Source of the DNA: an uncultured Nitrososphaerales archaeon | GTDB lineage: Archaea > Thermoproteota > Nitrososphaeria > Nitrososphaerales > Nitrososphaeraceae | Assembly (NCBI GenBank): GCA_963695855.1 | Contig: CAVOHZ010000010.1 | Span: 672,001 to 736,000, forward strand | Direction: 5' to 3' | DNA length: 64,000 nt | Shown here: positions 1 to 64,000 of the stretch, piece after piece | How the letters are laid out: each line of letters starts with the position of its first letter | Numbering within the stretch: the stretch's first letter is position 1 | Made by a program: the position numbers and the translations under genes | Notes under the pieces: generated by a model | Database searches by the model: none | What the model saw: the letters and a program-made list of their open reading frames with translations, nothing else | Told to the model about the DNA's origin: nothing

Positions 1-356
1 GATTGTGCAATTCGTGTTGCTGGTTCTGTCCCAACATAACTCATGGGAGTATTATAATCTACTCCACCAGGACAATATATACATCTGCCATGTGGACAAT
101 CATATGGTTTAGGCATTACTGTAATTACTGCTATACCTGATGCAGTTTTAGTAGGTTTAACAAGTAGAATATCCCTATAAGGGTCGTTTGTAGATAAATA
201 AGATAGTATATCTTCATTCTTTGGAATGATTGAAAGCTTAAATTTAGATGAAGCTGATTTGATTATTTTAAAAATATCTTTTGGAGATAGATCTTTTCTA
301 AGTTGCAACTCTCGTGCTATATGCTGACAAGCTTCAAGATAATTATCATAGTTCAA
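1..356 (-). CDS. elp3: Elp3 radical SAM tRNA U34 acetyltransferase, N-terminal part (runs off the window edge)
   Basis: Manual translation from TTG at 356 gives ...KPTKTASGIAVITVMPKPYDCPHGRCIYCPGG...PMSYVGTEPA, with the Elp3 CPHGxCxYCPGG motif. Confidence 0.9.
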   Translation of the reverse strand, partial: MNYDNYLEACQHIARELQLRKDLSPKDIFKIIKSASSKFKLSIIPKNEDILSYLSTNDPYRDILLVKPTKTASGIAVITVMPKPYDCPHGRCIYCPGGVDYNTPMSYVGTEPATRIAQ

Positions 357-587
357 TATTAATATTCATCACATACTACAAATCGATAATAAGATGCTTA
401 TGTTGCCCGCATAAAATAAACATTAGAAAACATGAATTGTAAAGAGGAACAATAGTTATTCTATTAATCATATCAGAATAAAAATAGAAATAATATATAT
501 TTTAAACGTAATAAAGTGTGTTTAAAGTATTAATAAAAAGATTCTTTGAAATGAATACTTATAAGAAATATGATAGGAGAAGGTATT

Positions 588-1535
588 ATGAAGGTTACCA
601 TATTTTCTCATGGATCCGATCTGGATGGAATAATCTCCGCATCAATTGGGATGATCCGCTATCCACAGGCAAAAATCATCTTTATGGATTATACCAGAGA
701 AAGTTTCATGAAAATGATCAAGATAATCGATTTTTCAAACAATTCAAGTGAAAACAATCTATATATTATTTCGGATCTTGGTCTTAATGATAATTTAATT
801 AATTCATTAAGGGATATTTTTGAACGGGTTAGAACTAGAGAAAATAAAATAATATGGGTTGATCATCATCCTTGGTCAGCAAATGCTATAAATGAACTGA
901 AAGAAATCATTGAACTGGTTTTAAACAGTTCGGGTAACACATGTGCTGCCGAATTAATGTATGAACGATTCTTACAAGGAAATGAGAATGCAGAGAAATT
1001 GGCAAGTATAGCACATACCATGGATTTCTTTACGAAAGACCAATATCTTACTCCAATATCAGAACTAATCAAATATTATCTAAGTTTTAATGATTCACAC
1101 ATAAGATTAGGTGAATTGAGTACCAAAATCTCGAAGGGAATATTGTGGGATCTAGATATGGATAAAGATTACAAAAAATACATACCTCTATATGAGAAGG
1201 AAAAAGAATATGCATTAACAGAACTAATAAGAAAAGACGTTATGGATTTAGATGTAGCATTTGTAAAATCATCTCCTTATTTACAAACCAGCCTATTTGC
1301 TCAAGAAATTTTTGATATTACTGGAGCTGACCTAGCTATATTTTACGATAAAAATGGAAAAATAAGTATTAGACGAAGTAATGAAAAAATTGCATGTAAT
1401 GAAATAGCAGAAAATCTAATTGATGGTGGTGGACATAAATTTGCTGCAGGTGGAAATATCAAATCCAAACTATCAAATACGGAAGATCTGATTTCTGAGG
1501 TAGAAAAAGCTATAATAAAAACATTGGTTAAATAG
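588..1535 (+). CDS. DHH/DHHA1 family phosphoesterase
   Basis: Motifs SHGSDLDG, ISDLG, VDHH and GGGHKFAAG; ATG 588 preferred over 570. Confidence 0.85.
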   Translation: MKVTIFSHGSDLDGIISASIGMIRYPQAKIIFMDYTRESFMKMIKIIDFSNNSSENNLYIISDLGLNDNLINSLRDIFERVRTRENKIIWVDHHPWSANAINELKEIIELVLNSSGNTCAAELMYERFLQGNENAEKLASIAHTMDFFTKDQYLTPISELIKYYLSFNDSHIRLGELSTKISKGILWDLDMDKDYKKYIPLYEKEKEYALTELIRKDVMDLDVAFVKSSPYLQTSLFAQEIFDITGADLAIFYDKNGKISIRRSNEKIACNEIAENLIDGGGHKFAAGGNIKSKLSNTEDLISEVEKAIIKTLVK

Positions 1536-1573
1536 TAATAACAATGACCGAAAAATGGTGTAAATTTTAAAAT

Positions 1574-2206
1574 TTGTTGATATTTGAGTGTAATAATAAA
1601 AAGGATATAACTACATGTATTTCAATCATCAAACAAGGCGCGGTAGTGGTTTTTCCCACCGATACAGTTTATGGGATTGGATGTGATCCATTTAACGAAG
1701 AGGCAATTGAAAGGATATTTAGGATTAAGAAAAGAAGTAAAACCAAACCCTTTCCTGTCTTGACTCATAATATAAAATCAGTAAAAAAAATAATCAAACT
1801 GGATAAAATTGGGAGTAAGTTGGCTAAAGCATTCTGGCCAGGACCATTAACCATTATAGGACATTTAATAGATGATAATATTCCAAAAATTGTTAATGGT
1901 GGAAAGAAATCTTTGGGAGTAAGAATTCCAAACAATTTATGTACTCTTGAACTTCTCAAAGGTTGTAATTTTCTTTTAGGAACTAGTGCAAATATATCTA
2001 ACACAGATTCGAACGTTACCGCTCAACAAATCTTGGAATCCGACCTGAAAGGATATGATGCGATTCTAATTGGAGACAATAATATATTGAAAAGGAATGT
2101 TTTAAGCTCTACAATAGTCGATATTACTGAAAATTCCCTTCAAATTATAAGAGAAGGACCAGTTAAATCGGAAGATATTTACGAAATCATATCTAGACCA
2201 AAGTAG
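1574..2206 (+). CDS. sua5: L-threonylcarbamoyladenylate synthase (short Sua5/TsaC type)
   Basis: FPTDTVYGIGC, KKRSKTKP, FWPGPLT and TSANIS motifs. Confidence 0.93.
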   Translation: MLIFECNNKKDITTCISIIKQGAVVVFPTDTVYGIGCDPFNEEAIERIFRIKKRSKTKPFPVLTHNIKSVKKIIKLDKIGSKLAKAFWPGPLTIIGHLIDDNIPKIVNGGKKSLGVRIPNNLCTLELLKGCNFLLGTSANISNTDSNVTAQQILESDLKGYDAILIGDNNILKRNVLSSTIVDITENSLQIIREGPVKSEDIYEIISRPK

Positions 2207-2745
2207 TGGATTTCAACCTAATCATCACAACATATAGACATAAAGAAGAAGAAGCTATTGAAGAAGCGATAATATTATTTGAAAGAGCTGGTGATAGGAA
2301 TGTTGATTTTGTTATAAGTAAAATCTCTGGGATTGTTTTAGGGTATACAAATCTTGATCAATTTGAAATAATGTCCAAATTTAGGAAGATATTGATGGAT
2401 GAGCCCTGGCAATTCAGATATATTCTAAGAATTATACCAATAGAAAGATCTACTAAAACAGATCTAAAAATAATTCAAAGAGAGGTTCAAAATTTAGTGC
2501 AGAAAAAAATATCGTTTAATGATACGTACAGAATTACAGTGGAAAAAAGACACACGGAGTTAAGTACAAATCAAATAATAAATTATATTGCAAATAAATT
2601 GCAGTTTAGGGTTTCCCTAGATAATCCTGATTGGATTATTTTAATACAAGTGATTGGTAATCTAACAGGTATTTCAATAATCAAAAAAAATCAAATTTTT
2701 AATTCAGTGATAGAAAAAAGGAACATAGGATCAGAATTTGAGTAA
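2206..2745 (+). CDS. Stand-alone THUMP domain RNA-binding protein (Tan1-like)
   Basis: TYRITVEKRH...VSLDNPDWIILIQV THUMP pattern; overlaps the sua5 stop. Confidence 0.85.
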   Translation: MDFNLIITTYRHKEEEAIEEAIILFERAGDRNVDFVISKISGIVLGYTNLDQFEIMSKFRKILMDEPWQFRYILRIIPIERSTKTDLKIIQREVQNLVQKKISFNDTYRITVEKRHTELSTNQIINYIANKLQFRVSLDNPDWIILIQVIGNLTGISIIKKNQIFNSVIEKRNIGSEFE

Positions 2746-3057
2746 TACAATTTTTCTTGTCTTTTTTAAACGTTGATGAATATTTTTAATAAATTGTGAG
2801 TAAAAAAATAATTATAGATCTTTGATAATTTGTTTATCAGTTCATTTATAATTTTATTTCATCAATTTTATTCTTTAGTATCTCAAAAGATGTGCAAGTT
2901 GATTTTGCCAATCATGCAGATTTAAAAGTATATTGAATCTATTCCTTTTGAATTATTGTATCTTCAAAATGCTGTAGACAGTGTATATAAAAATCTGTTA
3001 ATAAAGTAATGAAATACATATTTATTGAATTGTCTATTTATTTTATATTGTCAATTT

Positions 3058-3996
3058 ATGACTAGGAAAAATCATTTTTTTGGAAAAGATATTGTATCAA
3101 TCAAAGATTTTTCTAGGGAAGATCTGGAATTTATTTTTCAAGCGACTGACATAATTAATAAATCAGATCCTGATGAAAAAACCGAATTAGGTAAAGGTAG
3201 AACTTTAGGTTACATTTTTTATGAACCCAGTACTAGAACAAGGATGAGTTTTGAAGCAGCGATGGCATCCCTTGGCGGTAGCTCGATTGGGATTTTTGAT
3301 TCTAAATTTTCATCTATTGAAAAAGGTGAAAGTCTAGCTGATACTGTAAGAATAATGGATTTATATTCAGATATAATAATTTTAAGACATCCTAGAGACG
3401 GTTCAAGCAGATATGCAGCGGAGCTTTCTAATAATCCCATAATCAATGCCGGAAGTGGAAGCGAAGAACATCCAACACAGGCAATGCTTGATTTATACAC
3501 CATAAAAAAAGAAAAAGGAAAGATAGATGATCTAACTATTGGAATAGTAGGTGACTTGAAATACGGCAGAACAGTATACTCGTTGTTATATGGATTACAA
3601 AATTATAGAGTAAATATTTACCTTGTCTCGCCTCCAACACTGAACATAAGAAATGAATCAATTTATGAAATTCAGAACAAGATAAAAATAAAACAAGAAA
3701 ATTATTTAAATGACGTGATTACTAAACTGGATGTTTTATATGTTACTAGAATACAGAAAGAAAGGTTTCCAGATGTTCAAGAATATGAAAAAGTTAAGGG
3801 CACTTATAGAATTGATGAAAAAATCTTGAATACCACAAAGGCAGATTTGTGCATAATGCATCCATTGCCAAGATTCGATGAAATATCTCATTCGATCGAT
3901 GTGTCTCCAAAAGCAATCTATTTCAAACAGGCTGCATATGGTAAAGAGTTAAGAGCAGCGTTGTTAGCAGTCATATTAAATGAAAATCCCTTTTAG
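3058..3996 (+). CDS. pyrB: Aspartate carbamoyltransferase catalytic subunit
   Basis: FYEPSTRTRMSFE, HPTQAMLD, GDLKYGRTV, TRIQKERF and MHPLPR motifs. Confidence 0.97.
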   Translation: MTRKNHFFGKDIVSIKDFSREDLEFIFQATDIINKSDPDEKTELGKGRTLGYIFYEPSTRTRMSFEAAMASLGGSSIGIFDSKFSSIEKGESLADTVRIMDLYSDIIILRHPRDGSSRYAAELSNNPIINAGSGSEEHPTQAMLDLYTIKKEKGKIDDLTIGIVGDLKYGRTVYSLLYGLQNYRVNIYLVSPPTLNIRNESIYEIQNKIKIKQENYLNDVITKLDVLYVTRIQKERFPDVQEYEKVKGTYRIDEKILNTTKADLCIMHPLPRFDEISHSIDVSPKAIYFKQAAYGKELRAALLAVILNENPF

Positions 3997-4179
3997 AATT
4001 AGATTATACCAATTACGATAGGTATTCTGACATTATTTTACTGTTAGGTAATATATTTGGTCACAATAGCTATTAGCTGATATCATTAACATGATGGATC
4101 AAATTGACTACTATTTGCACTATATCAAAAACAAAATTTGAAAAAATATACAGATCTGAACACGATACTAATGTAAAGG

Positions 4180-5190
4180 AAAGAACTCCACTTGTTGTAA
4201 AATATGATAAATAGATTCCTGCAGAGGTAAGTATGAGATCTTCACAGAAGTATAACATGGTTCTTATTGTTTGAAAAGATGCCATGAAGAAGGTATAGAA
4301 GAATGATTAAAATTTATGTAAAAGTGTGGCAGACTAGCAGAATTACGTGAAATGATTATCCAAGATAAAAATTGAAAATCCTCTAGCCAACATGTTACAA
4401 ATCTAATTGTCAAAACGAGGTAAATTAGATATCCTCGCATATACCGTTTGTTTCACAGTTTGGGATTTGAACAGAAGTGCCAAAAAAAGTACTTCAAACA
4501 CTGCATCTAAAAAAAGAGAACGAATGTTTTATAAAATAAGATAAAGATATACAGCAATAATATCCAAAACTGATTCATATTAGTATCTATTGATGAATCG
4601 TTAATCTTCATTATCTTTCTTGTAAGAAGAATCTGATAAAATATGATAAACAACTAATTGTAAGAGATACTTGGTCCCATCAAAAGTCAGTCTTATCGTA
4701 TACCAACAGTTTGAAAGGAGACCAGCTGTTTAGACAATACAACTAGTTTGATGTCAACACCTTTTTAGATTATCTAAAACAGATTCAGAGGAAATTTCCA
4801 AAATGTTATCTCTTTTTGGATAAAACAAAACAACATCGTTACAGATCAAAAAAGGACTGAAATATTTTGATAAACATTCAAAGATTTTGATTCATATAAG
4901 TCAGGCCGTCATCATGAATATCATCACATCATCTTTCCAAACTTTATGTCTAGATATTCAAACATCTAGTTATTTTAGTAGAATGATACGACATCAACAA
5001 GACATCTGACTTATAAGCCAACAGCGTCTCCTGAATTCACTATACTCGAGGTAACGCGAAATACATAAAAAATGGTGTTCCTGTTTTAAATTATTACTGA
5101 TTCTTTATAGGTTTTAATAGTAAAATATCCAAATATTTCAGAACAAAAAGATTTAGCCTGCATATGATAAACTACCCGTTTCAAGATCCA
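4180..5190 (+). mobile_element. Heavily decayed IS630-family transposase relic; boundaries approximate
   Basis: Frameshifted fragments FLDYLKQIQRKFPKCYLFLDK (4762-4824), SPEF (~5028) and KYFRTKRFSL (5131-5160) resemble the IS630 element at 55.8 kb. Confidence 0.7.
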
Positions 5191-5286
5191 GATAACATAT
5201 ATTAAGCGGTATAGTTTATAGAATGAAACAATTTTATGATTTTTTAATTATAATACATAAAAATTTGGAAAATGAGTAATTGTGTG

Positions 5287-7986
5287 TTATCCAGATACGC
5301 AACTGCTAAATCCGCATTCTATGCACACATTACATCCCTCAGTGATAATGAGTTTTGATTTACAAGATGGACATAGCTCACTTTCGTCTATTTCCATCAT
5401 TGTTTTTTGAATTAATTCCACATTCTTGTTAAAATTTGAAGTTATCAAAACATCTCGTTCTTCTTTTTTCACGTTATCAAATATTTTACTTAGATATTGA
5501 ACTATATATGGCTCTTTTATATGGGAATGAATATAATTAGTAACATAATCACTTGGTTTTACAATGAAAGATTTTTCAAATGTATTTGTTCCTGGAATAT
5601 GTAAAACCTGTTCATTTCGTGAGCCATCTCTATATACAGTAACACCCTTTAATCCCAATTCATGAGAAAGTAGATATGAAGATTTTACATCTTCCACTGT
5701 GACGTCTCCAGGCATATTTATTGTTTTTGCAATAGCATTACTTATCCATTTTTGCCATATTGACTGTGCCATGATATGATCTGTCCAATGAATATCTATT
5801 GCTGTTGTAAATATAGATTGTATCCATTTAGGAATTTCATCAAGACCTCTAACAGAGCCATAATTATTTGCTATTTTTGTTAATATTTCATCATTATAAA
5901 GACCATTTTCTTTTAATATATTTTCAAATATTTTATTAGTATAGAAAAATCTTCCAACAGTAACACGTTTTTCAAAAACCAATGCAAAAACAGGTTCAAC
6001 ACCGTTAGAACAATCTGCTATCATGGATAATGTACCGGTTGGAGCGATTGTAGTAGTCCAAGAATTACGTATTCCAAATTTTCGGATTTTCTCGGTTAAA
6101 GATTCCCAATCATAAGCGTGTTGTTCTTTTGGTATTTCATAACACCCGGATACAGGTATTTTTCCATTCACATAACCAGTTTCTTTGAACAATGGAAAAG
6201 GTCCTCTAGATTTAGCAACAGCAACACTTTCTTCCATGCTATAATAGGTTAATGTTTCAGCTAGTTTATTCATAAATTCATAACCTTCTGTCGATGTGTA
6301 CGGAATACGTAACAAAAACAATAGATTTGCTATTCCCATTATTCCCAATCCTATTCTTCTCGTAAGTTTAGTATTGTAATCGATTTCTTCTATTGGATAT
6401 TTGTTCACATCTATAACATTATCAAGAAGTCGCGATGACAAACGTATGGCTTGCTCATATCTATGCCAATCAAATTCATACATACCATCTGCCTTTCTTT
6501 TAACAAAATTTGCGAGATTTATAGATCCTAAATTACAGGATTCGTAAGGATATAAAGATTGTTCGCCACATGGATTGGTAGCCCTCAATGGACCATTTTT
6601 AGCTTTGAGGCATGGATTGTATTTATTAATATTGTCAAAAAATATTACACCGGGTTCGGCACTTTTCCATGCACTTAAAGATATAAGATCTATCAATTGA
6701 TGCGAATCTATCTGTTTTACGGGTTCGTGAGTCCTTGGATTTTTGAGTGTAAATTTATTGTTATTTTTATTTATCAAAGAATTCCAGAAATCATCCCATA
6801 GTCCTACACTTACATTAAAGTTTTCAAATACACCTGATTTCGTCTTAGCAGTAATGAATTTTTCAATATCAGGATGCCAAGCTTCCAATATCCCCATGTT
6901 TGCACCCCGTCTTTTACCTCCCTGCTTTACAACATCAGTAATGGTATCAATGATTCTCATAAATGATGCAGGTCCTGATGCAACCCCCGATGTAGATGCA
7001 ACTATGTCACCTTCAGGCCTAAGATCCGAATAATTTATTCCCACTCCACCTCCAGATTTAAAAATCATGGCTGCATCAGAAGATGTTTTCATGATCAGAC
7101 CCATATCATCAGGTATATCCAGGACAAAGCATGCTGAAAGTTGACCTAATCTTGCTCCAGCATTCATTAATGTAGGTGTGTTGGGAAGAAAATCTTTTGA
7201 CACCATTAATTCAAAATATTCTTTGATTTTGTCTTCAAAATATCTAAATTTCCCTTGTACAATTAATTTTAATATTTCCTTAAATGATAATTTCATTTGC
7301 CCTCTGGAGGATAATTGAACAAACAAACGTATCAGAGATTCAAAATGAAATTTATTAAGATAATATTCACCTATTTTCAATTTCAGATCGAACTCGTTTA
7401 TTTTATCATAGTAATTGGTTGCTTCTTCAACATCCTGATTGTATCCTCCAGCCAAATTGAAAATAAGAGGATCATGTAATATATCAGCAATAGAGACAAG
7501 AATCGCAACTCTTTCGAACATCTTCTTGGGTCCTTCAATAATCTCATTATTATCATCACGCAATAGATAACGAGATGATAAAACACGTAAAGAATTGATA
7601 TCAAAAGACTTGTCAACTTCATCCAAATCCTTTTTATTAAGAATTTTTATTTTATCTTCTCTTAGTTTTCTTCTTTCATGCCTATAGAGAATATAAGACT
7701 TCGCAGTATCTGCAAGACCATCTTCTATTAGAATTGATTCAACTATATCCTGAACATCTTCAACGCTTGGGATTAAGCCCTTTTCAAATGAATTCCTAGT
7801 GATCTTTTCTAATACCTTATGACTCAATGTTTCAGCTAGTTTAAATTCTGGTTTACCAGTTGCAACTAATGCCTTGTAAATAGCATGTGATATTTTTGCT
7901 TCATCAAAATTAACAACTCTACCATCTCGTTTTTTTATTTGAAAAATAGAATTATTTTTTGGTTTGTCTACTTCAGATACTCCCAT
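5287..7986 (-). CDS. nrdJ: Adenosylcobalamin-dependent (class II) ribonucleotide reductase with N-terminal ATP cone
   Basis: IKKRDGRVVNFD ATP cone, PNTPTLMNAG, LSACF, TNPCGEQ, CNLGSINL, TIAPTGT and C-terminal Cys pairs; ATG 7986 follows a GGCGAG SD-like site. Confidence 0.95.
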   Translation of the reverse strand: MGVSEVDKPKNNSIFQIKKRDGRVVNFDEAKISHAIYKALVATGKPEFKLAETLSHKVLEKITRNSFEKGLIPSVEDVQDIVESILIEDGLADTAKSYILYRHERRKLREDKIKILNKKDLDEVDKSFDINSLRVLSSRYLLRDDNNEIIEGPKKMFERVAILVSIADILHDPLIFNLAGGYNQDVEEATNYYDKINEFDLKLKIGEYYLNKFHFESLIRLFVQLSSRGQMKLSFKEILKLIVQGKFRYFEDKIKEYFELMVSKDFLPNTPTLMNAGARLGQLSACFVLDIPDDMGLIMKTSSDAAMIFKSGGGVGINYSDLRPEGDIVASTSGVASGPASFMRIIDTITDVVKQGGKRRGANMGILEAWHPDIEKFITAKTKSGVFENFNVSVGLWDDFWNSLINKNNNKFTLKNPRTHEPVKQIDSHQLIDLISLSAWKSAEPGVIFFDNINKYNPCLKAKNGPLRATNPCGEQSLYPYESCNLGSINLANFVKRKADGMYEFDWHRYEQAIRLSSRLLDNVIDVNKYPIEEIDYNTKLTRRIGLGIMGIANLLFLLRIPYTSTEGYEFMNKLAETLTYYSMEESVAVAKSRGPFPLFKETGYVNGKIPVSGCYEIPKEQHAYDWESLTEKIRKFGIRNSWTTTIAPTGTLSMIADCSNGVEPVFALVFEKRVTVGRFFYTNKIFENILKENGLYNDEILTKIANNYGSVRGLDEIPKWIQSIFTTAIDIHWTDHIMAQSIWQKWISNAIAKTINMPGDVTVEDVKSSYLLSHELGLKGVTVYRDGSRNEQVLHIPGTNTFEKSFIVKPSDYVTNYIHSHIKEPYIVQYLSKIFDNVKKEERDVLITSNFNKNVELIQKTMMEIDESELCPSCKSKLIITEGCNVCIECGFSSCVSG

Positions 7987-8110
7987 ACAGCTCGCCTTCC
8001 AATTTTTTAACAATCATCATTATTTATAAGAATTGTGAATTGAAAATACCAATAAAAATATTATATCATGGGGTTAGATACAATTTTTAAATGCTAGATT
8101 TTGGGTTATT

Positions 8111-8137
8111 TATCGATCTAAATCATATAGGTCGATA
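8111..8137. promoter_or_regulatory. Imperfect inverted repeat upstream of nrdJ (candidate operator or terminator)
   Basis: TATCGATCTA-N7-TAGGTCGATA, arms match 9/10; TATA-like TTATAAAT on the minus strand at 8022-8029. Confidence 0.35.
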
Positions 8138-8161
8138 GCTAGATTCTACAGTTATTTGTTA

Positions 8162-10303
8162 TTATATAGATATTAATGAAATTTTATGAGAACCACAATA
8201 TTCACAAATTCTATTATTAGTACATGGGGATCGTTTTCCACAAATATTGCATATGGTCAACCTAAAGGTCATCCGAACAAAAGGGAGATCGAGTGATGAT
8301 TCAATTAACGTTCTAACCTCTTTATCGGTAGAAATATTTTCAATATCGAGATCAATAGAAAGATTTCCTTTCAGAATATTTTCTACAGCACAGTAATGAT
8401 CACATACTGATTTCAAAGAAAGATTATTTGATAGGACATCTGTACCTTTAACTTGAAAACCTTGTGAATAAAGCTCATGTTTATCGTTAAATGAATTGTC
8501 GGAAATTGCAATAGATTTACCGTATTTCTCATTGTCTAGACTCTTGAATCGATTTGAACTTTCATCTTTTAATATAGCTATCCCTAGACTTGAATTTGAT
8601 GATTCTTTAGCCTGTTCACTTATTATATCTACAGCCGTCTGTAGAACTTTACAAACAATATTTTCACATTCGTTTCCAGATTTGTAACCTAAAATGTTAT
8701 AAATTGATTCATTAATTCCAACTAAATTTATCATAGCATCTATCTTACCGAGTTGGAGATTTGAAGTAATTTTTGCTAGGAGTGGTGTAGTTCCCTTTTG
8801 TATATGCTCGGATATATTACTCACACGCTGATAGATGACAGATATTAAAGGTTTAAGCAATAACGCAAGTCTTGCTCTAAAATATGTCTCATCTCTATTT
8901 GATTGATATGCTATTCGTGGGAGATTTATTGACAACGATTGAAGTGTTACTACCGTAGTTTTTACGGAAGGATGAACTGGTTTGCAAAGGCCGTACCTTC
9001 CCCGTATTTTTTGTTGAGAAAATGAGATAATTCCACCAAGTCTAGAAATCTTTGCAATTTTATCAGTGTATTTGTAAATGGTGTTTCGGTCTTCACAGAC
9101 AAGAGACAAACCAATATTGGGGATAGGAGTATTTACTGTGTACCTGTAGTATCCATCAATTACGATATCTATCAGGAAGGAATTAGAGTCATCTAGATTG
9201 ATAGGCAATGTGATGTGAGGGGAAAATGAGGAAACAGATGATATCGAAGATGAAAGAAAAAGGATTTTAGAAAATTTATTAACAAGGTTTTCGTCAGTCT
9301 GAGCATATTTCGCAAGAAACTCGATGAGTCCTTCTAAAACCACTTCACGAGAAACCTCTCTAGTTAAAAGAGAGAGTAACAAAGGAATAATTGAATCATA
9401 ATCATGTGCATTACATAAGGAGGTTATCTTTGAAATCCCTAGATACTTCCCTTTAATATCAGAAAGACTATCTACTACAGAATTTAGATTGATGAAAATT
9501 GTATCAGGAAGTAAATTCCAGAATCCGCTCTTTCCAATATTAATTTCACCCATCAAATGCATGTCTACGATATCTTTTGGGAGAGAATTATTAAGCAGAT
9601 ATTCAGTAAAAATTGAAGATGACGTTTTTATGAAAAGATCAGGAATTTCTACATTGGACCTTGTATCATTAATAATATTTATCAAATCTATTGGGGGTAT
9701 TCCTAATCTTGCAAGTTTATTCCTATATTCATCATATCCATGATCTACTAGCACTGAATTGGTAGTTTCCCTTATTAGTGATGATGTAAGATAAGAGGTT
9801 TGAATTTTGTAGATCTTATTCTCCACTTCCTCCGTAATCTTATTTGCAAGTTCCAAAGGCATATTGGCCTCACGTACTAAAGACTGAATGATTTTATTAG
9901 AATCAAATTCTTCTATCGAAGGTTTGGTAGTCCTAACATACAACTTGCCGCTTTCTATTATCGATCTTTCCTCTATTTGACGAGCGAGACTTAAAACTAA
10001 TTTACCTAGATTAGTTATAGTATATCTCCTTTCTGCCTTGTTAAGAGACACTAAAGATTGTCTGAGTAATTTTCTTAGATGATAAGCAAATTTCCCAGAT
10101 TCTTTCTTTGATTTAAATCCTGCTAATGATTTTAATTCAGAATAGGTTAATGGTCCCTTAGAATTTAAAATTCTGAGAATATCAATACGATTGGGACTAG
10201 CCATGACTGAAAAAATCATTCTTACACGTCTTGAAGCTGACTCTAAAATTCCACCACGTTTCAAACTAGTCCTATTTGTGGTTTGGTATTGTACTCGCTC
10301 CAT
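8162..10303 (-). CDS. ArsR-type winged HTH + ATP cone + degenerate class III RNR (NrdD-like) fusion
   Basis: N-terminal NRIDILRIL...YSELK...FAYHLRKL...YTITNLG; ATP cone YVRTT..IEEFDSNKI; NrdD-like HLMGEINI and SINLPRIA; terminal CxxC..CxxC with no following RxxGY. Confidence 0.8.
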   Translation of the reverse strand: MERVQYQTTNRTSLKRGGILESASRRVRMIFSVMASPNRIDILRILNSKGPLTYSELKSLAGFKSKKESGKFAYHLRKLLRQSLVSLNKAERRYTITNLGKLVLSLARQIEERSIIESGKLYVRTTKPSIEEFDSNKIIQSLVREANMPLELANKITEEVENKIYKIQTSYLTSSLIRETTNSVLVDHGYDEYRNKLARLGIPPIDLINIINDTRSNVEIPDLFIKTSSSIFTEYLLNNSLPKDIVDMHLMGEINIGKSGFWNLLPDTIFINLNSVVDSLSDIKGKYLGISKITSLCNAHDYDSIIPLLLSLLTREVSREVVLEGLIEFLAKYAQTDENLVNKFSKILFLSSSISSVSSFSPHITLPINLDDSNSFLIDIVIDGYYRYTVNTPIPNIGLSLVCEDRNTIYKYTDKIAKISRLGGIISFSQQKIRGRYGLCKPVHPSVKTTVVTLQSLSINLPRIAYQSNRDETYFRARLALLLKPLISVIYQRVSNISEHIQKGTTPLLAKITSNLQLGKIDAMINLVGINESIYNILGYKSGNECENIVCKVLQTAVDIISEQAKESSNSSLGIAILKDESSNRFKSLDNEKYGKSIAISDNSFNDKHELYSQGFQVKGTDVLSNNLSLKSVCDHYCAVENILKGNLSIDLDIENISTDKEVRTLIESSLDLPFVRMTFRLTICNICGKRSPCTNNRICEYCGSHKISLISI

Positions 10304-10410
10304 TGCACCCGTTATAATTAACAAGTAATTAAAACTACTTTGTAAAGTTTTTTTTACAAATAATATAATGTATTGTAATTAACCAATTGAACAAATAAAA
10401 TTAATAATTG

Positions 10411-11019
10411 TTATATCAGAACTGGTTGACCTTCATGGAACTCATTTTCTTGTGCCTTGTAAATTCGTTTCTTATGTATATGACTAGGTACTTCCGGAAG
10501 CTTGTTTTTGGTATCCTCTTCCATTAAGGATTGTACTTCATTAAGAATGTCCAATGCCTCAGAGTTTACAGGAAAGTGAATAGTATCTGACTGTAAGTTT
10601 AGGCTGGTATTAACCAAAACATCATCAGTTAACGATGACATTTCTGAGAAAAGTAGTTTTGCTTGTGGAACTGTATCAGCTATATCTATCTGAACTTCTT
10701 TTATTGTATTAATCATTGGATTTATTGTATCTAAAATTCCAGCAAATTCGGAAATAGTAGAAAATCTAATAACTGTTCCCTCCAGTGCTATTGACAATTT
10801 TTGTGTTATATTTTTTATTTTCCTAATATTTACCAATTCGCGAGCAATGACTTTAGCGTTACTAGTATCACCGTTCTTTACTTTAATTGCAACTTTAACA
10901 GATAATTCCCTATCAAGCGAGGCGAACCTTTTCTCAAGTATCCTCAGTTTAGCAAGCTGTGTATTAACAACGACGGTTGCATGAGCAAGTCTGTTTTGAA
11001 GCTGGGGATACTTTTCCAC
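10411..11019 (-). CDS. CdvB/ESCRT-III (Snf7 family) paralogue
   Basis: Helical hairpin AKVIARELVNIRK...SIALEGTVIRFST, plus EALDILNEV and LPEVP C-terminal elements. Confidence 0.75.
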   Translation of the reverse strand: MEKYPQLQNRLAHATVVVNTQLAKLRILEKRFASLDRELSVKVAIKVKNGDTSNAKVIARELVNIRKIKNITQKLSIALEGTVIRFSTISEFAGILDTINPMINTIKEVQIDIADTVPQAKLLFSEMSSLTDDVLVNTSLNLQSDTIHFPVNSEALDILNEVQSLMEEDTKNKLPEVPSHIHKKRIYKAQENEFHEGQPVLI

Positions 11020-11116
11020 AACATCGTATTAATTTTCAGGATGTTAACTTTAATGTTAACCAATGTAGACAAATTGATAAAGCATTATAAATTAACAAAA
11101 CAGCACATAGTTTAAT

Positions 11117-11503
11117 TCAGATTTTTTTAATTACTAGACCATGTTTTTCATCGAATCCAACTACCTTTACTTTTGAACCTATTGGTAAATCTGATGGAGA
11201 TTTAATCCCAGGAAGAAAACCAGACACTCTAATAGGAGCACTTTCAAGGGAGAATACTACCCAAGCATAACTCTCTACGTCGTCAAATCCTTCGGGAGGG
11301 ACTGCATGGATCGTGAAAGTAATTACTTTACCAATACCATCCAACTCTACTACATCAAACTTATTATTTTGACATTTAGTACAATAGACCATCGTTTCTA
11401 AAATAAGTGTATTACAATTTCTACAACTTCTAACTAAAATCTTGGAATTTTTTGCAGAAGATATGAATTTCTCTCTTAATGCAGAATTCAGTACATCTTT
11501 CAC
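11117..11503 (-). CDS. DUF35 Zn-ribbon/OB-fold acyl-CoA-binding protein (thiolase partner)
   Basis: CRNC...CTKC and GKVITFTIH..PPEGF; 9 bp downstream of the thiolase. Confidence 0.88.
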   Translation of the reverse strand: MKDVLNSALREKFISSAKNSKILVRSCRNCNTLILETMVYCTKCQNNKFDVVELDGIGKVITFTIHAVPPEGFDDVESYAWVVFSLESAPIRVSGFLPGIKSPSDLPIGSKVKVVGFDEKHGLVIKKI

Positions 11504-11512
11504 TTTACGCGC

Positions 11513-12667
11513 TTACACCTTTTTAAAAATATGAACTGCTGCACTAGCACCTGTAGCTCCAAAATTATGAGTAAGAGCTATTTTGGCATTCTTAATCGTT
11601 CTCTCTCCTGCCTTACCACTAAATTGGTCATATACTTCAACTATTTGTCCTATACCCGTTGCTCCAATTGGATGACCTTTGGACTTTAAACCCCCAGATG
11701 GGTTAATTGGAATTCTTCCTTGTCTTGATGTAGCACCATCCCTGATTTCTTTTACAGCTTTTCCCTTTTGAAAAAATCCTAAATCTTCAACATCTATTAT
11801 TTCCGCTATAGTAAAACAGTCATGAACTTCTGCAAAATCCACATCCGTGGGCGAAATATTTGCCATCTTGTATGCCTGATTTGCAGCAGCAACGGTACTT
11901 GGAATAGTGGTTATTTCTTCTCGTCCTTGGACTGCTGCTGGTGAACCTCCGCGACCAGATCCTATCACTTCTATATATTCTCTGCCACTTTTTTTTGCGA
12001 AATCTTCACTACAAACAATAACTGCTGATGCACCATCAGAAAAAGGACAGCAATCATAAAGTTTCAAGGGAGAAGCTACAACTGGAGAATTTAATACATC
12101 ATCTACTGTTATTCGCTTACGCATATGTGCCTTTGGATTCAATAATCCATTTTCATGATTTTTAACAGCCACAAGTGCCAGATCCTCTTCATTTGCTTTA
12201 AATTTAGTCATATAGGCTCTAGCAATGGACGCAAAAAGTCCAGGAAAGGAAGCACCATTGCCACCTTCATAAAAGAAATCAGAACAGTAAGAAAAGAGTG
12301 TCGTACTCTCTGTCGTTCCGGTGTGAGTAATTTTTTCCACTCCCAGAGCTAAAACACAATCATAAAAGCCAGCGGCAACATTGGCATATGCTTCTCTAAA
12401 CATCACAGACCCAGAACCACATGCAGATTCTATTGTAAGACCAGGAACATGAGATATACCAAGATTACTCATTATGACAGGAGCCATATGTACTTGTTTA
12501 TCAACAACACCGAAAACGTTGGAGATATACCCAGCCTCGATATCTTTTGGAGTAATTCCTGCTGATTCTATTGCATCTACTGAAGCGTTTAATGCTATTT
12601 CAATAATACTTTCATCTAATTTACCATATTTTGTACTACCTGCTCCTAAAATGCAGACTTTATTCAC
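11513..12667 (-). CDS. Acetyl-CoA acetyltransferase (archaeal SCP-x-type thiolase)
   Basis: ESACGSG, SDGASA, EVHDCFT and NPSGGLKSKGHPIGATG motifs. Confidence 0.93.
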   Translation of the reverse strand: MNKVCILGAGSTKYGKLDESIIEIALNASVDAIESAGITPKDIEAGYISNVFGVVDKQVHMAPVIMSNLGISHVPGLTIESACGSGSVMFREAYANVAAGFYDCVLALGVEKITHTGTTESTTLFSYCSDFFYEGGNGASFPGLFASIARAYMTKFKANEEDLALVAVKNHENGLLNPKAHMRKRITVDDVLNSPVVASPLKLYDCCPFSDGASAVIVCSEDFAKKSGREYIEVIGSGRGGSPAAVQGREEITTIPSTVAAANQAYKMANISPTDVDFAEVHDCFTIAEIIDVEDLGFFQKGKAVKEIRDGATSRQGRIPINPSGGLKSKGHPIGATGIGQIVEVYDQFSGKAGERTIKNAKIALTHNFGATGASAAVHIFKKV

Positions 12668-12820
12668 TTTAGTGATTTATTATGTGTATTATAAAAATGT
12701 TAGACTTTATCTATATTGAAAAATAATATTTGTATATAATTTTATCAATCAATGATTAAAGCAAAAAAATAACTTTTTTTATTTTCTACATTTTTATGGA
12801 TCTATTACTTTACTAAAAGG

Positions 12821-12925
12821 ATGTCAAAAGATAACCGTAAAACTTATGCATACAGTGAGAAGAGATCTAGAAGTAAAAAGATTGGAAAATTAGAACGCAG
12901 AATCAGAAAAAAACCAAAGGCGTGA
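12821..12925 (+). CDS. Putative 34-aa highly basic small protein
   Basis: MSKDNRKTYAYSEKRSRSKKIGKLERRIRKKPKA (15 K/R); AAGG immediately before the ATG. Confidence 0.4.
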   Translation: MSKDNRKTYAYSEKRSRSKKIGKLERRIRKKPKA

Positions 12926-12986
12926 TTTCTGATAAAAATATATTTCCAACCTAAAATTTATAAATATTTTTTTTTATTGAAAATTA

Positions 12987-13100
12987 TTGAAAAATAGTAA
13001 TTCAAATGCAAAGAAAACTACAAAAAAAGGGATAGTAATAACAGCAATAATTGTTGTTACGATAATAGCTACTAGTTTTTTAGTGTATTTCATTCCTTAA
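12987..13100 (+). CDS. Putative 37-aa single-TM peptide or truncated membrane protein
   Basis: TTG start, MKNSNSNAKKTTKKGIVITAIIVVTIIATSFLVYFIP. Confidence 0.4.
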   Translation: MKNSNSNAKKTTKKGIVITAIIVVTIIATSFLVYFIP

Positions 13101-13289
13101 ATCAAAATGACAAAAACACAATATTCATTGTAATAATTTTTTTTATCTAGGGAAGCAGAAAGAGAATAGAAATACTAAACAGTTTCCAATAAATTATTCG
13201 ATCTTCTCCGAAGGTACTTATATTTTTTTATTTCGTAAGAATTACATTTAAAAGATCGTAAATTTGATGATAGCAATTAAAAATTCGAT

Positions 13290-14214
13290 CTTTACATTTC
13301 TATACCAACTATATGTCTACTTTTTTACTCGGAAGTCAGTATAGACGATATGGATCAAATTATCCAAAATACGTGATAAAACGTTTGTCTAAACAAAAGA
13401 GAACAAGCTCGATAGGTGCAGCTACAAATTTCAAACATTTAGTAGAAGATAGATTTCTAAAGCTTCTTGTATATAACGAATTATATAACCAACTTCACTA
13501 TCATGATTTTTGATTGACGTAGATCAAAGCAACATATATAGAGATATACAATATGGAACCTCTAGTAAAAAGTTGTATTCCTCTACTTCGAAAATTATAC
13601 CATCGTACACGAACATTAAGAACTGCAGATAGAAGAGGCAGAGAATACTTCCCAGGGTTTAAAGTGTTTGTAGACACAATCTAACAAGAGATACAAACAA
13701 AAAGATAACAAGTAGATAAAAAAATGTTATTCTGGTAAGAAAAGACCTACTGTAAAGACACAAGTGATGGTAAATTCTCATGGAAAGATACTCCGTAATT
13801 CAAAATACAAGAAAGGAAATAAGCATGATTATTCTGTTTACAAACAAGAATAATGATACAATAACACCAACAAATCTAGAAAATTATTATGATCTTGGCT
13901 ATAAAGGGTTAGAAAATGACTTGCCAAATATCAAAATAGTATTACCACTAATAAAGAAGAAACGTATTGGTGAATTCACGAGACAAGTAAAGGGATGCGA
14001 CAAAACATGTTCTAGACAGAAAGTAATTGTTGAACATCTCATATGTAAAGAAATTTGATATTATGGGAAACCGATACAGAGAGATTGAAGTGGTATGCTG
14101 TAATCCTGATATTGTTTCTGGTCTGGTCAATTATCGAATAAAATACTAGCAGATAATCGTAATTTATTTCAATTTTAATTAAGTGTGGATTTATCTAATT
14201 ACGCAAAAGATCTA
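13290..14214 (+). mobile_element. Decayed IS5-like (DDE_Tnp_4 type) transposase relic; boundaries approximate
   Basis: Fragments YDLGYKGLEND, KVIVEH and MGNRYR with many stops; possible right end AATTACGCAAAAGATCTA at ~14197-14214. Confidence 0.7.
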
Positions 14215-14879
14215 ACCAGTAAGAACGAGTAAAAAATTATCTGCCTAAAATTATAAGAACCTATTCCGTCATGTTTTGGATCTTTGCTTAAATATTTTTA
14301 GACCGGTAAGATAAGATATAATGTCATTTTGCATCATGTTGCCAAAGTATTTGTCAGAATGAAAATTTCACAACCATGCAAGAACTTCCAATTTTCCTTC
14401 TTTTGTAGTTTCTTTGTCAAAGTTCTATATCATCATTCTGCATGTAAGCAGGAATTAATTTTGCACTGTCTGGATTTTATAACGTGACATTTTCTTTAGT
14501 GCAGAGTTAATATACGGTCTGTGGAATCTAGGTAAAGACCACATTAGTTGTTAAATTGAAGCATTTCCATCATCATATAATCTTGTTGTATCCTTGCACG
14601 TGATTTCAATTTACTGCTATTCCTTTTTAGGAATTACAACCAATAAAACCCCGTTTATATTATTGATTATTGCTAAGATCGTGTAAGTATCACACCGACA
14701 GAGGGATTTGAACAATAGTCACGATCATGGGTTTATATCTAAAAATTGCTAGAGAAATCATAGACTAATTAAATTAATTAATACATTACTCTAGTGATAT
14801 TGATTTATTATTGTGATAACAACATCTGCAATAGTCTAGAACAAGTCTTTCCATGAATACAATGAATTAGTCCTATCAT

Positions 14880-15002
14880 GTATTTTCCTTTTTTTTGTCA
14901 CTTGTTTTGTTTATATCTACTTACTCATTTTCAATGGTATTTTCCTTTTTTTTGTCACTTGTTTTGTTTATATCTACTTACTCATTTTCAATGGTATTTT
15001 CC
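14880..15002. repeat. Exact 57-bp tandem duplication plus a 9-bp partial third copy
   Basis: 14880-14936 equals 14937-14993, followed by GTATTTTCC at 14994-15002. Confidence 0.9.
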
Positions 15003-15815
15003 ATCAAACACCAATTAAAAACCGTATATATATACCAAAAGCTCTACCCTTCAATCACATTACCATAGTTACCAAGATATTTAGAATCACAGGTTGGTGA
15101 TTACTCTGGATTTTCTAGATAAAAACATTGAATGTATGTTATTCTCAAATTTGCTTTCAAGAAAAAATAATAAAATCTTACGTAGCGGTTGAATCAATCT
15201 TATTAAAAGAAACAGTGAGAAATTCAGAGTCTGTGTCTTGTATTGATTCATCAATTGATTACTAGCCAAGGAACTTAAGATATTACCGAGAGACTGAAAT
15301 TGAATGTTTCTTATTTATTATTAGCGATACTGTTGGAATATTACTATTTTCTTCATTACTATCAGTTACTTTGAATGTAGATTTATCTACTCCAGTCAAC
15401 TTTTTATCATCTCGCGTACAAGTGAGAGTACATATTGGTCAAAATTACTTGCAGTATAATTGCATTTATCTTGGAGGAAAAGATAAAGGAAATTTATAAG
15501 TCAAGTGTCTTGTTAGTTATCATATCATTTAACTAAAATAACTAAATTTTTGAATGTCTATACAGAAAACTAAAAGATGGTGTGATGACATCCATGATGA
15601 CACTCACTTGGACATATGGGTGACTATGTCTTGTTTTATTATTATTTTAATGATATCAACGAATCATATCAATTATATACAAAACGCTAATTGAAATAGA
15701 TGTTGATGTCTTCTGTACTAGTTTGTTGGCTCGGATGTTGTTTCACCAAAAAATCATGCGTCAATAGACTATCTTTATTTGTTATGAAAATGGAATAATT
15801 TTGACCCATCTTCAA

Positions 15816-16043
15816 TTAATTAAAATAATCTTCGACTAGATAACCGCAATCACGGCACTCTAACCAATCAAAAGAGTTGTATGGTAATTCACCATCAATT
15901 AATTCCTCCTTTTTGTAAAGACGTGGACCCAATTGGACAGTAATTCCTTCTTGTTGGCAAAGAGGACACCATTTTGTAGTAAAGGTATGTCTTTTCTCAT
16001 CAGTTCTTTGCAAGTTCTTATATTTCAAATGTATTATCTTCAT
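15816..16043 (-). CDS. Small Zn-ribbon protein (CPLC...CRDC) within the integrated-element relic
   Basis: 75-aa ORF with two CxxC pairs. Confidence 0.55.
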   Translation of the reverse strand: MKIIHLKYKNLQRTDEKRHTFTTKWCPLCQQEGITVQLGPRLYKKEELIDGELPYNSFDWLECRDCGYLVEDYFN

Positions 16044-16424
16044 CGTGTATCTTACTTCCGCGTTTATCTCACATTAACAGATATCCCAAGAGTAATAAAA
16101 TTATATATTTATAAAAATATATTTTCACCTTTCAATTATATTTTAACATTAGATAGATAGAAACTCGAGACTCTTACTCTTACTCTTACTCCAAAGTAGG
16201 AGTACTAGAATCCAAATATATATAATTCAAGACACTAACAAACTTATTTTATAATATAGAATAAATAAAAAATCTGTACTTGTAAAATAATAGATTAATT
16301 AATTAAAATAAAGTAAATTTTAAATCCTAAAATTAATTTTGGAAAAAATTTTTTTGTAATAATCCTGATAATGACTAGCTGATCCATCATACGTCATTTT
16401 CAAACTATGTGTATTTTTTGATTA

Positions 16425-17192
16425 AGATACAAAAAGCCATGAATCCAGATTTTGGCCCTGCAGATGGCCGTTCTGAGGCCAGTCTTTTACATACGGTAAA
16501 CTATCAATAAGAGACAAATTCCTGGACCCTGATTTCCCTTGCTTTATCTCGATTTCTGCGTACTGTTCACCATCTTCAGTGCTTTAAATAGAATATCTTT
16601 TATCTTTAGATTCAAAAGTTCGTGCGCCCTCTCTGCGGTATCTATGGTCATAGCATGATAACAGCGATCTTGTTTTCAGGGAAAGTATTTCAAAAATATG
16701 GAATGTTCTCTTACGTGCAAGAAATCTGAATGGTTGTGTCTTGCCACCTCTTTTTTATTGATGCTCTTGGTTACCTTCACATAGCCGGGAACGATTCTCT
16801 TTTTTGGGTCCTTTTCATGTTGATTATACAAGCACTTAAAGAATGAGTAGAAGATTAACTGTCTGATATTGTGAGATCTTATCCAGTTCTGTTTCTGACC
16901 TTCTGATACCGGTTATTTAAACTATTCAGATAAGATAGAATACCGTCCTTTGTCATATTTGTAAAAGATTTAACAGAATCAAAATGATTAGATATTCAGA
17001 TCAGAACCTTACTTTTTCCATCTTTAGTAAACTCATTGATATTGTATCCTATTTGAGAGTTAGTGATTTAATAGCAGATCAATCTTGCATTTTCTGGATT
17101 TCCCGCGCAAGTTTTCTAGATGCGGTCCTAATGTAAGTCCTTTGCAATGCACTCAAAGATTCGATTCTTCGCTGTATTGTGATGTTATCCAT
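16425..17192 (-). pseudogene. Tyrosine recombinase/integrase pseudogene (frameshifted, C-terminally truncated)
   Basis: Fragments KSFTNMTKDGILSYLNSL, QDRCYHAMTIDTAERAHELLNLKIKDI (catalytic Arg box) and QYAEIEIKQGKSGSRNLSLIDSLPYVKDW; starts ~60 bp downstream of the tRNA-Ser 3' end. Confidence 0.8.
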
Positions 17193-17252
17193 TGCAATTA
17201 CCTTTGAAAAACCAATCTTATCTTATTAAACCGCCGTATGAACCCCGAAGAA

Positions 17253-17351
17253 TGGCGCCGGGAGAGGGATTTGAACCCTCGGGACCATGCGGTCACAGGC
17301 TTTCTTGATGACTTTCCAGGCTTGCGCCCTTCCAGGCTAGGCGACCCCGGC
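17253..17351 (-). tRNA. tRNA-Ser(GGA) with 12-nt intron at 37/38 (17302-17313), long variable arm and encoded CCA
   Basis: GCCGGGG...CAAGC CT GGA A [AGTCATCAAGAA] A GCCTG...GAGGG TTCAAAT CCCTC TCCCGGC G CCA. Confidence 0.93.
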
Positions 17352-17530
17352 ACTAAAATATGCAATAACCTTGAACCAATTTATTTATCCTTCGAAAATA
17401 TAATCTATTGGATGATTGACTGATTTTATTTTTTCGAAAAGTTAAATTTTGGACTGAAGTCAATAAAGTATTTGTATAGATTTTCTCGAGATAAAATAAA
17501 AATATGGCATAAGATGAAAAATAACGGAGA

Positions 17531-17689
17531 ATGACAGGTTTAGAAATATCAGAAAACTGTAAGAAGAATAAACATGTTGATTGTAATGAATGTATGTGTA
17601 ATTGTCACATACCAGGAACAATGGAAAATTTAGCAAAAAAAATTGCTAAATTAGATAAAACTATCCCGGGGATAGGCGAGACCATATAA
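17531..17689 (+). CDS. Putative 52-aa Cys/His-rich metal-binding mini-protein
   Basis: MTGLEISENCKKNKHVDCNECMCNCHIPGTMENLAKKIAKLDKTIPGIGETI; GGAGA precedes the ATG. Confidence 0.6.
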   Translation: MTGLEISENCKKNKHVDCNECMCNCHIPGTMENLAKKIAKLDKTIPGIGETI

Positions 17690-17765
17690 AATCAACTTGT
17701 TTTACTGGGTAGGAAATCGGTATCTTATAGATCACTATTAATGGTAATGATTCAAATAACAAAGA

Positions 17766-18764
17766 TCAAGAATTCCAACCTTTAGGATATGTATTGGGTT
17801 TCATTATTATCCTTTTCATCTTAAATGCAATTCCATTTTTACTTACGGCTATTTGGGGAACAGACATCAGAGATTCTGCTAAACCTACTATTTCTCCTTT
17901 CAAAGTGTACACACCCACCAAGTCTCCAGTATCAAGTTTTTTTGATATTTGTGATATTCCTGGAATTGCCAGTTGTGCACCATGACATAATGCATCTACT
18001 GCGGTATCTCTAATAACCACACAAGGAATTTCAGTTAGACATACCTCTATAGGACTTATTATAATTCGTAATTTTTCTTCATCCTTCTTCTCCTTGTAAG
18101 ACAAATATGCAGAATTCAAATCATGTAGTTTGATCAATCCATTTTTCTCAAAAAAATTACTTACTCTGGTGCGTCGAAGCTCCACCATTGTGGCTCCTGA
18201 ACCTAATACTTCACCGATATCATATATCAATTTTCTTATATAAGTTCCAGCTTGACACAAGATTCTCAAGAGGATAATTCTGTCACCAGATTCCATAAAT
18301 TCTAGTTCATAGATTTTTCTTATTCTAGTCATTCTCTTAACGGAGGAACGTTGTGGAGGTCGTTGGTAAATATCGTCATGAAATTCTCTTAGAACAGACT
18401 CTATCCTTTCTTTTTGTAAGTCAGAATGAATTCTTGCTAATGAATAATATTCTTTCGGACCCAGTAATAAAACAGATAATGCCTTTGTACCTTCTCCTAG
18501 CCCCATTGGTAACAATCCAGTTGCAGCTGGATCTAGCGTTCCGCTATGTCCAGTTTTTTGAATATTCAACATTCTTTTTACCCATGATGCCACCTCATGA
18601 CTGGTTGGTCCGGAAGGTTTATCAATTAATATAATACCATAATCTAGTAATTTATCAAGTGGTCTTTCGAAAGGACTATAGCCATATCTGTCATCGGTGA
18701 CGTTATCACTTAATGTAATCAAATCTTGAAATTGATATAGATTCCTAAATTTCTTTTCAGTCAT
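17766..18764 (-). CDS. cbf5: H/ACA RNA-guided pseudouridine synthase Cbf5
   Basis: DKPSGPTSHEV, GHSGTLDP, GTYIRKL and a PUA domain. Confidence 0.96.
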   Translation of the reverse strand: MTEKKFRNLYQFQDLITLSDNVTDDRYGYSPFERPLDKLLDYGIILIDKPSGPTSHEVASWVKRMLNIQKTGHSGTLDPAATGLLPMGLGEGTKALSVLLLGPKEYYSLARIHSDLQKERIESVLREFHDDIYQRPPQRSSVKRMTRIRKIYELEFMESGDRIILLRILCQAGTYIRKLIYDIGEVLGSGATMVELRRTRVSNFFEKNGLIKLHDLNSAYLSYKEKKDEEKLRIIISPIEVCLTEIPCVVIRDTAVDALCHGAQLAIPGISQISKKLDTGDLVGVYTLKGEIVGLAESLMSVPQIAVSKNGIAFKMKRIIMKPNTYPKGWNS

Positions 18765-18851
18765 TTTCAGTGGTATTTTAAACCTCCCATAATTAATTAT
18801 TTATTGAGTTATTTATTGAGTATTCAGATTATTCAAAATAGTAAATCAAAA

Positions 18852-19445
18852 TTAAATTTTCAGATTTTTGACAATATATTTTGATATAGAAATTAGAGAA
18901 TTGAGATCTAAAAGGTCCGTATCCAATACAAAATCAAAAACTGTCAAATCTTTTCCGAATTCATAACCATAGAGATTATGATATATTCTTACATTATTTT
19001 CATCACGGTGTAATATTATTTCTTTTGCTTGTTTAACATTGAGATCATCTCTTTTAGCCATTCTTCTAATTCTATTACTTCGAGATCCCTTTAACCATAT
19101 TTTTATCGATTCCGGGACAAGCCATGGAAGTGTATAACTTGTAACTATTACAGCTCCATGTCTAACTATTTCAACGAGTTTCCTATCAACCTCTATATCA
19201 AAATATGAATTTGACTCTCTTTCTTCCATGAAGTTTTTTGCTTCATCTGTATCCCACCAATCATTCCCAGATACGGAATATCCTTTTTCTGATGCAAGCA
19301 ACTTGAGAACATCGCCTCCGTTATATTGTCTATATCCCAGTTCTTTTGCCAAAGCAGTAGCAAGGGTTGTCTTCCCTACAGCAGGCCAACCCGAAATTAC
19401 TATACTATTTAGTTTTTTGTTTTCATAGGAAATATAATCATGCAT
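18852..19445 (-). CDS. cmk: Cytidylate kinase
   Basis: SGWPAVGKTT P-loop; conserved position between DUF106 and cbf5. Confidence 0.88.
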   Translation of the reverse strand: MHDYISYENKKLNSIVISGWPAVGKTTLATALAKELGYRQYNGGDVLKLLASEKGYSVSGNDWWDTDEAKNFMEERESNSYFDIEVDRKLVEIVRHGAVIVTSYTLPWLVPESIKIWLKGSRSNRIRRMAKRDDLNVKQAKEIILHRDENNVRIYHNLYGYEFGKDLTVFDFVLDTDLLDLNSLISISKYIVKNLKI

Positions 19446-19446
19446 T

Positions 19447-20055
19447 TCACGTCATACTTGGAAGAGAAGTTTTAGTAAGTTTGGCCACCATACCACTAGT
19501 TCCCAGTGAAGTAATCAGAAACCATCCCCATAAAAAAACTTCTCCTGGAATCGTACAAGCACCTTTTGGTTGCCCTTTATCATCTAGGACAGTATCTATA
19601 GCAACATTGTCAGACGTGCACATTATCCATGGAACATGAAGTGGCGAAAGAGCAACAGTAGAGCCAAAAACTGTAGGGAATACCAAGATCCATAACATGA
19701 ATGAAGGAATCATGTATAATAGCATAGGACGCATCTGTTGTTGTTGCATTTCCATTCCCATTTTTGTCATATATGCTTGCTTTTTCTTTAGTTCACCCAT
19801 CCTTTGTTTATCTTGTTTTTTGATTGCATCCCTATACTCCTTATTGAAGTTTTTTTGTTCCTGCATGACTTTTGTCAGTCTATCAATATCTGTTGTTTTT
19901 TTTCGCAATAGAGCAAATGCAAAATTCAAACCTATAGAAATAAGAGTCGCAATAATCATAGAAGATACCAAATCTGGAAAAATTGGATGCTTTGTATAGG
20001 CGGGTGCCAACCCAGGCATTTGTAAAATTAGATCGCTAATATCCATATCAATCAC
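19447..20055 (-). CDS. DUF106 / EMC3-TMCO1 (Oxa1 superfamily) membrane insertase
   Basis: TM-coiled coil-TM-TM layout, QMRPML, WGWFL; located after adk. Confidence 0.85.
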   Translation of the reverse strand: MIDMDISDLILQMPGLAPAYTKHPIFPDLVSSMIIATLISIGLNFAFALLRKKTTDIDRLTKVMQEQKNFNKEYRDAIKKQDKQRMGELKKKQAYMTKMGMEMQQQQMRPMLLYMIPSFMLWILVFPTVFGSTVALSPLHVPWIMCTSDNVAIDTVLDDKGQPKGACTIPGEVFLWGWFLITSLGTSGMVAKLTKTSLPSMT

Positions 20056-20645
20056 TCTGACGAATTACTAATTATTAAATTAACTAATTTCTTAGTACAA
20101 TGTTCCAAATGATTCTCATTATTGTGAACAATTTTAAAAGGAGCACCAGATATTACTGAACAACTTGAAATAAGCATCTTCGACACATCTATTTCGTTTT
20201 GAATTGACTCGATTGATATTATATCCCTATCTCTTGAAGAATCATTTTGCCGCCTATGATATATTTCTTCAGGCTTAGCGATAATCAAAACCAAGTTTGA
20301 AGGTTTAAGTAGATTTAGTAGATCCAATGGTAACCCAGGGTAATATCCTTCAAATGTGGTGATAAACAAATGGGTATCGATTATTACAATCTCAGATATT
20401 ATTTCAGAGATTCTAGTTGCAGCTAATTTTTGAAGATTTTTTTGATCCTCAATCTGAAGTCTACGAATTTCATCTCTATTTTTTATATTAACTCTTTTGG
20501 CTTCCTCAAGCATTATCTTTCCGAATTCTGCCAAAGATGTTTTTATCCCGAGTTCTTCTAAAGACTTTTTTACTTCAGATACAATAGTAGTTTTTCCCAC
20601 TCCGGGGATTCCAACTACAATAATTCGTTTATTCTTTTCTACCAA
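20052..20645 (-). CDS. adkA: Archaeal adenylate kinase
   Basis: GIPGVGKTT, RDEIRRL, IIDTH and GYYPGLP motifs. Confidence 0.93.
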   Translation of the reverse strand: MVEKNKRIIVVGIPGVGKTTIVSEVKKSLEELGIKTSLAEFGKIMLEEAKRVNIKNRDEIRRLQIEDQKNLQKLAATRISEIISEIVIIDTHLFITTFEGYYPGLPLDLLNLLKPSNLVLIIAKPEEIYHRRQNDSSRDRDIISIESIQNEIDVSKMLISSCSVISGAPFKIVHNNENHLEHCTKKLVNLIISNSSE

Positions 20646-22062
20646 TTAAAGCCGCCAGTTTGGGCATATTAGTATCTACTTTTTCTCTTATTAGGAGATT
20701 ATAGTAATTCACAAGAATATCTACCATTAACAGCAATCCAATACCCCCACCAAATAACCCCAAAACGTCTGACACCGATGCCAATAAACCTATCGCTACT
20801 CCACCAATAATAGTTACTGAGGGGATATACTTATCTAGAACATTCTGAACAGAATTTTGAGATCTTCTAAACCCTGGTATTTGTACATCAGCATCAAGGA
20901 GGTTTTTAGCAGCAGATTTAGCAGAGAGTCCCCCTAATTCAACCCATAATCTACCAAAAACAGTAACGATTGACGTAATAAAGATGATATTAACTACAGC
21001 TCTAATTGGGTCCTGAGCAGCGACATCGAGTCCTCTAGGGGTGGTGATATAATACAATAAACCACCAATAGGAGATTGTTGCTGTGCAGGATCAAACTGT
21101 GCTATCCAATTAAAAAAAGGATTATCGTTTTCTGGATTGTAATTTGCCCAAAGCATTTGGCCCATAAATATTGCATTAGCTATCAAGGCAGTGGACAAAA
21201 TTACAGGTATATTAGATACGTATAGCATTTTTATTGGATAAACCGCAGTAAATCCTCTATACTTAGTTGACACTATAGGAATATCAATGTGAATGCCCTG
21301 AGTATACACCAGAAGAGCGAGTACACCACCAGTTAGGATGAACGTGAACACACTTGGTAATTGACCACTCCTAAAGAAAACATCAGAAAGATCGCCATGT
21401 ACTGCGGAGTCAATAACGAATGGTATTATGCCAACAGGTCCATCTGGACCCGCAACAGGGGTAAACACACTCCACAAGATGGTTTGCGCGACTCCAGCCG
21501 CAATAAAAAGACTAATACCAGAACCCAATCCCCAGCCTTTTTGGATTAATTCATCCAACAACATTACAATTAGACTAGTAAATATCAATTGAGCAATGAG
21601 AACATAGGTATAAGCAGGAGAGGCTACCAACTGGCCGTAAACACTAGCACCATATAGAGTTCCCTCAGCGCAAATAACCATAATAGTAACTAACTTAGTT
21701 GCAGAAGTAAAAAGTGCTCTATCATCAGGATTTTTGAAATTTAATTTTAGAATATCAGAGCCTTTAAGTAATTGCATTAGAAGCCCTGCCGTAACAATAG
21801 GTCCAATACCAAGTTCGAGAATAGTTCCTTGCTGTGCAGCAAATATAACTCGAGCAAATGCTAGGAAGTCAAATTGAGGTTCATCAGTGACACCATAAAG
21901 GGGTACTTGACCCATAACAAGATATGCAAATACTGCTATACCACACCAAACAAATTTCTCTGTAAGAGTTATTTTCTTCTTTGGCTTTTCTACTTGAGGA
22001 ATATAACGGGATATAGTTTTAATAGACTTGCGTATAAAACCCTCATTCTGAACTGTACTCAT
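20629..22062 (-). CDS. secY: Preprotein translocase subunit SecY
   Basis: ELGIGPIVTA, KGWGLGSGISLFI, YVSNIP and IPGFR motifs. Confidence 0.97.
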   Translation of the reverse strand: MSTVQNEGFIRKSIKTISRYIPQVEKPKKKITLTEKFVWCGIAVFAYLVMGQVPLYGVTDEPQFDFLAFARVIFAAQQGTILELGIGPIVTAGLLMQLLKGSDILKLNFKNPDDRALFTSATKLVTIMVICAEGTLYGASVYGQLVASPAYTYVLIAQLIFTSLIVMLLDELIQKGWGLGSGISLFIAAGVAQTILWSVFTPVAGPDGPVGIIPFVIDSAVHGDLSDVFFRSGQLPSVFTFILTGGVLALLVYTQGIHIDIPIVSTKYRGFTAVYPIKMLYVSNIPVILSTALIANAIFMGQMLWANYNPENDNPFFNWIAQFDPAQQQSPIGGLLYYITTPRGLDVAAQDPIRAVVNIIFITSIVTVFGRLWVELGGLSAKSAAKNLLDADVQIPGFRRSQNSVQNVLDKYIPSVTIIGGVAIGLLASVSDVLGLFGGGIGLLLMVDILVNYYNLLIREKVDTNMPKLAALIGRKE

Positions 22063-22477
22063 TGTAAATTACGTTCCCCCCAACTGCCTGAATTTTTTCC
22101 AAGGCTTTTTTTGAAATTCTGGCGATTTTGATAGTTAATTTTGTATTTATTTTACCTGCGCCTAATAACTTGTCATATCCAAGAGAAGATAAATCAAAAA
22201 AATTCTGATGCTTTGTGTTATCTTTATTTTTACTATATAAAGAATCAAGGTCCCTTAAATTCAACCATTTTTTCACATAATTTTTATGATGAGAATTACT
22301 TTGAGGGTGACCAAAGTGATCTGGTTCCTCGATAACAGTTCTTATCCAGAAATGTTTATGCTTTCCAGCTTGTCCAACACCACCTCTAGATCCAGATTGA
22401 CGGTGTTGTCCTATCTGACCCCAACCGCAATACCTACTTCCTCTTTGTTTCCTGCTTTTTCTTAATCTAGTGGCCAT
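22043..22477 (-). CDS. rpl15: 50S ribosomal protein uL15
   Basis: RKSRKQRGSR..GWG...GSRGG.GQAG and KLLGAG. Confidence 0.95.
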   Translation of the reverse strand: MATRLRKSRKQRGSRYCGWGQIGQHRQSGSRGGVGQAGKHKHFWIRTVIEEPDHFGHPQSNSHHKNYVKKWLNLRDLDSLYSKNKDNTKHQNFFDLSSLGYDKLLGAGKINTKLTIKIARISKKALEKIQAVGGNVIYNEYSSE

Positions 22478-22561
22478 AACCTATATCCTCAAACATATTG
22501 AATTATTAAAAACAGTTAGCGTAATCATTCTTATTCTTTGATAAATAAAATTTTGCGGTAT

Positions 22562-23032
22562 TTATATCATTCTCCTAATAAGTTCAATAAGTTCATCATT
22601 TTCACCAAGTATTCCTTTTTGCGAGTACTGAGTTTTTGTTTTCCTTTTAAAACCACCTTTTGGAGAATTTAGCGAGAACCAAGGTTTAACCTCTTTAATA
22701 TCGGATAAACTAAGATTATTTTCGAATATAGATTTTGCTAATTCATCTAGTGACTTGAATGTAGAAGGGAGATTACCAATAGTGAGGTTTCTTAATCCAC
22801 TAACTTTTCCTCTTCGCTCTAATAATTCTTGGATTATAGAACCATCTACAGATTTCCAAGCCACCATGTCTTTAACCTTCCTTAACATCCCCAAGGTCTG
22901 AGAATCCTCTTTAATAATAGTAGCGTTGAATTTTCTCCTTAGATTAAGATTCTCTAATGTTTTTTCAGCCCAAATTGGAGCATTTACCAATCCACGGATT
23001 CTTATTACTAAATAAACCATCTTATTTATCAA
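22562..23032 (-). CDS. rpl30: 50S ribosomal protein uL30
   Basis: VIRIRG, GMLRKVKD and LNSPKGGF motifs. Confidence 0.93.
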   Translation of the reverse strand: MINKMVYLVIRIRGLVNAPIWAEKTLENLNLRRKFNATIIKEDSQTLGMLRKVKDMVAWKSVDGSIIQELLERRGKVSGLRNLTIGNLPSTFKSLDELAKSIFENNLSLSDIKEVKPWFSLNSPKGGFKRKTKTQYSQKGILGENDELIELIRRMI

Positions 23033-23673
23033 CCCGCTGCATACGTACTTCTTAAAGCATCAAAGATAGCCTTTGTAGTAGAGGCCATTGTACTTGTCGC
23101 CCCGAAGGATTTTGTCCAAGCATCATTTAATCCAGCCAACTTGAGTAATGATCTAATGTTTTCACCAGCAACTAGACCCAGACCTCGAGGACCGGGCAAT
23201 ATTTCAATTGTGACACTGCCACCTCTGCCTGATACCTTAAAAGGTATTGAATGAAGTTGATTACATCTACACTCCCAACTTCCACATCCAAGTTTAATTG
23301 GAATAACATTTAAATATGCAGAATTAATTGCCTTATCAATAGCATTTCGCATTTGCGCTGCTTTCCCCTTCCCTATTCCAAACCATCCATTTTCATTACC
23401 CACGGCCACTAATGCATTGAACCTTGTCATCTCACCTGCGTCAGTTTGTTTTTGCACTATTCCTACATGCACTACCTGGCTTTTAATATCTGGAAGAAGA
23501 TGTTTAACTATTTCCGATTCTTGAATCCTCATTCCATTTTCAAACACTTGCTCCATTGAACTGATCTTCCCACCAGCAACCATTATCCCTAAGGTTGTCC
23601 TTGGTTTCCATTCTACTTGTTTTTCGTCCCTACTTCTTGTATATTGTGAATTTTTCGAAAATTGTTGAATCAT
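23029..23673 (-). CDS. rps5: 30S ribosomal protein uS5
   Basis: WKPRT.LG, VQKQTDAG, GCGSWEC and PRGLGLVAG. Confidence 0.96.
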   Translation of the reverse strand: MIQQFSKNSQYTRSRDEKQVEWKPRTTLGIMVAGGKISSMEQVFENGMRIQESEIVKHLLPDIKSQVVHVGIVQKQTDAGEMTRFNALVAVGNENGWFGIGKGKAAQMRNAIDKAINSAYLNVIPIKLGCGSWECRCNQLHSIPFKVSGRGGSVTIEILPGPRGLGLVAGENIRSLLKLAGLNDAWTKSFGATSTMASTTKAIFDALRSTYAAG

Positions 23674-23718
23674 TTATTAAATATCTCCATTATTAATACA
23701 AGTTTCATCTTCTTTCCA

Positions 23719-24342
23719 TTACGAATTGTTATCTGCTATTTTATCTTTATTGTTAGAGGACATTTCCAAATCTGTTGTACTTAAATTAGATATTTTGTTT
23801 TTAATTTCTTCAAAATGTCTTTTATAATCTTCAGGTTCTAATCCTTTTTTTATTATACTGGAAAACCTCATCATGTACTGATCCTTATTTTGCTTCAATG
23901 AAAAAGCGTAAGTTGATATATGTTCCCCGTTAAGTCTATCTTCTGCCGGAATTGACTTTTCGGATGAAGGTACCTTGATGCCACCATCGATAATTCCTTT
24001 GAGACAGGCAGCAATTCTTTGAGTAAATGTATCTCTTCCAGTATACAGTACTGCATTTTTAACGCCTTTGAAAGAGCCTTTTTTCCCTAATAACAAGCCA
24101 GTAAGATAGCAAGCTGGAAGAGAATTATTGGAACCCTTCCATCCAAAAGATTCCAAGTTTGTAGAATGAGCAAAGGCAATTACCTTATCTCCGACGATAT
24201 TAGGTTCAAGCAACTGCGTAAGAATATTTTGATTACTTAATTTTACTGTTATAAATTGTTGGTTACTTTGCAATAACGAAGAACGCTTATGATAATTAGT
24301 TTTTTTCTCTCTTATTCGCTTTAACGTGTGAACATACGTCAA
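23719..24342 (-). CDS. rpl18: 50S ribosomal protein uL18
   Basis: REKKTNYHKR, PACYLTG and GEHI motifs. Confidence 0.95.
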   Translation of the reverse strand: MTYVHTLKRIREKKTNYHKRSSLLQSNQQFITVKLSNQNILTQLLEPNIVGDKVIAFAHSTNLESFGWKGSNNSLPACYLTGLLLGKKGSFKGVKNAVLYTGRDTFTQRIAACLKGIIDGGIKVPSSEKSIPAEDRLNGEHISTYAFSLKQNKDQYMMRFSSIIKKGLEPEDYKRHFEEIKNKISNLSTTDLEMSSNNKDKIADNNS

Positions 24343-24420
24343 TACATATCATCTCCAATTTGTTGAATATTAGATGCAGATTATCAAAATCACTTATAAA
24401 CGTTTTATTAAAACAATTAA

Positions 24421-25206
24421 CTAAACAGTCTTAGAACTTATTCTATTGGCGATTAAAGATGCAAATGCTCCTGCACCAATTCCATTATCTATATTTACCA
24501 CAGTGAGTCCCAAAGCACAGCTTTGAAGCATCGTGGAAAGGGCCGCAATACCATTGGAGCCAAAACCATATCCAATAGAAGTAGGTACTCCTATAACGGG
24601 TATGTCTACACATGATGATACTATTGAAGCTAAAGCTCCTTCCATTCCTGCGACTACAACAATTGCATGCACGTTATCAGATATCATTTTTTTGAGAGAG
24701 GGAAAAATTCGATGAATACCTGCTATACCTACGTCATATGAAACAATTGCATCACATCCCATTGCTTTAGATACTAGTCGAGCTTCTTCTGCAATGCCCA
24801 CATCTGATGTACCAGCAGAAAAAATACCGATTTTGGAATTCGGATTAGTTTTCATTACTAGATCTTTCGATAACAGAATTGTAGAACTATTTTTACCAAT
24901 TTCAAAAAATAGATTATTTTTTCTAGAAAATTCTCGTATCTTCTTGATGTATTCCTTTGGTGTTCTACTGATAATTACCTTTTCATTTTTTTTTATGATC
25001 CGCTTAAGAATAACAAGAATGTCTAAATATGATTTTCTTTCTCCATAAATAATCTCTGGAATACCTCTTCTTATTTCTCTATGTATATCCAAGTTTGCGA
25101 TGTTATTTCCAATATTTTCTACATAATTATATGAAATTATTTTTTTAAAGTCCTCTAGAGAAATCTTTCCAGTATTGTATTCTTTTAGAAGAACATCTAA
25201 ATCCAT
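24421..25206 (-). CDS. larB: Nickel-pincer cofactor biosynthesis protein LarB
   Basis: RRGIPEII, AGTSD..AEEA, DVGIAGIHR, AGMEGAL, PTSIGYG and VNIDNG. Confidence 0.94.
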   Translation of the reverse strand: MDLDVLLKEYNTGKISLEDFKKIISYNYVENIGNNIANLDIHREIRRGIPEIIYGERKSYLDILVILKRIIKKNEKVIISRTPKEYIKKIREFSRKNNLFFEIGKNSSTILLSKDLVMKTNPNSKIGIFSAGTSDVGIAEEARLVSKAMGCDAIVSYDVGIAGIHRIFPSLKKMISDNVHAIVVVAGMEGALASIVSSCVDIPVIGVPTSIGYGFGSNGIAALSTMLQSCALGLTVVNIDNGIGAGAFASLIANRISSKTV

Positions 25207-25214
25207 GGTTATAT

Positions 25215-26129
25215 TTACAATCCTAATGATTTTATCGCTTCTTTAACACTTTTTACTCCTAGATCAAATATGGACCTTTCAGATTTGTCTAGCTCAAGTT
25301 CGATTATTTTTTCTATTCCTTGAGATCCTAACACCACTGGAACTCCAATACACAATTCTGATATACCATATTCTCCTTCCACATATGCCGAGACAGGAAT
25401 AACCATCTTTTTGTCCTTTACAATACTTTCAATCATGGTTGCAACAGCATTCCCGGGAGCATATACAGTTGCACCCTTTAGAGAAATTACTTCAGCTGCC
25501 ACATTCTTAGTTTTTTCAAATATTTTGTTTGATTCTTCACCAGATAAAAGGTCTTTTAGCGGTATTCCACCAATAGAAGAAAATCTTATCAAAGGTAACA
25601 TATTTTCTCCGTGCTCCCCTATTACCATAGCCTGAATTGAATCCCTAGAATAGCCTTTAACATCATGAATAAAACTTTTGAATCTCGATAGATCGAGCAT
25701 ACCTCCCATCCCCATTACTTTGTTTTTCGGAAAATTGGTAGTTTTTAAAGCTAAATAGGTCATGGGATCCAATGGATTTGTTACTACGACCAAATTACTA
25801 TTTTTCGCATATAATGATATTTTATTAGAAACTTCTTTCACAACAGTAGCATTTCTATTCAAAAGATCCATTCGAGTCATTCCTGGTTTTCTTCCTATCC
25901 CAGCAACCAAGACGACAAAATTTGAATTCCTCATATCTTCATAATCATTCGAACCTTTGATTCTTGGATCAAATCCTCTTTCAGATAATTGATGATTAAT
26001 ATCCATAGCTTCTCCTTGGGGAAGTCCTTCGATTACATCTAACAATAAAACATCATCTAATTCTCTTAATGCACAATTTAATGCCACAGAAGCACCAACT
26101 CTTCCGGATCCTATTATTGTAATTGTCAT
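25215..26129 (-). CDS. mdh: Malate dehydrogenase (LDH-like)
   Basis: [26 protein letters not shown] and GEHG. Confidence 0.93.
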
Positions 26130-26284
26130 TTTGATCGATTGTTCATTTAGACAAATTATAATCTTACTAAAATAGTTTCTAATTGAAATGGTCAGTTTGA
26201 GATAATAACTTCTTTATAGTATCTTAATAACTATATATAAGTATGATAATGTACTTCCGAAAATAATATTAAAAGGAGTACAAA

Positions 26285-27526
26285 ATGTCAAATATTACAA
26301 TAATTGACCCTCAGATCTCAGGGATTTCAGGCGACATGTTAATGTCTGCATTAGTGGATGCAGGCGCTGATAAAAAGAAAATTATTGATTCTATATATGA
26401 ATGTGAAAAATATATTACTGGAAGTAAAATAGTTGATGCGAAATTTGAAAAGATAAGTGTTCATGGTTTTAAGGCAACGAGATTTTTTTTTAAATATCAG
26501 GATAAAACTTTGAAAAGAAAAGCAATTGACATGTACAAGATTCTATCGAAGTGCGCTGAAAATTTAAATCTAGACCCCCGAGCGAATAGTTTTTTACTGA
26601 ACTCTTTAAAAACTTTAATAAATGCTGAAAGTAGAATTCATGGCAAACCAGTTGAAAAGATTCATTTGCATGAAGCTTCTAGTATAGACACATTTGTGGA
26701 TTTAATTGGATGTTCTATTGCACTGGAAAACTTAAAAATTTTTGACTCAAGAATAGTTACGACTCATATTTCAGTTGGTAGCGGACTAATAGAATTTTCT
26801 CATGGAACGGTTGCTAATCCTAGTAACGCAATTTTAGAAATATTCCGAGGTAGATCATTTGTTTTATCTGGCAACAATCTTGGAGAGATTACCACACCAA
26901 CTGGAGCATCCATGCTAGTAAATCTTACATCAGAATGTGTAGATTATTACCCTAAATTTGTTCCGATTAAGATTGGACTAGGTAATGGTCAAAAGGAATT
27001 TCTTACCTATCCGAACATTCTCAGAGTAATAATAGCGAAGGATCCTATTAATTCTAAAACAAATTACGAGGATGTAGTACTATTAGAAACTAATATTGAT
27101 GATTTATCTGGGGAAATATTAGGCAATTTGATTGAGGTAATTATGAAGGAAGGAGCAAAAGATGTCACAGTAATTCCTGGGATAACAAAGAAAAATAGAC
27201 CTGTTCACATATTAAGAATAATTACTGATAGATTGAAAATAAATGACATTGCTGAGAAAATATATATTGAATCTGGCACTTCAGGCATTAGAATTCAAGA
27301 CTTGAATAGAATAGCATTGTTTAGAAATATTATAACTATGCCGATATCCGTAAAAAATAAAACTTACAATGTAAGAGTAAAAATTGTAAAAGATCCATAT
27401 AATAAAATAATAAACGTAAAACCCGAATATGACGATCTGAAAAAGATAGCGGAGGCTAGTGGTATGTCATTAAGAAAAGTTATGAATTACGCTACATGTC
27501 AGACAATGGAAAAATTTGATGAGTGA
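26285..27526 (+). CDS. larC: Nickel insertase LarC (full length, no frameshift)
   Basis: GISGDML, IHG..IHLHE, TPTGA, ETNIDD, KKNRP and KPEYDD. Confidence 0.93.
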   Translation: MSNITIIDPQISGISGDMLMSALVDAGADKKKIIDSIYECEKYITGSKIVDAKFEKISVHGFKATRFFFKYQDKTLKRKAIDMYKILSKCAENLNLDPRANSFLLNSLKTLINAESRIHGKPVEKIHLHEASSIDTFVDLIGCSIALENLKIFDSRIVTTHISVGSGLIEFSHGTVANPSNAILEIFRGRSFVLSGNNLGEITTPTGASMLVNLTSECVDYYPKFVPIKIGLGNGQKEFLTYPNILRVIIAKDPINSKTNYEDVVLLETNIDDLSGEILGNLIEVIMKEGAKDVTVIPGITKKNRPVHILRIITDRLKINDIAEKIYIESGTSGIRIQDLNRIALFRNIITMPISVKNKTYNVRVKIVKDPYNKIINVKPEYDDLKKIAEASGMSLRKVMNYATCQTMEKFDE

Positions 27527-28350
27527 TTGTTGACATGCGCGATTATGAAATCAGTTTCATTAGATTAAAAGAATGGTTTAGTGAAAATACAGATGGCAGG
27601 GTTGTGGTAGCGTTATCTGGAGGGGTAGATAGTGCAGTCGTTGCTCTGGCTGCAAAACATACACTACAAGATAATGCATTAGCTATCACAGCAAATTATA
27701 AGACCTTAGCTGAATCAGAAATGAATACTGCAATAAATATAGCTAAGGAAATAGGTATCAGACACATAATAATAGAATATAGTGAACTAGATGATCCGAA
27801 TTTCATAAGAAACGATAATTTGAGATGTTACTATTGTAGAAAATCTCTTTCAGAATATCTTTTATCGTATTCAAAATTATTCAATATTTCGTGTATTGTT
27901 GACGGTACTAATGTGGATGATCTGATGGATTATAGACCAGGAATAAAAGCCCTAAGAGAATACGGAATAAAAAGTCCGCTATTAGAGATCAAAATAGAGA
28001 AACATATGATAAGAAAAATTGCTAAAAATTATGGTCTATCCATTTCCAATAAGCCATCAAATTCATGTCTTGCATCAAGGATACCATATGGCAAAAAGAT
28101 CACACAAGAAAAGTTAACAAAAATAGAGAACGCAGAGAAGATAGTAAAAGAATTATTCAAAGTTGAACAAGTACGGGTAAGAGATCATGAGAAGATTGCA
28201 CGAATTGAGATAGGAACTGATGAATTTGGAAAAATGTTTGATTCCAATAAATTAAAAATATTGAATTCCAAATTAAGAGAGATTGGATTCCAATATGTTA
28301 CTTTAGATTTAGCAGGGTATAAATCTGGCAATTTGGTTGTGATAGAATAA
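27523..28350 (+). CDS. larE: Sulfur transferase LarE
   Basis: SGGVDS PP-loop, RCYYC, DYRPG, SCLASRIPYG and VRVRDH. Confidence 0.93.
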   Translation: MIVDMRDYEISFIRLKEWFSENTDGRVVVALSGGVDSAVVALAAKHTLQDNALAITANYKTLAESEMNTAINIAKEIGIRHIIIEYSELDDPNFIRNDNLRCYYCRKSLSEYLLSYSKLFNISCIVDGTNVDDLMDYRPGIKALREYGIKSPLLEIKIEKHMIRKIAKNYGLSISNKPSNSCLASRIPYGKKITQEKLTKIENAEKIVKELFKVEQVRVRDHEKIARIEIGTDEFGKMFDSNKLKILNSKLREIGFQYVTLDLAGYKSGNLVVIE

Positions 28351-28353
28351 TTT

Positions 28354-29553
28354 TTGAACGAAGGAATGAGCGGTAAACAAATTATTTATTTGGATAATGC
28401 AGCTTCTACACCTGTTATCGAAGAAGTAATTGACGAAATGATTCCATATCTTGGTAATTTATTTGGAAATCCTTCTTCAGTTCATCAATTTGGTAGGAAA
28501 TCAAAACTGGCTATCCAAAGGTCTAGAAAAAAAGTTGCTGATTTAATAGGAGCGAAACCCAATGAGATCTTTTTTACTTCTGGAGGAACGGAATCTGACA
28601 ATCTTGCGCTTAAGGGTTTGAGCAAATTTTACAAAGATAAAGATAAAAATCATATCATCACCAGTGTCATAGAACATGATGCAATTTTAGAAACTTGCAG
28701 AGAGCTAGAAAGTGATGGTTTTGATGTTACGTATTTAGAAGTTGGTAGAGAAGGCATAGTCAATCCCGAAACTATCAAAAAATTCCTCAGTAAAAGAACA
28801 ATTTTAGTGAGCATAATGTTGGTAAATAATGAAGTTGGAACTATCCAACCAATTGGAAAATTAGCTGAAATAACTCATGAGTATAACAAAAACATTATTT
28901 TTCATACTGACGCGGTTCAGGGTGTAGGTAAAATTCCAATAGATATTAACAACCTAAATGTTGATTCTTTGTCGATATCTTCACACAAGATAAATGGACC
29001 TAAAGGAGTAGGTGCACTTTATGTCAGAAATGAGATAGGGTTTAAACCTTTGATACACGGAGGTGGGCAAGAATATGGATTACGATCTGGAACCGAAAAT
29101 GTACATGGAATAATAGGGTTTGGAAAAGCCTGTGAAATTAGTTTAAAAAATTTAAAAAAAAATTGTGATTTTCTAACAAATTTGAGAAACTATCTGATTG
29201 AGAAGATCCTCAGTGAGGTGTCAGGTTCCCGTTTAAATGGATCCGTTGACAAGAGAATCCCAAGCAATACGAATTTTACATTTTTTGGGATAAACGGAGA
29301 AGATCTAATAATAAAGTTAGATGAATATGGAATTTTAGCTTCAACTGGTTCTGCATGTTCTATAAATAAAAAGAAAGCATCTCATGTTCTGAAAGCAATG
29401 GGGCTAGATCATGAGGAGATTTCAGGTTCTGTAAGATTTTCAATTGGAATACAGAATACCAAAGAAGAATTAGATAAAACGATCGACATTTTAGTAAAAA
29501 GAGTAGAAGAATTGAGGGAGATATCTCCGTATAAATCAAAATATTCTTTATAG
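28354..29553 (+). CDS. iscS: Cysteine desulfurase (IscS/NifS type)
   Basis: YLDNAAST, TSGGTESDN, HTDAVQ, SSHKINGPKG and STGSAC. Confidence 0.93.
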   Translation: MNEGMSGKQIIYLDNAASTPVIEEVIDEMIPYLGNLFGNPSSVHQFGRKSKLAIQRSRKKVADLIGAKPNEIFFTSGGTESDNLALKGLSKFYKDKDKNHIITSVIEHDAILETCRELESDGFDVTYLEVGREGIVNPETIKKFLSKRTILVSIMLVNNEVGTIQPIGKLAEITHEYNKNIIFHTDAVQGVGKIPIDINNLNVDSLSISSHKINGPKGVGALYVRNEIGFKPLIHGGGQEYGLRSGTENVHGIIGFGKACEISLKNLKKNCDFLTNLRNYLIEKILSEVSGSRLNGSVDKRIPSNTNFTFFGINGEDLIIKLDEYGILASTGSACSINKKKASHVLKAMGLDHEEISGSVRFSIGIQNTKEELDKTIDILVKRVEELREISPYKSKYSL

Positions 29554-29594
29554 AAAAAATTTATTATTGGGATTGTTAAAATATTTATAACAAT

Positions 29595-30068
29595 ATGGAA
29601 CATCACATAAGTTTGAAATTAGGGGATATCGCTCCAGATTTTGAGATACCAGATATAAATTTGAAGAATATGAGATTGAGTGATATTAAAGACAAGAAAG
29701 TAATACTTGCATTCTTTCCAGCAGCTGAATCCCCAGTGTGTACTGCAGAGATGTGTAATTTCAGAGACTCTCTGAGTGAATTCAATAATAAAAATGTTCA
29801 AGTGATTGGAATCTCTGTAGACGGACCATTTGCAAACAAATCCTTTACTGAAAATCGTCATTTGAATTTTCCTGTATTAAGTGACTATAAAAGAGAAGTA
29901 ATAAAGAATTATGGCGTAGTTATGAAGGATTTGGCTGTATTAAAAGACTACAATGCTGCAAAAAGGGCAATCTTTATTTTAGATAAAGATAAAAAAATAT
30001 CGTATAAATGGATTTCTGATAATCCTTTGATAGAACCAAACTATGATGAGATAATGCAAAATTTATAA
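29595..30068 (+). CDS. Peroxiredoxin (AhpC/TSA, BCP-like)
   Basis: FFPAAESPVCTAEMC and GISVD motifs. Confidence 0.88.
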   Translation: MEHHISLKLGDIAPDFEIPDINLKNMRLSDIKDKKVILAFFPAAESPVCTAEMCNFRDSLSEFNNKNVQVIGISVDGPFANKSFTENRHLNFPVLSDYKREVIKNYGVVMKDLAVLKDYNAAKRAIFILDKDKKISYKWISDNPLIEPNYDEIMQNL

Positions 30069-30494
30069 AAATTTTTATATTATTTTTGCTAGTTCTTTGA
30101 GATTCTGAGAAATTTTTAATAGTCTAACATAAAATAGATAACTATTTTGTTTAGATAATATCAGGGTTTTTAAAATTTCATTGAAATTACAAACATTTTG
30201 TATTACGCTGAGTTTTGAATGATGTTGTCAATATATATTATGAGAAAACGAAATAAGATATAAATGCTCGAGATTTTTGGACGCACATTATTTACTTGTT
30301 AAAGAAATTTTAACATTGAAAAGTTATAATTTTCAACTACATGAAATTTTTCTTTTATAATTGTAATTGATCAAATGAAAATACTATGTTATTCCTTTCT
30401 CCAAATATTGTATTTTTTATTGATTGTTTTGAATTAGTCATAATCATAAATGGAGGTTTTAAAAATAATATGAAAATAATATCATATTTGTCTA

Positions 30495-31010
30495 TTATTC
30501 TATTATTGCAACAACTTCATACCTTGATACTGTTGACCCTTCACTAACTTTTATTTCCTTTAAAAGACCGTCTTTATGGGCTTTTATAGCAACTTGCATT
30601 TTCATTGATTCTAGAATCACTATTGGATCTCCCTCCTTTATTGGTTCTCCCGTGGTACCGGAAATTTTGACCACACGACCAGGAATTTGACTTTTAACAA
30701 TATTTGCTTGACTTATAGAACCTTTTGATTTAAGAGACTTTTCAATAATTTCTGTTAACAATTTTGAATGTTTCTTGATTTCTATGTTGACCCCATCCAC
30801 ATAAACCTTATATTTTGGTCCATCAGAGTGTAAAATTTTTACATTATGAAAGGTATTTCCTAAAATAAATTCAAAATCGGATGTACTTGATTTCAAGAGT
30901 TTTAGTTCATAATCTTTATCATTTATTCTAAACACCATTTCTCCAGAACCTTTATTACGTATTACTTCTGCCTTGATAAGACCAGATTCGCCCTCAAGTT
31001 GGAATTCCAC
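30495..31010 (-). CDS. accB: Biotin carboxyl carrier subunit of acetyl/propionyl-CoA carboxylase
   Basis: LESMKM biotinylation motif; last gene of the carboxylase operon. Confidence 0.92.
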   Translation of the reverse strand: MEFQLEGESGLIKAEVIRNKGSGEMVFRINDKDYELKLLKSSTSDFEFILGNTFHNVKILHSDGPKYKVYVDGVNIEIKKHSKLLTEIIEKSLKSKGSISQANIVKSQIPGRVVKISGTTGEPIKEGDPIVILESMKMQVAIKAHKDGLLKEIKVSEGSTVSRYEVVAIIE

Positions 31011-32509
31011 TAGACAATACCTCCACTAGAATTCTGTATGATTTTGTCTTGATTTTGATCTGAATAATACTTTTTAACGTATTCTGATTGTAGTAATAAA
31101 GCTGACACAGCCGCATGGGATTTACTTTCGTATTCCCGACTCCTTCTCTGTAGCATTTTTTGCATTATGTCATATTTTTCAATATAATTTGTAGACATAT
31201 TTCCATTAATGAAATTTTCTTCTTCAATAATTGTCTTATGTATTGGAATAGTGGTATTAATTCCTTCAATATTAAATTCTGATAATGCATTTCTCATACG
31301 AAGCCGCGCTTCTTCAAAATCACTTCCGTATGTTATCAATTTCGCTACTAGCGAATCATAATATCCAGACACGTTACATCCTGGGTATAGATAAGTATCA
31401 ACCCGTACTCCTGGACCATATGGAATATTACAAGTTGGCACATATCCTACGGAGGGGCTAAAATCATCAAATGGGTCTTCTGAATTTATACGGCATTCTA
31501 TGGCACATCCTCTTAGTTCAAGATCTTCCTGCTTGAATTCTATATCTTCTCCTTCAGCAACTTTAATTTGTAATTTGACAAGATCTTTGCCTGTTACTAG
31601 TTCCGTTACAGGATGTTCTACCTGCAACCTAGCATTAATTTCAATAAAATAGAAATTTCCTGATGAATCGGATAAGAATTCTGCTGTCCCTGCATTTAAA
31701 TAATCCAATGCGGATGCCGCACGTACTGCAATCTCTCCAACTTTAGCACGGGTGTGTTTATCGACAACAGGAGATGGAGACATTTCTATTAATTTTTGGT
31801 GACGGCGTTGTATGGAACATTCTCTTTCAAACAAATGTCGACAGTTTCCACTAGAATCGCTTATTAGCTGATATTCGATGTGTCGAATATTCTCAAGGTA
31901 TTTCTCAACAAACAAAGCAGATTTCCCAAAAGCAGATTTAGATTCATTTGATGCCAATTCAAATTCTTGTCTTAACTCTTTTTCATTTGTAACTAATCGA
32001 ATACCTCTGCCTCCGCCTCCAAAAGCAGATTTTAACATTACAGGATAACCAGCGTCTTTTGCAATTTCAGCAGCTTTATCAACATCCTCTACTACTCCTT
32101 CACTTCCAGGGATCGTAGGTACTTCAGCTTTTTTCATTAGTTCTTTACATTTCATTTTATCCCCAGCCAATTGCATCGCTTTCGCAGTAGGTCCAATGAA
32201 AATGATTCCATGTTTTTTACATTCTTCTGAAAAACCATCGTTTTCAGAAAGAAAGCCGTATCCAGGGTGAATAGCGTCAGCACCAGCAGCATTTGCAATT
32301 TCTATTATTTTATCAATACGAAGATAACTTTCTGAAGCGGGGGCTGGACCCAAGCGATATGATTCATCTGCCCTCTTAACATGAATTGCACGATTATCTT
32401 CATCAGAATAAACAGAAATCGATTTTATTCCCAATTGTTTACACGCTCTGATCACTCTTAGAGCAATCTCCCCCCTGTTTGCGATTAGTATAGAAGATAT
32501 CTTTGACAT
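31010..32509 (-). CDS. accC: Biotin carboxylase subunit
   Basis: ANRGEIA, HPGYGFLSEN, GGGGRG, RECSIQRRHQK and RLQVEHPVTE. Confidence 0.95.
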   Translation of the reverse strand: MSKISSILIANRGEIALRVIRACKQLGIKSISVYSDEDNRAIHVKRADESYRLGPAPASESYLRIDKIIEIANAAGADAIHPGYGFLSENDGFSEECKKHGIIFIGPTAKAMQLAGDKMKCKELMKKAEVPTIPGSEGVVEDVDKAAEIAKDAGYPVMLKSAFGGGGRGIRLVTNEKELRQEFELASNESKSAFGKSALFVEKYLENIRHIEYQLISDSSGNCRHLFERECSIQRRHQKLIEMSPSPVVDKHTRAKVGEIAVRAASALDYLNAGTAEFLSDSSGNFYFIEINARLQVEHPVTELVTGKDLVKLQIKVAEGEDIEFKQEDLELRGCAIECRINSEDPFDDFSPSVGYVPTCNIPYGPGVRVDTYLYPGCNVSGYYDSLVAKLITYGSDFEEARLRMRNALSEFNIEGINTTIPIHKTIIEEENFINGNMSTNYIEKYDIMQKMLQRRSREYESKSHAAVSALLLQSEYVKKYYSDQNQDKIIQNSSGGIV

Positions 32510-32520
32510 AATCCAATCTC

Positions 32521-34062
32521 CTACAAATTTATGTTCCCATGTTTTTTCCATGGCCCGGTTTCTTTTTTACCTGAAAGGCATTCGAGTGCCTGTATAATCA
32601 TGGGCCTTGTTTCCATTGGATCAATAACAAGATCTATTATACCCTTTTCAGCGGCTATATATGGATTGGCAAATTTTTTTCTATATTCATCGGCTAATTT
32701 CTTTTTTGTTATTTTGAGATCTTTTGAGCTCTTCAAATCTCTCCGGTGAATGATTGTTATTGCCGCTTCCGGTCCCAATACCGCTATCTCTGCTGTTGGC
32801 CAAGCATAATTGATGTCTGCCTTCAAATTTTTACTTCCCATGGCAATGTAGGCACCGCCATAAGCTTTACCTATAATACAAGTAATTTTTGGAATTGTTG
32901 CTTCACAATACGCATATAATAATTTGCTTCCATGTCGTATTATGCCATTATGTTCTTGATCAGCACCTGGCAAATATCCGGGAGTATCTACAAGAGTAAC
33001 AATTGGAATATTAAAAGAGTCGCAAAATCGAATAAATCTAGCAGATTTATTTGATGAATCAATGTCCATGGCCCCTGCTAGAACCTGCGGTTGATTTGCT
33101 ATTATACCTATAGATCTTCCACCCAACCTAGCAAAACCCACAACTATGTTACTGGCAAATGTTTCGTGTATTTCAAAGAAATCATGATTATCAACGATGT
33201 TATGAATGATTTCCTTAATATCATAAGGATGATATGGATTCTCCGGGAGAATGTTAATAAGATTTGAATCAAGTCTATTAGGATCATCATTTGATTCTAA
33301 TGTTGGTGGATCCTGACGATTATTTTGGGGAAGATATGTCAATAATTTTTTGATTTTTTCCATACAATCATATTCGTTACTTGCAACAAGATGGGCAACC
33401 CCAGATTTCGTAGAATGAGTTATTGCTCCTCCAAGTTCCTCGAATGAGACATCTTGACTCAATACCTCTTTTACCACCTCAGGACCGGTTACAAACATTT
33501 GGCCAACATTTTCCACCATAATTACAAAGTCTGTCATTGCTGGAGAATACACTGCACCACCAGCACATGGCCCTATACTTGCAGTTATTTGAGGAATAAT
33601 ACCAGAAGCAGTAGTATTTCTATAAAATATATCACCATAACCATCCAGGCTCATAACCCCCTCTTGAATTCTCGCACCACCAGAATCCAATATACCTATT
33701 AAGGGGGCACCTACCTTAATTGCCTTATCCATTATTTTGACAATCTTTTTGGAAGCCATTTCGCCAAGTGATCCACCTAAAATCGTGAAGTCATATGCAT
33801 ACACAAAGATCTTTCTTCCATTAATATTGCCAAATCCAGTAATTACTCCATCTCCATAGAATTTTTTCGTTTCCGATTCATCATTTCTATGAGTTACATA
33901 TTTATCCAGTTCAACAAAACTTCCCTCGTCAAGCAGAAGATCTATTCTTTCCCTAGCTGTTAGCTTGCCTTTTGAATGTTGCACATCAACTTTTTCTTGC
34001 CCTCCTCCAGCCTCTGCAAGTTTTTTCATTTCATACAACTTCTCAGATTTATCCTCGTGCAT
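32521..34062 (-). CDS. pccB: Acetyl/propionyl-CoA carboxyltransferase subunit (3HP/4HB cycle)
   Basis: GKLTARERI, SGGARIQEG, DTPGY, KAYGGAY and KKHGNI. Confidence 0.93.
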   Translation of the reverse strand: MHEDKSEKLYEMKKLAEAGGGQEKVDVQHSKGKLTARERIDLLLDEGSFVELDKYVTHRNDESETKKFYGDGVITGFGNINGRKIFVYAYDFTILGGSLGEMASKKIVKIMDKAIKVGAPLIGILDSGGARIQEGVMSLDGYGDIFYRNTTASGIIPQITASIGPCAGGAVYSPAMTDFVIMVENVGQMFVTGPEVVKEVLSQDVSFEELGGAITHSTKSGVAHLVASNEYDCMEKIKKLLTYLPQNNRQDPPTLESNDDPNRLDSNLINILPENPYHPYDIKEIIHNIVDNHDFFEIHETFASNIVVGFARLGGRSIGIIANQPQVLAGAMDIDSSNKSARFIRFCDSFNIPIVTLVDTPGYLPGADQEHNGIIRHGSKLLYAYCEATIPKITCIIGKAYGGAYIAMGSKNLKADINYAWPTAEIAVLGPEAAITIIHRRDLKSSKDLKITKKKLADEYRKKFANPYIAAEKGIIDLVIDPMETRPMIIQALECLSGKKETGPWKKHGNINL

Positions 34063-34183
34063 TCGTTTATCATTATGGCACGAACTATATATATATAATT
34101 ATAAAAAGAATATCAAATTACAAATTTACATAATAAAAAATTAAATATAAAATGACCTAAAATCTATAAAGTATCGTATTAGA

Positions 34184-34405
34184 TTAAAAATGTTCTTCAC
34201 GAAGACTAGACCTTCCGCCCTTGGCCCGTCTAAACACGTTCATTCCAAGATTGTAATTTTCAAACAACGATTCTAAAGCCTCGATTTCAGAAACTAATGA
34301 TTGTATTTCATATTTGTTTTGCTCTTCATTTTTCTTTAGGGTATCGAGGCGAGCTCTTTTTTCTGAAAGCAATTTACCAACATTATGTTCATATTCACTT
34401 GACAT
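34184..34405 (-). CDS. Small hypothetical coiled-coil protein
   Basis: Clean 73-aa ATG ORF co-oriented with its neighbours. Confidence 0.65.
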   Translation of the reverse strand: MSSEYEHNVGKLLSEKRARLDTLKKNEEQNKYEIQSLVSEIEALESLFENYNLGMNVFRRAKGGRSSLREEHF

Positions 34406-34425
34406 TCATATACTATTGATAAACC

Positions 34426-34800
34426 TCACGATTTTAATTTTACGATCTTATTCATTTTTTCAAGAACTAGATATTGATATCTACCATAGCAACCAGGATC
34501 ATTAACACAATCATTACAGATAAAAAATAATTTTGGGTCAGTCTTTTCTCCTATGTCCTTATTATCATTTATGAATAAAGAACCTGACGCTTTACAAATT
34601 AAACATTCAGCTTGGGGAGATGACTTTTTTACTTCATGCTCTTCTATTGGACTATTATTCTGGACGTAACAATCGAGATGTTTAATAGATTTCGAGATCT
34701 TCGACCAAAAAGCATAGTCGCCAGATTTAATTAATTTCCCACATACAGAACACTTACCATTAAATTTTACTACCAATTTAATCCAGTCAGATTGACTCAA
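34426..34800 (-). CDS. Hypothetical double zinc-finger protein
   Basis: CSVC...HLDC and CLIC...CNDC; overlaps the rfcL stop. Confidence 0.7.
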   Translation of the reverse strand: MSQSDWIKLVVKFNGKCSVCGKLIKSGDYAFWSKISKSIKHLDCYVQNNSPIEEHEVKKSSPQAECLICKASGSLFINDNKDIGEKTDPKLFFICNDCVNDPGCYGRYQYLVLEKMNKIVKLKS

Positions 34801-36034
34801 CTTTTTTCATCCTCTCTATTTCTTTTGAAAAAGTTTCAAGATATTTAGAATCTAAAGAATAAGTAAAAATAAACTCGTTAATATCAATTTTATTATTGGA
34901 CATAATTTTCAATAAAAAGGGAAAATATAGGGTTCCAAATGTACTTGAAGACACGTGGAAATACTTGGAAAGAATAAGAATAATATTTCTTATCGATTGT
35001 CCTCTAGAAAAAATCGTTCCGATATGATGCCAATTCAAAGCATATTGATTGTATGCAATGCCTTTGTTTTGACATTCGTCAGAGAAGTGTTTTGTGATCA
35101 AGCTATTCATATATCTTAACAAATTCCATAATCTTTTTTCATGGATACGAGAAACAAAAATATCGATACTAGATAAGCTATCCAGCAAAGTTGATAGATC
35201 TCCTATGTTCAATTTGGAGGCAACAAAACTTGTAAATAGAGAGTTAATTATGTCTTTTCTCCGCTCTTCACTGGATAGCCCATACCTAGGATCAGAAAAA
35301 TTCCCATCGAGATTAGATAGTATTTTCATAAATTCATTCTTATTCTCACAAGAGAACAACCCATTGATACCGACCGATATTTCGATTTGAAATCCCGTGT
35401 TTGATAATTGATTATCATAACCAGAACATCTAGACTGTAAAAGATTTATCATTGTTCTAACATCACCCTTACTGAGCTTCACAATGGTTAACTTCTCCTC
35501 TAAAGAAATACGCTGTTGATGATAACCTAGTATATAATTTAAAAACATCAACAACAAATAAGGAGAGATCAATTGAAATTTTATTATTTTACATAATTTA
35601 GACAAATTTTTCATTTTTTGATTTGTAGAATTAGCTGCTAGTATTATAGGAAAGTGTGAGGATGATTTAATAACTTCTATAATAAAATCTAATCCTCCCG
35701 TGTCTTCTCTTCCAGAAATACCATCTACTTCATCTAAGAATAATAATATTTTTTTCCCAAGTAAACTATAATTATTAAGGAGAGGGTTTACCATTTTTTC
35801 TAATTGAATTTTGTTCCTTGCATCGCTAGCATTAAGTTCAACTAGATCATAATTCAATAAAGTAGATAATACTTTTACTAGAGTAGTCTTCCCTAAGCCA
35901 GGTGGACCTAAAAGTAATAATGGTTTTGTTCCAGGAAACCATTTTAAGAGCCATTTTAAAACAGATAATCTAACCTCCTCGTTTCCAATCATCTGCTCGA
36001 ATTTATTAGGCCTATGAATTTCTGTCCAATACAT
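34787..36034 (-). CDS. rfcL: Replication factor C large subunit
   Basis: WTEIHRP, GPPGLGKTT, ELNASD, DEVDG and GDVR. Confidence 0.9.
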   Translation of the reverse strand: MYWTEIHRPNKFEQMIGNEEVRLSVLKWLLKWFPGTKPLLLLGPPGLGKTTLVKVLSTLLNYDLVELNASDARNKIQLEKMVNPLLNNYSLLGKKILLFLDEVDGISGREDTGGLDFIIEVIKSSSHFPIILAANSTNQKMKNLSKLCKIIKFQLISPYLLLMFLNYILGYHQQRISLEEKLTIVKLSKGDVRTMINLLQSRCSGYDNQLSNTGFQIEISVGINGLFSCENKNEFMKILSNLDGNFSDPRYGLSSEERRKDIINSLFTSFVASKLNIGDLSTLLDSLSSIDIFVSRIHEKRLWNLLRYMNSLITKHFSDECQNKGIAYNQYALNWHHIGTIFSRGQSIRNIILILSKYFHVSSSTFGTLYFPFLLKIMSNNKIDINEFIFTYSLDSKYLETFSKEIERMKKVESI

Positions 36035-36044
36035 GGAATATCGA

Positions 36045-37181
36045 CTATGATAATTTTCTGGTTAATGGACTGATCGTCCTTTCAAAATATTTGAACAGAT
36101 CTCTTTTAATTATATCATTATACCAAAACTGATTATAATGATTAACAGTAAGAAAGAGAAATTCTAAAAATGGTTTTAATTCAAATTCATTGGGAAGGAA
36201 TTCCAATGCTAATTTGGCTTCATCAAGATATATTTCGCTTTTCTTTAGTGTTAGTTCAAAACCTTTCTTGACATTATTTGCAATCAGGGAATAATATAAC
36301 GGCCATGAAGGGATCTTAATGGCACCTTCGTTAATAGAATCTTGCATTTCATTACCACATCCCACTGCTTCACTGGCCTTTGCCATCCCAATATGATATA
36401 TTTCATTCAAAGGTGTTTGATTTAATGCCATATTTCGGCCAGCTGTACCCATAATGGAGCGATATTTTTTATAGCATCCAATCATATGTTCATCTGTGAT
36501 AGATTCTGGTTTGACCTTTAATTTATGGTCTATAAATTGACCTATACGCGCATCTTTAAAACCATCTTCGAAAGCTTTCAGAACATGATCACCACCTTGA
36601 GTGATTTTTTCTCTAGCAATATCCAAAATATACGGATTCATTAGTCGATAATCATCAAGATATTCTAAATCTTCATCTTTATCGAGAATTCTGTCCATAG
36701 GTTCACTAAGGTCGATGGCTATTATATGACCATCAATTACAGATGTCCTCAGTTCATTAGATAAATCCTCTTTAAAATAAGATACAGAGCCATCAAATAA
36801 AGCATTTAAAACTGGAAATGTCATTTTCACAAAATTAGAATTTAAAAGTCGCTGTACACGATCTGCTAAAATTTCTGGCCTGGATAATCTTGCTTTCACA
36901 TTCTCGATTATAGATGAATCTAATCCCATCTCTTGTGAACCCACTTCTTCCACAAATTGAGAGATCGTGTTACTAGGAGTGGAATCTGAAATTATCTTTC
37001 GATGTAAAGAGAGAAGATAGCGTTTGGTAAAATCTTCAAATTCTATTTCATATTTTAATTTGTATTTGTTATATTGTTTGTATCCACGTTCCCTAAGCAA
37101 TACTTGTTTAAGAATATCCTTACCTGCCTTAGTGCTCATGAGGGCACTTTTTGAGAATACAAAATCATCCTTGCTACTCAT
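36045..37181 (-). CDS. Hypothetical helical protein; possible degenerate isoprenyl-diphosphate synthase fold
   Basis: 378-aa ORF between rps7 and rfcL; motif order DRILD, GQFID, NEMQD, SWPLYY, YLDEAKLALEFLP. Confidence 0.6.
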   Translation of the reverse strand: MSSKDDFVFSKSALMSTKAGKDILKQVLLRERGYKQYNKYKLKYEIEFEDFTKRYLLSLHRKIISDSTPSNTISQFVEEVGSQEMGLDSSIIENVKARLSRPEILADRVQRLLNSNFVKMTFPVLNALFDGSVSYFKEDLSNELRTSVIDGHIIAIDLSEPMDRILDKDEDLEYLDDYRLMNPYILDIAREKITQGGDHVLKAFEDGFKDARIGQFIDHKLKVKPESITDEHMIGCYKKYRSIMGTAGRNMALNQTPLNEIYHIGMAKASEAVGCGNEMQDSINEGAIKIPSWPLYYSLIANNVKKGFELTLKKSEIYLDEAKLALEFLPNEFELKPFLEFLFLTVNHYNQFWYNDIIKRDLFKYFERTISPLTRKLS

Positions 37182-37292
37182 GTATGGTTAGTTCAATAGT
37201 AATTATCAGTATTTATTAACTTTCACATAATAATTAAAAAAAAATAATTGTAATTATATTATAAATTAACAAAAAATAATGATTTTAAATTT

Positions 37293-37901
37293 CTATCTAG
37301 AAGACATAGCAATTCTTTCTTGTTCATTCTTTTTCTTTATTGCATGACTAGTCATATCGTTATTTGAGGCTAGGATAATTTCCTTCGCTAGTGCTTCCTC
37401 AATCATTTGAGGATTTGAATAAGTTGATTCTCTAACTCCTTCTGCAATAAACCTCAGTGCTAAATCAAGTCTTCTGAGGGGAGACACATCTACTGAAACA
37501 TGATAAACTACACCACCATATACAATTCTAGTTGTATCTTCATTAGGTGATGAATTTTCCACTGCGCGTACAAGCAATTCTACAGGATTTTTCCCAGTTT
37601 CGAGAAATATTATGTCGAATGCAGTTTTTACTATATTAAGTGATTTTACTTTTTTTCCACCCATTCTTCCTGTATTTTTTGCATATTTTTTACCAAAATG
37701 CATCAATTTATTAGCTAATCTTTCGATAACATGTACTTCAGCCTTCTTCAATCTTTGATGCTCGTGTCTACCAAATGACACAGGAACAACCATGGATGGA
37801 TTAAGAGAAATTACCCTTTTTAGACCAAGATCATTTATTTCTATATCAGACACATCCCATTTATTAAATAACATTATTTTTGAATATTCTTTTCCACTCA
37901 T
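37293..37901 (-). CDS. rps7: 30S ribosomal protein uS7
   Basis: LFNKW, IERL.N, NSSPNED and VDVSPLRR. Confidence 0.96.
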   Translation of the reverse strand: MSGKEYSKIMLFNKWDVSDIEINDLGLKRVISLNPSMVVPVSFGRHEHQRLKKAEVHVIERLANKLMHFGKKYAKNTGRMGGKKVKSLNIVKTAFDIIFLETGKNPVELLVRAVENSSPNEDTTRIVYGGVVYHVSVDVSPLRRLDLALRFIAEGVRESTYSNPQMIEEALAKEIILASNNDMTSHAIKKKNEQERIAMSSR

Positions 37902-37903
37902 CT

Positions 37904-38341
37904 TTATCGCCTTGGTTTTTCTTTCCTTCCATAAACTAATTCTTTTAATGACACACCATTAACTTTGAAAACCTGCCACCTTACACCGGGAATATCACCC
38001 ATTGCTCCCCCCATAGAGCCACCAATTCCCTCTACCACGACTTCATCATGCTCATCAACAAAATTTAAAGCTCCATCCCGTGGAAGAAAAGCAGTTATTG
38101 ATTTTCCATTTTTTATTAATTGTATACGCACACATTTTCTGACCGCAGAGTTAGGTTGTTTTGATTCAATCCCAACTTTTTCCAATACTATTCCTCTCGC
38201 TTGAGGTGCCCCTTCCATTGGATTAGTTTTTTTATCCAACATAAGTACCCTTCTTTTATAATATTTATTAGCCCATCTGGAACGTTTCCTTTTTGATTTT
38301 AAAACACGTCCAGCAAACAAGCCTAAAGGAGATTTTGCCAT
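37904..38341 (-). CDS. rps12: 30S ribosomal protein uS12
   Basis: [12 protein letters not shown] and GDIPGVR. Confidence 0.97.
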
Positions 38342-38342
38342 T

Positions 38343-38825
38343 TTATACAATCACACCGGTATTATTATTATTTGTTATTTGTTCTGGGCTTAATATTAGA
38401 ACATTCGAAATTTGAAAGTAACGCCTTGCAAGCAACCTAGCTTTTTCCGCATTTCTACCTTCTTTTCCAACTACTACACCTTTTTTTTTGGAATCAACAA
38501 CAACAATAGCTTGTTTAGTACCGTCTATCCTCTTATTAATTTTTATTTCATTTATCATGTCAGAATTAAGTATATTCTTTAAAAATTCATCAACATTGTC
38601 AGAATATTCTACGAGTTCAATTCTTTTTGGAACCACATTTTGGAGCTGTTTGATAGTAGAGCCCCCTTTGCCTATAGCTAAACCCATTTGTCCCTTATTT
38701 ACTACAAAAATAACACGATCCATTTTTTCATCCAATATGCAATCTCTAGCTGTTGCACTTGTGATGCTTTGAAAAAGAGAAATAAGACGTAGTTCATCTG
38801 AAGTTAATTTTATTTTTTCAGTCAA
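38343..38825 (-). CDS. nusA: Archaeal NusA
   Basis: Two KH motifs, GLAIGKGG and GVVVGKEG. Confidence 0.93.
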
Positions 38826-39097
38826 TCTTATACATACCTCTATTTGTAATTTTTCCTAATAAATTATTCGTCAAATGATTAACATGCTGTGTAATAAAGT
38901 ATAATTTAAATTTTAATGAAATAATCTTCATTTCGATAATTTAATATGATTTCAAGAATTAGGTAATACTCTTTCTTACTAATTACCGTAGTTTCAGAAA
39001 TGAGAGGTGAAGTTAAAAACTGTTAAAAATCTTCTTGAATTTTACCACATATAGAAATGTAGCAGACAAGTCCAAATAAAATAAAAAAATAAAAAAA

Positions 39098-39406
39098 TTA
39101 TTGATTTTTCATTAGTTCTTTTAAATCTTCGTCCTGAATATTTTTTAAAGAGACAGAAGAAATTCTATAGGATTTATTAAAGAGTCTTCCCAATTTAACC
39201 GAATTTTCTTGCAGATAATAAATCGGGACATTATATTCGGATGCCTGTGTCTCTATAAACTGTTTATCTTTACTATTTACAGTATTTGACAATATTAACA
39301 ATTTTGATCCCTTTATATTCGATTTTACTTCTTTAATTCCCCTTTTGTATTTGTTATTGGATATTGATTCTTTAATTATTTTCTCCAAAATCTTCATTTT
39401 GTTCAT
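39098..39406 (-). CDS. rpl30e: Ribosomal protein eL30 (L7Ae family); start may be ATG 39397
   Basis: GIKEV...KLLILS...SVKLG; canonical position between rpoA and nusA. Confidence 0.8.
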   Translation of the reverse strand: MNKMKILEKIIKESISNNKYKRGIKEVKSNIKGSKLLILSNTVNSKDKQFIETQASEYNVPIYYLQENSVKLGRLFNKSYRISSVSLKNIQDEDLKELMKNQ

Positions 39407-42400
39407 TCACCTTCATATACAATTCAACCATTCCAGTTCCAACAGGAACAGTTGCGCCTACAATTACATTTTCTGTAACTCCTTTTAATGCTTCCGTTTG
39501 ACCTTCCATTGCTGCTCTGGCAATAGTAGGAACAGTGATTTCAAATGCCGCTCTAGCTAAAACGGATGTTTTAGTTCCTGCAATGCCATGTCTACCTATC
39601 TGTTGAAGATAGCCTTTAGACGTCATTAGATCTGCAACAAGCATAATATGTCTAATATCTACCTCTAGACCTTGTTCCTCGAGTGTATTTGTGATCTCTT
39701 TGACTAGAGCAGTCCTTGCAGCCTCAATTCCTAAAGTTTGCCATATTTCGTATACATTGTTAGTAGTTATTCTTGAAAGATCAATACCATCTACATAAAT
39801 AATTTTAGCCAAATTTGAGCCTGCAGTTTGTATAACCCATTCATCAATTTGTTTAACTATAGTTACTCTTTCTATATCTGGTACTCCTTTTATCCTTGTG
39901 TTTAAAAGTTTATTCTTTAACAACAGAAAACTTTGTGCATCCAAATCTTCATTCATTTTCATAACAATACTCAATTCCTTTTCATCTAGAATACTATCAT
40001 ATTTCTTTTTAGAACCTTTTAAAATCTCGAATATATCTTTGATATTACAACCTCTTTCAGTCAATTTGTCAGAAGATAAACTAAATTTGATTATACCTCC
40101 ATAATCGATGTCAGTTTTTTCTACAACATCTATAACCTTTGTATGGATAATCTCTTTTGCAACATTTAATGCTTGTTCTCTGGAAAACCGATGTTGTTCG
40201 TCTAGATAGATATCCATTGTAGGAGTGATAGGTTTCTTTCGTGCGTCTACCAGTTCTATTAATCGTGGTAGTCCAAGAGTAACATTTCTTTCCTTTACTC
40301 CCGCATAATGGAATGTTCTGAGAGTCATCTGAGTCCCAGGTTCACCTATAGATTGTGCAGTGACAACCCCGACTGCTTCACCTGGTTCTACCAGTGCTCT
40401 TTCCACAAGATCAATAATCTTTTTAACTACCTTTTCGATACCTAGTTTACTAAGTTTATTATCCAGTAATATAGTTTCAATATTTGATCTTAATTTGGGA
40501 TTAAAATGTGATACATATTGATTTAATATATGTCTAATTTCAGATTCGTCTGCTTTCGTACCTTCATCTACTACAGACTCACTTTCGATAATTCTTGAAA
40601 TATTAACCGCTTCACCATGATCACTTTTAGCTGGGTCAATCCCATCTTCTCCATAAAGATATTGAATAATGTTACCGTGGGGGTCTCTAACTGTTCCATC
40701 ATATTCCATTTTCAAATGTTCGAGAGCATTAATCAATCGTCTTTGCATATAGCCAGATTGTTGTGTTCTTACGGCGGTATCAACTAGACCTTCTCTTCCG
40801 CCCATAGCATGAAAAAAGAACTCTAAAGGAGTTAGTCCATCACGGTAATTTGATTTTACAAATCCCTTAGCGTCAGGATTAGTATCATTTATCCTAAAAT
40901 GCGGCAAAGAACGATTCCGATAGCCCTTGTGAATTCTTTTACCTCGTATTGATTGCTGACCTAAAACCGCAGTCATTTGGCCTATATTAAGGGTTGACCC
41001 ACGAGCACCGGTAGATGCCATTATCACACCCGCATTATCATTCGGAAAAGATCTGTCTGCAAGTCTACCTGCGCGATCTCTTGCACGAGATAACTCATTT
41101 ACTAGGTACAATTCTAGTGCCTCCTCAGGGGAGAGACCCCTAGTTAGTGGCAAAGTTTCATCCTTATATTGAAGAATTAGCTCACCAATTTTATCATAGG
41201 CTTTTTTAATTACTCCAGTAATTTCTTTTTCTGTCTCTTCTGTCAGCCATAAATCAGAATACCCGTACGTAAAACCACGATGAGTAATGAATGTTTTTAA
41301 CATGATAAGTATTGAATTCAGGAACTTCTGGGCAACATCGTTTCCATAATCCTTAGCGATTCTGTGCAAAACACTGTCAGGTTCTTCTGCTCCAATTGAT
41401 GCTTTGTCTATAACTCCACTTATTAGTTCCCCATTTTTGATTACTACATCTTTTCCCTCTCCTTTAATTGATTTGTTCCATTTTGATGTAATAATAAAAT
41501 TAAAGTCATTTGGAAGAAATAGGGAAAAAAGTTGTTTTCCTGTATAAAACTTCTTCCCATCCTTTTCACCTTTATGCATAGGGATAGGTCCTGAATATCC
41601 ACCTAGTAATGCCAAATTAAAGAATTCCTCTTGTAATAATATAGTTTCATCTCTTGTTAAGAGATATGCGCCTGTAATAAAGTCACGTATTCCACCAATA
41701 ATTGGACCGCCGTATCTTGGAGAAATTAGTTGATCTTGAACACTCATAAGCAATGCTGCCTCAGACCGTGCTTCTTCGCTCTGAGGTACATGAAGGTTCA
41801 TTTCATCACCATCGAAATCGGCATTATACGGAGGACAAACAGCTGGATGTAATCGAAAAGTTCTATATGGCAGAACTTTAACATAATGGGCCATAATTGA
41901 CATCCTGTGTAAAGAAGGTTGTCTATTGAAAATAACAATATCTCCTTCAGATAAATGTCTCTCTATAATGTAACCAGGAACTATGGAGTCTGCAACCATT
42001 TGTCTATCGTTTACATAATCGAGTCTTATTTTTACCCCATCGGGTCTTATGATATAGTTAGCTCCAGGGTATGAGTTAGGACCGTTAAAAACTAGTTTCT
42101 TTAATTTTTCTAGATTCCATGATGAGACGGTTTCTGGGATGGTAAGTTTCTTTGCAACTTCATATGGAATACCAACCTCTGAAATAGCAATATTTGGATC
42201 GGGAGAGATTACTGTTCTACTTGAAAAATCTACACGTTTTCCAGATAATGAGCCTCTAAATCTACCTTCCTTTCCCTTTAATCTTTGGGTAAGTGTCTTC
42301 AATGGCCTTCCTGATCTATGATGAGCCTGTGGAATTCCAGAAACTTCATTATCAAAATATGTCGTAACATGATATTGTAACAAGTCTACCAAATCTTGAA

Positions 42401-43199
42401 CAATTAGTGGAGGAGTTCCGGCTTCTTTACTTTCTTTGAGTCTTTGATTGACTCTTATTATATCAACGAGTTTATGAGTAAGATCATCCTCAGAGCGAAT
42501 GCCTGTTTCAAGTATTATAGACGGTCTTACAGTGACTGGAGGGACAGGAAGCACCTGTAAAACAAACCATTCTGGTCTGGCGGTAGTTGGGTCATATCCT
42601 AATAATCTTAAATCATCATCCTTGATATTAGAAAGACGTTCACGAATTGTAATGGGTAATAATCTATTTTCTCCCGCATCAGTTTTTTCAACAAAAATCG
42701 TAGGTTTAGTAAAGATAAGGTCATATTGTTCCTTCTGACAATGGGGACAGATTTTTATTTTTTTGGATTTTTCTATAATCTCATCTTTTATATTTTCTAA
42801 AGTAATTACAGCATATGAAGCTTTTCCAGTCCTTATAGTTCTAAAATGTTCTAATTCTTCAGTTTCTAGTTTTATTCTGTTACAAGATCTACATGTAGTT
42901 AGTAACAATTTATGCACATCATCTACAAATGCGATATGTAATACAGGTTCGGCCAGCTCAATATGACCAAAATGACCTGGACATTTTGCAGAAGTATTAC
43001 CACAAGAAATACATTTTTGACCCGGTTCAAGAGTACCTAGACGGTTATCCATCAATCCACCTTGAACCGGCATTCCATCTTCATCATATGTTTCAGGCGC
43101 GGTGATTTCAGCTACACTAAATTTACGTACTTCAACTGGCGACCAAACACTAAATTTAATACTACCAAGATTTTTAATAGACTCTTCCATTATTATCAC
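39372..43199 (-). CDS. rpoA1: RNA polymerase largest subunit, fused A'/A''
   Basis: YNADFDGDEMN, N-terminal Zn fingers and AQSIGEPGTQMT in a single 1275-aa ORF. Confidence 0.97.
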   Translation of the reverse strand: MIIMEESIKNLGSIKFSVWSPVEVRKFSVAEITAPETYDEDGMPVQGGLMDNRLGTLEPGQKCISCGNTSAKCPGHFGHIELAEPVLHIAFVDDVHKLLLTTCRSCNRIKLETEELEHFRTIRTGKASYAVITLENIKDEIIEKSKKIKICPHCQKEQYDLIFTKPTIFVEKTDAGENRLLPITIRERLSNIKDDDLRLLGYDPTTARPEWFVLQVLPVPPVTVRPSIILETGIRSEDDLTHKLVDIIRVNQRLKESKEAGTPPLIVQDLVDLLQYHVTTYFDNEVSGIPQAHHRSGRPLKTLTQRLKGKEGRFRGSLSGKRVDFSSRTVISPDPNIAISEVGIPYEVAKKLTIPETVSSWNLEKLKKLVFNGPNSYPGANYIIRPDGVKIRLDYVNDRQMVADSIVPGYIIERHLSEGDIVIFNRQPSLHRMSIMAHYVKVLPYRTFRLHPAVCPPYNADFDGDEMNLHVPQSEEARSEAALLMSVQDQLISPRYGGPIIGGIRDFITGAYLLTRDETILLQEEFFNLALLGGYSGPIPMHKGEKDGKKFYTGKQLFSLFLPNDFNFIITSKWNKSIKGEGKDVVIKNGELISGVIDKASIGAEEPDSVLHRIAKDYGNDVAQKFLNSILIMLKTFITHRGFTYGYSDLWLTEETEKEITGVIKKAYDKIGELILQYKDETLPLTRGLSPEEALELYLVNELSRARDRAGRLADRSFPNDNAGVIMASTGARGSTLNIGQMTAVLGQQSIRGKRIHKGYRNRSLPHFRINDTNPDAKGFVKSNYRDGLTPLEFFFHAMGGREGLVDTAVRTQQSGYMQRRLINALEHLKMEYDGTVRDPHGNIIQYLYGEDGIDPAKSDHGEAVNISRIIESESVVDEGTKADESEIRHILNQYVSHFNPKLRSNIETILLDNKLSKLGIEKVVKKIIDLVERALVEPGEAVGVVTAQSIGEPGTQMTLRTFHYAGVKERNVTLGLPRLIELVDARKKPITPTMDIYLDEQHRFSREQALNVAKEIIHTKVIDVVEKTDIDYGGIIKFSLSSDKLTERGCNIKDIFEILKGSKKKYDSILDEKELSIVMKMNEDLDAQSFLLLKNKLLNTRIKGVPDIERVTIVKQIDEWVIQTAGSNLAKIIYVDGIDLSRITTNNVYEIWQTLGIEAARTALVKEITNTLEEQGLEVDIRHIMLVADLMTSKGYLQQIGRHGIAGTKTSVLARAAFEITVPTIARAAMEGQTEALKGVTENVIVGATVPVGTGMVELYMKVNEQNEDFGENN

Positions 43200-43204
43200 C
43201 TATT

Positions 43205-46200
43205 TTATAATTTATCCTTAGGAATAAGCCGTGGAGCAATATTAAGACTCATCATTTCTTGCAATAGTAATTTAAATGCATATGCTATCACAATAGTCGA
43301 GATTTTAGCCTTATCACCACATACTCTACAAACATGCCTTCTTTGTTTAATGTCGTAATAAGATAACAGACCACAACGTTCGCATATATTAACTTCTGCT
43401 TTGTCAGATTCTTCAAGTAATCTATCCTTTAACATCATTGAAGCTCCATAAGCAATCAAACAATCTCTTTCCATCTCTCCAAATCTTAAACCCCCTCCTC
43501 TCGCTCTTCCTTCTGTAGGTTGTTTTGTTAACATCTGAACTTGACCTCTAGCTCTACTATGGATTTTATCTGCTACCATATGATGAAGTTTTTGATAATA
43601 AACTATACCGATGTAAACATCTACTGGAAACTTCGATCCAGTTCTTCCGTCGTACATTTCTTCTTTGCCGCTATATTTTAGCCCGTATTGTTCCATAACG
43701 TCTTTAATATCATTTAATTTTTCTCCTAAGAATGCTGAACCGTCAACAACTTTACCGCGCAGGGAAGCGGCTTTACCCGCCAATGATTCCATGAATTGTC
43801 CAACTGTCATTCTTGATGGAAAAGCATGTGGATTAATCATAATATCAGGAACTATTCCATCTTTAGTATATGGAAGATCTTCTTGACTTACCAACATACC
43901 AAGAACTCCTTTTTGTCCGTGTCGTGATGCAAATTTGTCTCCGATTTCGGGTATTCGCATATCTCTCACTCTAATTTTATACATTTTTCCACCCTCAACA
44001 GATTGGGTCATTATTACACTATCAACAACACCATTCTCAGAGGGTCTTACACCTATCGAGGTGTCGCGCCTGTAAGGTCCTTTTACTTCAAATTCCTTAT
44101 ACTCTTCAATGAATCTTGGCGGAGATGTTCTTCCAATCAATATATCCCCACCTGAGACAATTGATTCGTGCATGATGGCACCATCTTGTTCCAATAATCT
44201 ATAAGCTTTTTCGCCCCTAAATCCACGGATATTTTCATCTGGAGAAGGTAATTCAAAAGTATCCTTCATTCCACCAGGATATTGTTTTGCTTCAGCTTCA
44301 TACACACGATAAAAGAATGTTCTACATAATCCTCTCTCAACTGATGATTTATTGAAAACTACTGCATCTTCTATATTATATCCTTCAAAAGGTAGAACAG
44401 CAACAACACAATTTTGCCCTGTAGGACGTTCATCGAGTCCAAGAAGATTTATTGCCTTGGTACTCACTACGGGGACTTGTGGATACAACATGAAATGTTG
44501 ACGCACATACGTACTAGCATTCATTAAAGGTGTAGAAAATCCTAGACTCTGTTTTGCCATAGCACTTTCATAGGTGTTTCTAGGAGATTGATTATGTTCT
44601 GGATATGGAATAACTGAAGCACCTATTCCCAAAATAGATGGAGGATATATTTCCATATGGGTCGTATTATTATCTATAGACTCAGAATCAATTGAAATTA
44701 GAGTGTTTTCCTCCTCGTTGGCATCTACAAGTTCAATGATTCCTATAGAAATTAGGTCGGCCCATGAAAGAAATTTTTTATTGATCTTTTCTACAACTTC
44801 TGATGTCATTAAAGATTTTCCATCTTTAACTATTGCAAGTGGTCTCAAAACTCTTCCCGAATTACAAGAAATATACAATCTCTTCATAGCATTTGAGTTC
44901 AGAGAAGAATAAAAGTAAATCCCAATGTGTGGATGTATTTTTCCGCTTCTTCTAAGAATTCGAAGAGTTATTGCCAAATGCAAACCATCTTCTATATACC
45001 CTATCAATTTGCCATCTACAAAAATTCTACAACCATTTTCTCTTAAATTTTCATCTGCATCATCTATATGTTGTGCTCTTAATTCATATAATTTTTCTAT
45101 TATTTCCGACGAAGAAACACTGACTGAAATTATTGCGGACAGAGCAAGATTCTTCACTAAACCACAATTTGATCCTTCAGGAGTTTCTGCAGGACAAATC
45201 CTTCCAAAGTGAGTAGTATGTAAGTCTCGAGCTTCGAAGTTTGGTTGACTTCTACTTAATGGAGATTGTATACGACGTAAATGACTGATTGTAGACATAT
45301 AATTAGTTCTATCCAGAAGCTGAGTTACACCTACTCTTCCTCTTCCCCAATTACCAGTGGCAATAGCGTTATTTAGCTTATCTGAGATTATTCCAGGTCT
45401 TATAGCAGCGGCAACAGCATTTATTCCTCTTTTTTGACCCGATCTTTCAAGCTGATACTTCATATCTCGTATAAGGTTACGAAATGCGGTTCGAAAAAGA
45501 TCAGCAAGCATTTGACCAGCAAATTTTATAACCTTGTTTCCATAATGGTCCTTATCATCATTATCAATCCAACCTAGTTTTAATTCTATTAATTTAGAAG
45601 CCGCTTCGCCTAAAAATAGAGCTTTTTCCCCACGGTTTTCTGGATTTTTACCTAAATGTGGAAGTAGCCCCCAATCCAATAATGTTTCTGCACGTTTTAT
45701 CTGAAATTCCTCCAGCATTCCCGGAGCAATTCTCTTACTAACATATATTATAGATTCTCTGCTTGAAGGAATCTCGCCAACTTTTTCAAACGACGGTTCC
45801 AATTCGTCCTGAACACGTTCGTTAAAGGAGACAGAATTAGCTATGTCCCGATCAGACTCAAGACCTAATGCTCTTATCAAGGTAATTAATGGAATATCCA
45901 CAGGAGATCCGGGTATTTTAGCAACTATGGAACCGTCTGGTTTCATTATAAGTTCCAGTTTTGCACGATAACCTACAATTGAGGAATATACCTTTGCCTT
46001 ATAGTTAAGAGTACCTGCTGTTTCCTCTGCATCTACAATTATTTTGTTGTAAGATAAATCCTCAAGACCTACAATTACTCTTTCAGAACCATTAATCACA
46101 AAATAACCTCCTGGATCTCGCGGATCTTCCCCTAATTCAATCAATTTCGATTCTGGCAAATTATGGAGAATACAGACATTCGATTTTACCATTACAGGCA

Positions 46201-46564
46201 TATCTCCGATGTGAATAAATCTGGATTCGATTATTCTTCCATCTTCCACTATACTACATTCAAGCATAATTGGAGAAGCATAAGTCAAATTTCTTAGTCG
46301 TGCCTCGACGGGGGCAACATGAGTGATTGAACCATCTAGTTCCATAATTCTAGGGCGTTGTAATTTTATTTTACCAAGTTTCAGTTTATAAGGAAATTCA
46401 GCTGTTTCTATCTCTACTTCATTTACTTCATCAATAATACTTTGAAGTCCAGATTCCATAAATTCATTATAGGAATTAAGGTGTTGTCTAGCTATTCCTT
46501 CACGTCTTAATATATCGTTTATGATTGGCCACATATCAACAGAAGTATTCATTATATTGACCAT
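43205..46564 (-). CDS. rpoB: RNA polymerase subunit B (unsplit)
   Basis: GYFVINGSE, ETPEG, GDKFASRHGQKG and GLRFGEMERD. Confidence 0.98.
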   Translation of the reverse strand: MVNIMNTSVDMWPIINDILRREGIARQHLNSYNEFMESGLQSIIDEVNEVEIETAEFPYKLKLGKIKLQRPRIMELDGSITHVAPVEARLRNLTYASPIMLECSIVEDGRIIESRFIHIGDMPVMVKSNVCILHNLPESKLIELGEDPRDPGGYFVINGSERVIVGLEDLSYNKIIVDAEETAGTLNYKAKVYSSIVGYRAKLELIMKPDGSIVAKIPGSPVDIPLITLIRALGLESDRDIANSVSFNERVQDELEPSFEKVGEIPSSRESIIYVSKRIAPGMLEEFQIKRAETLLDWGLLPHLGKNPENRGEKALFLGEAASKLIELKLGWIDNDDKDHYGNKVIKFAGQMLADLFRTAFRNLIRDMKYQLERSGQKRGINAVAAAIRPGIISDKLNNAIATGNWGRGRVGVTQLLDRTNYMSTISHLRRIQSPLSRSQPNFEARDLHTTHFGRICPAETPEGSNCGLVKNLALSAIISVSVSSSEIIEKLYELRAQHIDDADENLRENGCRIFVDGKLIGYIEDGLHLAITLRILRRSGKIHPHIGIYFYSSLNSNAMKRLYISCNSGRVLRPLAIVKDGKSLMTSEVVEKINKKFLSWADLISIGIIELVDANEEENTLISIDSESIDNNTTHMEIYPPSILGIGASVIPYPEHNQSPRNTYESAMAKQSLGFSTPLMNASTYVRQHFMLYPQVPVVSTKAINLLGLDERPTGQNCVVAVLPFEGYNIEDAVVFNKSSVERGLCRTFFYRVYEAEAKQYPGGMKDTFELPSPDENIRGFRGEKAYRLLEQDGAIMHESIVSGGDILIGRTSPPRFIEEYKEFEVKGPYRRDTSIGVRPSENGVVDSVIMTQSVEGGKMYKIRVRDMRIPEIGDKFASRHGQKGVLGMLVSQEDLPYTKDGIVPDIMINPHAFPSRMTVGQFMESLAGKAASLRGKVVDGSAFLGEKLNDIKDVMEQYGLKYSGKEEMYDGRTGSKFPVDVYIGIVYYQKLHHMVADKIHSRARGQVQMLTKQPTEGRARGGGLRFGEMERDCLIAYGASMMLKDRLLEESDKAEVNICERCGLLSYYDIKQRRHVCRVCGDKAKISTIVIAYAFKLLLQEMMSLNIAPRLIPKDKL

Positions 46565-46566
46565 TT

Positions 46567-46818
46567 CTAACCTTCTACCACATACCTGTAATATACACTT
46601 TCACCTGCAGTAGGACTTTTCCTAGTTATTCGTAATATATCACCTGGGCGTACGTCCAAGTCTTCTAGGCCCTTATCATTTGACATAATATACGGAAGCT
46701 GATTTGTTCTGACATTAAACTTTCTCAGTACTTGTTCAGCCTCTTCTTTAGAAAGAATTTCATGTTTAGGCTGATAAATGTGGTTGGTTACTTTCACAAC
46801 TTTCTTTTCTACTGACAA
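46567..46818 (-). CDS. rpoH: RNA polymerase subunit H (Rpo5)
   Basis: PKHEIL, QLPYI and RKSPTAG..YYR. Confidence 0.95.
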   Translation of the reverse strand: MSVEKKVVKVTNHIYQPKHEILSKEEAEQVLRKFNVRTNQLPYIMSNDKGLEDLDVRPGDILRITRKSPTAGESVYYRYVVEG

Positions 46819-47008
46819 ATCATAGCCCCTCTACAAAATTTGGTAAAATAGTCCAATTTTTGGATAAAATATCTTTTGCACAATATTAAATACACAAAGT
46901 TCTGGCAGAAGGAGATATATGTAGTTTCTTACAATATTTAAAATTTATTTTGATTATTAATAGTAAATAATACGTAGGTATATTTGATTGCAAATAGTGA
47001 AAGAAAAA

Positions 47009-47106
47009 GGCCTTCGGAGGGATTTGAACCCTCCTCAAGCGGTTTCTATCTTTTGTAGAAAAAAGACCACAGCCGCCTATACTAACCAGGCTATACTACG
47101 AAGGCC
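47009..47106 (-). tRNA. tRNA-His(GUG) with encoded G-1, C73 and a 23-nt intron at 37/38 (47044-47066)
   Basis: G GCCTTCG...GGCGG CT GTG G [TCTTTTTTCTACAAAAGATAGAA] A CCGCT...CGAAGGC C; canonical bulge-helix-bulge. Confidence 0.93.
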
Positions 47107-47195
47107 ACGCATTCATTGTTAGTAGGTTGTATTAATTAATCTTCAGTCTAGTTAAATATACTTAATTATAATATCATCGGAATTGTCAAGTTAAT

Positions 47196-48018
47196 TCACG
47201 AATTTATAATTCCACGTTTAATTACAGATAGTCCTAGTTTTTCTAACTCATTGCAAATAGCATTCATTCCTATAGAATCACCAGCTAGATGACCAAGAAC
47301 AACTAAGTTCCAATTCCCGTTTGCTTGTCGTAATTTAGTCAACTCATTATAATCAATATGTAAGTAAATGACTGTAGATATTCCATTTTCGAAATATGCT
47401 TTAGCAATATCAAAACCTCCGTTTGAACCAGCTGCAACAACTAAAACCCATTTTCCCAAATTATTTGTAGGTTTTCCATTACATACAGTTATACGCGTTA
47501 ATGAATTCTTGAATTCTGGTATTGCTCCAATTGCATTCACTAAATCAGAAACCGATACCAATTTTGATATTTCAATTTTCCTTAGAATAACTTGCCGCAT
47601 ACATTCATCAAGAGGTTGATGAATATTCAATAATGGCATTTTAAAAAGTTTTGACGTACTCACAATATCGTCATAAATAGCCGAATGTGATCGTAATTCT
47701 ACTTTTTCTTTTATTGTTTTGACTAATGAAATGGCATTTTTTCTCTTTATTCCATTATCAACCATATATTTCACATGTCTATCAAATACCTGATGAAATT
47801 GAAGTAGAGATATTCCTATTGGATGATGTGTTAAAATGCAATCACATTTAAGAGTCTTTGCTAGATATATCGATGTCAGATTGATTTATGTCTACAGAAA
47901 CAAATATCTTTTTAATATCTGTTCCATTTATATGAATTGCGCTATCAGGCGGGACTTTTTTCCAACTAGCAAGTTTTAGACCTATCTGCATAATGTCTTC
48001 TGTACTAATTCCTTTCAA
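47196..48018 (-). pseudogene. NIF3/DUF34-like dinuclear metal protein interrupted by a +1 frameshift near 47871
   Basis: 5' frame KKIFVSVDINQSD joins LAKTLKCDCILTHHP...GHLAGDSIGMN if base 47871 is removed. Confidence 0.75.
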
Positions 48019-48701
48019 CCGATATAGTATGACAAATGATCGAATTTGAATATTTTTTGTTTTGCAGATATTCTCATTTATCTGTCCATCTTCTTTATGA
48101 TATTGAAAAAAAGTAGACAAAAGTAACCAAAAATACCCTTGGAAATTGCCTTTCAAGTTGATGAATTTACGATTAAACTACCAAAGTCACGTAAAGAATG
48201 TCCTTGATGTATTGAGATCTAATTCCGTCCTTTAGTCTGGTTGACTGCAGACAGGATATAGTTTATAGTTACTGAAAAGATATAATTTGACGAATTTCGA
48301 AATATAATTTATTTTTTTAAAATTGACGCGTATATTAAGATACTTCCTCTTATTTCAGCAATTTTATTTGTTTTTGCTCTTATTTTTTAATAGAAATAAA
48401 AATGACAAAATGTTCAAAGTTAATTTATTTGATTTTTTCATTATAAATAATATTTTTCGGATAACACACTATATTGTATATTCTAAACTAGTTGCAACTA
48501 TATTATTTAATATTATTTAGATCTGAAGAATTTCTTTCGTGATTCGAGTATATGTTCTAAATTATTAACAATTGACAATTTATTAGATCAGAAATTAATA
48601 AAAATTCACAGAAAGAAGATTGTTATAAAAGAAAAAATAGAATTTATTTATAGTATTTAATAGAAAAAAAAATTTAAGTATCATGAATGTATATTATTAT
48701 T

Positions 48702-48857
48702 ATGATTGAACGAAGAAAGAGAAATTTTTATGATGACTTAACTTTAGAAAATATGAAGAGATATTTTCAGGTTGACGATCATTTTGAATTATTGAAATTT
48801 ATTAAAAAACATGGACTAAAAAACGATGATTCTGACCTTAACATAAAAGAACATTAA
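48702..48857 (+). CDS. Putative 51-aa small protein
   Basis: MIERRKRNFYDDLTLENMKRYFQVDDHFELLKFIKKHGLKNDDSDLNIKEH. Confidence 0.35.
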   Translation: MIERRKRNFYDDLTLENMKRYFQVDDHFELLKFIKKHGLKNDDSDLNIKEH

Positions 48858-48918
48858 TTTTTTGAACCTGAGTGACTTAAAGGTCTAGTTGTTTTATATA
48901 AAATAGTGTATTCAGAAT

Positions 48919-49965
48919 TTACGGACAGCTCCTATTATCCTGAAAATATTCTTTGATCCATCGATCAGCATACCTAGAATAATTCTGCAAAACAACAATT
49001 CTAGAAATTTCACTTTCATCCATTAATTTATATTCATTAAGTGTTTTTACTAAAATCTCACCAAAATTTCTTATTTCTTTCATCTCAAGCATATGTTTTT
49101 GTTCCAATCTTTGGGTAGACATTCCGATATGCATATAAGATTTTAATTCTATAAAGTTGGGATTACCAATATTAATTAATTCAGCAAAATCAGACATATC
49201 TTCCAAATTATCGTTGTACCCTCTAATAAGAGTGACTCTTAATACTGTCCTTGTACTAATCTCAGAAATAATTTTAAGAGTGTTTAACCATCTATCCCAC
49301 GCATCTTTATATTTTGGTCTATTAATTTTATAAAACATTTTTTTATTTGAAGCATTAGTAGAGAGATATAATTGCGTTGGAAGTGCATCTTCTTTTATTA
49401 GTTTCTTTATCATTTCAGGTTCTTGACCATTAGTAACAAGAAAGATGGATTTAGTATTTTCTAACGATTTCAAATATTTGATCAAACCTGGTAATTTAGG
49501 ATACATTGTAGGCTCTCCGGAAAGAGATATTGCATAATGCGATGGAAACAAAGATTCATCTAGTTTCTTTTTGTCTGATTTTGAATTTCCGTAGAAACCA
49601 ACAATTAATCGTTCCCTTTCTTTCAATAATTGAGTCACAATAGCATCGGGTTCATCAACTAATTCTTCTGGCATTAATAAGGTATCATAAAATTCAGTTG
49701 GTCTCCAACAATACACGCATCGATTTTCGCAGTTCATTGCAGTTGGAGTCATTTCCATACATTGATGGGTTGAAATTCCATAAAATTTATGTTTATAACA
49801 ATCACCTTCATTATAGAAAGATTTTTTCGTCCAATGACATAATTCTACAGCCGAATGATTGAAAATGCCGTATTTAGCTTTCCTGAGTTTTTTTTCTAAA
49901 CTCGAAGTAATATGGATAACATTATTTTCATTGTCATGATAAACATGTTCATCAGAACAGCTCAT
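48919..49965 (-). CDS. taw1: 4-demethylwyosine synthase Taw1/TYW1 (radical SAM)
   Basis: HSAVELCHWTK, CYKHKFYGI, CENRCVYCWR and SLSGEPT. Confidence 0.95.
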   Translation of the reverse strand: MSCSDEHVYHDNENNVIHITSSLEKKLRKAKYGIFNHSAVELCHWTKKSFYNEGDCYKHKFYGISTHQCMEMTPTAMNCENRCVYCWRPTEFYDTLLMPEELVDEPDAIVTQLLKERERLIVGFYGNSKSDKKKLDESLFPSHYAISLSGEPTMYPKLPGLIKYLKSLENTKSIFLVTNGQEPEMIKKLIKEDALPTQLYLSTNASNKKMFYKINRPKYKDAWDRWLNTLKIISEISTRTVLRVTLIRGYNDNLEDMSDFAELINIGNPNFIELKSYMHIGMSTQRLEQKHMLEMKEIRNFGEILVKTLNEYKLMDESEISRIVVLQNYSRYADRWIKEYFQDNRSCP

Positions 49966-50115
49966 TTATAGCATTAAAGATAGTCAAACTAATTTATACT
50001 TTAAAACTAGTTTGATAAAGTAAAATTTCTTATATAAATATTTGTTCGAATAGCATAATGAAATCTTTAATACATTGATTACTTTTACATATGGGATCAA
50101 AAATATTACACATAG

Positions 50116-50652
50116 TTGAAGACAATCGCGATCGATTTAGATTCAGTTTTAGCCGATGTAATGATTATTTGGATTGAGGAATATAATAGAATTCGTGGTT
50201 CCAATATCATCAAAAATGATATTACTGCCTGGGATATTCACACCATTTTACCGATAAATGATATTGAATGTAATATTCTGTTTTCAATGGTATGGAAAAA
50301 TAGATGGAAAGAAATACCCCCTACAAATAAAAATATAGAAAAAATTATAAGGGATTTGAATAAGGAAAATAGAATTTCGATAATAACTAAAAGAGAAAAG
50401 GATACGATTCCGTTTGTATATGAGTGGCTGAAGTACAATAATATAGGATATGACGACTTATTATTTGTTCCTGACAAAATTCCAAAAAGTGTATATCCAT
50501 TCAATTTTTTGATAGATGATTATCCAAATAATTTAGTAGATATTAAATTTCCAAAAAAAGGAATATTGTTTGATCAACCATGGAATAAAAATTTTAATTG
50601 GCCTAGAAGAATTCATTCCCTAGACGAAATAAGAACAGTTATTTGTTTCTAG
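50116..50652 (+). CDS. HAD-family 5'(3')-deoxyribonucleotidase-like protein
   Basis: IAIDLDSVLAD, LIDDYPNN and FDQPWN. Confidence 0.82.
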   Translation: MKTIAIDLDSVLADVMIIWIEEYNRIRGSNIIKNDITAWDIHTILPINDIECNILFSMVWKNRWKEIPPTNKNIEKIIRDLNKENRISIITKREKDTIPFVYEWLKYNNIGYDDLLFVPDKIPKSVYPFNFLIDDYPNNLVDIKFPKKGILFDQPWNKNFNWPRRIHSLDEIRTVICF

Positions 50653-50662
50653 TACAAATTAG

Positions 50663-51001
50663 TTAAGAAAATTCCAATTCTATAATTGCTCGGTTTAAAA
50701 GTGAGGAAACGCCTGTATACTTTTTAATAAATTCTATTGTAGATTCAAACGAATCAACACCTCTATATCCTTCATCATACTTCATCAATACAATCCCTTT
50801 ATTTGTCCTAACATATAGTATAAATAAATAGTAATTTCCCAATTTTGTGTCATAATTCTCTACATACTGACTTAATATTATTTCCTCTATATAATACTCA
50901 TGAATGTACTTGATATTAGAAAGAACTTTTTCTGATTTTGTTGGGTTTTTTCCTTCTATTCTGCGAATATCAAAGTCAAGTATTATTTTTTTATTTTTCA
51001 T
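50663..51001 (-). CDS. Hypothetical protein, overlapping the PurF-like gene
   Basis: 112-aa ATG ORF overlapping the upstream stop. Confidence 0.65.
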   Translation of the reverse strand: MKNKKIILDFDIRRIEGKNPTKSEKVLSNIKYIHEYYIEEIILSQYVENYDTKLGNYYLFILYVRTNKGIVLMKYDEGYRGVDSFESTIEFIKKYTGVSSLLNRAIIELEFS

Positions 51002-52364
51002 ATTCTAAAAATCTGATCCATTCTGGAAACCACAAGTTACTTTCAGGAATGCCAATTCCTTTAGAGAGTAAGGAAGGAGAATTATAGAATATTTTTTCAC
51101 AACCAATCTCCCGAGAAACAAAAAAATTGAGCTGATCTAAATTCGATATTTTACCTACATATTTGTTGGCAAGAAAATCCCTATTATGAGTATACAAACC
51201 AACTTGTCTTCCATCAATAGTGGGAACATAACATACTATCACATTCACTTGTTTTACTCCATTTTTCTTGAGATAGTAAATGGTTTCTCTGGCTGTACTA
51301 CCTGTTTGTATGGTTCCTTGAATTGTAGCAATTTTTCTATTTTTAGTTAAATTTTCTATTATAAATTTTAACGACTTCCCTGTTGTTAAAAGTTTATTTT
51401 TACTTACTTGTTCAGAAAAATCTATCATATGATCAGAGTCATCATACCTGTCTTTTATTACCCCTTCAGATATTTCAAATTTTGAAAATTTGTTCTGTAA
51501 GCTTAATCCCATTCCCAATGCCATAGGTCTAGTATAGTCTGGTTCTGCATAAATGCTATCTAGATCCATCTCTAGGGGCAAACGATCAGCTTGTACTTTT
51601 CCGATATTTTTCCTTATTGAATAAATACTTTTATTGTTAAACATGGAAGTTACATGAGATTCTCGTATAAATTCAAAAGGATCTAGTAATTCTTTGTGGT
51701 CTTCAAGCGTAACTAAATCCTGAACATGATTTTTTAAACTTAACTTCATTAATTGTCCGGGTTTTATATTTACATAATTTAAATGTGGAAAAGATATCCT
51801 TAATGAATTCTCGGATGAAATAACTACAATGTTATCATCGGTGGCCATAATAAGAGGTTTAAATCCAGTACTATTTCGAAAAATAAATATTTCATTCTTC
51901 TTTTTAATAATAATATTTCCCCTGAGATGTCTATCTATAAACTCAGCTGCTTGTTCGCTATTTTTTTTTTCGGTAATTAATTTCATAAAAATATAGAAGA
52001 TTTGATACAATGGATCGAGTTTTTTTGTAGATCCGATGTGCGGATGAAGATATAACTTTTCTGTATCTACAAGAAAACCATCAATAGAGATATCGAGTAA
52101 ATTCATACTGGGAAAAAGAGGCGATCTTTTTGAAAGATATCCTACTGCACAGAATCCAGATAACTTTTTCTTTTTAATGGAAGCTAATAAAACATCGTCA
52201 GGTGGTAAAGAACCTTGGTTTTCGATGACATCGTCACCCATCATCAATTTCCAATAAGCTTTTCCTCTATGTTGAAGCATCCTCATACCACGTATAAGGT
52301 AAAATATGGTCGTATCAGAACTTTTATTTTCGTTGTAGTTATAAACCGCGATTAATCCTGCCAA
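50991..52364 (-). CDS. Amidophosphoribosyltransferase (PurF)-like protein with degenerate catalytic motifs
   Basis: LQHRG, RNSTGFKPL, IKPGQ, PFEFIRES and RKNIG are present; Cys1 is replaced by Ala and DDSIVRGTT by QGTIQTGST. Confidence 0.8.
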   Translation of the reverse strand: MAGLIAVYNYNENKSSDTTIFYLIRGMRMLQHRGKAYWKLMMGDDVIENQGSLPPDDVLLASIKKKKLSGFCAVGYLSKRSPLFPSMNLLDISIDGFLVDTEKLYLHPHIGSTKKLDPLYQIFYIFMKLITEKKNSEQAAEFIDRHLRGNIIIKKKNEIFIFRNSTGFKPLIMATDDNIVVISSENSLRISFPHLNYVNIKPGQLMKLSLKNHVQDLVTLEDHKELLDPFEFIRESHVTSMFNNKSIYSIRKNIGKVQADRLPLEMDLDSIYAEPDYTRPMALGMGLSLQNKFSKFEISEGVIKDRYDDSDHMIDFSEQVSKNKLLTTGKSLKFIIENLTKNRKIATIQGTIQTGSTARETIYYLKKNGVKQVNVIVCYVPTIDGRQVGLYTHNRDFLANKYVGKISNLDQLNFFVSREIGCEKIFYNSPSLLSKGIGIPESNLWFPEWIRFLEYEK

Positions 52365-52534
52365 AGATCTGTTTTTTGATTGTTAGAAAAGATATAAAAG
52401 TTATCGAGTGCTAAAATGAAGCTAATATTCATAAAAATAATAGAAGGAAACTATCAGCGATGTTACGAAATAATTATAACAGAGAATTTAGCAAAATAAA
52501 AAAATGGTTTAATGTTATATTAGTAAATTAGAAT

Positions 52535-53737
52535 ATGTTAATTGGAATTATTGGGAAAGCGAATGTTGGCAAATCAACTTTTTTTAATGCTTTAACAGAT
52601 CAATCTGTTACGTCAGCAAATTATCCTTTTACCACAATTCAACCAAATATAGGGATTAGTTATCTAAGAAAAAAATGTGTTTGTAGAGAATTTGGTGTTC
52701 AAGATAATCCGATCCACTCAATATGTGTTGATGGGAATAGATTTGTTCCAGTGAAATTAATAGATATAGCTGGTTTAGTTCCAGGAGCTCATTTAGGAAA
52801 AGGACTTGGCAATAAGTTTCTAGATGATGCAAGACAGGCCGATGCATTAGTTCATGTTGTAGATGCTTCTGGATCGACCGACCCCGAGGGACATATAATA
52901 GATATATCCAAGGGAGACCCTCTGTACGATATAAAATTTGTAGAAGAGGAATTTGATCGCTGGCTATTTTCTATAGTTAGCAGAGAATGGAATAAGACTT
53001 CAAGAGATATGATTAGTCAAAAAATGAAAATTGAACAGATACTGACAAAAAAATTGTCGGGTTTGTCTATAAAAATGGACAATATTGTAGAATCCTTGAT
53101 GGAGTTGAATTTAAAGAACAAGAATCCTGATTTGTGGACAGAAGAAGAATTACTATCTTTTGTAAGAATAGTTAGAATGAAATCTAAACCTTTACTTATT
53201 GTTGCCAATAAAATAGACATAAAATCTTCTATGAAAAATATATTGAAGATTAAAAAAGAAATAGACAGAATAGTAATTCCATGTGCTTCAGAAGCAGAAT
53301 TAGCTTTAAGAAGAGGAATGAAAAAGGGACTATGGTATTATTTACCAGGCGATAAGGATTTTCAAATAAAAAAAAAAGACCTCAATGAACAGCAACAAAA
53401 GGCGATATTGATGATTAAATCAATATTGATGGAGAATGGGTCTACCGGAGTCCAGAAAGCCATCAATACTATATGTTTTGATCTCATGAAGATGATTATT
53501 GTTTACCCTGTAGAAGATGATGTTAAATTATCAGACAAAAATGGAAACGTACTTCCACATGCGTTACTAATGCCTAAAGGTGCCACTGCAAAGGATCTTG
53601 CTCAAGCGATACATGCGGATTTGGCAAAGGGGTTTATGTTTGCAATTGATGTTAGAAATAAACAAAGAATAGCAGCAGATTATAAACTGGAGGATAATGA
53701 TGTAATTAAAATAGTTTCATCGACGTCAAGGGGGTAA
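52535..53737 (+). CDS. ychF: YchF/Obg-family ATPase/GTPase with TGS domain
   Basis: GKANVGKST, ANYPFTTI, DIAGLV, NKID and a C-terminal TGS domain. Confidence 0.92.
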   Translation: MLIGIIGKANVGKSTFFNALTDQSVTSANYPFTTIQPNIGISYLRKKCVCREFGVQDNPIHSICVDGNRFVPVKLIDIAGLVPGAHLGKGLGNKFLDDARQADALVHVVDASGSTDPEGHIIDISKGDPLYDIKFVEEEFDRWLFSIVSREWNKTSRDMISQKMKIEQILTKKLSGLSIKMDNIVESLMELNLKNKNPDLWTEEELLSFVRIVRMKSKPLLIVANKIDIKSSMKNILKIKKEIDRIVIPCASEAELALRRGMKKGLWYYLPGDKDFQIKKKDLNEQQQKAILMIKSILMENGSTGVQKAINTICFDLMKMIIVYPVEDDVKLSDKNGNVLPHALLMPKGATAKDLAQAIHADLAKGFMFAIDVRNKQRIAADYKLEDNDVIKIVSSTSRG

Positions 53738-54774
53738 TGAAAATGATTTTTAATGATTCAGGTGAAAAACTAGGTTTAGGAATAGAGAGTACTGCTCACA
53801 CTTTTGGTTGTTCGGTAATAAAATTTAAGGAACCACAAAAAAAAGGCGAGATTCTTTCTGAGGAAAGGGGTATATATAAAGCACCATCTGGCTCGGGCAT
53901 CCATCCGAGAGAAGCCTCAAGACATCACACGAACAAGGCACCAGAAATCTTGAGAAATTGTTTGAAAGAAGCAAAAGTTACTCCTAAAGAACTAGATATC
54001 ATTTCATATTCTGCCGGTCCGGGATTGGGACCGTGCCTAAGAGTAGGAGCGGTTGTAGCAAGAACTCTTTCATCGTTTTATAATAAACCATTAATTCCAG
54101 TCAACCATGCTTTGGGACATATTGAATTAGGAATGATGTTAACTGAATGCAAAGATCCTCTAGTGTTATTGGTTTCTGGAGGCCATACAATGATTTTAGC
54201 ATTCTCAAATAAACGATGGAGAATTTTCGGAGAAACGCTAGATATAACAATAGGACAATTATTGGATCAATTTGGCAGACACATGGGGCTTTCTTCGCCA
54301 TGTGGAAACAAAATAGAGGAATTAGCATGGCAATCATCAGGAGAATACATTCAATTACCGTATTCAGTTAAAGGAAATGATGTTTCTTTTTCGGGCCTTT
54401 TGACTTCTACGAAATCACTTATCACTGAAGGTAAAAATGAATTTGATGTATGTTTTTCCTTGCAAGAAACTGCCTTTGCTATGTTAACAGAAGTAGTTGA
54501 AAGAGCATTATCTTTTACAGGAAAAAAACAGGTGTTAATAGTAGGAGGTGTCTCAGCTAATAAACGCCTACATGATATGTTGGAACAGTCGTCTGAAAGG
54601 CAGAAAGCAGAATTACGATCATGTCCTTTAATTTACTCAGGTGATAATGGATCACAAATTGCATGGATAGGTTTATGCGAGTATCAGACTACAGGAAATA
54701 AAACAGATATCAAAAAATCTTTTGTTAACCAATCGTGGAGACTGGATTCAGTAGACGTTAATTGGAGAACCTAG
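53737..54774 (+). CDS. kae1: KEOPS subunit Kae1 (t6A synthase)
   Basis: GIESTAHT, GIHPREA, HALGHIE, SGGHT and DNG. Confidence 0.96.
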   Translation: MKMIFNDSGEKLGLGIESTAHTFGCSVIKFKEPQKKGEILSEERGIYKAPSGSGIHPREASRHHTNKAPEILRNCLKEAKVTPKELDIISYSAGPGLGPCLRVGAVVARTLSSFYNKPLIPVNHALGHIELGMMLTECKDPLVLLVSGGHTMILAFSNKRWRIFGETLDITIGQLLDQFGRHMGLSSPCGNKIEELAWQSSGEYIQLPYSVKGNDVSFSGLLTSTKSLITEGKNEFDVCFSLQETAFAMLTEVVERALSFTGKKQVLIVGGVSANKRLHDMLEQSSERQKAELRSCPLIYSGDNGSQIAWIGLCEYQTTGNKTDIKKSFVNQSWRLDSVDVNWRT

Positions 54775-54814
54775 AAATATACACAATAAACTAAAAAAAC
54801 ACTTTTATAATTTT

Positions 54815-55144
54815 CTAATATAGTTTATTAGATTTAACTTTTTCAATCTCTTTTGTCCATTTAGAATTACTGAGAACTCCGAATTTATATATCTCATTTT
54901 TTAAGGTGGTAATTACTGCCTTTTTTATGATGAATCCTTCAGCCCTACAATCATCAATTTGATCAAGAGGTAAATCTAAAAGTAATTTGCCCGTTTGTTT
55001 TGAAAGGGTTGCAAGGGTACCTTCAGTTTTTTCAAAAATAATTCGCTGATTTGTAAGCGTAAGTATTCCGTTTTTTAGCCTGTCTTCGGCACAGTCTTCT
55101 TGAAGAATTAATTTCTCTCCTTTTCTAGGTTTTACAGAACTCAC
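54815..55144 (-). CDS. Small PH-like (GRAM/bPH-type) domain protein
   Basis: GILTLTNQRIIF strand motif, LPLDQI and C-terminal helix SKWTKEIE; GTG 55144 preferred as start. Confidence 0.6.
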   Translation of the reverse strand: MSSVKPRKGEKLILQEDCAEDRLKNGILTLTNQRIIFEKTEGTLATLSKQTGKLLLDLPLDQIDDCRAEGFIIKKAVITTLKNEIYKFGVLSNSKWTKEIEKVKSNKLY

Positions 55145-55162
55145 GTTTTTATTATATAGAAT

Positions 55163-55792
55163 ATGCATATATTATCATTGCATCGAAAACTCATTAAGAA
55201 AGGAGCAGAAGCCGATATTTTTTTAATAGCATGGTACGGAAGAAAGGCGATTTCAAAAATTAGAAATCCAAAGCAATATAGGAACAAATATCTTGATGAA
55301 AATATAAGAAAAAAAAGAACATTACATGAAGCCAATATGATAAGTGCAGTTAAGAACGTGGATATAAAAACACCATCTTTGTTATTTTTGGATCCATTAA
55401 AAGCTGAAATAATAATGGAATACATAGATGGACATAATGTCAAGGATATAATGTCAAGTCAATTGGCTTTAGATATTGGAAAATATACGTCCTTATTACA
55501 TAATAATAACATTGTACACGGTGATTTAACTACTTCAAATTTTATAAGATCTGGTAACGATCTTGTAATTATAGATTTTGGATTATCATTTTTTTCTGAG
55601 AGGATTGAAGATAGAGCGGTTGACTTTCGATTAATTAAAGAGATTTTGAGTAGTGCACATATAGAAATATTCGATCAGGCATATCAGAATTTCATAACAG
55701 GATATTCTAACAATACAAATAACGATATGAAAAAAATATTACGAGTAGTAAGTGAAATAGAGAAAAGAGGAAGATATGCAAGAATAAGTTAG
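55163..55792 (+). CDS. bud32: KEOPS kinase/ATPase Bud32 (start uncertain)
   Basis: KGAEA, HGDLTTSN, IDFGL and RGRY. Confidence 0.95.
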   Translation: MHILSLHRKLIKKGAEADIFLIAWYGRKAISKIRNPKQYRNKYLDENIRKKRTLHEANMISAVKNVDIKTPSLLFLDPLKAEIIMEYIDGHNVKDIMSSQLALDIGKYTSLLHNNNIVHGDLTTSNFIRSGNDLVIIDFGLSFFSERIEDRAVDFRLIKEILSSAHIEIFDQAYQNFITGYSNNTNNDMKKILRVVSEIEKRGRYARIS

Positions 55793-55819
55793 ACAAGATT
55801 GTTAAAATTATAATTACTA

Positions 55820-56865
55820 TACTGACTAACCAAATATCGTAGATACATTTTTAGCTAACTATTGTAGATACATATTACATTTGCATTCTCAATTAGATAA
55901 GGCATACAGGCGAGAATCCAATCCAGATGTAAGAGAAAGAATACTTCTTGTCAGACGCGTATTAGAAGATAAACAACATATCGTAAATGTAGCAAAAGAA
56001 TTGCATAGATGTAGAGCATGTGCTTACAAATGGTACAAGAGATATACTGAGGAGGGATTAAAAGGATTAAAAGACAAAACAAAAACTCGCAGACCTCCAT
56101 CAGTACCAAAGGATGTAATGGTAAGGATTAGAAAAGAACTAGCAGAAAGCAATACAGGATGAGATTTTAGACAGGTAATGGATCTGATATACAGAAAGAC
56201 AGGAGTAAGATATCATGAGGTACATATCTACTGTCTATTACACAAATGGGGTTTCAAGTCAAAGGTACCACAGAAAAGATTTCTAAATACTGCTTCGGTA
56301 AAGGACAAAAGCAAATTCAAAAGAGTAAAACAGATTCTTGACAGTTTAAAATCAGACTGGACTGTACTTGTACAGGATGAATCCATATTTGTATACGATT
56401 ATCCGATAAAAGGAAAGAAATGGGTTTCTACAGATAAAAGACCTGTTGTAACTGTAACAGGTTCTCGTAAAAAGAATATTGTATTTGGCTCTCTCTTTAG
56501 ATAGTAAACAGCTATTCAAACAATATGATAAATTTAACAGCAATACATTTGTTGACTACTTAAAACATGTACAGTAAAGATTTGGAAAAATCGTCATATT
56601 TGTTGATAGAGTAACACCACATTGTTCTAAGATAACAGTACAGCATCTCGCACAAAATAAAGATACTATCAGATTAGAATATTTTCCTGTTGGATCTCCA
56701 GAATTCAACGTAGTAGAAGAATGCTGGAGACAAGGAAAATACAAAATACTTTCTACTTACTATGCTATGTTTGATGATCTGAAAGACGTTAATTGTGTTA
56801 TAACAGAACTACAAGATTCAAACTGGATATTGTGAAGTACCTGTTAAGGTCTACGAATTAATGTT
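55820..56865 (+). mobile_element. IS630-family element, inactivated; left TIR present, right TIR absent here
   Basis: HTH (YKWYKRY..EG), LLHKWGF, QDES and SPEFN fragments with in-frame stops; left end TA-CTGACTAAC. Confidence 0.85.
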
Positions 56866-56921
56866 TTTAAATATGTGGAAGACATTCTATGAATAAATTT
56901 CAAAATATAATAAAATTTTTC

Positions 56922-57215
56922 TTAGATCGTTAAATTATAATGTTCTTCTATCTCTCCCTCCATGATGCTTGGGAGCATTTCTTTCAATTTTTCAAAATTA
57001 ACCAGAAATTTATTTCCGCTTTCAGTAATGGTATAATACCTTTTTTCACCGTTTAAAACCTCGTTAATTAAACCACATTTTAATAAAAATTGAATATATA
57101 GCTTACATTGATCGTTACTAAGCATAGCTTTGTACATAACTTTTGTTCGAGTTTCCATCCTTATGCATGATGATAGTATAGCTGCAATAACCTCGTATCG
57201 GCTGCGGTTTTTCAT
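56922..57215 (-). CDS. Winged-helix DNA-binding protein (archaeal HTH_45-like)
   Basis: RSRYEVIAAIL...TKVMYKAMLS...YTITESG. Confidence 0.85.
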   Translation of the reverse strand: MKNRSRYEVIAAILSSCIRMETRTKVMYKAMLSNDQCKLYIQFLLKCGLINEVLNGEKRYYTITESGNKFLVNFEKLKEMLPSIMEGEIEEHYNLTI

Positions 57216-57450
57216 CCATAACTTATAAAGTTTATAATTAATATAACAGATGTGATACTATTAAATAGAACAATATCTTAATTAAATATTAAATATAAAG
57301 TTACTTTTATAACTATTATTCTTTTTGCATAATAGAAATAAATTATACAAATGACTTTATGATTTCTTAAAAATTTCTTTTTTTATAAATTTATATTACA
57401 TTGTAAAGTCAATTCAAGATAATAAAGTTAAGTCAAATTGTCCTGTAAGC

Positions 57451-58463
57451 TGCCTTGTTGCACAACTTGTTCTTCTCAACACATTTAGCTAACCAATTCT
57501 AGTCATATTATGTGAACTGGAGAAATTACAACGAATCTCTTGTTAAACGTGGTGAGGTATTACTGGATTTTGATATTATAGATAACTGGAATACTGAACT
57601 AGAGAAGATGAATAAGGAAAAGGAAGGTAGGAAATTCGTATATCCAGATTCATTTGTCAAGTTATTGGGATACATGAGAGCATACTTTCACTTACCCTAC
57701 AGACAAACTGAAGGAGTAGTAAGAGAACATGCTTCAAACACTTTGCCATCAATTCCAGATTATAGTAACATTAGCAGAAGAATAAATAGACTGGATATCA
57801 AGATTTCTGATGATATAACCAAATCTAACTTGCATGATGATAATTTTGTTATTGCAATTGATTCTACCGGTATAAAGGTATCTAAGAGGGGTGAATGGAT
57901 TAGACACAAGTGGAATGTAAAAAGAGGATATCTAAAGATACATTTAGCAGTCGATATAAAAAAGAAGAGAATTCTATCATTAGATGTTACTAGTGAAGAA
58001 GTACATGATGTAAAAGTACTTCCAAAATTGGTTGATTATATAGCAATAAAACAGAATAAGGTAATAGATACTGCTATCATGGATGGTTCCTATGATAGCA
58101 ACAAGATCTTTCAGTTTCTATCATTTAAAGGCATACAACCAGCAATAAAGGTAAGAAAGAATTCTAGATGCAGAAACAAGACCAATCATTACCTTAGAAA
58201 CAAGATGGTGAAAATGCAGAAGAATGATTTGCAAGAATGGAAAGATAGTGTACGCTATGGACAAAGATGGATGGTAGAATCTGTTTTTTCCTCTATGAAG
58301 AGAATGTTTGGTGAATATGTTACTGCTATCAGGTTAGAGAACATGATAAGAGAGATAATGTTGAAAGCATCGTTGTATAACTGGTTTCAAAGTATAACTG
58401 TTACATAATTATCAATTATATAATAATGAGAACGATTGGTTAAACGAGTTATGCAACAAACCA
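57451..58463 (+). mobile_element. Complete IS5-family insertion sequence with TIRs and 8-bp target-site duplication
   Basis: TIRs TGCCTTGTTGCACAACT / TGGTTTGTTGCATAACT (rc); TSD CTGTAAGC at 57443-57450 and 58464-58471. Confidence 0.93.
57512..58408 (+). CDS. IS5-family DDE transposase (intact)
   Basis: NWRNYNESLVKRG, IDSTGIK, KIHLAVD, DGSYD and YGQRWMVESVFS. Confidence 0.93.
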   Translation: MNWRNYNESLVKRGEVLLDFDIIDNWNTELEKMNKEKEGRKFVYPDSFVKLLGYMRAYFHLPYRQTEGVVREHASNTLPSIPDYSNISRRINRLDIKISDDITKSNLHDDNFVIAIDSTGIKVSKRGEWIRHKWNVKRGYLKIHLAVDIKKKRILSLDVTSEEVHDVKVLPKLVDYIAIKQNKVIDTAIMDGSYDSNKIFQFLSFKGIQPAIKVRKNSRCRNKTNHYLRNKMVKMQKNDLQEWKDSVRYGQRWMVESVFSSMKRMFGEYVTAIRLENMIREIMLKASLYNWFQSITVT

Positions 58464-58520
58464 CTGTAAGCAAATAATTTAAAGTAATAACAAAATGATA
58501 AATTCAAAATATTTGATAAT

Positions 58521-59093
58521 CTATTGTCCGTATTTTCCCTTATACCATGATATAAATTTCTCTAAAGTTAACCTTCTATGCGAAAACTTGTTTTTTTTGT
58601 TTATAATGTATAATCTGCCCATTGACATATTTGAATTTTCGGGAATAAAAATAGGATCGAATCCCCATCCTCCTTTATGAAGTCGCGTAGAGATTTTTCC
58701 ACAAATTTGGCCAGAAAAAAGTGCTATTTCAGTTCCATCATTATAAGCAAAAATCGATCTAAAATAAGCAGATCGATCAGATTCTCCCTTCATTAGTTTC
58801 AGGATTCCTATATTTCCTATTGTAGCAAAACTGTATGACGAATATTGGCCAGGAAAACCCTTTAAAGATTTAATAAACATTCCATCATCTTCTATTATTA
58901 TTGGCTGTTTAACCATATCATAAGCATATCTAGCTTTTTCTAAAGCAATCATCTCGATATCATCAGATTGTATTTCTATAATATGATGCTTATAAAATTG
59001 TAATTTTGTCGAATTTAATCTTTTTTTTAAAATTGATTCCACCTCCAAAAATTTATTTGAATTACTAGTAACAAAAAACAGTAAATTAATCAT
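58521..59093 (-). CDS. rdgB: RdgB/HAM1 non-canonical purine NTP pyrophosphatase
   Basis: TSNSNKF, EDDG, GFPG, GFDPIF and SHR. Confidence 0.93.
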   Translation of the reverse strand: MINLLFFVTSNSNKFLEVESILKKRLNSTKLQFYKHHIIEIQSDDIEMIALEKARYAYDMVKQPIIIEDDGMFIKSLKGFPGQYSSYSFATIGNIGILKLMKGESDRSAYFRSIFAYNDGTEIALFSGQICGKISTRLHKGGWGFDPIFIPENSNMSMGRLYIINKKNKFSHRRLTLEKFISWYKGKYGQ

Positions 59094-59280
59094 ATTCTAT
59101 CTATAAATATTATAAATAAAAATATTTTCAAATGGTATGTAGCATATACAGATTAACATAAATTCGTAAATCTTTGTTATGTTAACAATAACAATTCCAA
59201 GAACATAATATATATTGCATTAAGTAAATTGTAAACCAACCTATGTTAGGTAATATGTACTATTGATTTCTGATATTCTA

Positions 59281-59940
59281 TACTCATTAACATTAATTCG
59301 TAGACCTTAACAGGTACTTCACAATATCCAGTTTGAATCTTGTAGTTCTGTTATAACACAATTAACGTCTTTCAGATCATCAAACATAGCATAGTAAGTA
59401 GAAAGTATTTTGTATTTTCCTTGTCTCCAGCATTCTTCTACTACGTTGAATTCTGGAGATCCAACAGGAAAATATTCTAATCTGATAGTATCTTTATTTT
59501 GTGCGAGATGCTGTACTGTTATCTTAGAACAATGTGGTGTTACTCTATCAACAAATATGACGATTTTTCCAAATCTTTACTGTACATGTTTTAAGTAGTC
59601 AACAAATGTATTGCTGTTAAATTTATCATATTGTTTGAATAGCTGTTTACTATCTAAAGAGAGAGCCAAATACAATATTCTTTTTACGAGAACCTGTTAC
59701 AGTTACAACAGGTCTTTTATCTGTAGAAACCCATTTCTTTCCTTTTATCGGATAATCGTATACAAATATGGATTCATCCTGTACAAGTACAGTCCAGTCT
59801 GATTTTAAACTAATGATCTAATTTACTCTATTCTGAGTTCCCTTTTGTCCTTTACTTAGAAAGTATTGGTAAATCATTATGTAGTTTTTTTGAAGTAAAA
59901 CCTCACTTATGTAATAATCTTTATATCTATACCTAATCAG
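59281..59940 (-). mobile_element. Second IS630 copy, inverted: right TIR, 523 bp matching copy 1, then a diverged 5' relic
   Basis: 59289-59811 is the reverse complement of 56343-56865; end TA-CTCATTAAC; 59812-59940 is a diverged RLLHK*GF segment. Confidence 0.85.
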
Positions 59941-60686
59941 TATATTTATAATATTTGTCCATTAATTTAAAGATAATTTTCACTTTCTTTAACTCGTCTT
60001 TCTTATTCTTTTTGGTGTCATTATATATTAAAATAAGGTTGTATTCTAATACGTACATACAATAGAATACATCCATTCTGACTGTAATGATAGTATTAAT
60101 CAAAATTTTCGTTTCTATCCTTGAGATATTTACTGACTCATTTCATCAAACTTTTATGCAATATAAAATAATAGATAATATTTTAATTCAATCGAATTAC
60201 ATGCTCCATAATACAATGTGTCAACGTCCGCATGTACAATATGTTGTCGATAGTTAGATAGAATGGACCTGACAAAATATTACGGACTAACAATTTTTCC
60301 CCTTACATTCAAAGGACTTTCTTATTGATTGGCTTCATATTAAACCAAAAGACAACCAATAAAGATGATCTCCAATATGAACAATAGTTACATCTCTTAT
60401 GAAATTCTTCTTTTTTAACAGGTGTGAGATGATACAAAGCTGTCAAATTTCTTACATAATCTCTTTTTCATTTCTAATGGTTGTCAAAGCTTTGGTGGTA
60501 TCGCTTAAACTTAATTGTGTATATTGTGTTCTAAATTGAATGACTATAGATAAATAGCATGACCACGTCTAAAACTGATTTGGTCAAATTGACAGAATTT
60601 TTGTAAGAATACTAATATTGCACAAAATTTGTTTCATCATAAACAGAGTTAATATTAGGGAACTAGAATAATTTGTTTTGTTATTA

Positions 60687-60932
60687 ATGAATTATAGTGG
60701 AAGAGGATATGGTAGAGGCGGAGACAATAGAAGGACATTTGGCTCAAGTCCGAAACCAGTTGAAATGGGAAAAGAATACGAAGTGGAAATATCAGAAATA
60801 AGTAATAAAGGAGATGGAATTGCCAGAATCCAAGGATTTGTAATCTTTGTTGTTGGAGGAAAAGTTGGGCAGAATGTGAAGATAAGAATCACCAGTATCG
60901 GAGAAAGATTCGCAAAAGCAGAAGTTGTGTGA
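60687..60932 (+). CDS. Single TRAM domain RNA chaperone
   Basis: PKPVEMGKEYEVEI...GDGIARIQGFVIFV...FAKAEVV with an RGG-rich N-terminus. Confidence 0.92.
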   Translation: MNYSGRGYGRGGDNRRTFGSSPKPVEMGKEYEVEISEISNKGDGIARIQGFVIFVVGGKVGQNVKIRITSIGERFAKAEVV

Positions 60933-60992
60933 ACGTAAATCATTTTATAAAAAATCCACTGTCGGTACAGCACGTTTTAGAAAATAAAAAGA

Positions 60993-61154
60993 TCATTTTT
61001 TACTGGACCTGTAATATTTTTTATCTGGTTTAAATGCCTTACAAGTACAATTGCCAATAAGACACTTCATTTTGTCTTTTGAAGTCCTATCATGATCAAC
61101 TTTTTGGTGTTCACATCTCAAACACTTAACATATAAGTCCAACTCATTGTCCAA
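60993..61154 (-). CDS. Putative 53-aa Cys/His zinc-finger mini-protein
   Basis: TTG start, MDNELDLYVKCLRCEHQKVDHDRTSKDKMKCLIGNCTCKAFKPDKKYYRSSKK. Confidence 0.6.
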   Translation of the reverse strand: MDNELDLYVKCLRCEHQKVDHDRTSKDKMKCLIGNCTCKAFKPDKKYYRSSKK

Positions 61155-61451
61155 ATGGAATTACCATATTATTTAGCAGAATTAACGCATATAAATTCTA
61201 TATTATGAAGAAATAAAAAACGTTCAGCCGCTTCACTGTATTCGAAAAAACAGAAAATTTAACAATAAACACGATAAAAATTTGATAATAATTCGACTGG
61301 CTGATATTAAAAAACTATATTATGAAACAAAATATGTAATTCAGTAAGATCTTTTAAAAAAATGCCTATCTTACCCTAGGACTAGCAGATCTGTAATTTA
61401 TGGAAAAATACTGTGCTTTTGACACAAAGAAATTCAAAAATTTAAGCATTA

Positions 61452-61612
61452 ATTATCGTACGGACCATTTATATCTTGTAAAGGCATTATTCTCAGAATG
61501 TCTACGAGAAACTGGTCCGTGTATAATGATCGCATAGAACGTGGACACGCCTTGATGGATGGTTCCGTGCAAAACAAGATGAGTTTATCTTTGTTAGGTT
61601 TGTTCAAACTGA
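61452..61612 (+). ncRNA. Candidate structured RNA (four consecutive stem-loops)
   Basis: TACGGACCA/TGGTCCGTG, TCTTGTA/TACGAGA and GGCATT/AATGTC nested helices, followed by three more stems; many mismatches are G-U on the + strand. Confidence 0.4.
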
Positions 61613-61654
61613 TTTAATAATTCTCTAAAATGGAGTATACCCAATCATCTAGAT

Positions 61655-62299
61655 TCAGTCGTGATTATGATTGAAATTAAATTCATCTACTATCTGAATA
61701 AGATTATTTATTGATTCAAATCTACCTATTTCATTAAGAGAATGAGCATCGCTACCCAAATGAAATTTCACACCATTTTTTAAAAATATTCTTATCCATT
61801 TCTCAGGGGGTCTACGATATTTTGCATTTAACTCTACAATTTTGTTATTTTCGTTTATGAGCTTACCTATCTCTTCTATTTCGTGATCATATATTTCAAA
61901 ATAATTTTCCGGAGCCAAATGTCCTATTACATCAACATGCTCATTTTTAATAGTTTTTTTGAGGAGCTCTAACCATTTATTTTTATCTTGAAACGTTGTA
62001 TGAAAACTTGCAACAATAAAAAATTTACTTGCAACATTTTCATTGCAATCTATATTTCCATCAGATAAAATTTTTGCCTCAAATCCAGATATTATTTTAA
62101 TTTTATTTTTTTTTTTATATTGTTCTATCTCTTTAATGTAATCACTAATCCATTCAGAGGACCTTCTTACATGTTCTGTAAATGCAATACATTCTAATCC
62201 TATTTTCTCCGCCTCTTCAATAGCATTTTTTATTGTTAAATTAAGATCGGAGTGATCATTATAATTTGTATGGATATGAAAATCTTGTCTAATGTTCAT
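61655..62299 (-). CDS. PHP-domain phosphoesterase
   Basis: DFHIHT, FTEH, ASFH, IGH and GSDAH. Confidence 0.88.
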   Translation of the reverse strand: MNIRQDFHIHTNYNDHSDLNLTIKNAIEEAEKIGLECIAFTEHVRRSSEWISDYIKEIEQYKKKNKIKIISGFEAKILSDGNIDCNENVASKFFIVASFHTTFQDKNKWLELLKKTIKNEHVDVIGHLAPENYFEIYDHEIEEIGKLINENNKIVELNAKYRRPPEKWIRIFLKNGVKFHLGSDAHSLNEIGRFESINNLIQIVDEFNFNHNHD

Positions 62300-62443
62300 A
62301 CAAGCAATTAAATAATTATTTTATAAAAATCTATAATATCAGAAAAACCCAAAAATTTTTATGTAAATATTCGATGCATCACAAATATGTATGATTCATA
62401 ATTAAATGAACATGTAATTTAATTATTACGTATCAATTTAAAT

Positions 62444-63382
62444 TTGGTAATGATAAATTTGAATGTCCTGGTTCCAGGGGCTGGTGGGCCTGCAGCAATA
62501 AATACAATAAAATCCTTAAGATTATCTAAATTTGATGGACAGATAGTCTCAACAGACTCCGATCCACTTTCAGCTGGTTTTTTCCTTAGTGATTCATATT
62601 ATGTTGTTCCTATTGTAAGCGACAAATCATTTATAGATGTATTGATAAAAATTATTAAAAAAAATAATATTAAAGTTTTGATGCCTTCATCAGGTTATGA
62701 TATCTATCAATATAGTATTAATAATCAGTTATTATCTGAAATGGGCGTGCAAGCAGTAGTAAGCAGGAAAGAAGTTTTAGATGTCTGCCAAGATAAATTA
62801 TTATCATTTAAAAAACTCTCAAACATATTCCCATTTGTTTTTTCAACACTTTACTTTGAGCAAATTGATAAATTTCCTGTTATAGCTAAACCGCGCTTTG
62901 GAAAGGGTAGTAAAGATATTATCAAAATCGAAGATCTCACTGATTTAAAATATGTGACTGCCAAATATAATAATATGATATTTCAAGAATATCTTCCAGG
63001 AGTTGAATATTCAGTTGACGTTCTTTCTGATCTAAATGAAAATCCTCTTATTGCCATTCCAAGAATACGTATTCAAACAAAAGCAGGAATATCTGTCAAA
63101 GGTAAAATCAAGAGAAATCAATATATTGAGAATTTGTGTATGAATTTGGCAAAACATCTCGGAATTAAAGGTCCGTGTGTTATACAATTAAAACAATCTG
63201 AATCCGGAGAATTGAAAATAATTGAAATCAATCCCAGATTTGGTGGAGGTACTTTTTTTTCTACACTTGCTGGAATTAATTTTCCTGCTTTAATTTTAGA
63301 TATGGTTTGTAATAAAGAAATAGTTCTTCCAGAGGTCTCAGAAATTACCATTATGAGATACTATGAAGAAGTAGTACTCTAG
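62444..63382 (+). CDS. ATP-grasp domain protein (CarB-like stand-alone)
   Basis: KPRFGKGSKD, QEYLPGVEYSVD and IEINPRFGGG. Confidence 0.87.
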   Translation: MVMINLNVLVPGAGGPAAINTIKSLRLSKFDGQIVSTDSDPLSAGFFLSDSYYVVPIVSDKSFIDVLIKIIKKNNIKVLMPSSGYDIYQYSINNQLLSEMGVQAVVSRKEVLDVCQDKLLSFKKLSNIFPFVFSTLYFEQIDKFPVIAKPRFGKGSKDIIKIEDLTDLKYVTAKYNNMIFQEYLPGVEYSVDVLSDLNENPLIAIPRIRIQTKAGISVKGKIKRNQYIENLCMNLAKHLGIKGPCVIQLKQSESGELKIIEINPRFGGGTFFSTLAGINFPALILDMVCNKEIVLPEVSEITIMRYYEEVVL

Positions 63383-64000
63383 ATAACATAATTTCGCTAA
63401 TCCATTAATCTCATTAGATATCTTACAGTATTCACATGATATCATGTTTCTCTAATTACTACGAATGAATATTTCAAATCATCAAACGAAATATTAAGAC
63501 AACAGAAAAGTATTTGGTACTCGCCTTGACTCCAGCAATTCTCTATGGCATTAAAATCTAGTGAACTAGCAAGAAAGTATTCTATTCTTATATTATATCA
63601 TCTTTAATTATTTTAGCTCAAGATGGTTTCAAGTGATTTTGGAACATTGTGAATTTACCTAATCTTTTCTTTACATGGTTTAGATAATCAACAATTGTAT
63701 TAATGGTGAACTTATTATATTGTGCAATTATATGTGTATCCCACAAGAAATAGACGCCCAAACCAAGTCGTTCTTTTGTATGAATCTGGAGCTGTTACAG
63801 TAGGTATTTAATTTTTAGAAATCCATTTCTTCATTCTTATCAAATATTGCTATACAAAGATAAATGATATCGGAATGCCATTTTCTTGGAAATCAGATTC
63901 ATTACTTGTTTGAATATGATCCTCTTTTGTTGTCTTCTAATTCCTGTCATATTTTTAACATTGTAAACTTTATATCCCTATATCAACCACTTCATGTTTT

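Follow-up and report, generated by a model that had tools for sequence, protein, structure and literature searches.

A 713-residue protein encoded by an uncultured Nitrososphaerales archaeon (Nitrososphaeraceae, Nitrososphaeria, Thermoproteota) is best read from sequence as a pseudoenzyme derived from a class III RNR, a reading that is supported by the loss, family-wide, of every catalytic feature tested. This protein, here called the dead-NrdD protein, is probably a transcription factor that acts as a dimer, responds to nucleotides, and controls genes for RNR and nucleotide metabolism, resembling NrdR in its working. A role as a regulator is the most likely one because the catalytic residues have been lost and a near-invariant DNA-binding domain and a nucleotide-sensing domain have been kept. 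The computational support comes from the architecture of the protein, its catalytic losses, the absence of partner proteins, a gradient of conservation, the distribution of the family, its gene neighbourhoods, and a predicted homodimer. The gene lies in a stretch of 64,000 nt that was analysed as a whole (the window; positions 672,001–736,000, forward strand, of contig CAVOHZ010000010.1, assembly GCA_963695855.1), and all coordinates below are those of the window.

Gene and domain architecture

The gene occupies 8162..10303 on the minus strand and encodes 713 aa plus a stop, as defined by ORF, translation, Pfam, and AF2 evidence. It is a single open frame (8165–10303) with its stop codon at 8162–8164 and, by translation, an ATG at 10303–10301; this ATG and the promoter block before it are conserved across the family. 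A mechanical ORF lister places the start seven codons earlier, at a TTG.

The domain order is an ArsR-type winged helix-turn-helix (wHTH), an ATP-cone, a class III RNR (NrdD) barrel, and a zinc site. A preliminary description of this DNA had read the single ORF as a fusion of an ArsR-type wHTH, an ATP cone, and an NrdD-like barrel, and the Pfam domains agree with it. All the motifs that it had listed were located: HLMGEINIGK at residues 249–258, LLPDTIF at residues 264–270, SINLPRIA, and the cysteines C685, C688, C700, and C703. It had also proposed that the structure be predicted, and the top Foldseek matches of the resulting AF2 model (pLDDT 90.2, pTM 0.86) are all class III RNRs (E 2e-16 to 1e-10, TM 0.5–0.64). 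A direct sequence search of the PDB returned chance hits only. Public sources widely name the protein "anaerobic ribonucleoside-triphosphate reductase," which is the mis-annotation that the preliminary description had foreseen.

The winged helix and the ATP-cone

The wHTH, of ArsR/SmtB type, spans residues 25–118 (9950..10231, minus strand) and was delimited by HTH_20, DUF7347, Foldseek, and conservation. Pfam matched DUF7347 at residues 30–104 (E 4.1e-10) and HTH_20 at residues 34–85 (E 1.2e-7; 32 bits against a cut-off of 27). The model of the N-terminal part resembles CzrA, CadC, HlyU, and SmtB with TMt values of 0.70–0.75 and weak E values of 4e-3 to 2e-2, and superposition of the wHTH on ArsR/SmtB structures gave an rmsd of 2.4–3 Å over ~95 residues. 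Compared to these regulators, the dead-NrdD protein thus shares the wHTH fold and the HTH_20 domain, and dimeric action is expected of it as well. It differs from them in several respects, however. The ArsR/SmtB proteins sense metal within the wHTH dimer, whereas the dead-NrdD protein carries an ATP-cone and a pseudoenzyme; furthermore, its score on the NCBIfam ArsR/SmtB model is 23.7 bits, under the cut-off of 55, and Pfam places the domain in DUF7347.

The ATP-cone occupies residues 119–200 (9704..9949, minus strand) according to Pfam, conservation, and Foldseek, with a Pfam match at residues 122–193 (36.5 bits against a cut-off of 25.8). Seven of its residues (R124, E131, F133, I138, R178, R194, and R199) are almost invariant among 111 homologues, and the NrdR cone is the top Foldseek match of the N-terminal model, at a weak E of 1.4e-3. 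The cone reads VRTT, with Val in place of the Lys of the canonical "KR." True NrdDs of the same phylum, which are neighbours of the family in some genomes, have the same variant cone ("VRTS"), so the Val may be a lineage trait. Both the ArsR-like wHTH and the ATP-cone of the preliminary description are present, and they are by far the most conserved parts of the protein.

Loss of catalytic features in the barrel

The degenerate NrdD alpha/beta barrel covers residues 201–674 (8282..9703, minus strand), as placed by Foldseek and by alignment to true NrdDs. Pfam matched NRDD at residues 451–709 (59.9 bits against a cut-off of 26.2) with profile positions 276–534 of 562, and the match thus ends short of the profile end. 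On the NCBIfam NrdD equivalog the protein scored 53.1 bits against a cut-off of 326.35.

Three true NrdDs encoded downstream of family members in the same phylum served as the reference, with the motifs RPFCQ, IHIHD/LHIHD, KENANLQ, QCC, and R(I/V)TGYY. The roles of the catalytic residues in NrdD were taken from PMC11226230 and PMC4493059, according to which the second mechanistic cysteine, on beta-1, is Cys171 in PcNrdD and Cys125 in TmNrdD. In the dead-NrdD protein this cysteine is absent. The preliminary description had noted that "PDT" replaces a cysteine, and it is the Thr of "LPDTI" that aligns to the Cys of "RPFCQ"; across 111 homologues the column holds T in 34, S in 16, and E in 15, and Cys is outside its ten commonest residues. 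The HxHD motif, which binds triphosphate, is likewise absent, N-I-G-K (INIGK) standing where true NrdDs have H-I-H-D, and the segment "KENANLQ" of the NxN substrate flap is without a counterpart. The finger loop is ~25 residues shorter than in the true NrdDs, which have "QCC" there. Its sole cysteine, C440 of "GLCK," had already been doubted as a finger-loop Cys, and it is kept in just 7 of 49 relatives; CC was found in the finger-loop window of none of the 111 homologues.

The C-terminal zinc ribbon (8165..8281, minus strand; defined by the conservation of its cysteines) is retained. Its four cysteines, C685, C688, C700, and C703, are invariant in 49/49 relatives, and the two CxxC motifs are present in 79 of 111 representatives. 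No glycyl-radical loop follows it. As had been stated at the outset, no RxxGY loop lies past the zinc site, the protein stopping 10 residues beyond C703. The preliminary description had suggested a check for the glycyl motif across homologues: RxxG[YFW] occurs within the last 70 residues of only 5 of 111, mostly out of register, and RxxG[YF] was found in none of the tails of 40 wHTH-bearing homologues from the loci. Its reading of a pseudoenzyme can accordingly be extended from the window protein to the family.

These observations bear on the idea that the protein remains a catalyst, either a reductase or some other radical enzyme, and works by an unconventional chemistry, for example as a non-glycine "aminoacyl radical" enzyme of the sort described in PMC11528403. 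Long-form homologues of ~750 aa do possess a vestige of the glycyl-radical tail, and several of them have Ala or Thr at the Gly column. Moreover, T. maritima NrdD is active even though its crystal structure is without a pre-positioned Cys (PMC4493059). However, the Gly column of the long forms is also Asn, Leu, or Tyr, and in the window protein the tail past the zinc site is gone altogether. The two radical cysteines are missing from it, as are HxHD and the NxN flap, no activase in the genome scored above cut-off, and no radical-SAM family matched at E <= 1e-5 among 125 neighbour ORFs of distant loci. We therefore regard a surviving radical chemistry as extremely improbable.

With respect to allosteric sites other than the cone, a true NrdD of the same phylum deviates from T. 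maritima at Gln161 of the specificity site, so sequence alone cannot decide whether this site is retained in the dead-NrdD protein.

RNR partners and the predicted homodimer

The preliminary description had remarked that NrdG is missing from the window, and the absence now covers the whole genome, which is 99.87% complete: no match in it scored above the TIGR02495 or TIGR02491 cut-offs for the NrdG activase. The best candidate scored 77.9 bits as QueE and 47.0 bits as NrdG2, all below the model cut-offs; it sits in a queuosine-type cluster, where flanking ORFs resemble, by eye, QueC and GTP cyclohydrolase I. TIGR00244 (NrdR) found no match in the genome at E <= 0.01, and NrdB was not found there. 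The sole RNR of the genome is of class II, and a true NrdD is absent from it.

A homodimer was predicted for residues 215–713 with a score of 0.62, against 0.00 for the best control; among proteins of solved structure, 20 of 30 pairs and 1 of 23 single chains attain this mark. Contacts concur between runs to at least 81%, and the partner pLDDT is at least 79. The predicted interface consists of helices ~299–316 and 340–357, which align with the region of the alphaA/alphaB dimer helices of NrdD. Since NrdD dimers have already been solved, the pass may reflect this likeness only. The barrel is predicted to keep an NrdD-like dimer interface.

Distribution and conservation

Within its own family, 40 of 41 genomes have the dead-NrdD protein (a tally that takes in one flagged unpublished genome, G235), including 33/33 of the high-quality ones. 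The sister family has it in 26/26 genomes, and the phylum as a whole in 145 of 201. Conservation along the protein, expressed as mean identity of 29 family loci and 19 sister-family loci to the window protein, is strongly graded. The wHTH has an identity of 0.97 in both families, and the cone of 0.83 in the family and 0.75 in the sister family. Values for the barrel are 0.26–0.48 across the two families, and those for the zinc ribbon are 0.35 in the family and 0.21 in the sister family. We read this gradient as suggesting that selection acts on the sensor and DNA-binding parts. A wHTH identity of 97% over such a distance exceeds the usual need of operator recognition and could point to another conserved partner.

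Gene neighbourhood

The dead-NrdD gene had been described as co-oriented with, and 175 bp upstream of, an intact class II RNR, and this holds. A spacer of 175 nt (7987..8161, minus strand) separates it from nrdJ (5287..7986, minus strand; ATG 7986–7984), its presumed target, which encodes an intact adenosylcobalamin-dependent class II RNR with an ATP-cone of its own (Pfam ATP-cone, lgN, and barrel) and scored 746.6 bits on TIGR02504 against a cut-off of 399.95. Convergent with nrdJ lies pyrB, for aspartate carbamoyltransferase (3025..3996, plus strand; TIGR00670, 353.4 bits against a cut-off of 236.95), one of the nucleotide-metabolism genes that keep turning up around this family. The upstream neighbour of the dead-NrdD gene is a CdvB-like cell-division gene that scored under the model cut-offs.

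The linkage to nrdJ, which the preliminary description had proposed to follow across genomes, was borne out in part. In 16 of 29 family loci and 18 of 19 sister-family loci the next gene downstream, in the same orientation, is nrdJ, and it is missing within 2.8–7.3 kb downstream in 8 of the 29 family loci; contig ends cut the remaining view in 5/29. In 20 distant loci the downstream gene is a true nrdD in three, a degenerate nrdD paralogue in one, and nrdJ in one. PyrI is present in 8/20 and a carbamoyltransferase in 9/20, a UMP-kinase-like gene in three, an HD 5'-deoxynucleotidase-like gene in two, and a glutaredoxin in one. Altogether, a nucleotide-metabolism neighbour was found in 13 of the 20 distant loci, and seven are without one within 2.6 kb. 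Thiolase and HMG-CoA genes recur upstream in these loci, which suggests an old conserved gene order. In anaerobic distant lineages, the dead-NrdD gene precedes a true nrdD, and pyrB/pyrI are often close by.

Inheritance, and not function, could account for the conserved gene order. The occurrence of the family throughout the phylum, beside true nrdD and pyrB/pyrI, suggests that the likely regulon is nucleotide metabolism beyond nrdJ. The preliminary description had the nrdJ neighbour right, but its scope was too narrow for a family of this extent.

The paralogue adjoins the gene of an enzyme, and the predicted NrdD-type interface could in principle pair with a true NrdD. Both features would suit a regulatory partner of the true RNR that does not act through DNA, in which the dead barrel would bind NrdJ or NrdD and modulate or chaperone it, the wHTH being secondary. 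Against this, the only RNR of the genome is of class II, with no true NrdD to pair with; conservation is lowest in the barrel and highest in the wHTH; and the protein persists at loci without an adjacent RNR gene. Such a role seems to us highly unlikely.

Promoters, candidate operators, and transcripts

A strongly conserved promoter block of the dead-NrdD gene (10304..10365, minus strand) was recognized from sequence and aligns in 27 family loci. It contains a perfect 8-bp inverted repeat, TTTGTAAA-N6-TTTACAAA, at 10339–10360, which abuts, on the upstream side, a TATA-like TTTTAAT (10328–10334) located ~28 nt before the ATG. This repeat is a candidate auto-regulatory operator. It is the single match to the pattern TTGTAA-N0-12-TTACAA in the 64-kb window, where 0.2 would be expected, and at least one match occurred in 19 of 100 shuffles. 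The strict repeat has 26 copies genome-wide, and four inspected copies lie inside or beside unrelated ORFs with no visible tie to nucleotide genes. It is present in 3 of 28 family promoters, all from the genus of the window's own organism, and in none of the nrdJ upstream regions (0/17 and 0/18).

The spacer before nrdJ has a TATA-like TTATAAAT at 8022–8029. Repeat and k-mer searches found no motif or operator that the promoter of the dead-NrdD gene has in common with the region before nrdJ. The k-mer searches (k = 7, and k = 9 with one mismatch, in both families) returned only AT-rich or ambiguous words, from which no regulon could be defined; for example, the element (G/C)TAGTTTTA is ambiguous and overlaps the presumed BRE/TATA. 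GTGTCAA-N5-TTGACAC occurs upstream of nrdJ in some sister-family loci and is perfect in one locus only. An Rfam search of 3900–10500 gave no match at E <= 0.1.

Contigs from RNA libraries of 4/4 runs (three studies) cover both the dead-NrdD gene and nrdJ. This coverage is consistent with expression, though not proof of it, and is silent on strand, level, and co-transcription. In two of the studies contigs stop at 7977 and 7980, which hints weakly that nrdJ has a transcript start of its own, and none among the pieces listed spans the dead-NrdD gene into nrdJ.

The lack of an operator shared with the nrdJ promoter, together with the 8 of 29 family loci away from nrdJ, could also mean that the main task of this DNA-binding protein is something other than RNR control, as in a global, chromatin-like, cell-cycle or replication-linked factor. 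The cone and dead barrel would then only couple it to the energy or nucleotide state, and the adjacency to nrdJ would be inherited. Three observations would fit such a factor: the 97% identity of the wHTH between the two families is stricter than is usual in a local repressor, the upstream neighbour is CdvB-like (though below model cut-offs), and the upstream side of distant loci repeatedly holds thiolase and HMG-CoA genes. On the other hand, two classes of RNR, pyrB/pyrI, and UMP-kinase-like and deoxynucleotidase-like genes are its neighbours in very distant lineages (13/20), and its origin from an RNR with the activity-site domain retained points to nucleotide metabolism. On balance, we consider a main task elsewhere rather unlikely.

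Comparison with NrdR and NrdD

To our knowledge, the control of RNR and of dNTP supply in archaea is largely unknown. NrdR is described as rare in archaea, and the ATP/dATP state of its cone sets DNA binding (PMC9110341). Like NrdR, the dead-NrdD protein joins an ATP-cone to a DNA-binding domain, its gene is linked to RNR genes, and the same dependence on the cone would be expected of it. The DNA-binding domain of NrdR is a zinc ribbon, however, and that of the dead-NrdD protein an ArsR-type wHTH. The dead-NrdD protein has five times the size of NrdR and includes the dead NrdD barrel. It is at most a functional analogue of NrdR and not a member of that family. The preliminary description had proposed such an analogue. 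The cone coupled to a DNA-binding domain and the lack of NrdR in the genome fit this proposal, but a paired operator resembling NrdR boxes was not found upstream of nrdJ.

Compared to true NrdDs, the cone, barrel, and zinc ribbon are homologous, and the dimer is predicted to form via equivalent helices. The dead-NrdD protein differs in its extra N-terminal wHTH and in being without the radical cysteines, HxHD, the NxN flap, and the glycyl loop, and the NrdG partner of true NrdD was not found in its genome. In the literature covered, no regulator built of a wHTH, an ATP-cone, and an NrdD-like part is described; nrdD and HTH are both named in a preprint on Tn7, which has no bearing on this protein.

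Proposed mechanism and implications

For the preferred reading, that of a nucleotide-responsive transcription factor, we infer that the protein binds DNA and nucleotides, and we infer its targets and the sign of its action. The degenerate barrel and zinc ribbon would form a dimeric scaffold that offers DNA a pair of N-terminal winged helices of ArsR type. The ATP-cone in between would sense the pool of ATP and dATP, which is its role in RNRs and NrdR, and nucleotide binding would change the conformation or oligomeric state and, with it, DNA binding. The result would be tuned transcription of nucleotide-supply genes, here of nrdJ immediately downstream. Anaerobic relatives would have a true nrdD as a target. 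The protein would probably act on its own promoter too, and possibly on the pyr genes.

A broader and more tentative proposal, possible but in our view less than probable, is that the family is the archaeal counterpart of NrdR, arisen when a class III RNR gene was duplicated and a winged helix became fused to the copy, and that it is a master dNTP sensor that has outlived its parent enzyme. Here ATP/dATP would be read by the activity-site cone, and dNTP balance possibly by remnants of the specificity site at the dimer interface, with RNR, pyrimidine-synthesis, and dNTP-turnover genes under control. Aerobic ammonia oxidisers would have swapped nrdD for nrdJ at the same locus, and the regulator would have remained. 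Related clusters labelled Bathyarchaeota, Promethearchaeota (Asgard), and Nanobdellota, which are leads only, suggest that the system may be archaea-wide.

Soil and marine ammonia oxidisers are among the most abundant archaea on Earth. The name "anaerobic ribonucleoside-triphosphate reductase" can wrongly suggest a capacity for anaerobic ribonucleotide reduction in obligate aerobes, and one of the long-form homologues scored 325.6 bits on the NrdD equivalog, whose cut-off is 326.35. The family offers a concrete and directly testable candidate for the control of RNR in archaea, including ammonia oxidisers and their anaerobic relatives. If the proposed role is true, the family would show clearly how an enzyme can become a transcription factor with its allosteric sensor kept, and would be an example of a regulator that survived the swap of its cognate enzyme for another class of RNR.

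Domain organization and loss of class III chemistry

One uninterrupted reading frame on the minus strand (8165-10303, stop codon 8162-8164) encodes the 713-residue dead-NrdD protein, and the coordinates and motifs put forward for this gene in the preliminary description agree with the ORF, its translation and the alignment. Pfam profiles matched a DUF7347 domain (residues 30-104, E 4.1e-10), HTH_20 (residues 34-85, E 1.2e-7), an ATP-cone (residues 122-193, 36.5 bits vs a cut-off of 25.8) and NRDD (59.9 bits), the last aligning residues 451-709 with profile positions 276-534 of 562. The protein reaches only 53.1 bits against the NCBI NrdD equivalog model (cut-off 326.35) and 23.7 bits against the ArsR/SmtB subfamily model (cut-off 55). 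An AlphaFold2 model built from an alignment of 111 homologues is confident, with a mean pLDDT of 90.2 and a pTM of 0.86. Among solved structures, only class III RNRs appear as its best matches (E 2e-16 to 1e-10, TM 0.5-0.64), namely those of S. thermophilus, T. maritima, P. copri and phage T4. When residues 1-200 were modeled on their own (pLDDT 86.2), the first match was an NrdR ATP-cone, at a weak Foldseek E of 1.4e-3, followed by ArsR/SmtB repressors such as CzrA, CadC, HlyU and SmtB (TMt 0.70-0.75, rmsd 2.4-3 Å, weak Foldseek E-values).

The target was aligned with 21 winged-helix (wHTH)-bearing homologues and four NrdD paralogues lacking the wHTH, which come from genomes in its phylum. 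Three of these four paralogues carry all NrdD hallmarks, the residue roles of which are described in PMC11226230 and PMC4493059. The β-1 Cys, found in "RPFCQ" in the three paralogues, is Thr ("LPDTI") in the target; the HxHD triphosphate motif ("IHIHD" or "LHIHD") reads N-I-G-K; the NxN flap ("KENANLQ") is absent; and the finger loop, which carries "QCC" in the paralogues, is approximately 25 residues shorter. The glycyl-radical motif "R(I/V)TGYY" has no counterpart, as the target ends 10 residues past the last zinc Cys. The zinc CxxC..CxxC site is the sole hallmark that does not differ, and its four Cys are conserved in 49/49 relatives, compared to 7/49 for C440 ("GLCK"), the only target Cys near the finger loop. 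Among the 111 homologues, Cys is not within the ten commonest residues of the β-1 column, His is missing from the eight commonest at the second His position of HxHD, and "CC" occurs in none of the finger-loop windows. Five of the 111 contain an RxxG[YFW] within their last 70 residues, and in only two of these does it lie past a zinc site.

The window's genome is 99.87% complete, and the target is its only NRDD match. No NrdG match above cut-off was found in it, and neither NrdR nor NrdB was detected. The best radical-SAM candidate scored 47.0 bits as NrdG2 vs 77.9 bits as QueE, both under cut-off, and is flanked by ORFs judged by eye to be QueC-like and GTP cyclohydrolase I-like. The neighboring nrdJ (TIGR02504, 746.6 bits vs a cut-off of 399.95) is the only working RNR visible. 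Judged from its sequence, the target cannot be a class III reductase. That it acts instead as an unconventional radical enzyme is the least probable of the readings considered, and a very improbable one.

Conservation, predicted dimer and proposed function

Identity of the target to homologues at 29 loci of its own family, the Nitrososphaeraceae, and at 19 loci of the sister family falls steeply along the chain. It is 0.97 in both families for the wHTH (residues 25-118), 0.83 and 0.75 for the ATP-cone (119-200), 0.48 and 0.38 for the linker and first part of the barrel (201-290), 0.36-0.44 and 0.26-0.37 for the rest of the barrel (291-660), and 0.35 and 0.21 for the zinc ribbon (661-713). The majority of the 169 invariant positions lie within residues 27-203. 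In the 111-sequence alignment, V123, R124, E131, F133, I138, R178, R194 and R199 of the ATP-cone are nearly invariant, as are G70, F72, Y74 and H75 of the recognition helix. Such a gradient is the pattern expected for a DNA-binding and nucleotide-sensing protein in which the barrel serves as a scaffold.

Two copies of residues 215-713 were predicted to form a homodimer with a score of 0.62 (best control, 0.00), a value reached by 20/30 proteins solved as pairs and 1/23 solved as single chains, and this pass may reflect likeness rather than binding because NrdD dimers have already been solved. At least 81% of contacts agree between runs, with a partner pLDDT of at least 79, and the predicted interface is formed by helices at approximately 299-316 and 340-357, which align to the αA/αB dimer-helix region of NrdD.

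The most likely function of the target, at moderate probability, is that of a dimeric transcription factor that responds to nucleotides and acts on RNR and nucleotide-metabolism genes. It would work as NrdR does, yet it is no member of the NrdR family; it descends from NrdD, yet it is no working member of that family either. A full-text search of the literature, covering few subscription journals, returned no paper on a wHTH/ATP-cone/NrdD-like architecture. NrdR is rare in archaea according to PMC9110341. A third ATP-cone protein of the window's genome (G000:C10:894225-894434; L018 1459-2295, plus strand) has 278 residues with an N-terminal cone and, over its whole length, no NCBIfam match; it is a putative orphan nucleotide-sensing protein.

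Promoters and expression

Upstream of the dead-NrdD gene, 27 own-family loci align over a conserved block with the consensus atTaGT.AAaaA.aaTtTACAAaGtAgtTTTAATcA, followed after approximately 20 nt by ATGGAAC. A TTTTAAT approximately 28 nt ahead of the ATG fits the position of a TATA box for an archaeal mRNA with no leader or almost none. Directly upstream of it lies a perfect 8-bp inverted repeat, TTTGTAAA-N6-TTTACAAA (10339-10360), which is found in the window and its genus, other genera having one perfect and one imperfect half. This repeat, overlapping the BRE position, is a weak candidate for an auto-regulatory operator: it has one match in the window vs 0.2 expected, 19/100 shuffles reach one, and of its 26 copies genome-wide the four inspected lie in unrelated places. 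The upstream regions of nrdJ in both families contain no such repeat and share no word with the dead-NrdD promoter. With 97% wHTH identity between the two families, one would expect them to share an operator, but none was found across their promoters.

The sister-family loci L021-L039 have their own repeats. Dense GATC arrays of the "TGATC(C/T)AAA" type lie 100-230 nt upstream of the gene (e.g., in L028), paired "GATCA..TGATC" elements occur past the stop codon of the dead-NrdD homologue, and "TGATCAAAA" is present with one mismatch allowed in 19/19 loci. Approximately 60-110 nt upstream of nrdJ in L025-L039, a recurrent palindrome-like GTGT(C/A)AA-N5-TTGA(C/G), perfect in L035, is a candidate nrdJ operator for this family and differs from the inverted repeat of the dead-NrdD promoter in the window.

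Both genes are covered by metatranscriptome contigs from four runs of three studies at 92-100% identity, with 24-28 of 30 bins covered depending on the run, although contigs from RNA libraries are no proof of transcription, strand or co-transcription. In two studies the contigs covering nrdJ stop at 7977 and 7980, and one contig (8028-8569) spans the dead-NrdD stop codon.

Distribution and forms of the family

A word-indexed search returned 3924 proteins at E <= 1e-3. Among the best 120 of these, DUF7347, ATP-cone and NRDD were found in all and HTH_20 in 119, and the named matches are Nitrososphaeraceae proteins called "anaerobic ribonucleoside-triphosphate reductase", "ArsR family regulator" or "helix-turn-helix protein". 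When 50%-identity representatives were searched exhaustively, 882 matched at E <= 1e-3, 148 of them at E <= 1e-30. Homologues occur in 40/41 own-family genomes (a tally that counts G235, flagged as unpublished), in 33/33 of the high-quality ones, in 26/26 sister-family genomes and in 145/201 genomes of the phylum Thermoproteota. Of the same 201 genomes, 102 have a true NrdD above the TIGR02487 cut-off. Each of the 26 sister-family genomes has a best NrdD match (E 1e-12 to 1e-21) far weaker than the NrdD matches listed above cut-off, at about 1e-100 or better. Related clusters labeled Bathyarchaeota, Promethearchaeota and Nanobdellota came from a language-model look-up and serve as leads only.

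In long forms (approximately 750 residues) a remnant of the glycyl-radical tail persists, its Gly column occupied by Ala, Thr, Asn, Leu or Tyr, with Gly itself in one case; target-like forms (approximately 700) end shortly past the zinc site; short forms (approximately 530-660) have lost the zinc site too. The dead-NrdD family is old and widespread. One long form (G141:C16:22241-23842; L047 5131-7455) scores 325.6 bits vs the TIGR02487 cut-off of 326.35; automatic pipelines can easily misname it a working anaerobic RNR.

At one locus (L057 4176-6083, minus strand), the wHTH form is immediately followed by a second NrdD paralogue, which has no wHTH. The β-1 Cys and "IHIHA" are retained in this paralogue, the glycyl position is Ala ("RSIAFY") and the finger-loop segment is missing. 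It could be a further pseudoenzyme or else a candidate for the non-glycine radical enzymes described in PMC11528403. In some genomes (G006, G039, G071, G143, G031 and others), true NrdD matches that exceed the cut-off when taken with their neighbors in the frame are split inside open frames of 1100-2800 residues; these look like intein-bearing nrdD genes.

Gene neighborhood and proposed evolution of the locus

On the minus strand, a CdvB-like gene (10411-11019, under model cut-offs) is followed by the dead-NrdD gene, a spacer and nrdJ; the spacer is indeed the 175 nt reported at the outset. The 1.29 kb (3997-5286) between nrdJ and the convergent pyrB contains no ORF above 70 residues and no Rfam match at E <= 0.1. 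The pyrB gene (TIGR00670, 353 bits, cut-off 237) has no adjoining pyrI, unlike many distant loci.

In the sister family, nrdJ is next in 18/19 loci and the remaining one is cut. In the own family it is directly next on the same strand in 16/29, contig ends cut five within approximately 0.5 kb, and in eight the 2.8-7.3 kb downstream contain no nrdJ. The existence of loci without nrdJ, the missing nrdJ operator and the extreme wHTH conservation favor the main rival reading, a DNA-binding regulator whose regulon would be wider or different, which we regard as possible though rather unlikely. A role as a protein partner of RNR is much less likely.

The phylum's distant families contributed 20 loci, of which 13 have a nucleotide-metabolism neighbor and seven do not. 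PyrI is encoded within 2.6 kb in eight, a carbamoyltransferase catalytic chain within 2.6 kb in nine (pyrB or argF in two of them), a UMP-kinase-like gene in three and an HD/YfbR-like 5′-deoxynucleotidase in two; none of the 125 neighbor ORFs matched radical-SAM families at E <= 1e-5. A degenerate nrdD paralogue is next in one locus (L057) and nrdJ in another (L042).

Upstream of the gene in the window (10411-12667, minus strand) are CdvB-like ESCRT-III, DUF35-type OB-fold and thiolase genes. Thiolase/HMG-CoA-synthase or HMG-CoA-reductase genes recur upstream of homologues in L043, L050 and L057, which points to a very old conserved gene order.

A true nrdD lies downstream on the same strand in three distant loci (L043, L047 and L058), with a glutaredoxin gene in between in L047. 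The order in L043 is dead-NrdD, nrdD, pyrB on the opposite strand and pyrI, which mirrors the window, nrdJ standing where nrdD is. This arrangement suggests that a class II gene took over the position of the class III gene, with the proposed nucleotide-responsive regulator retained beside it.
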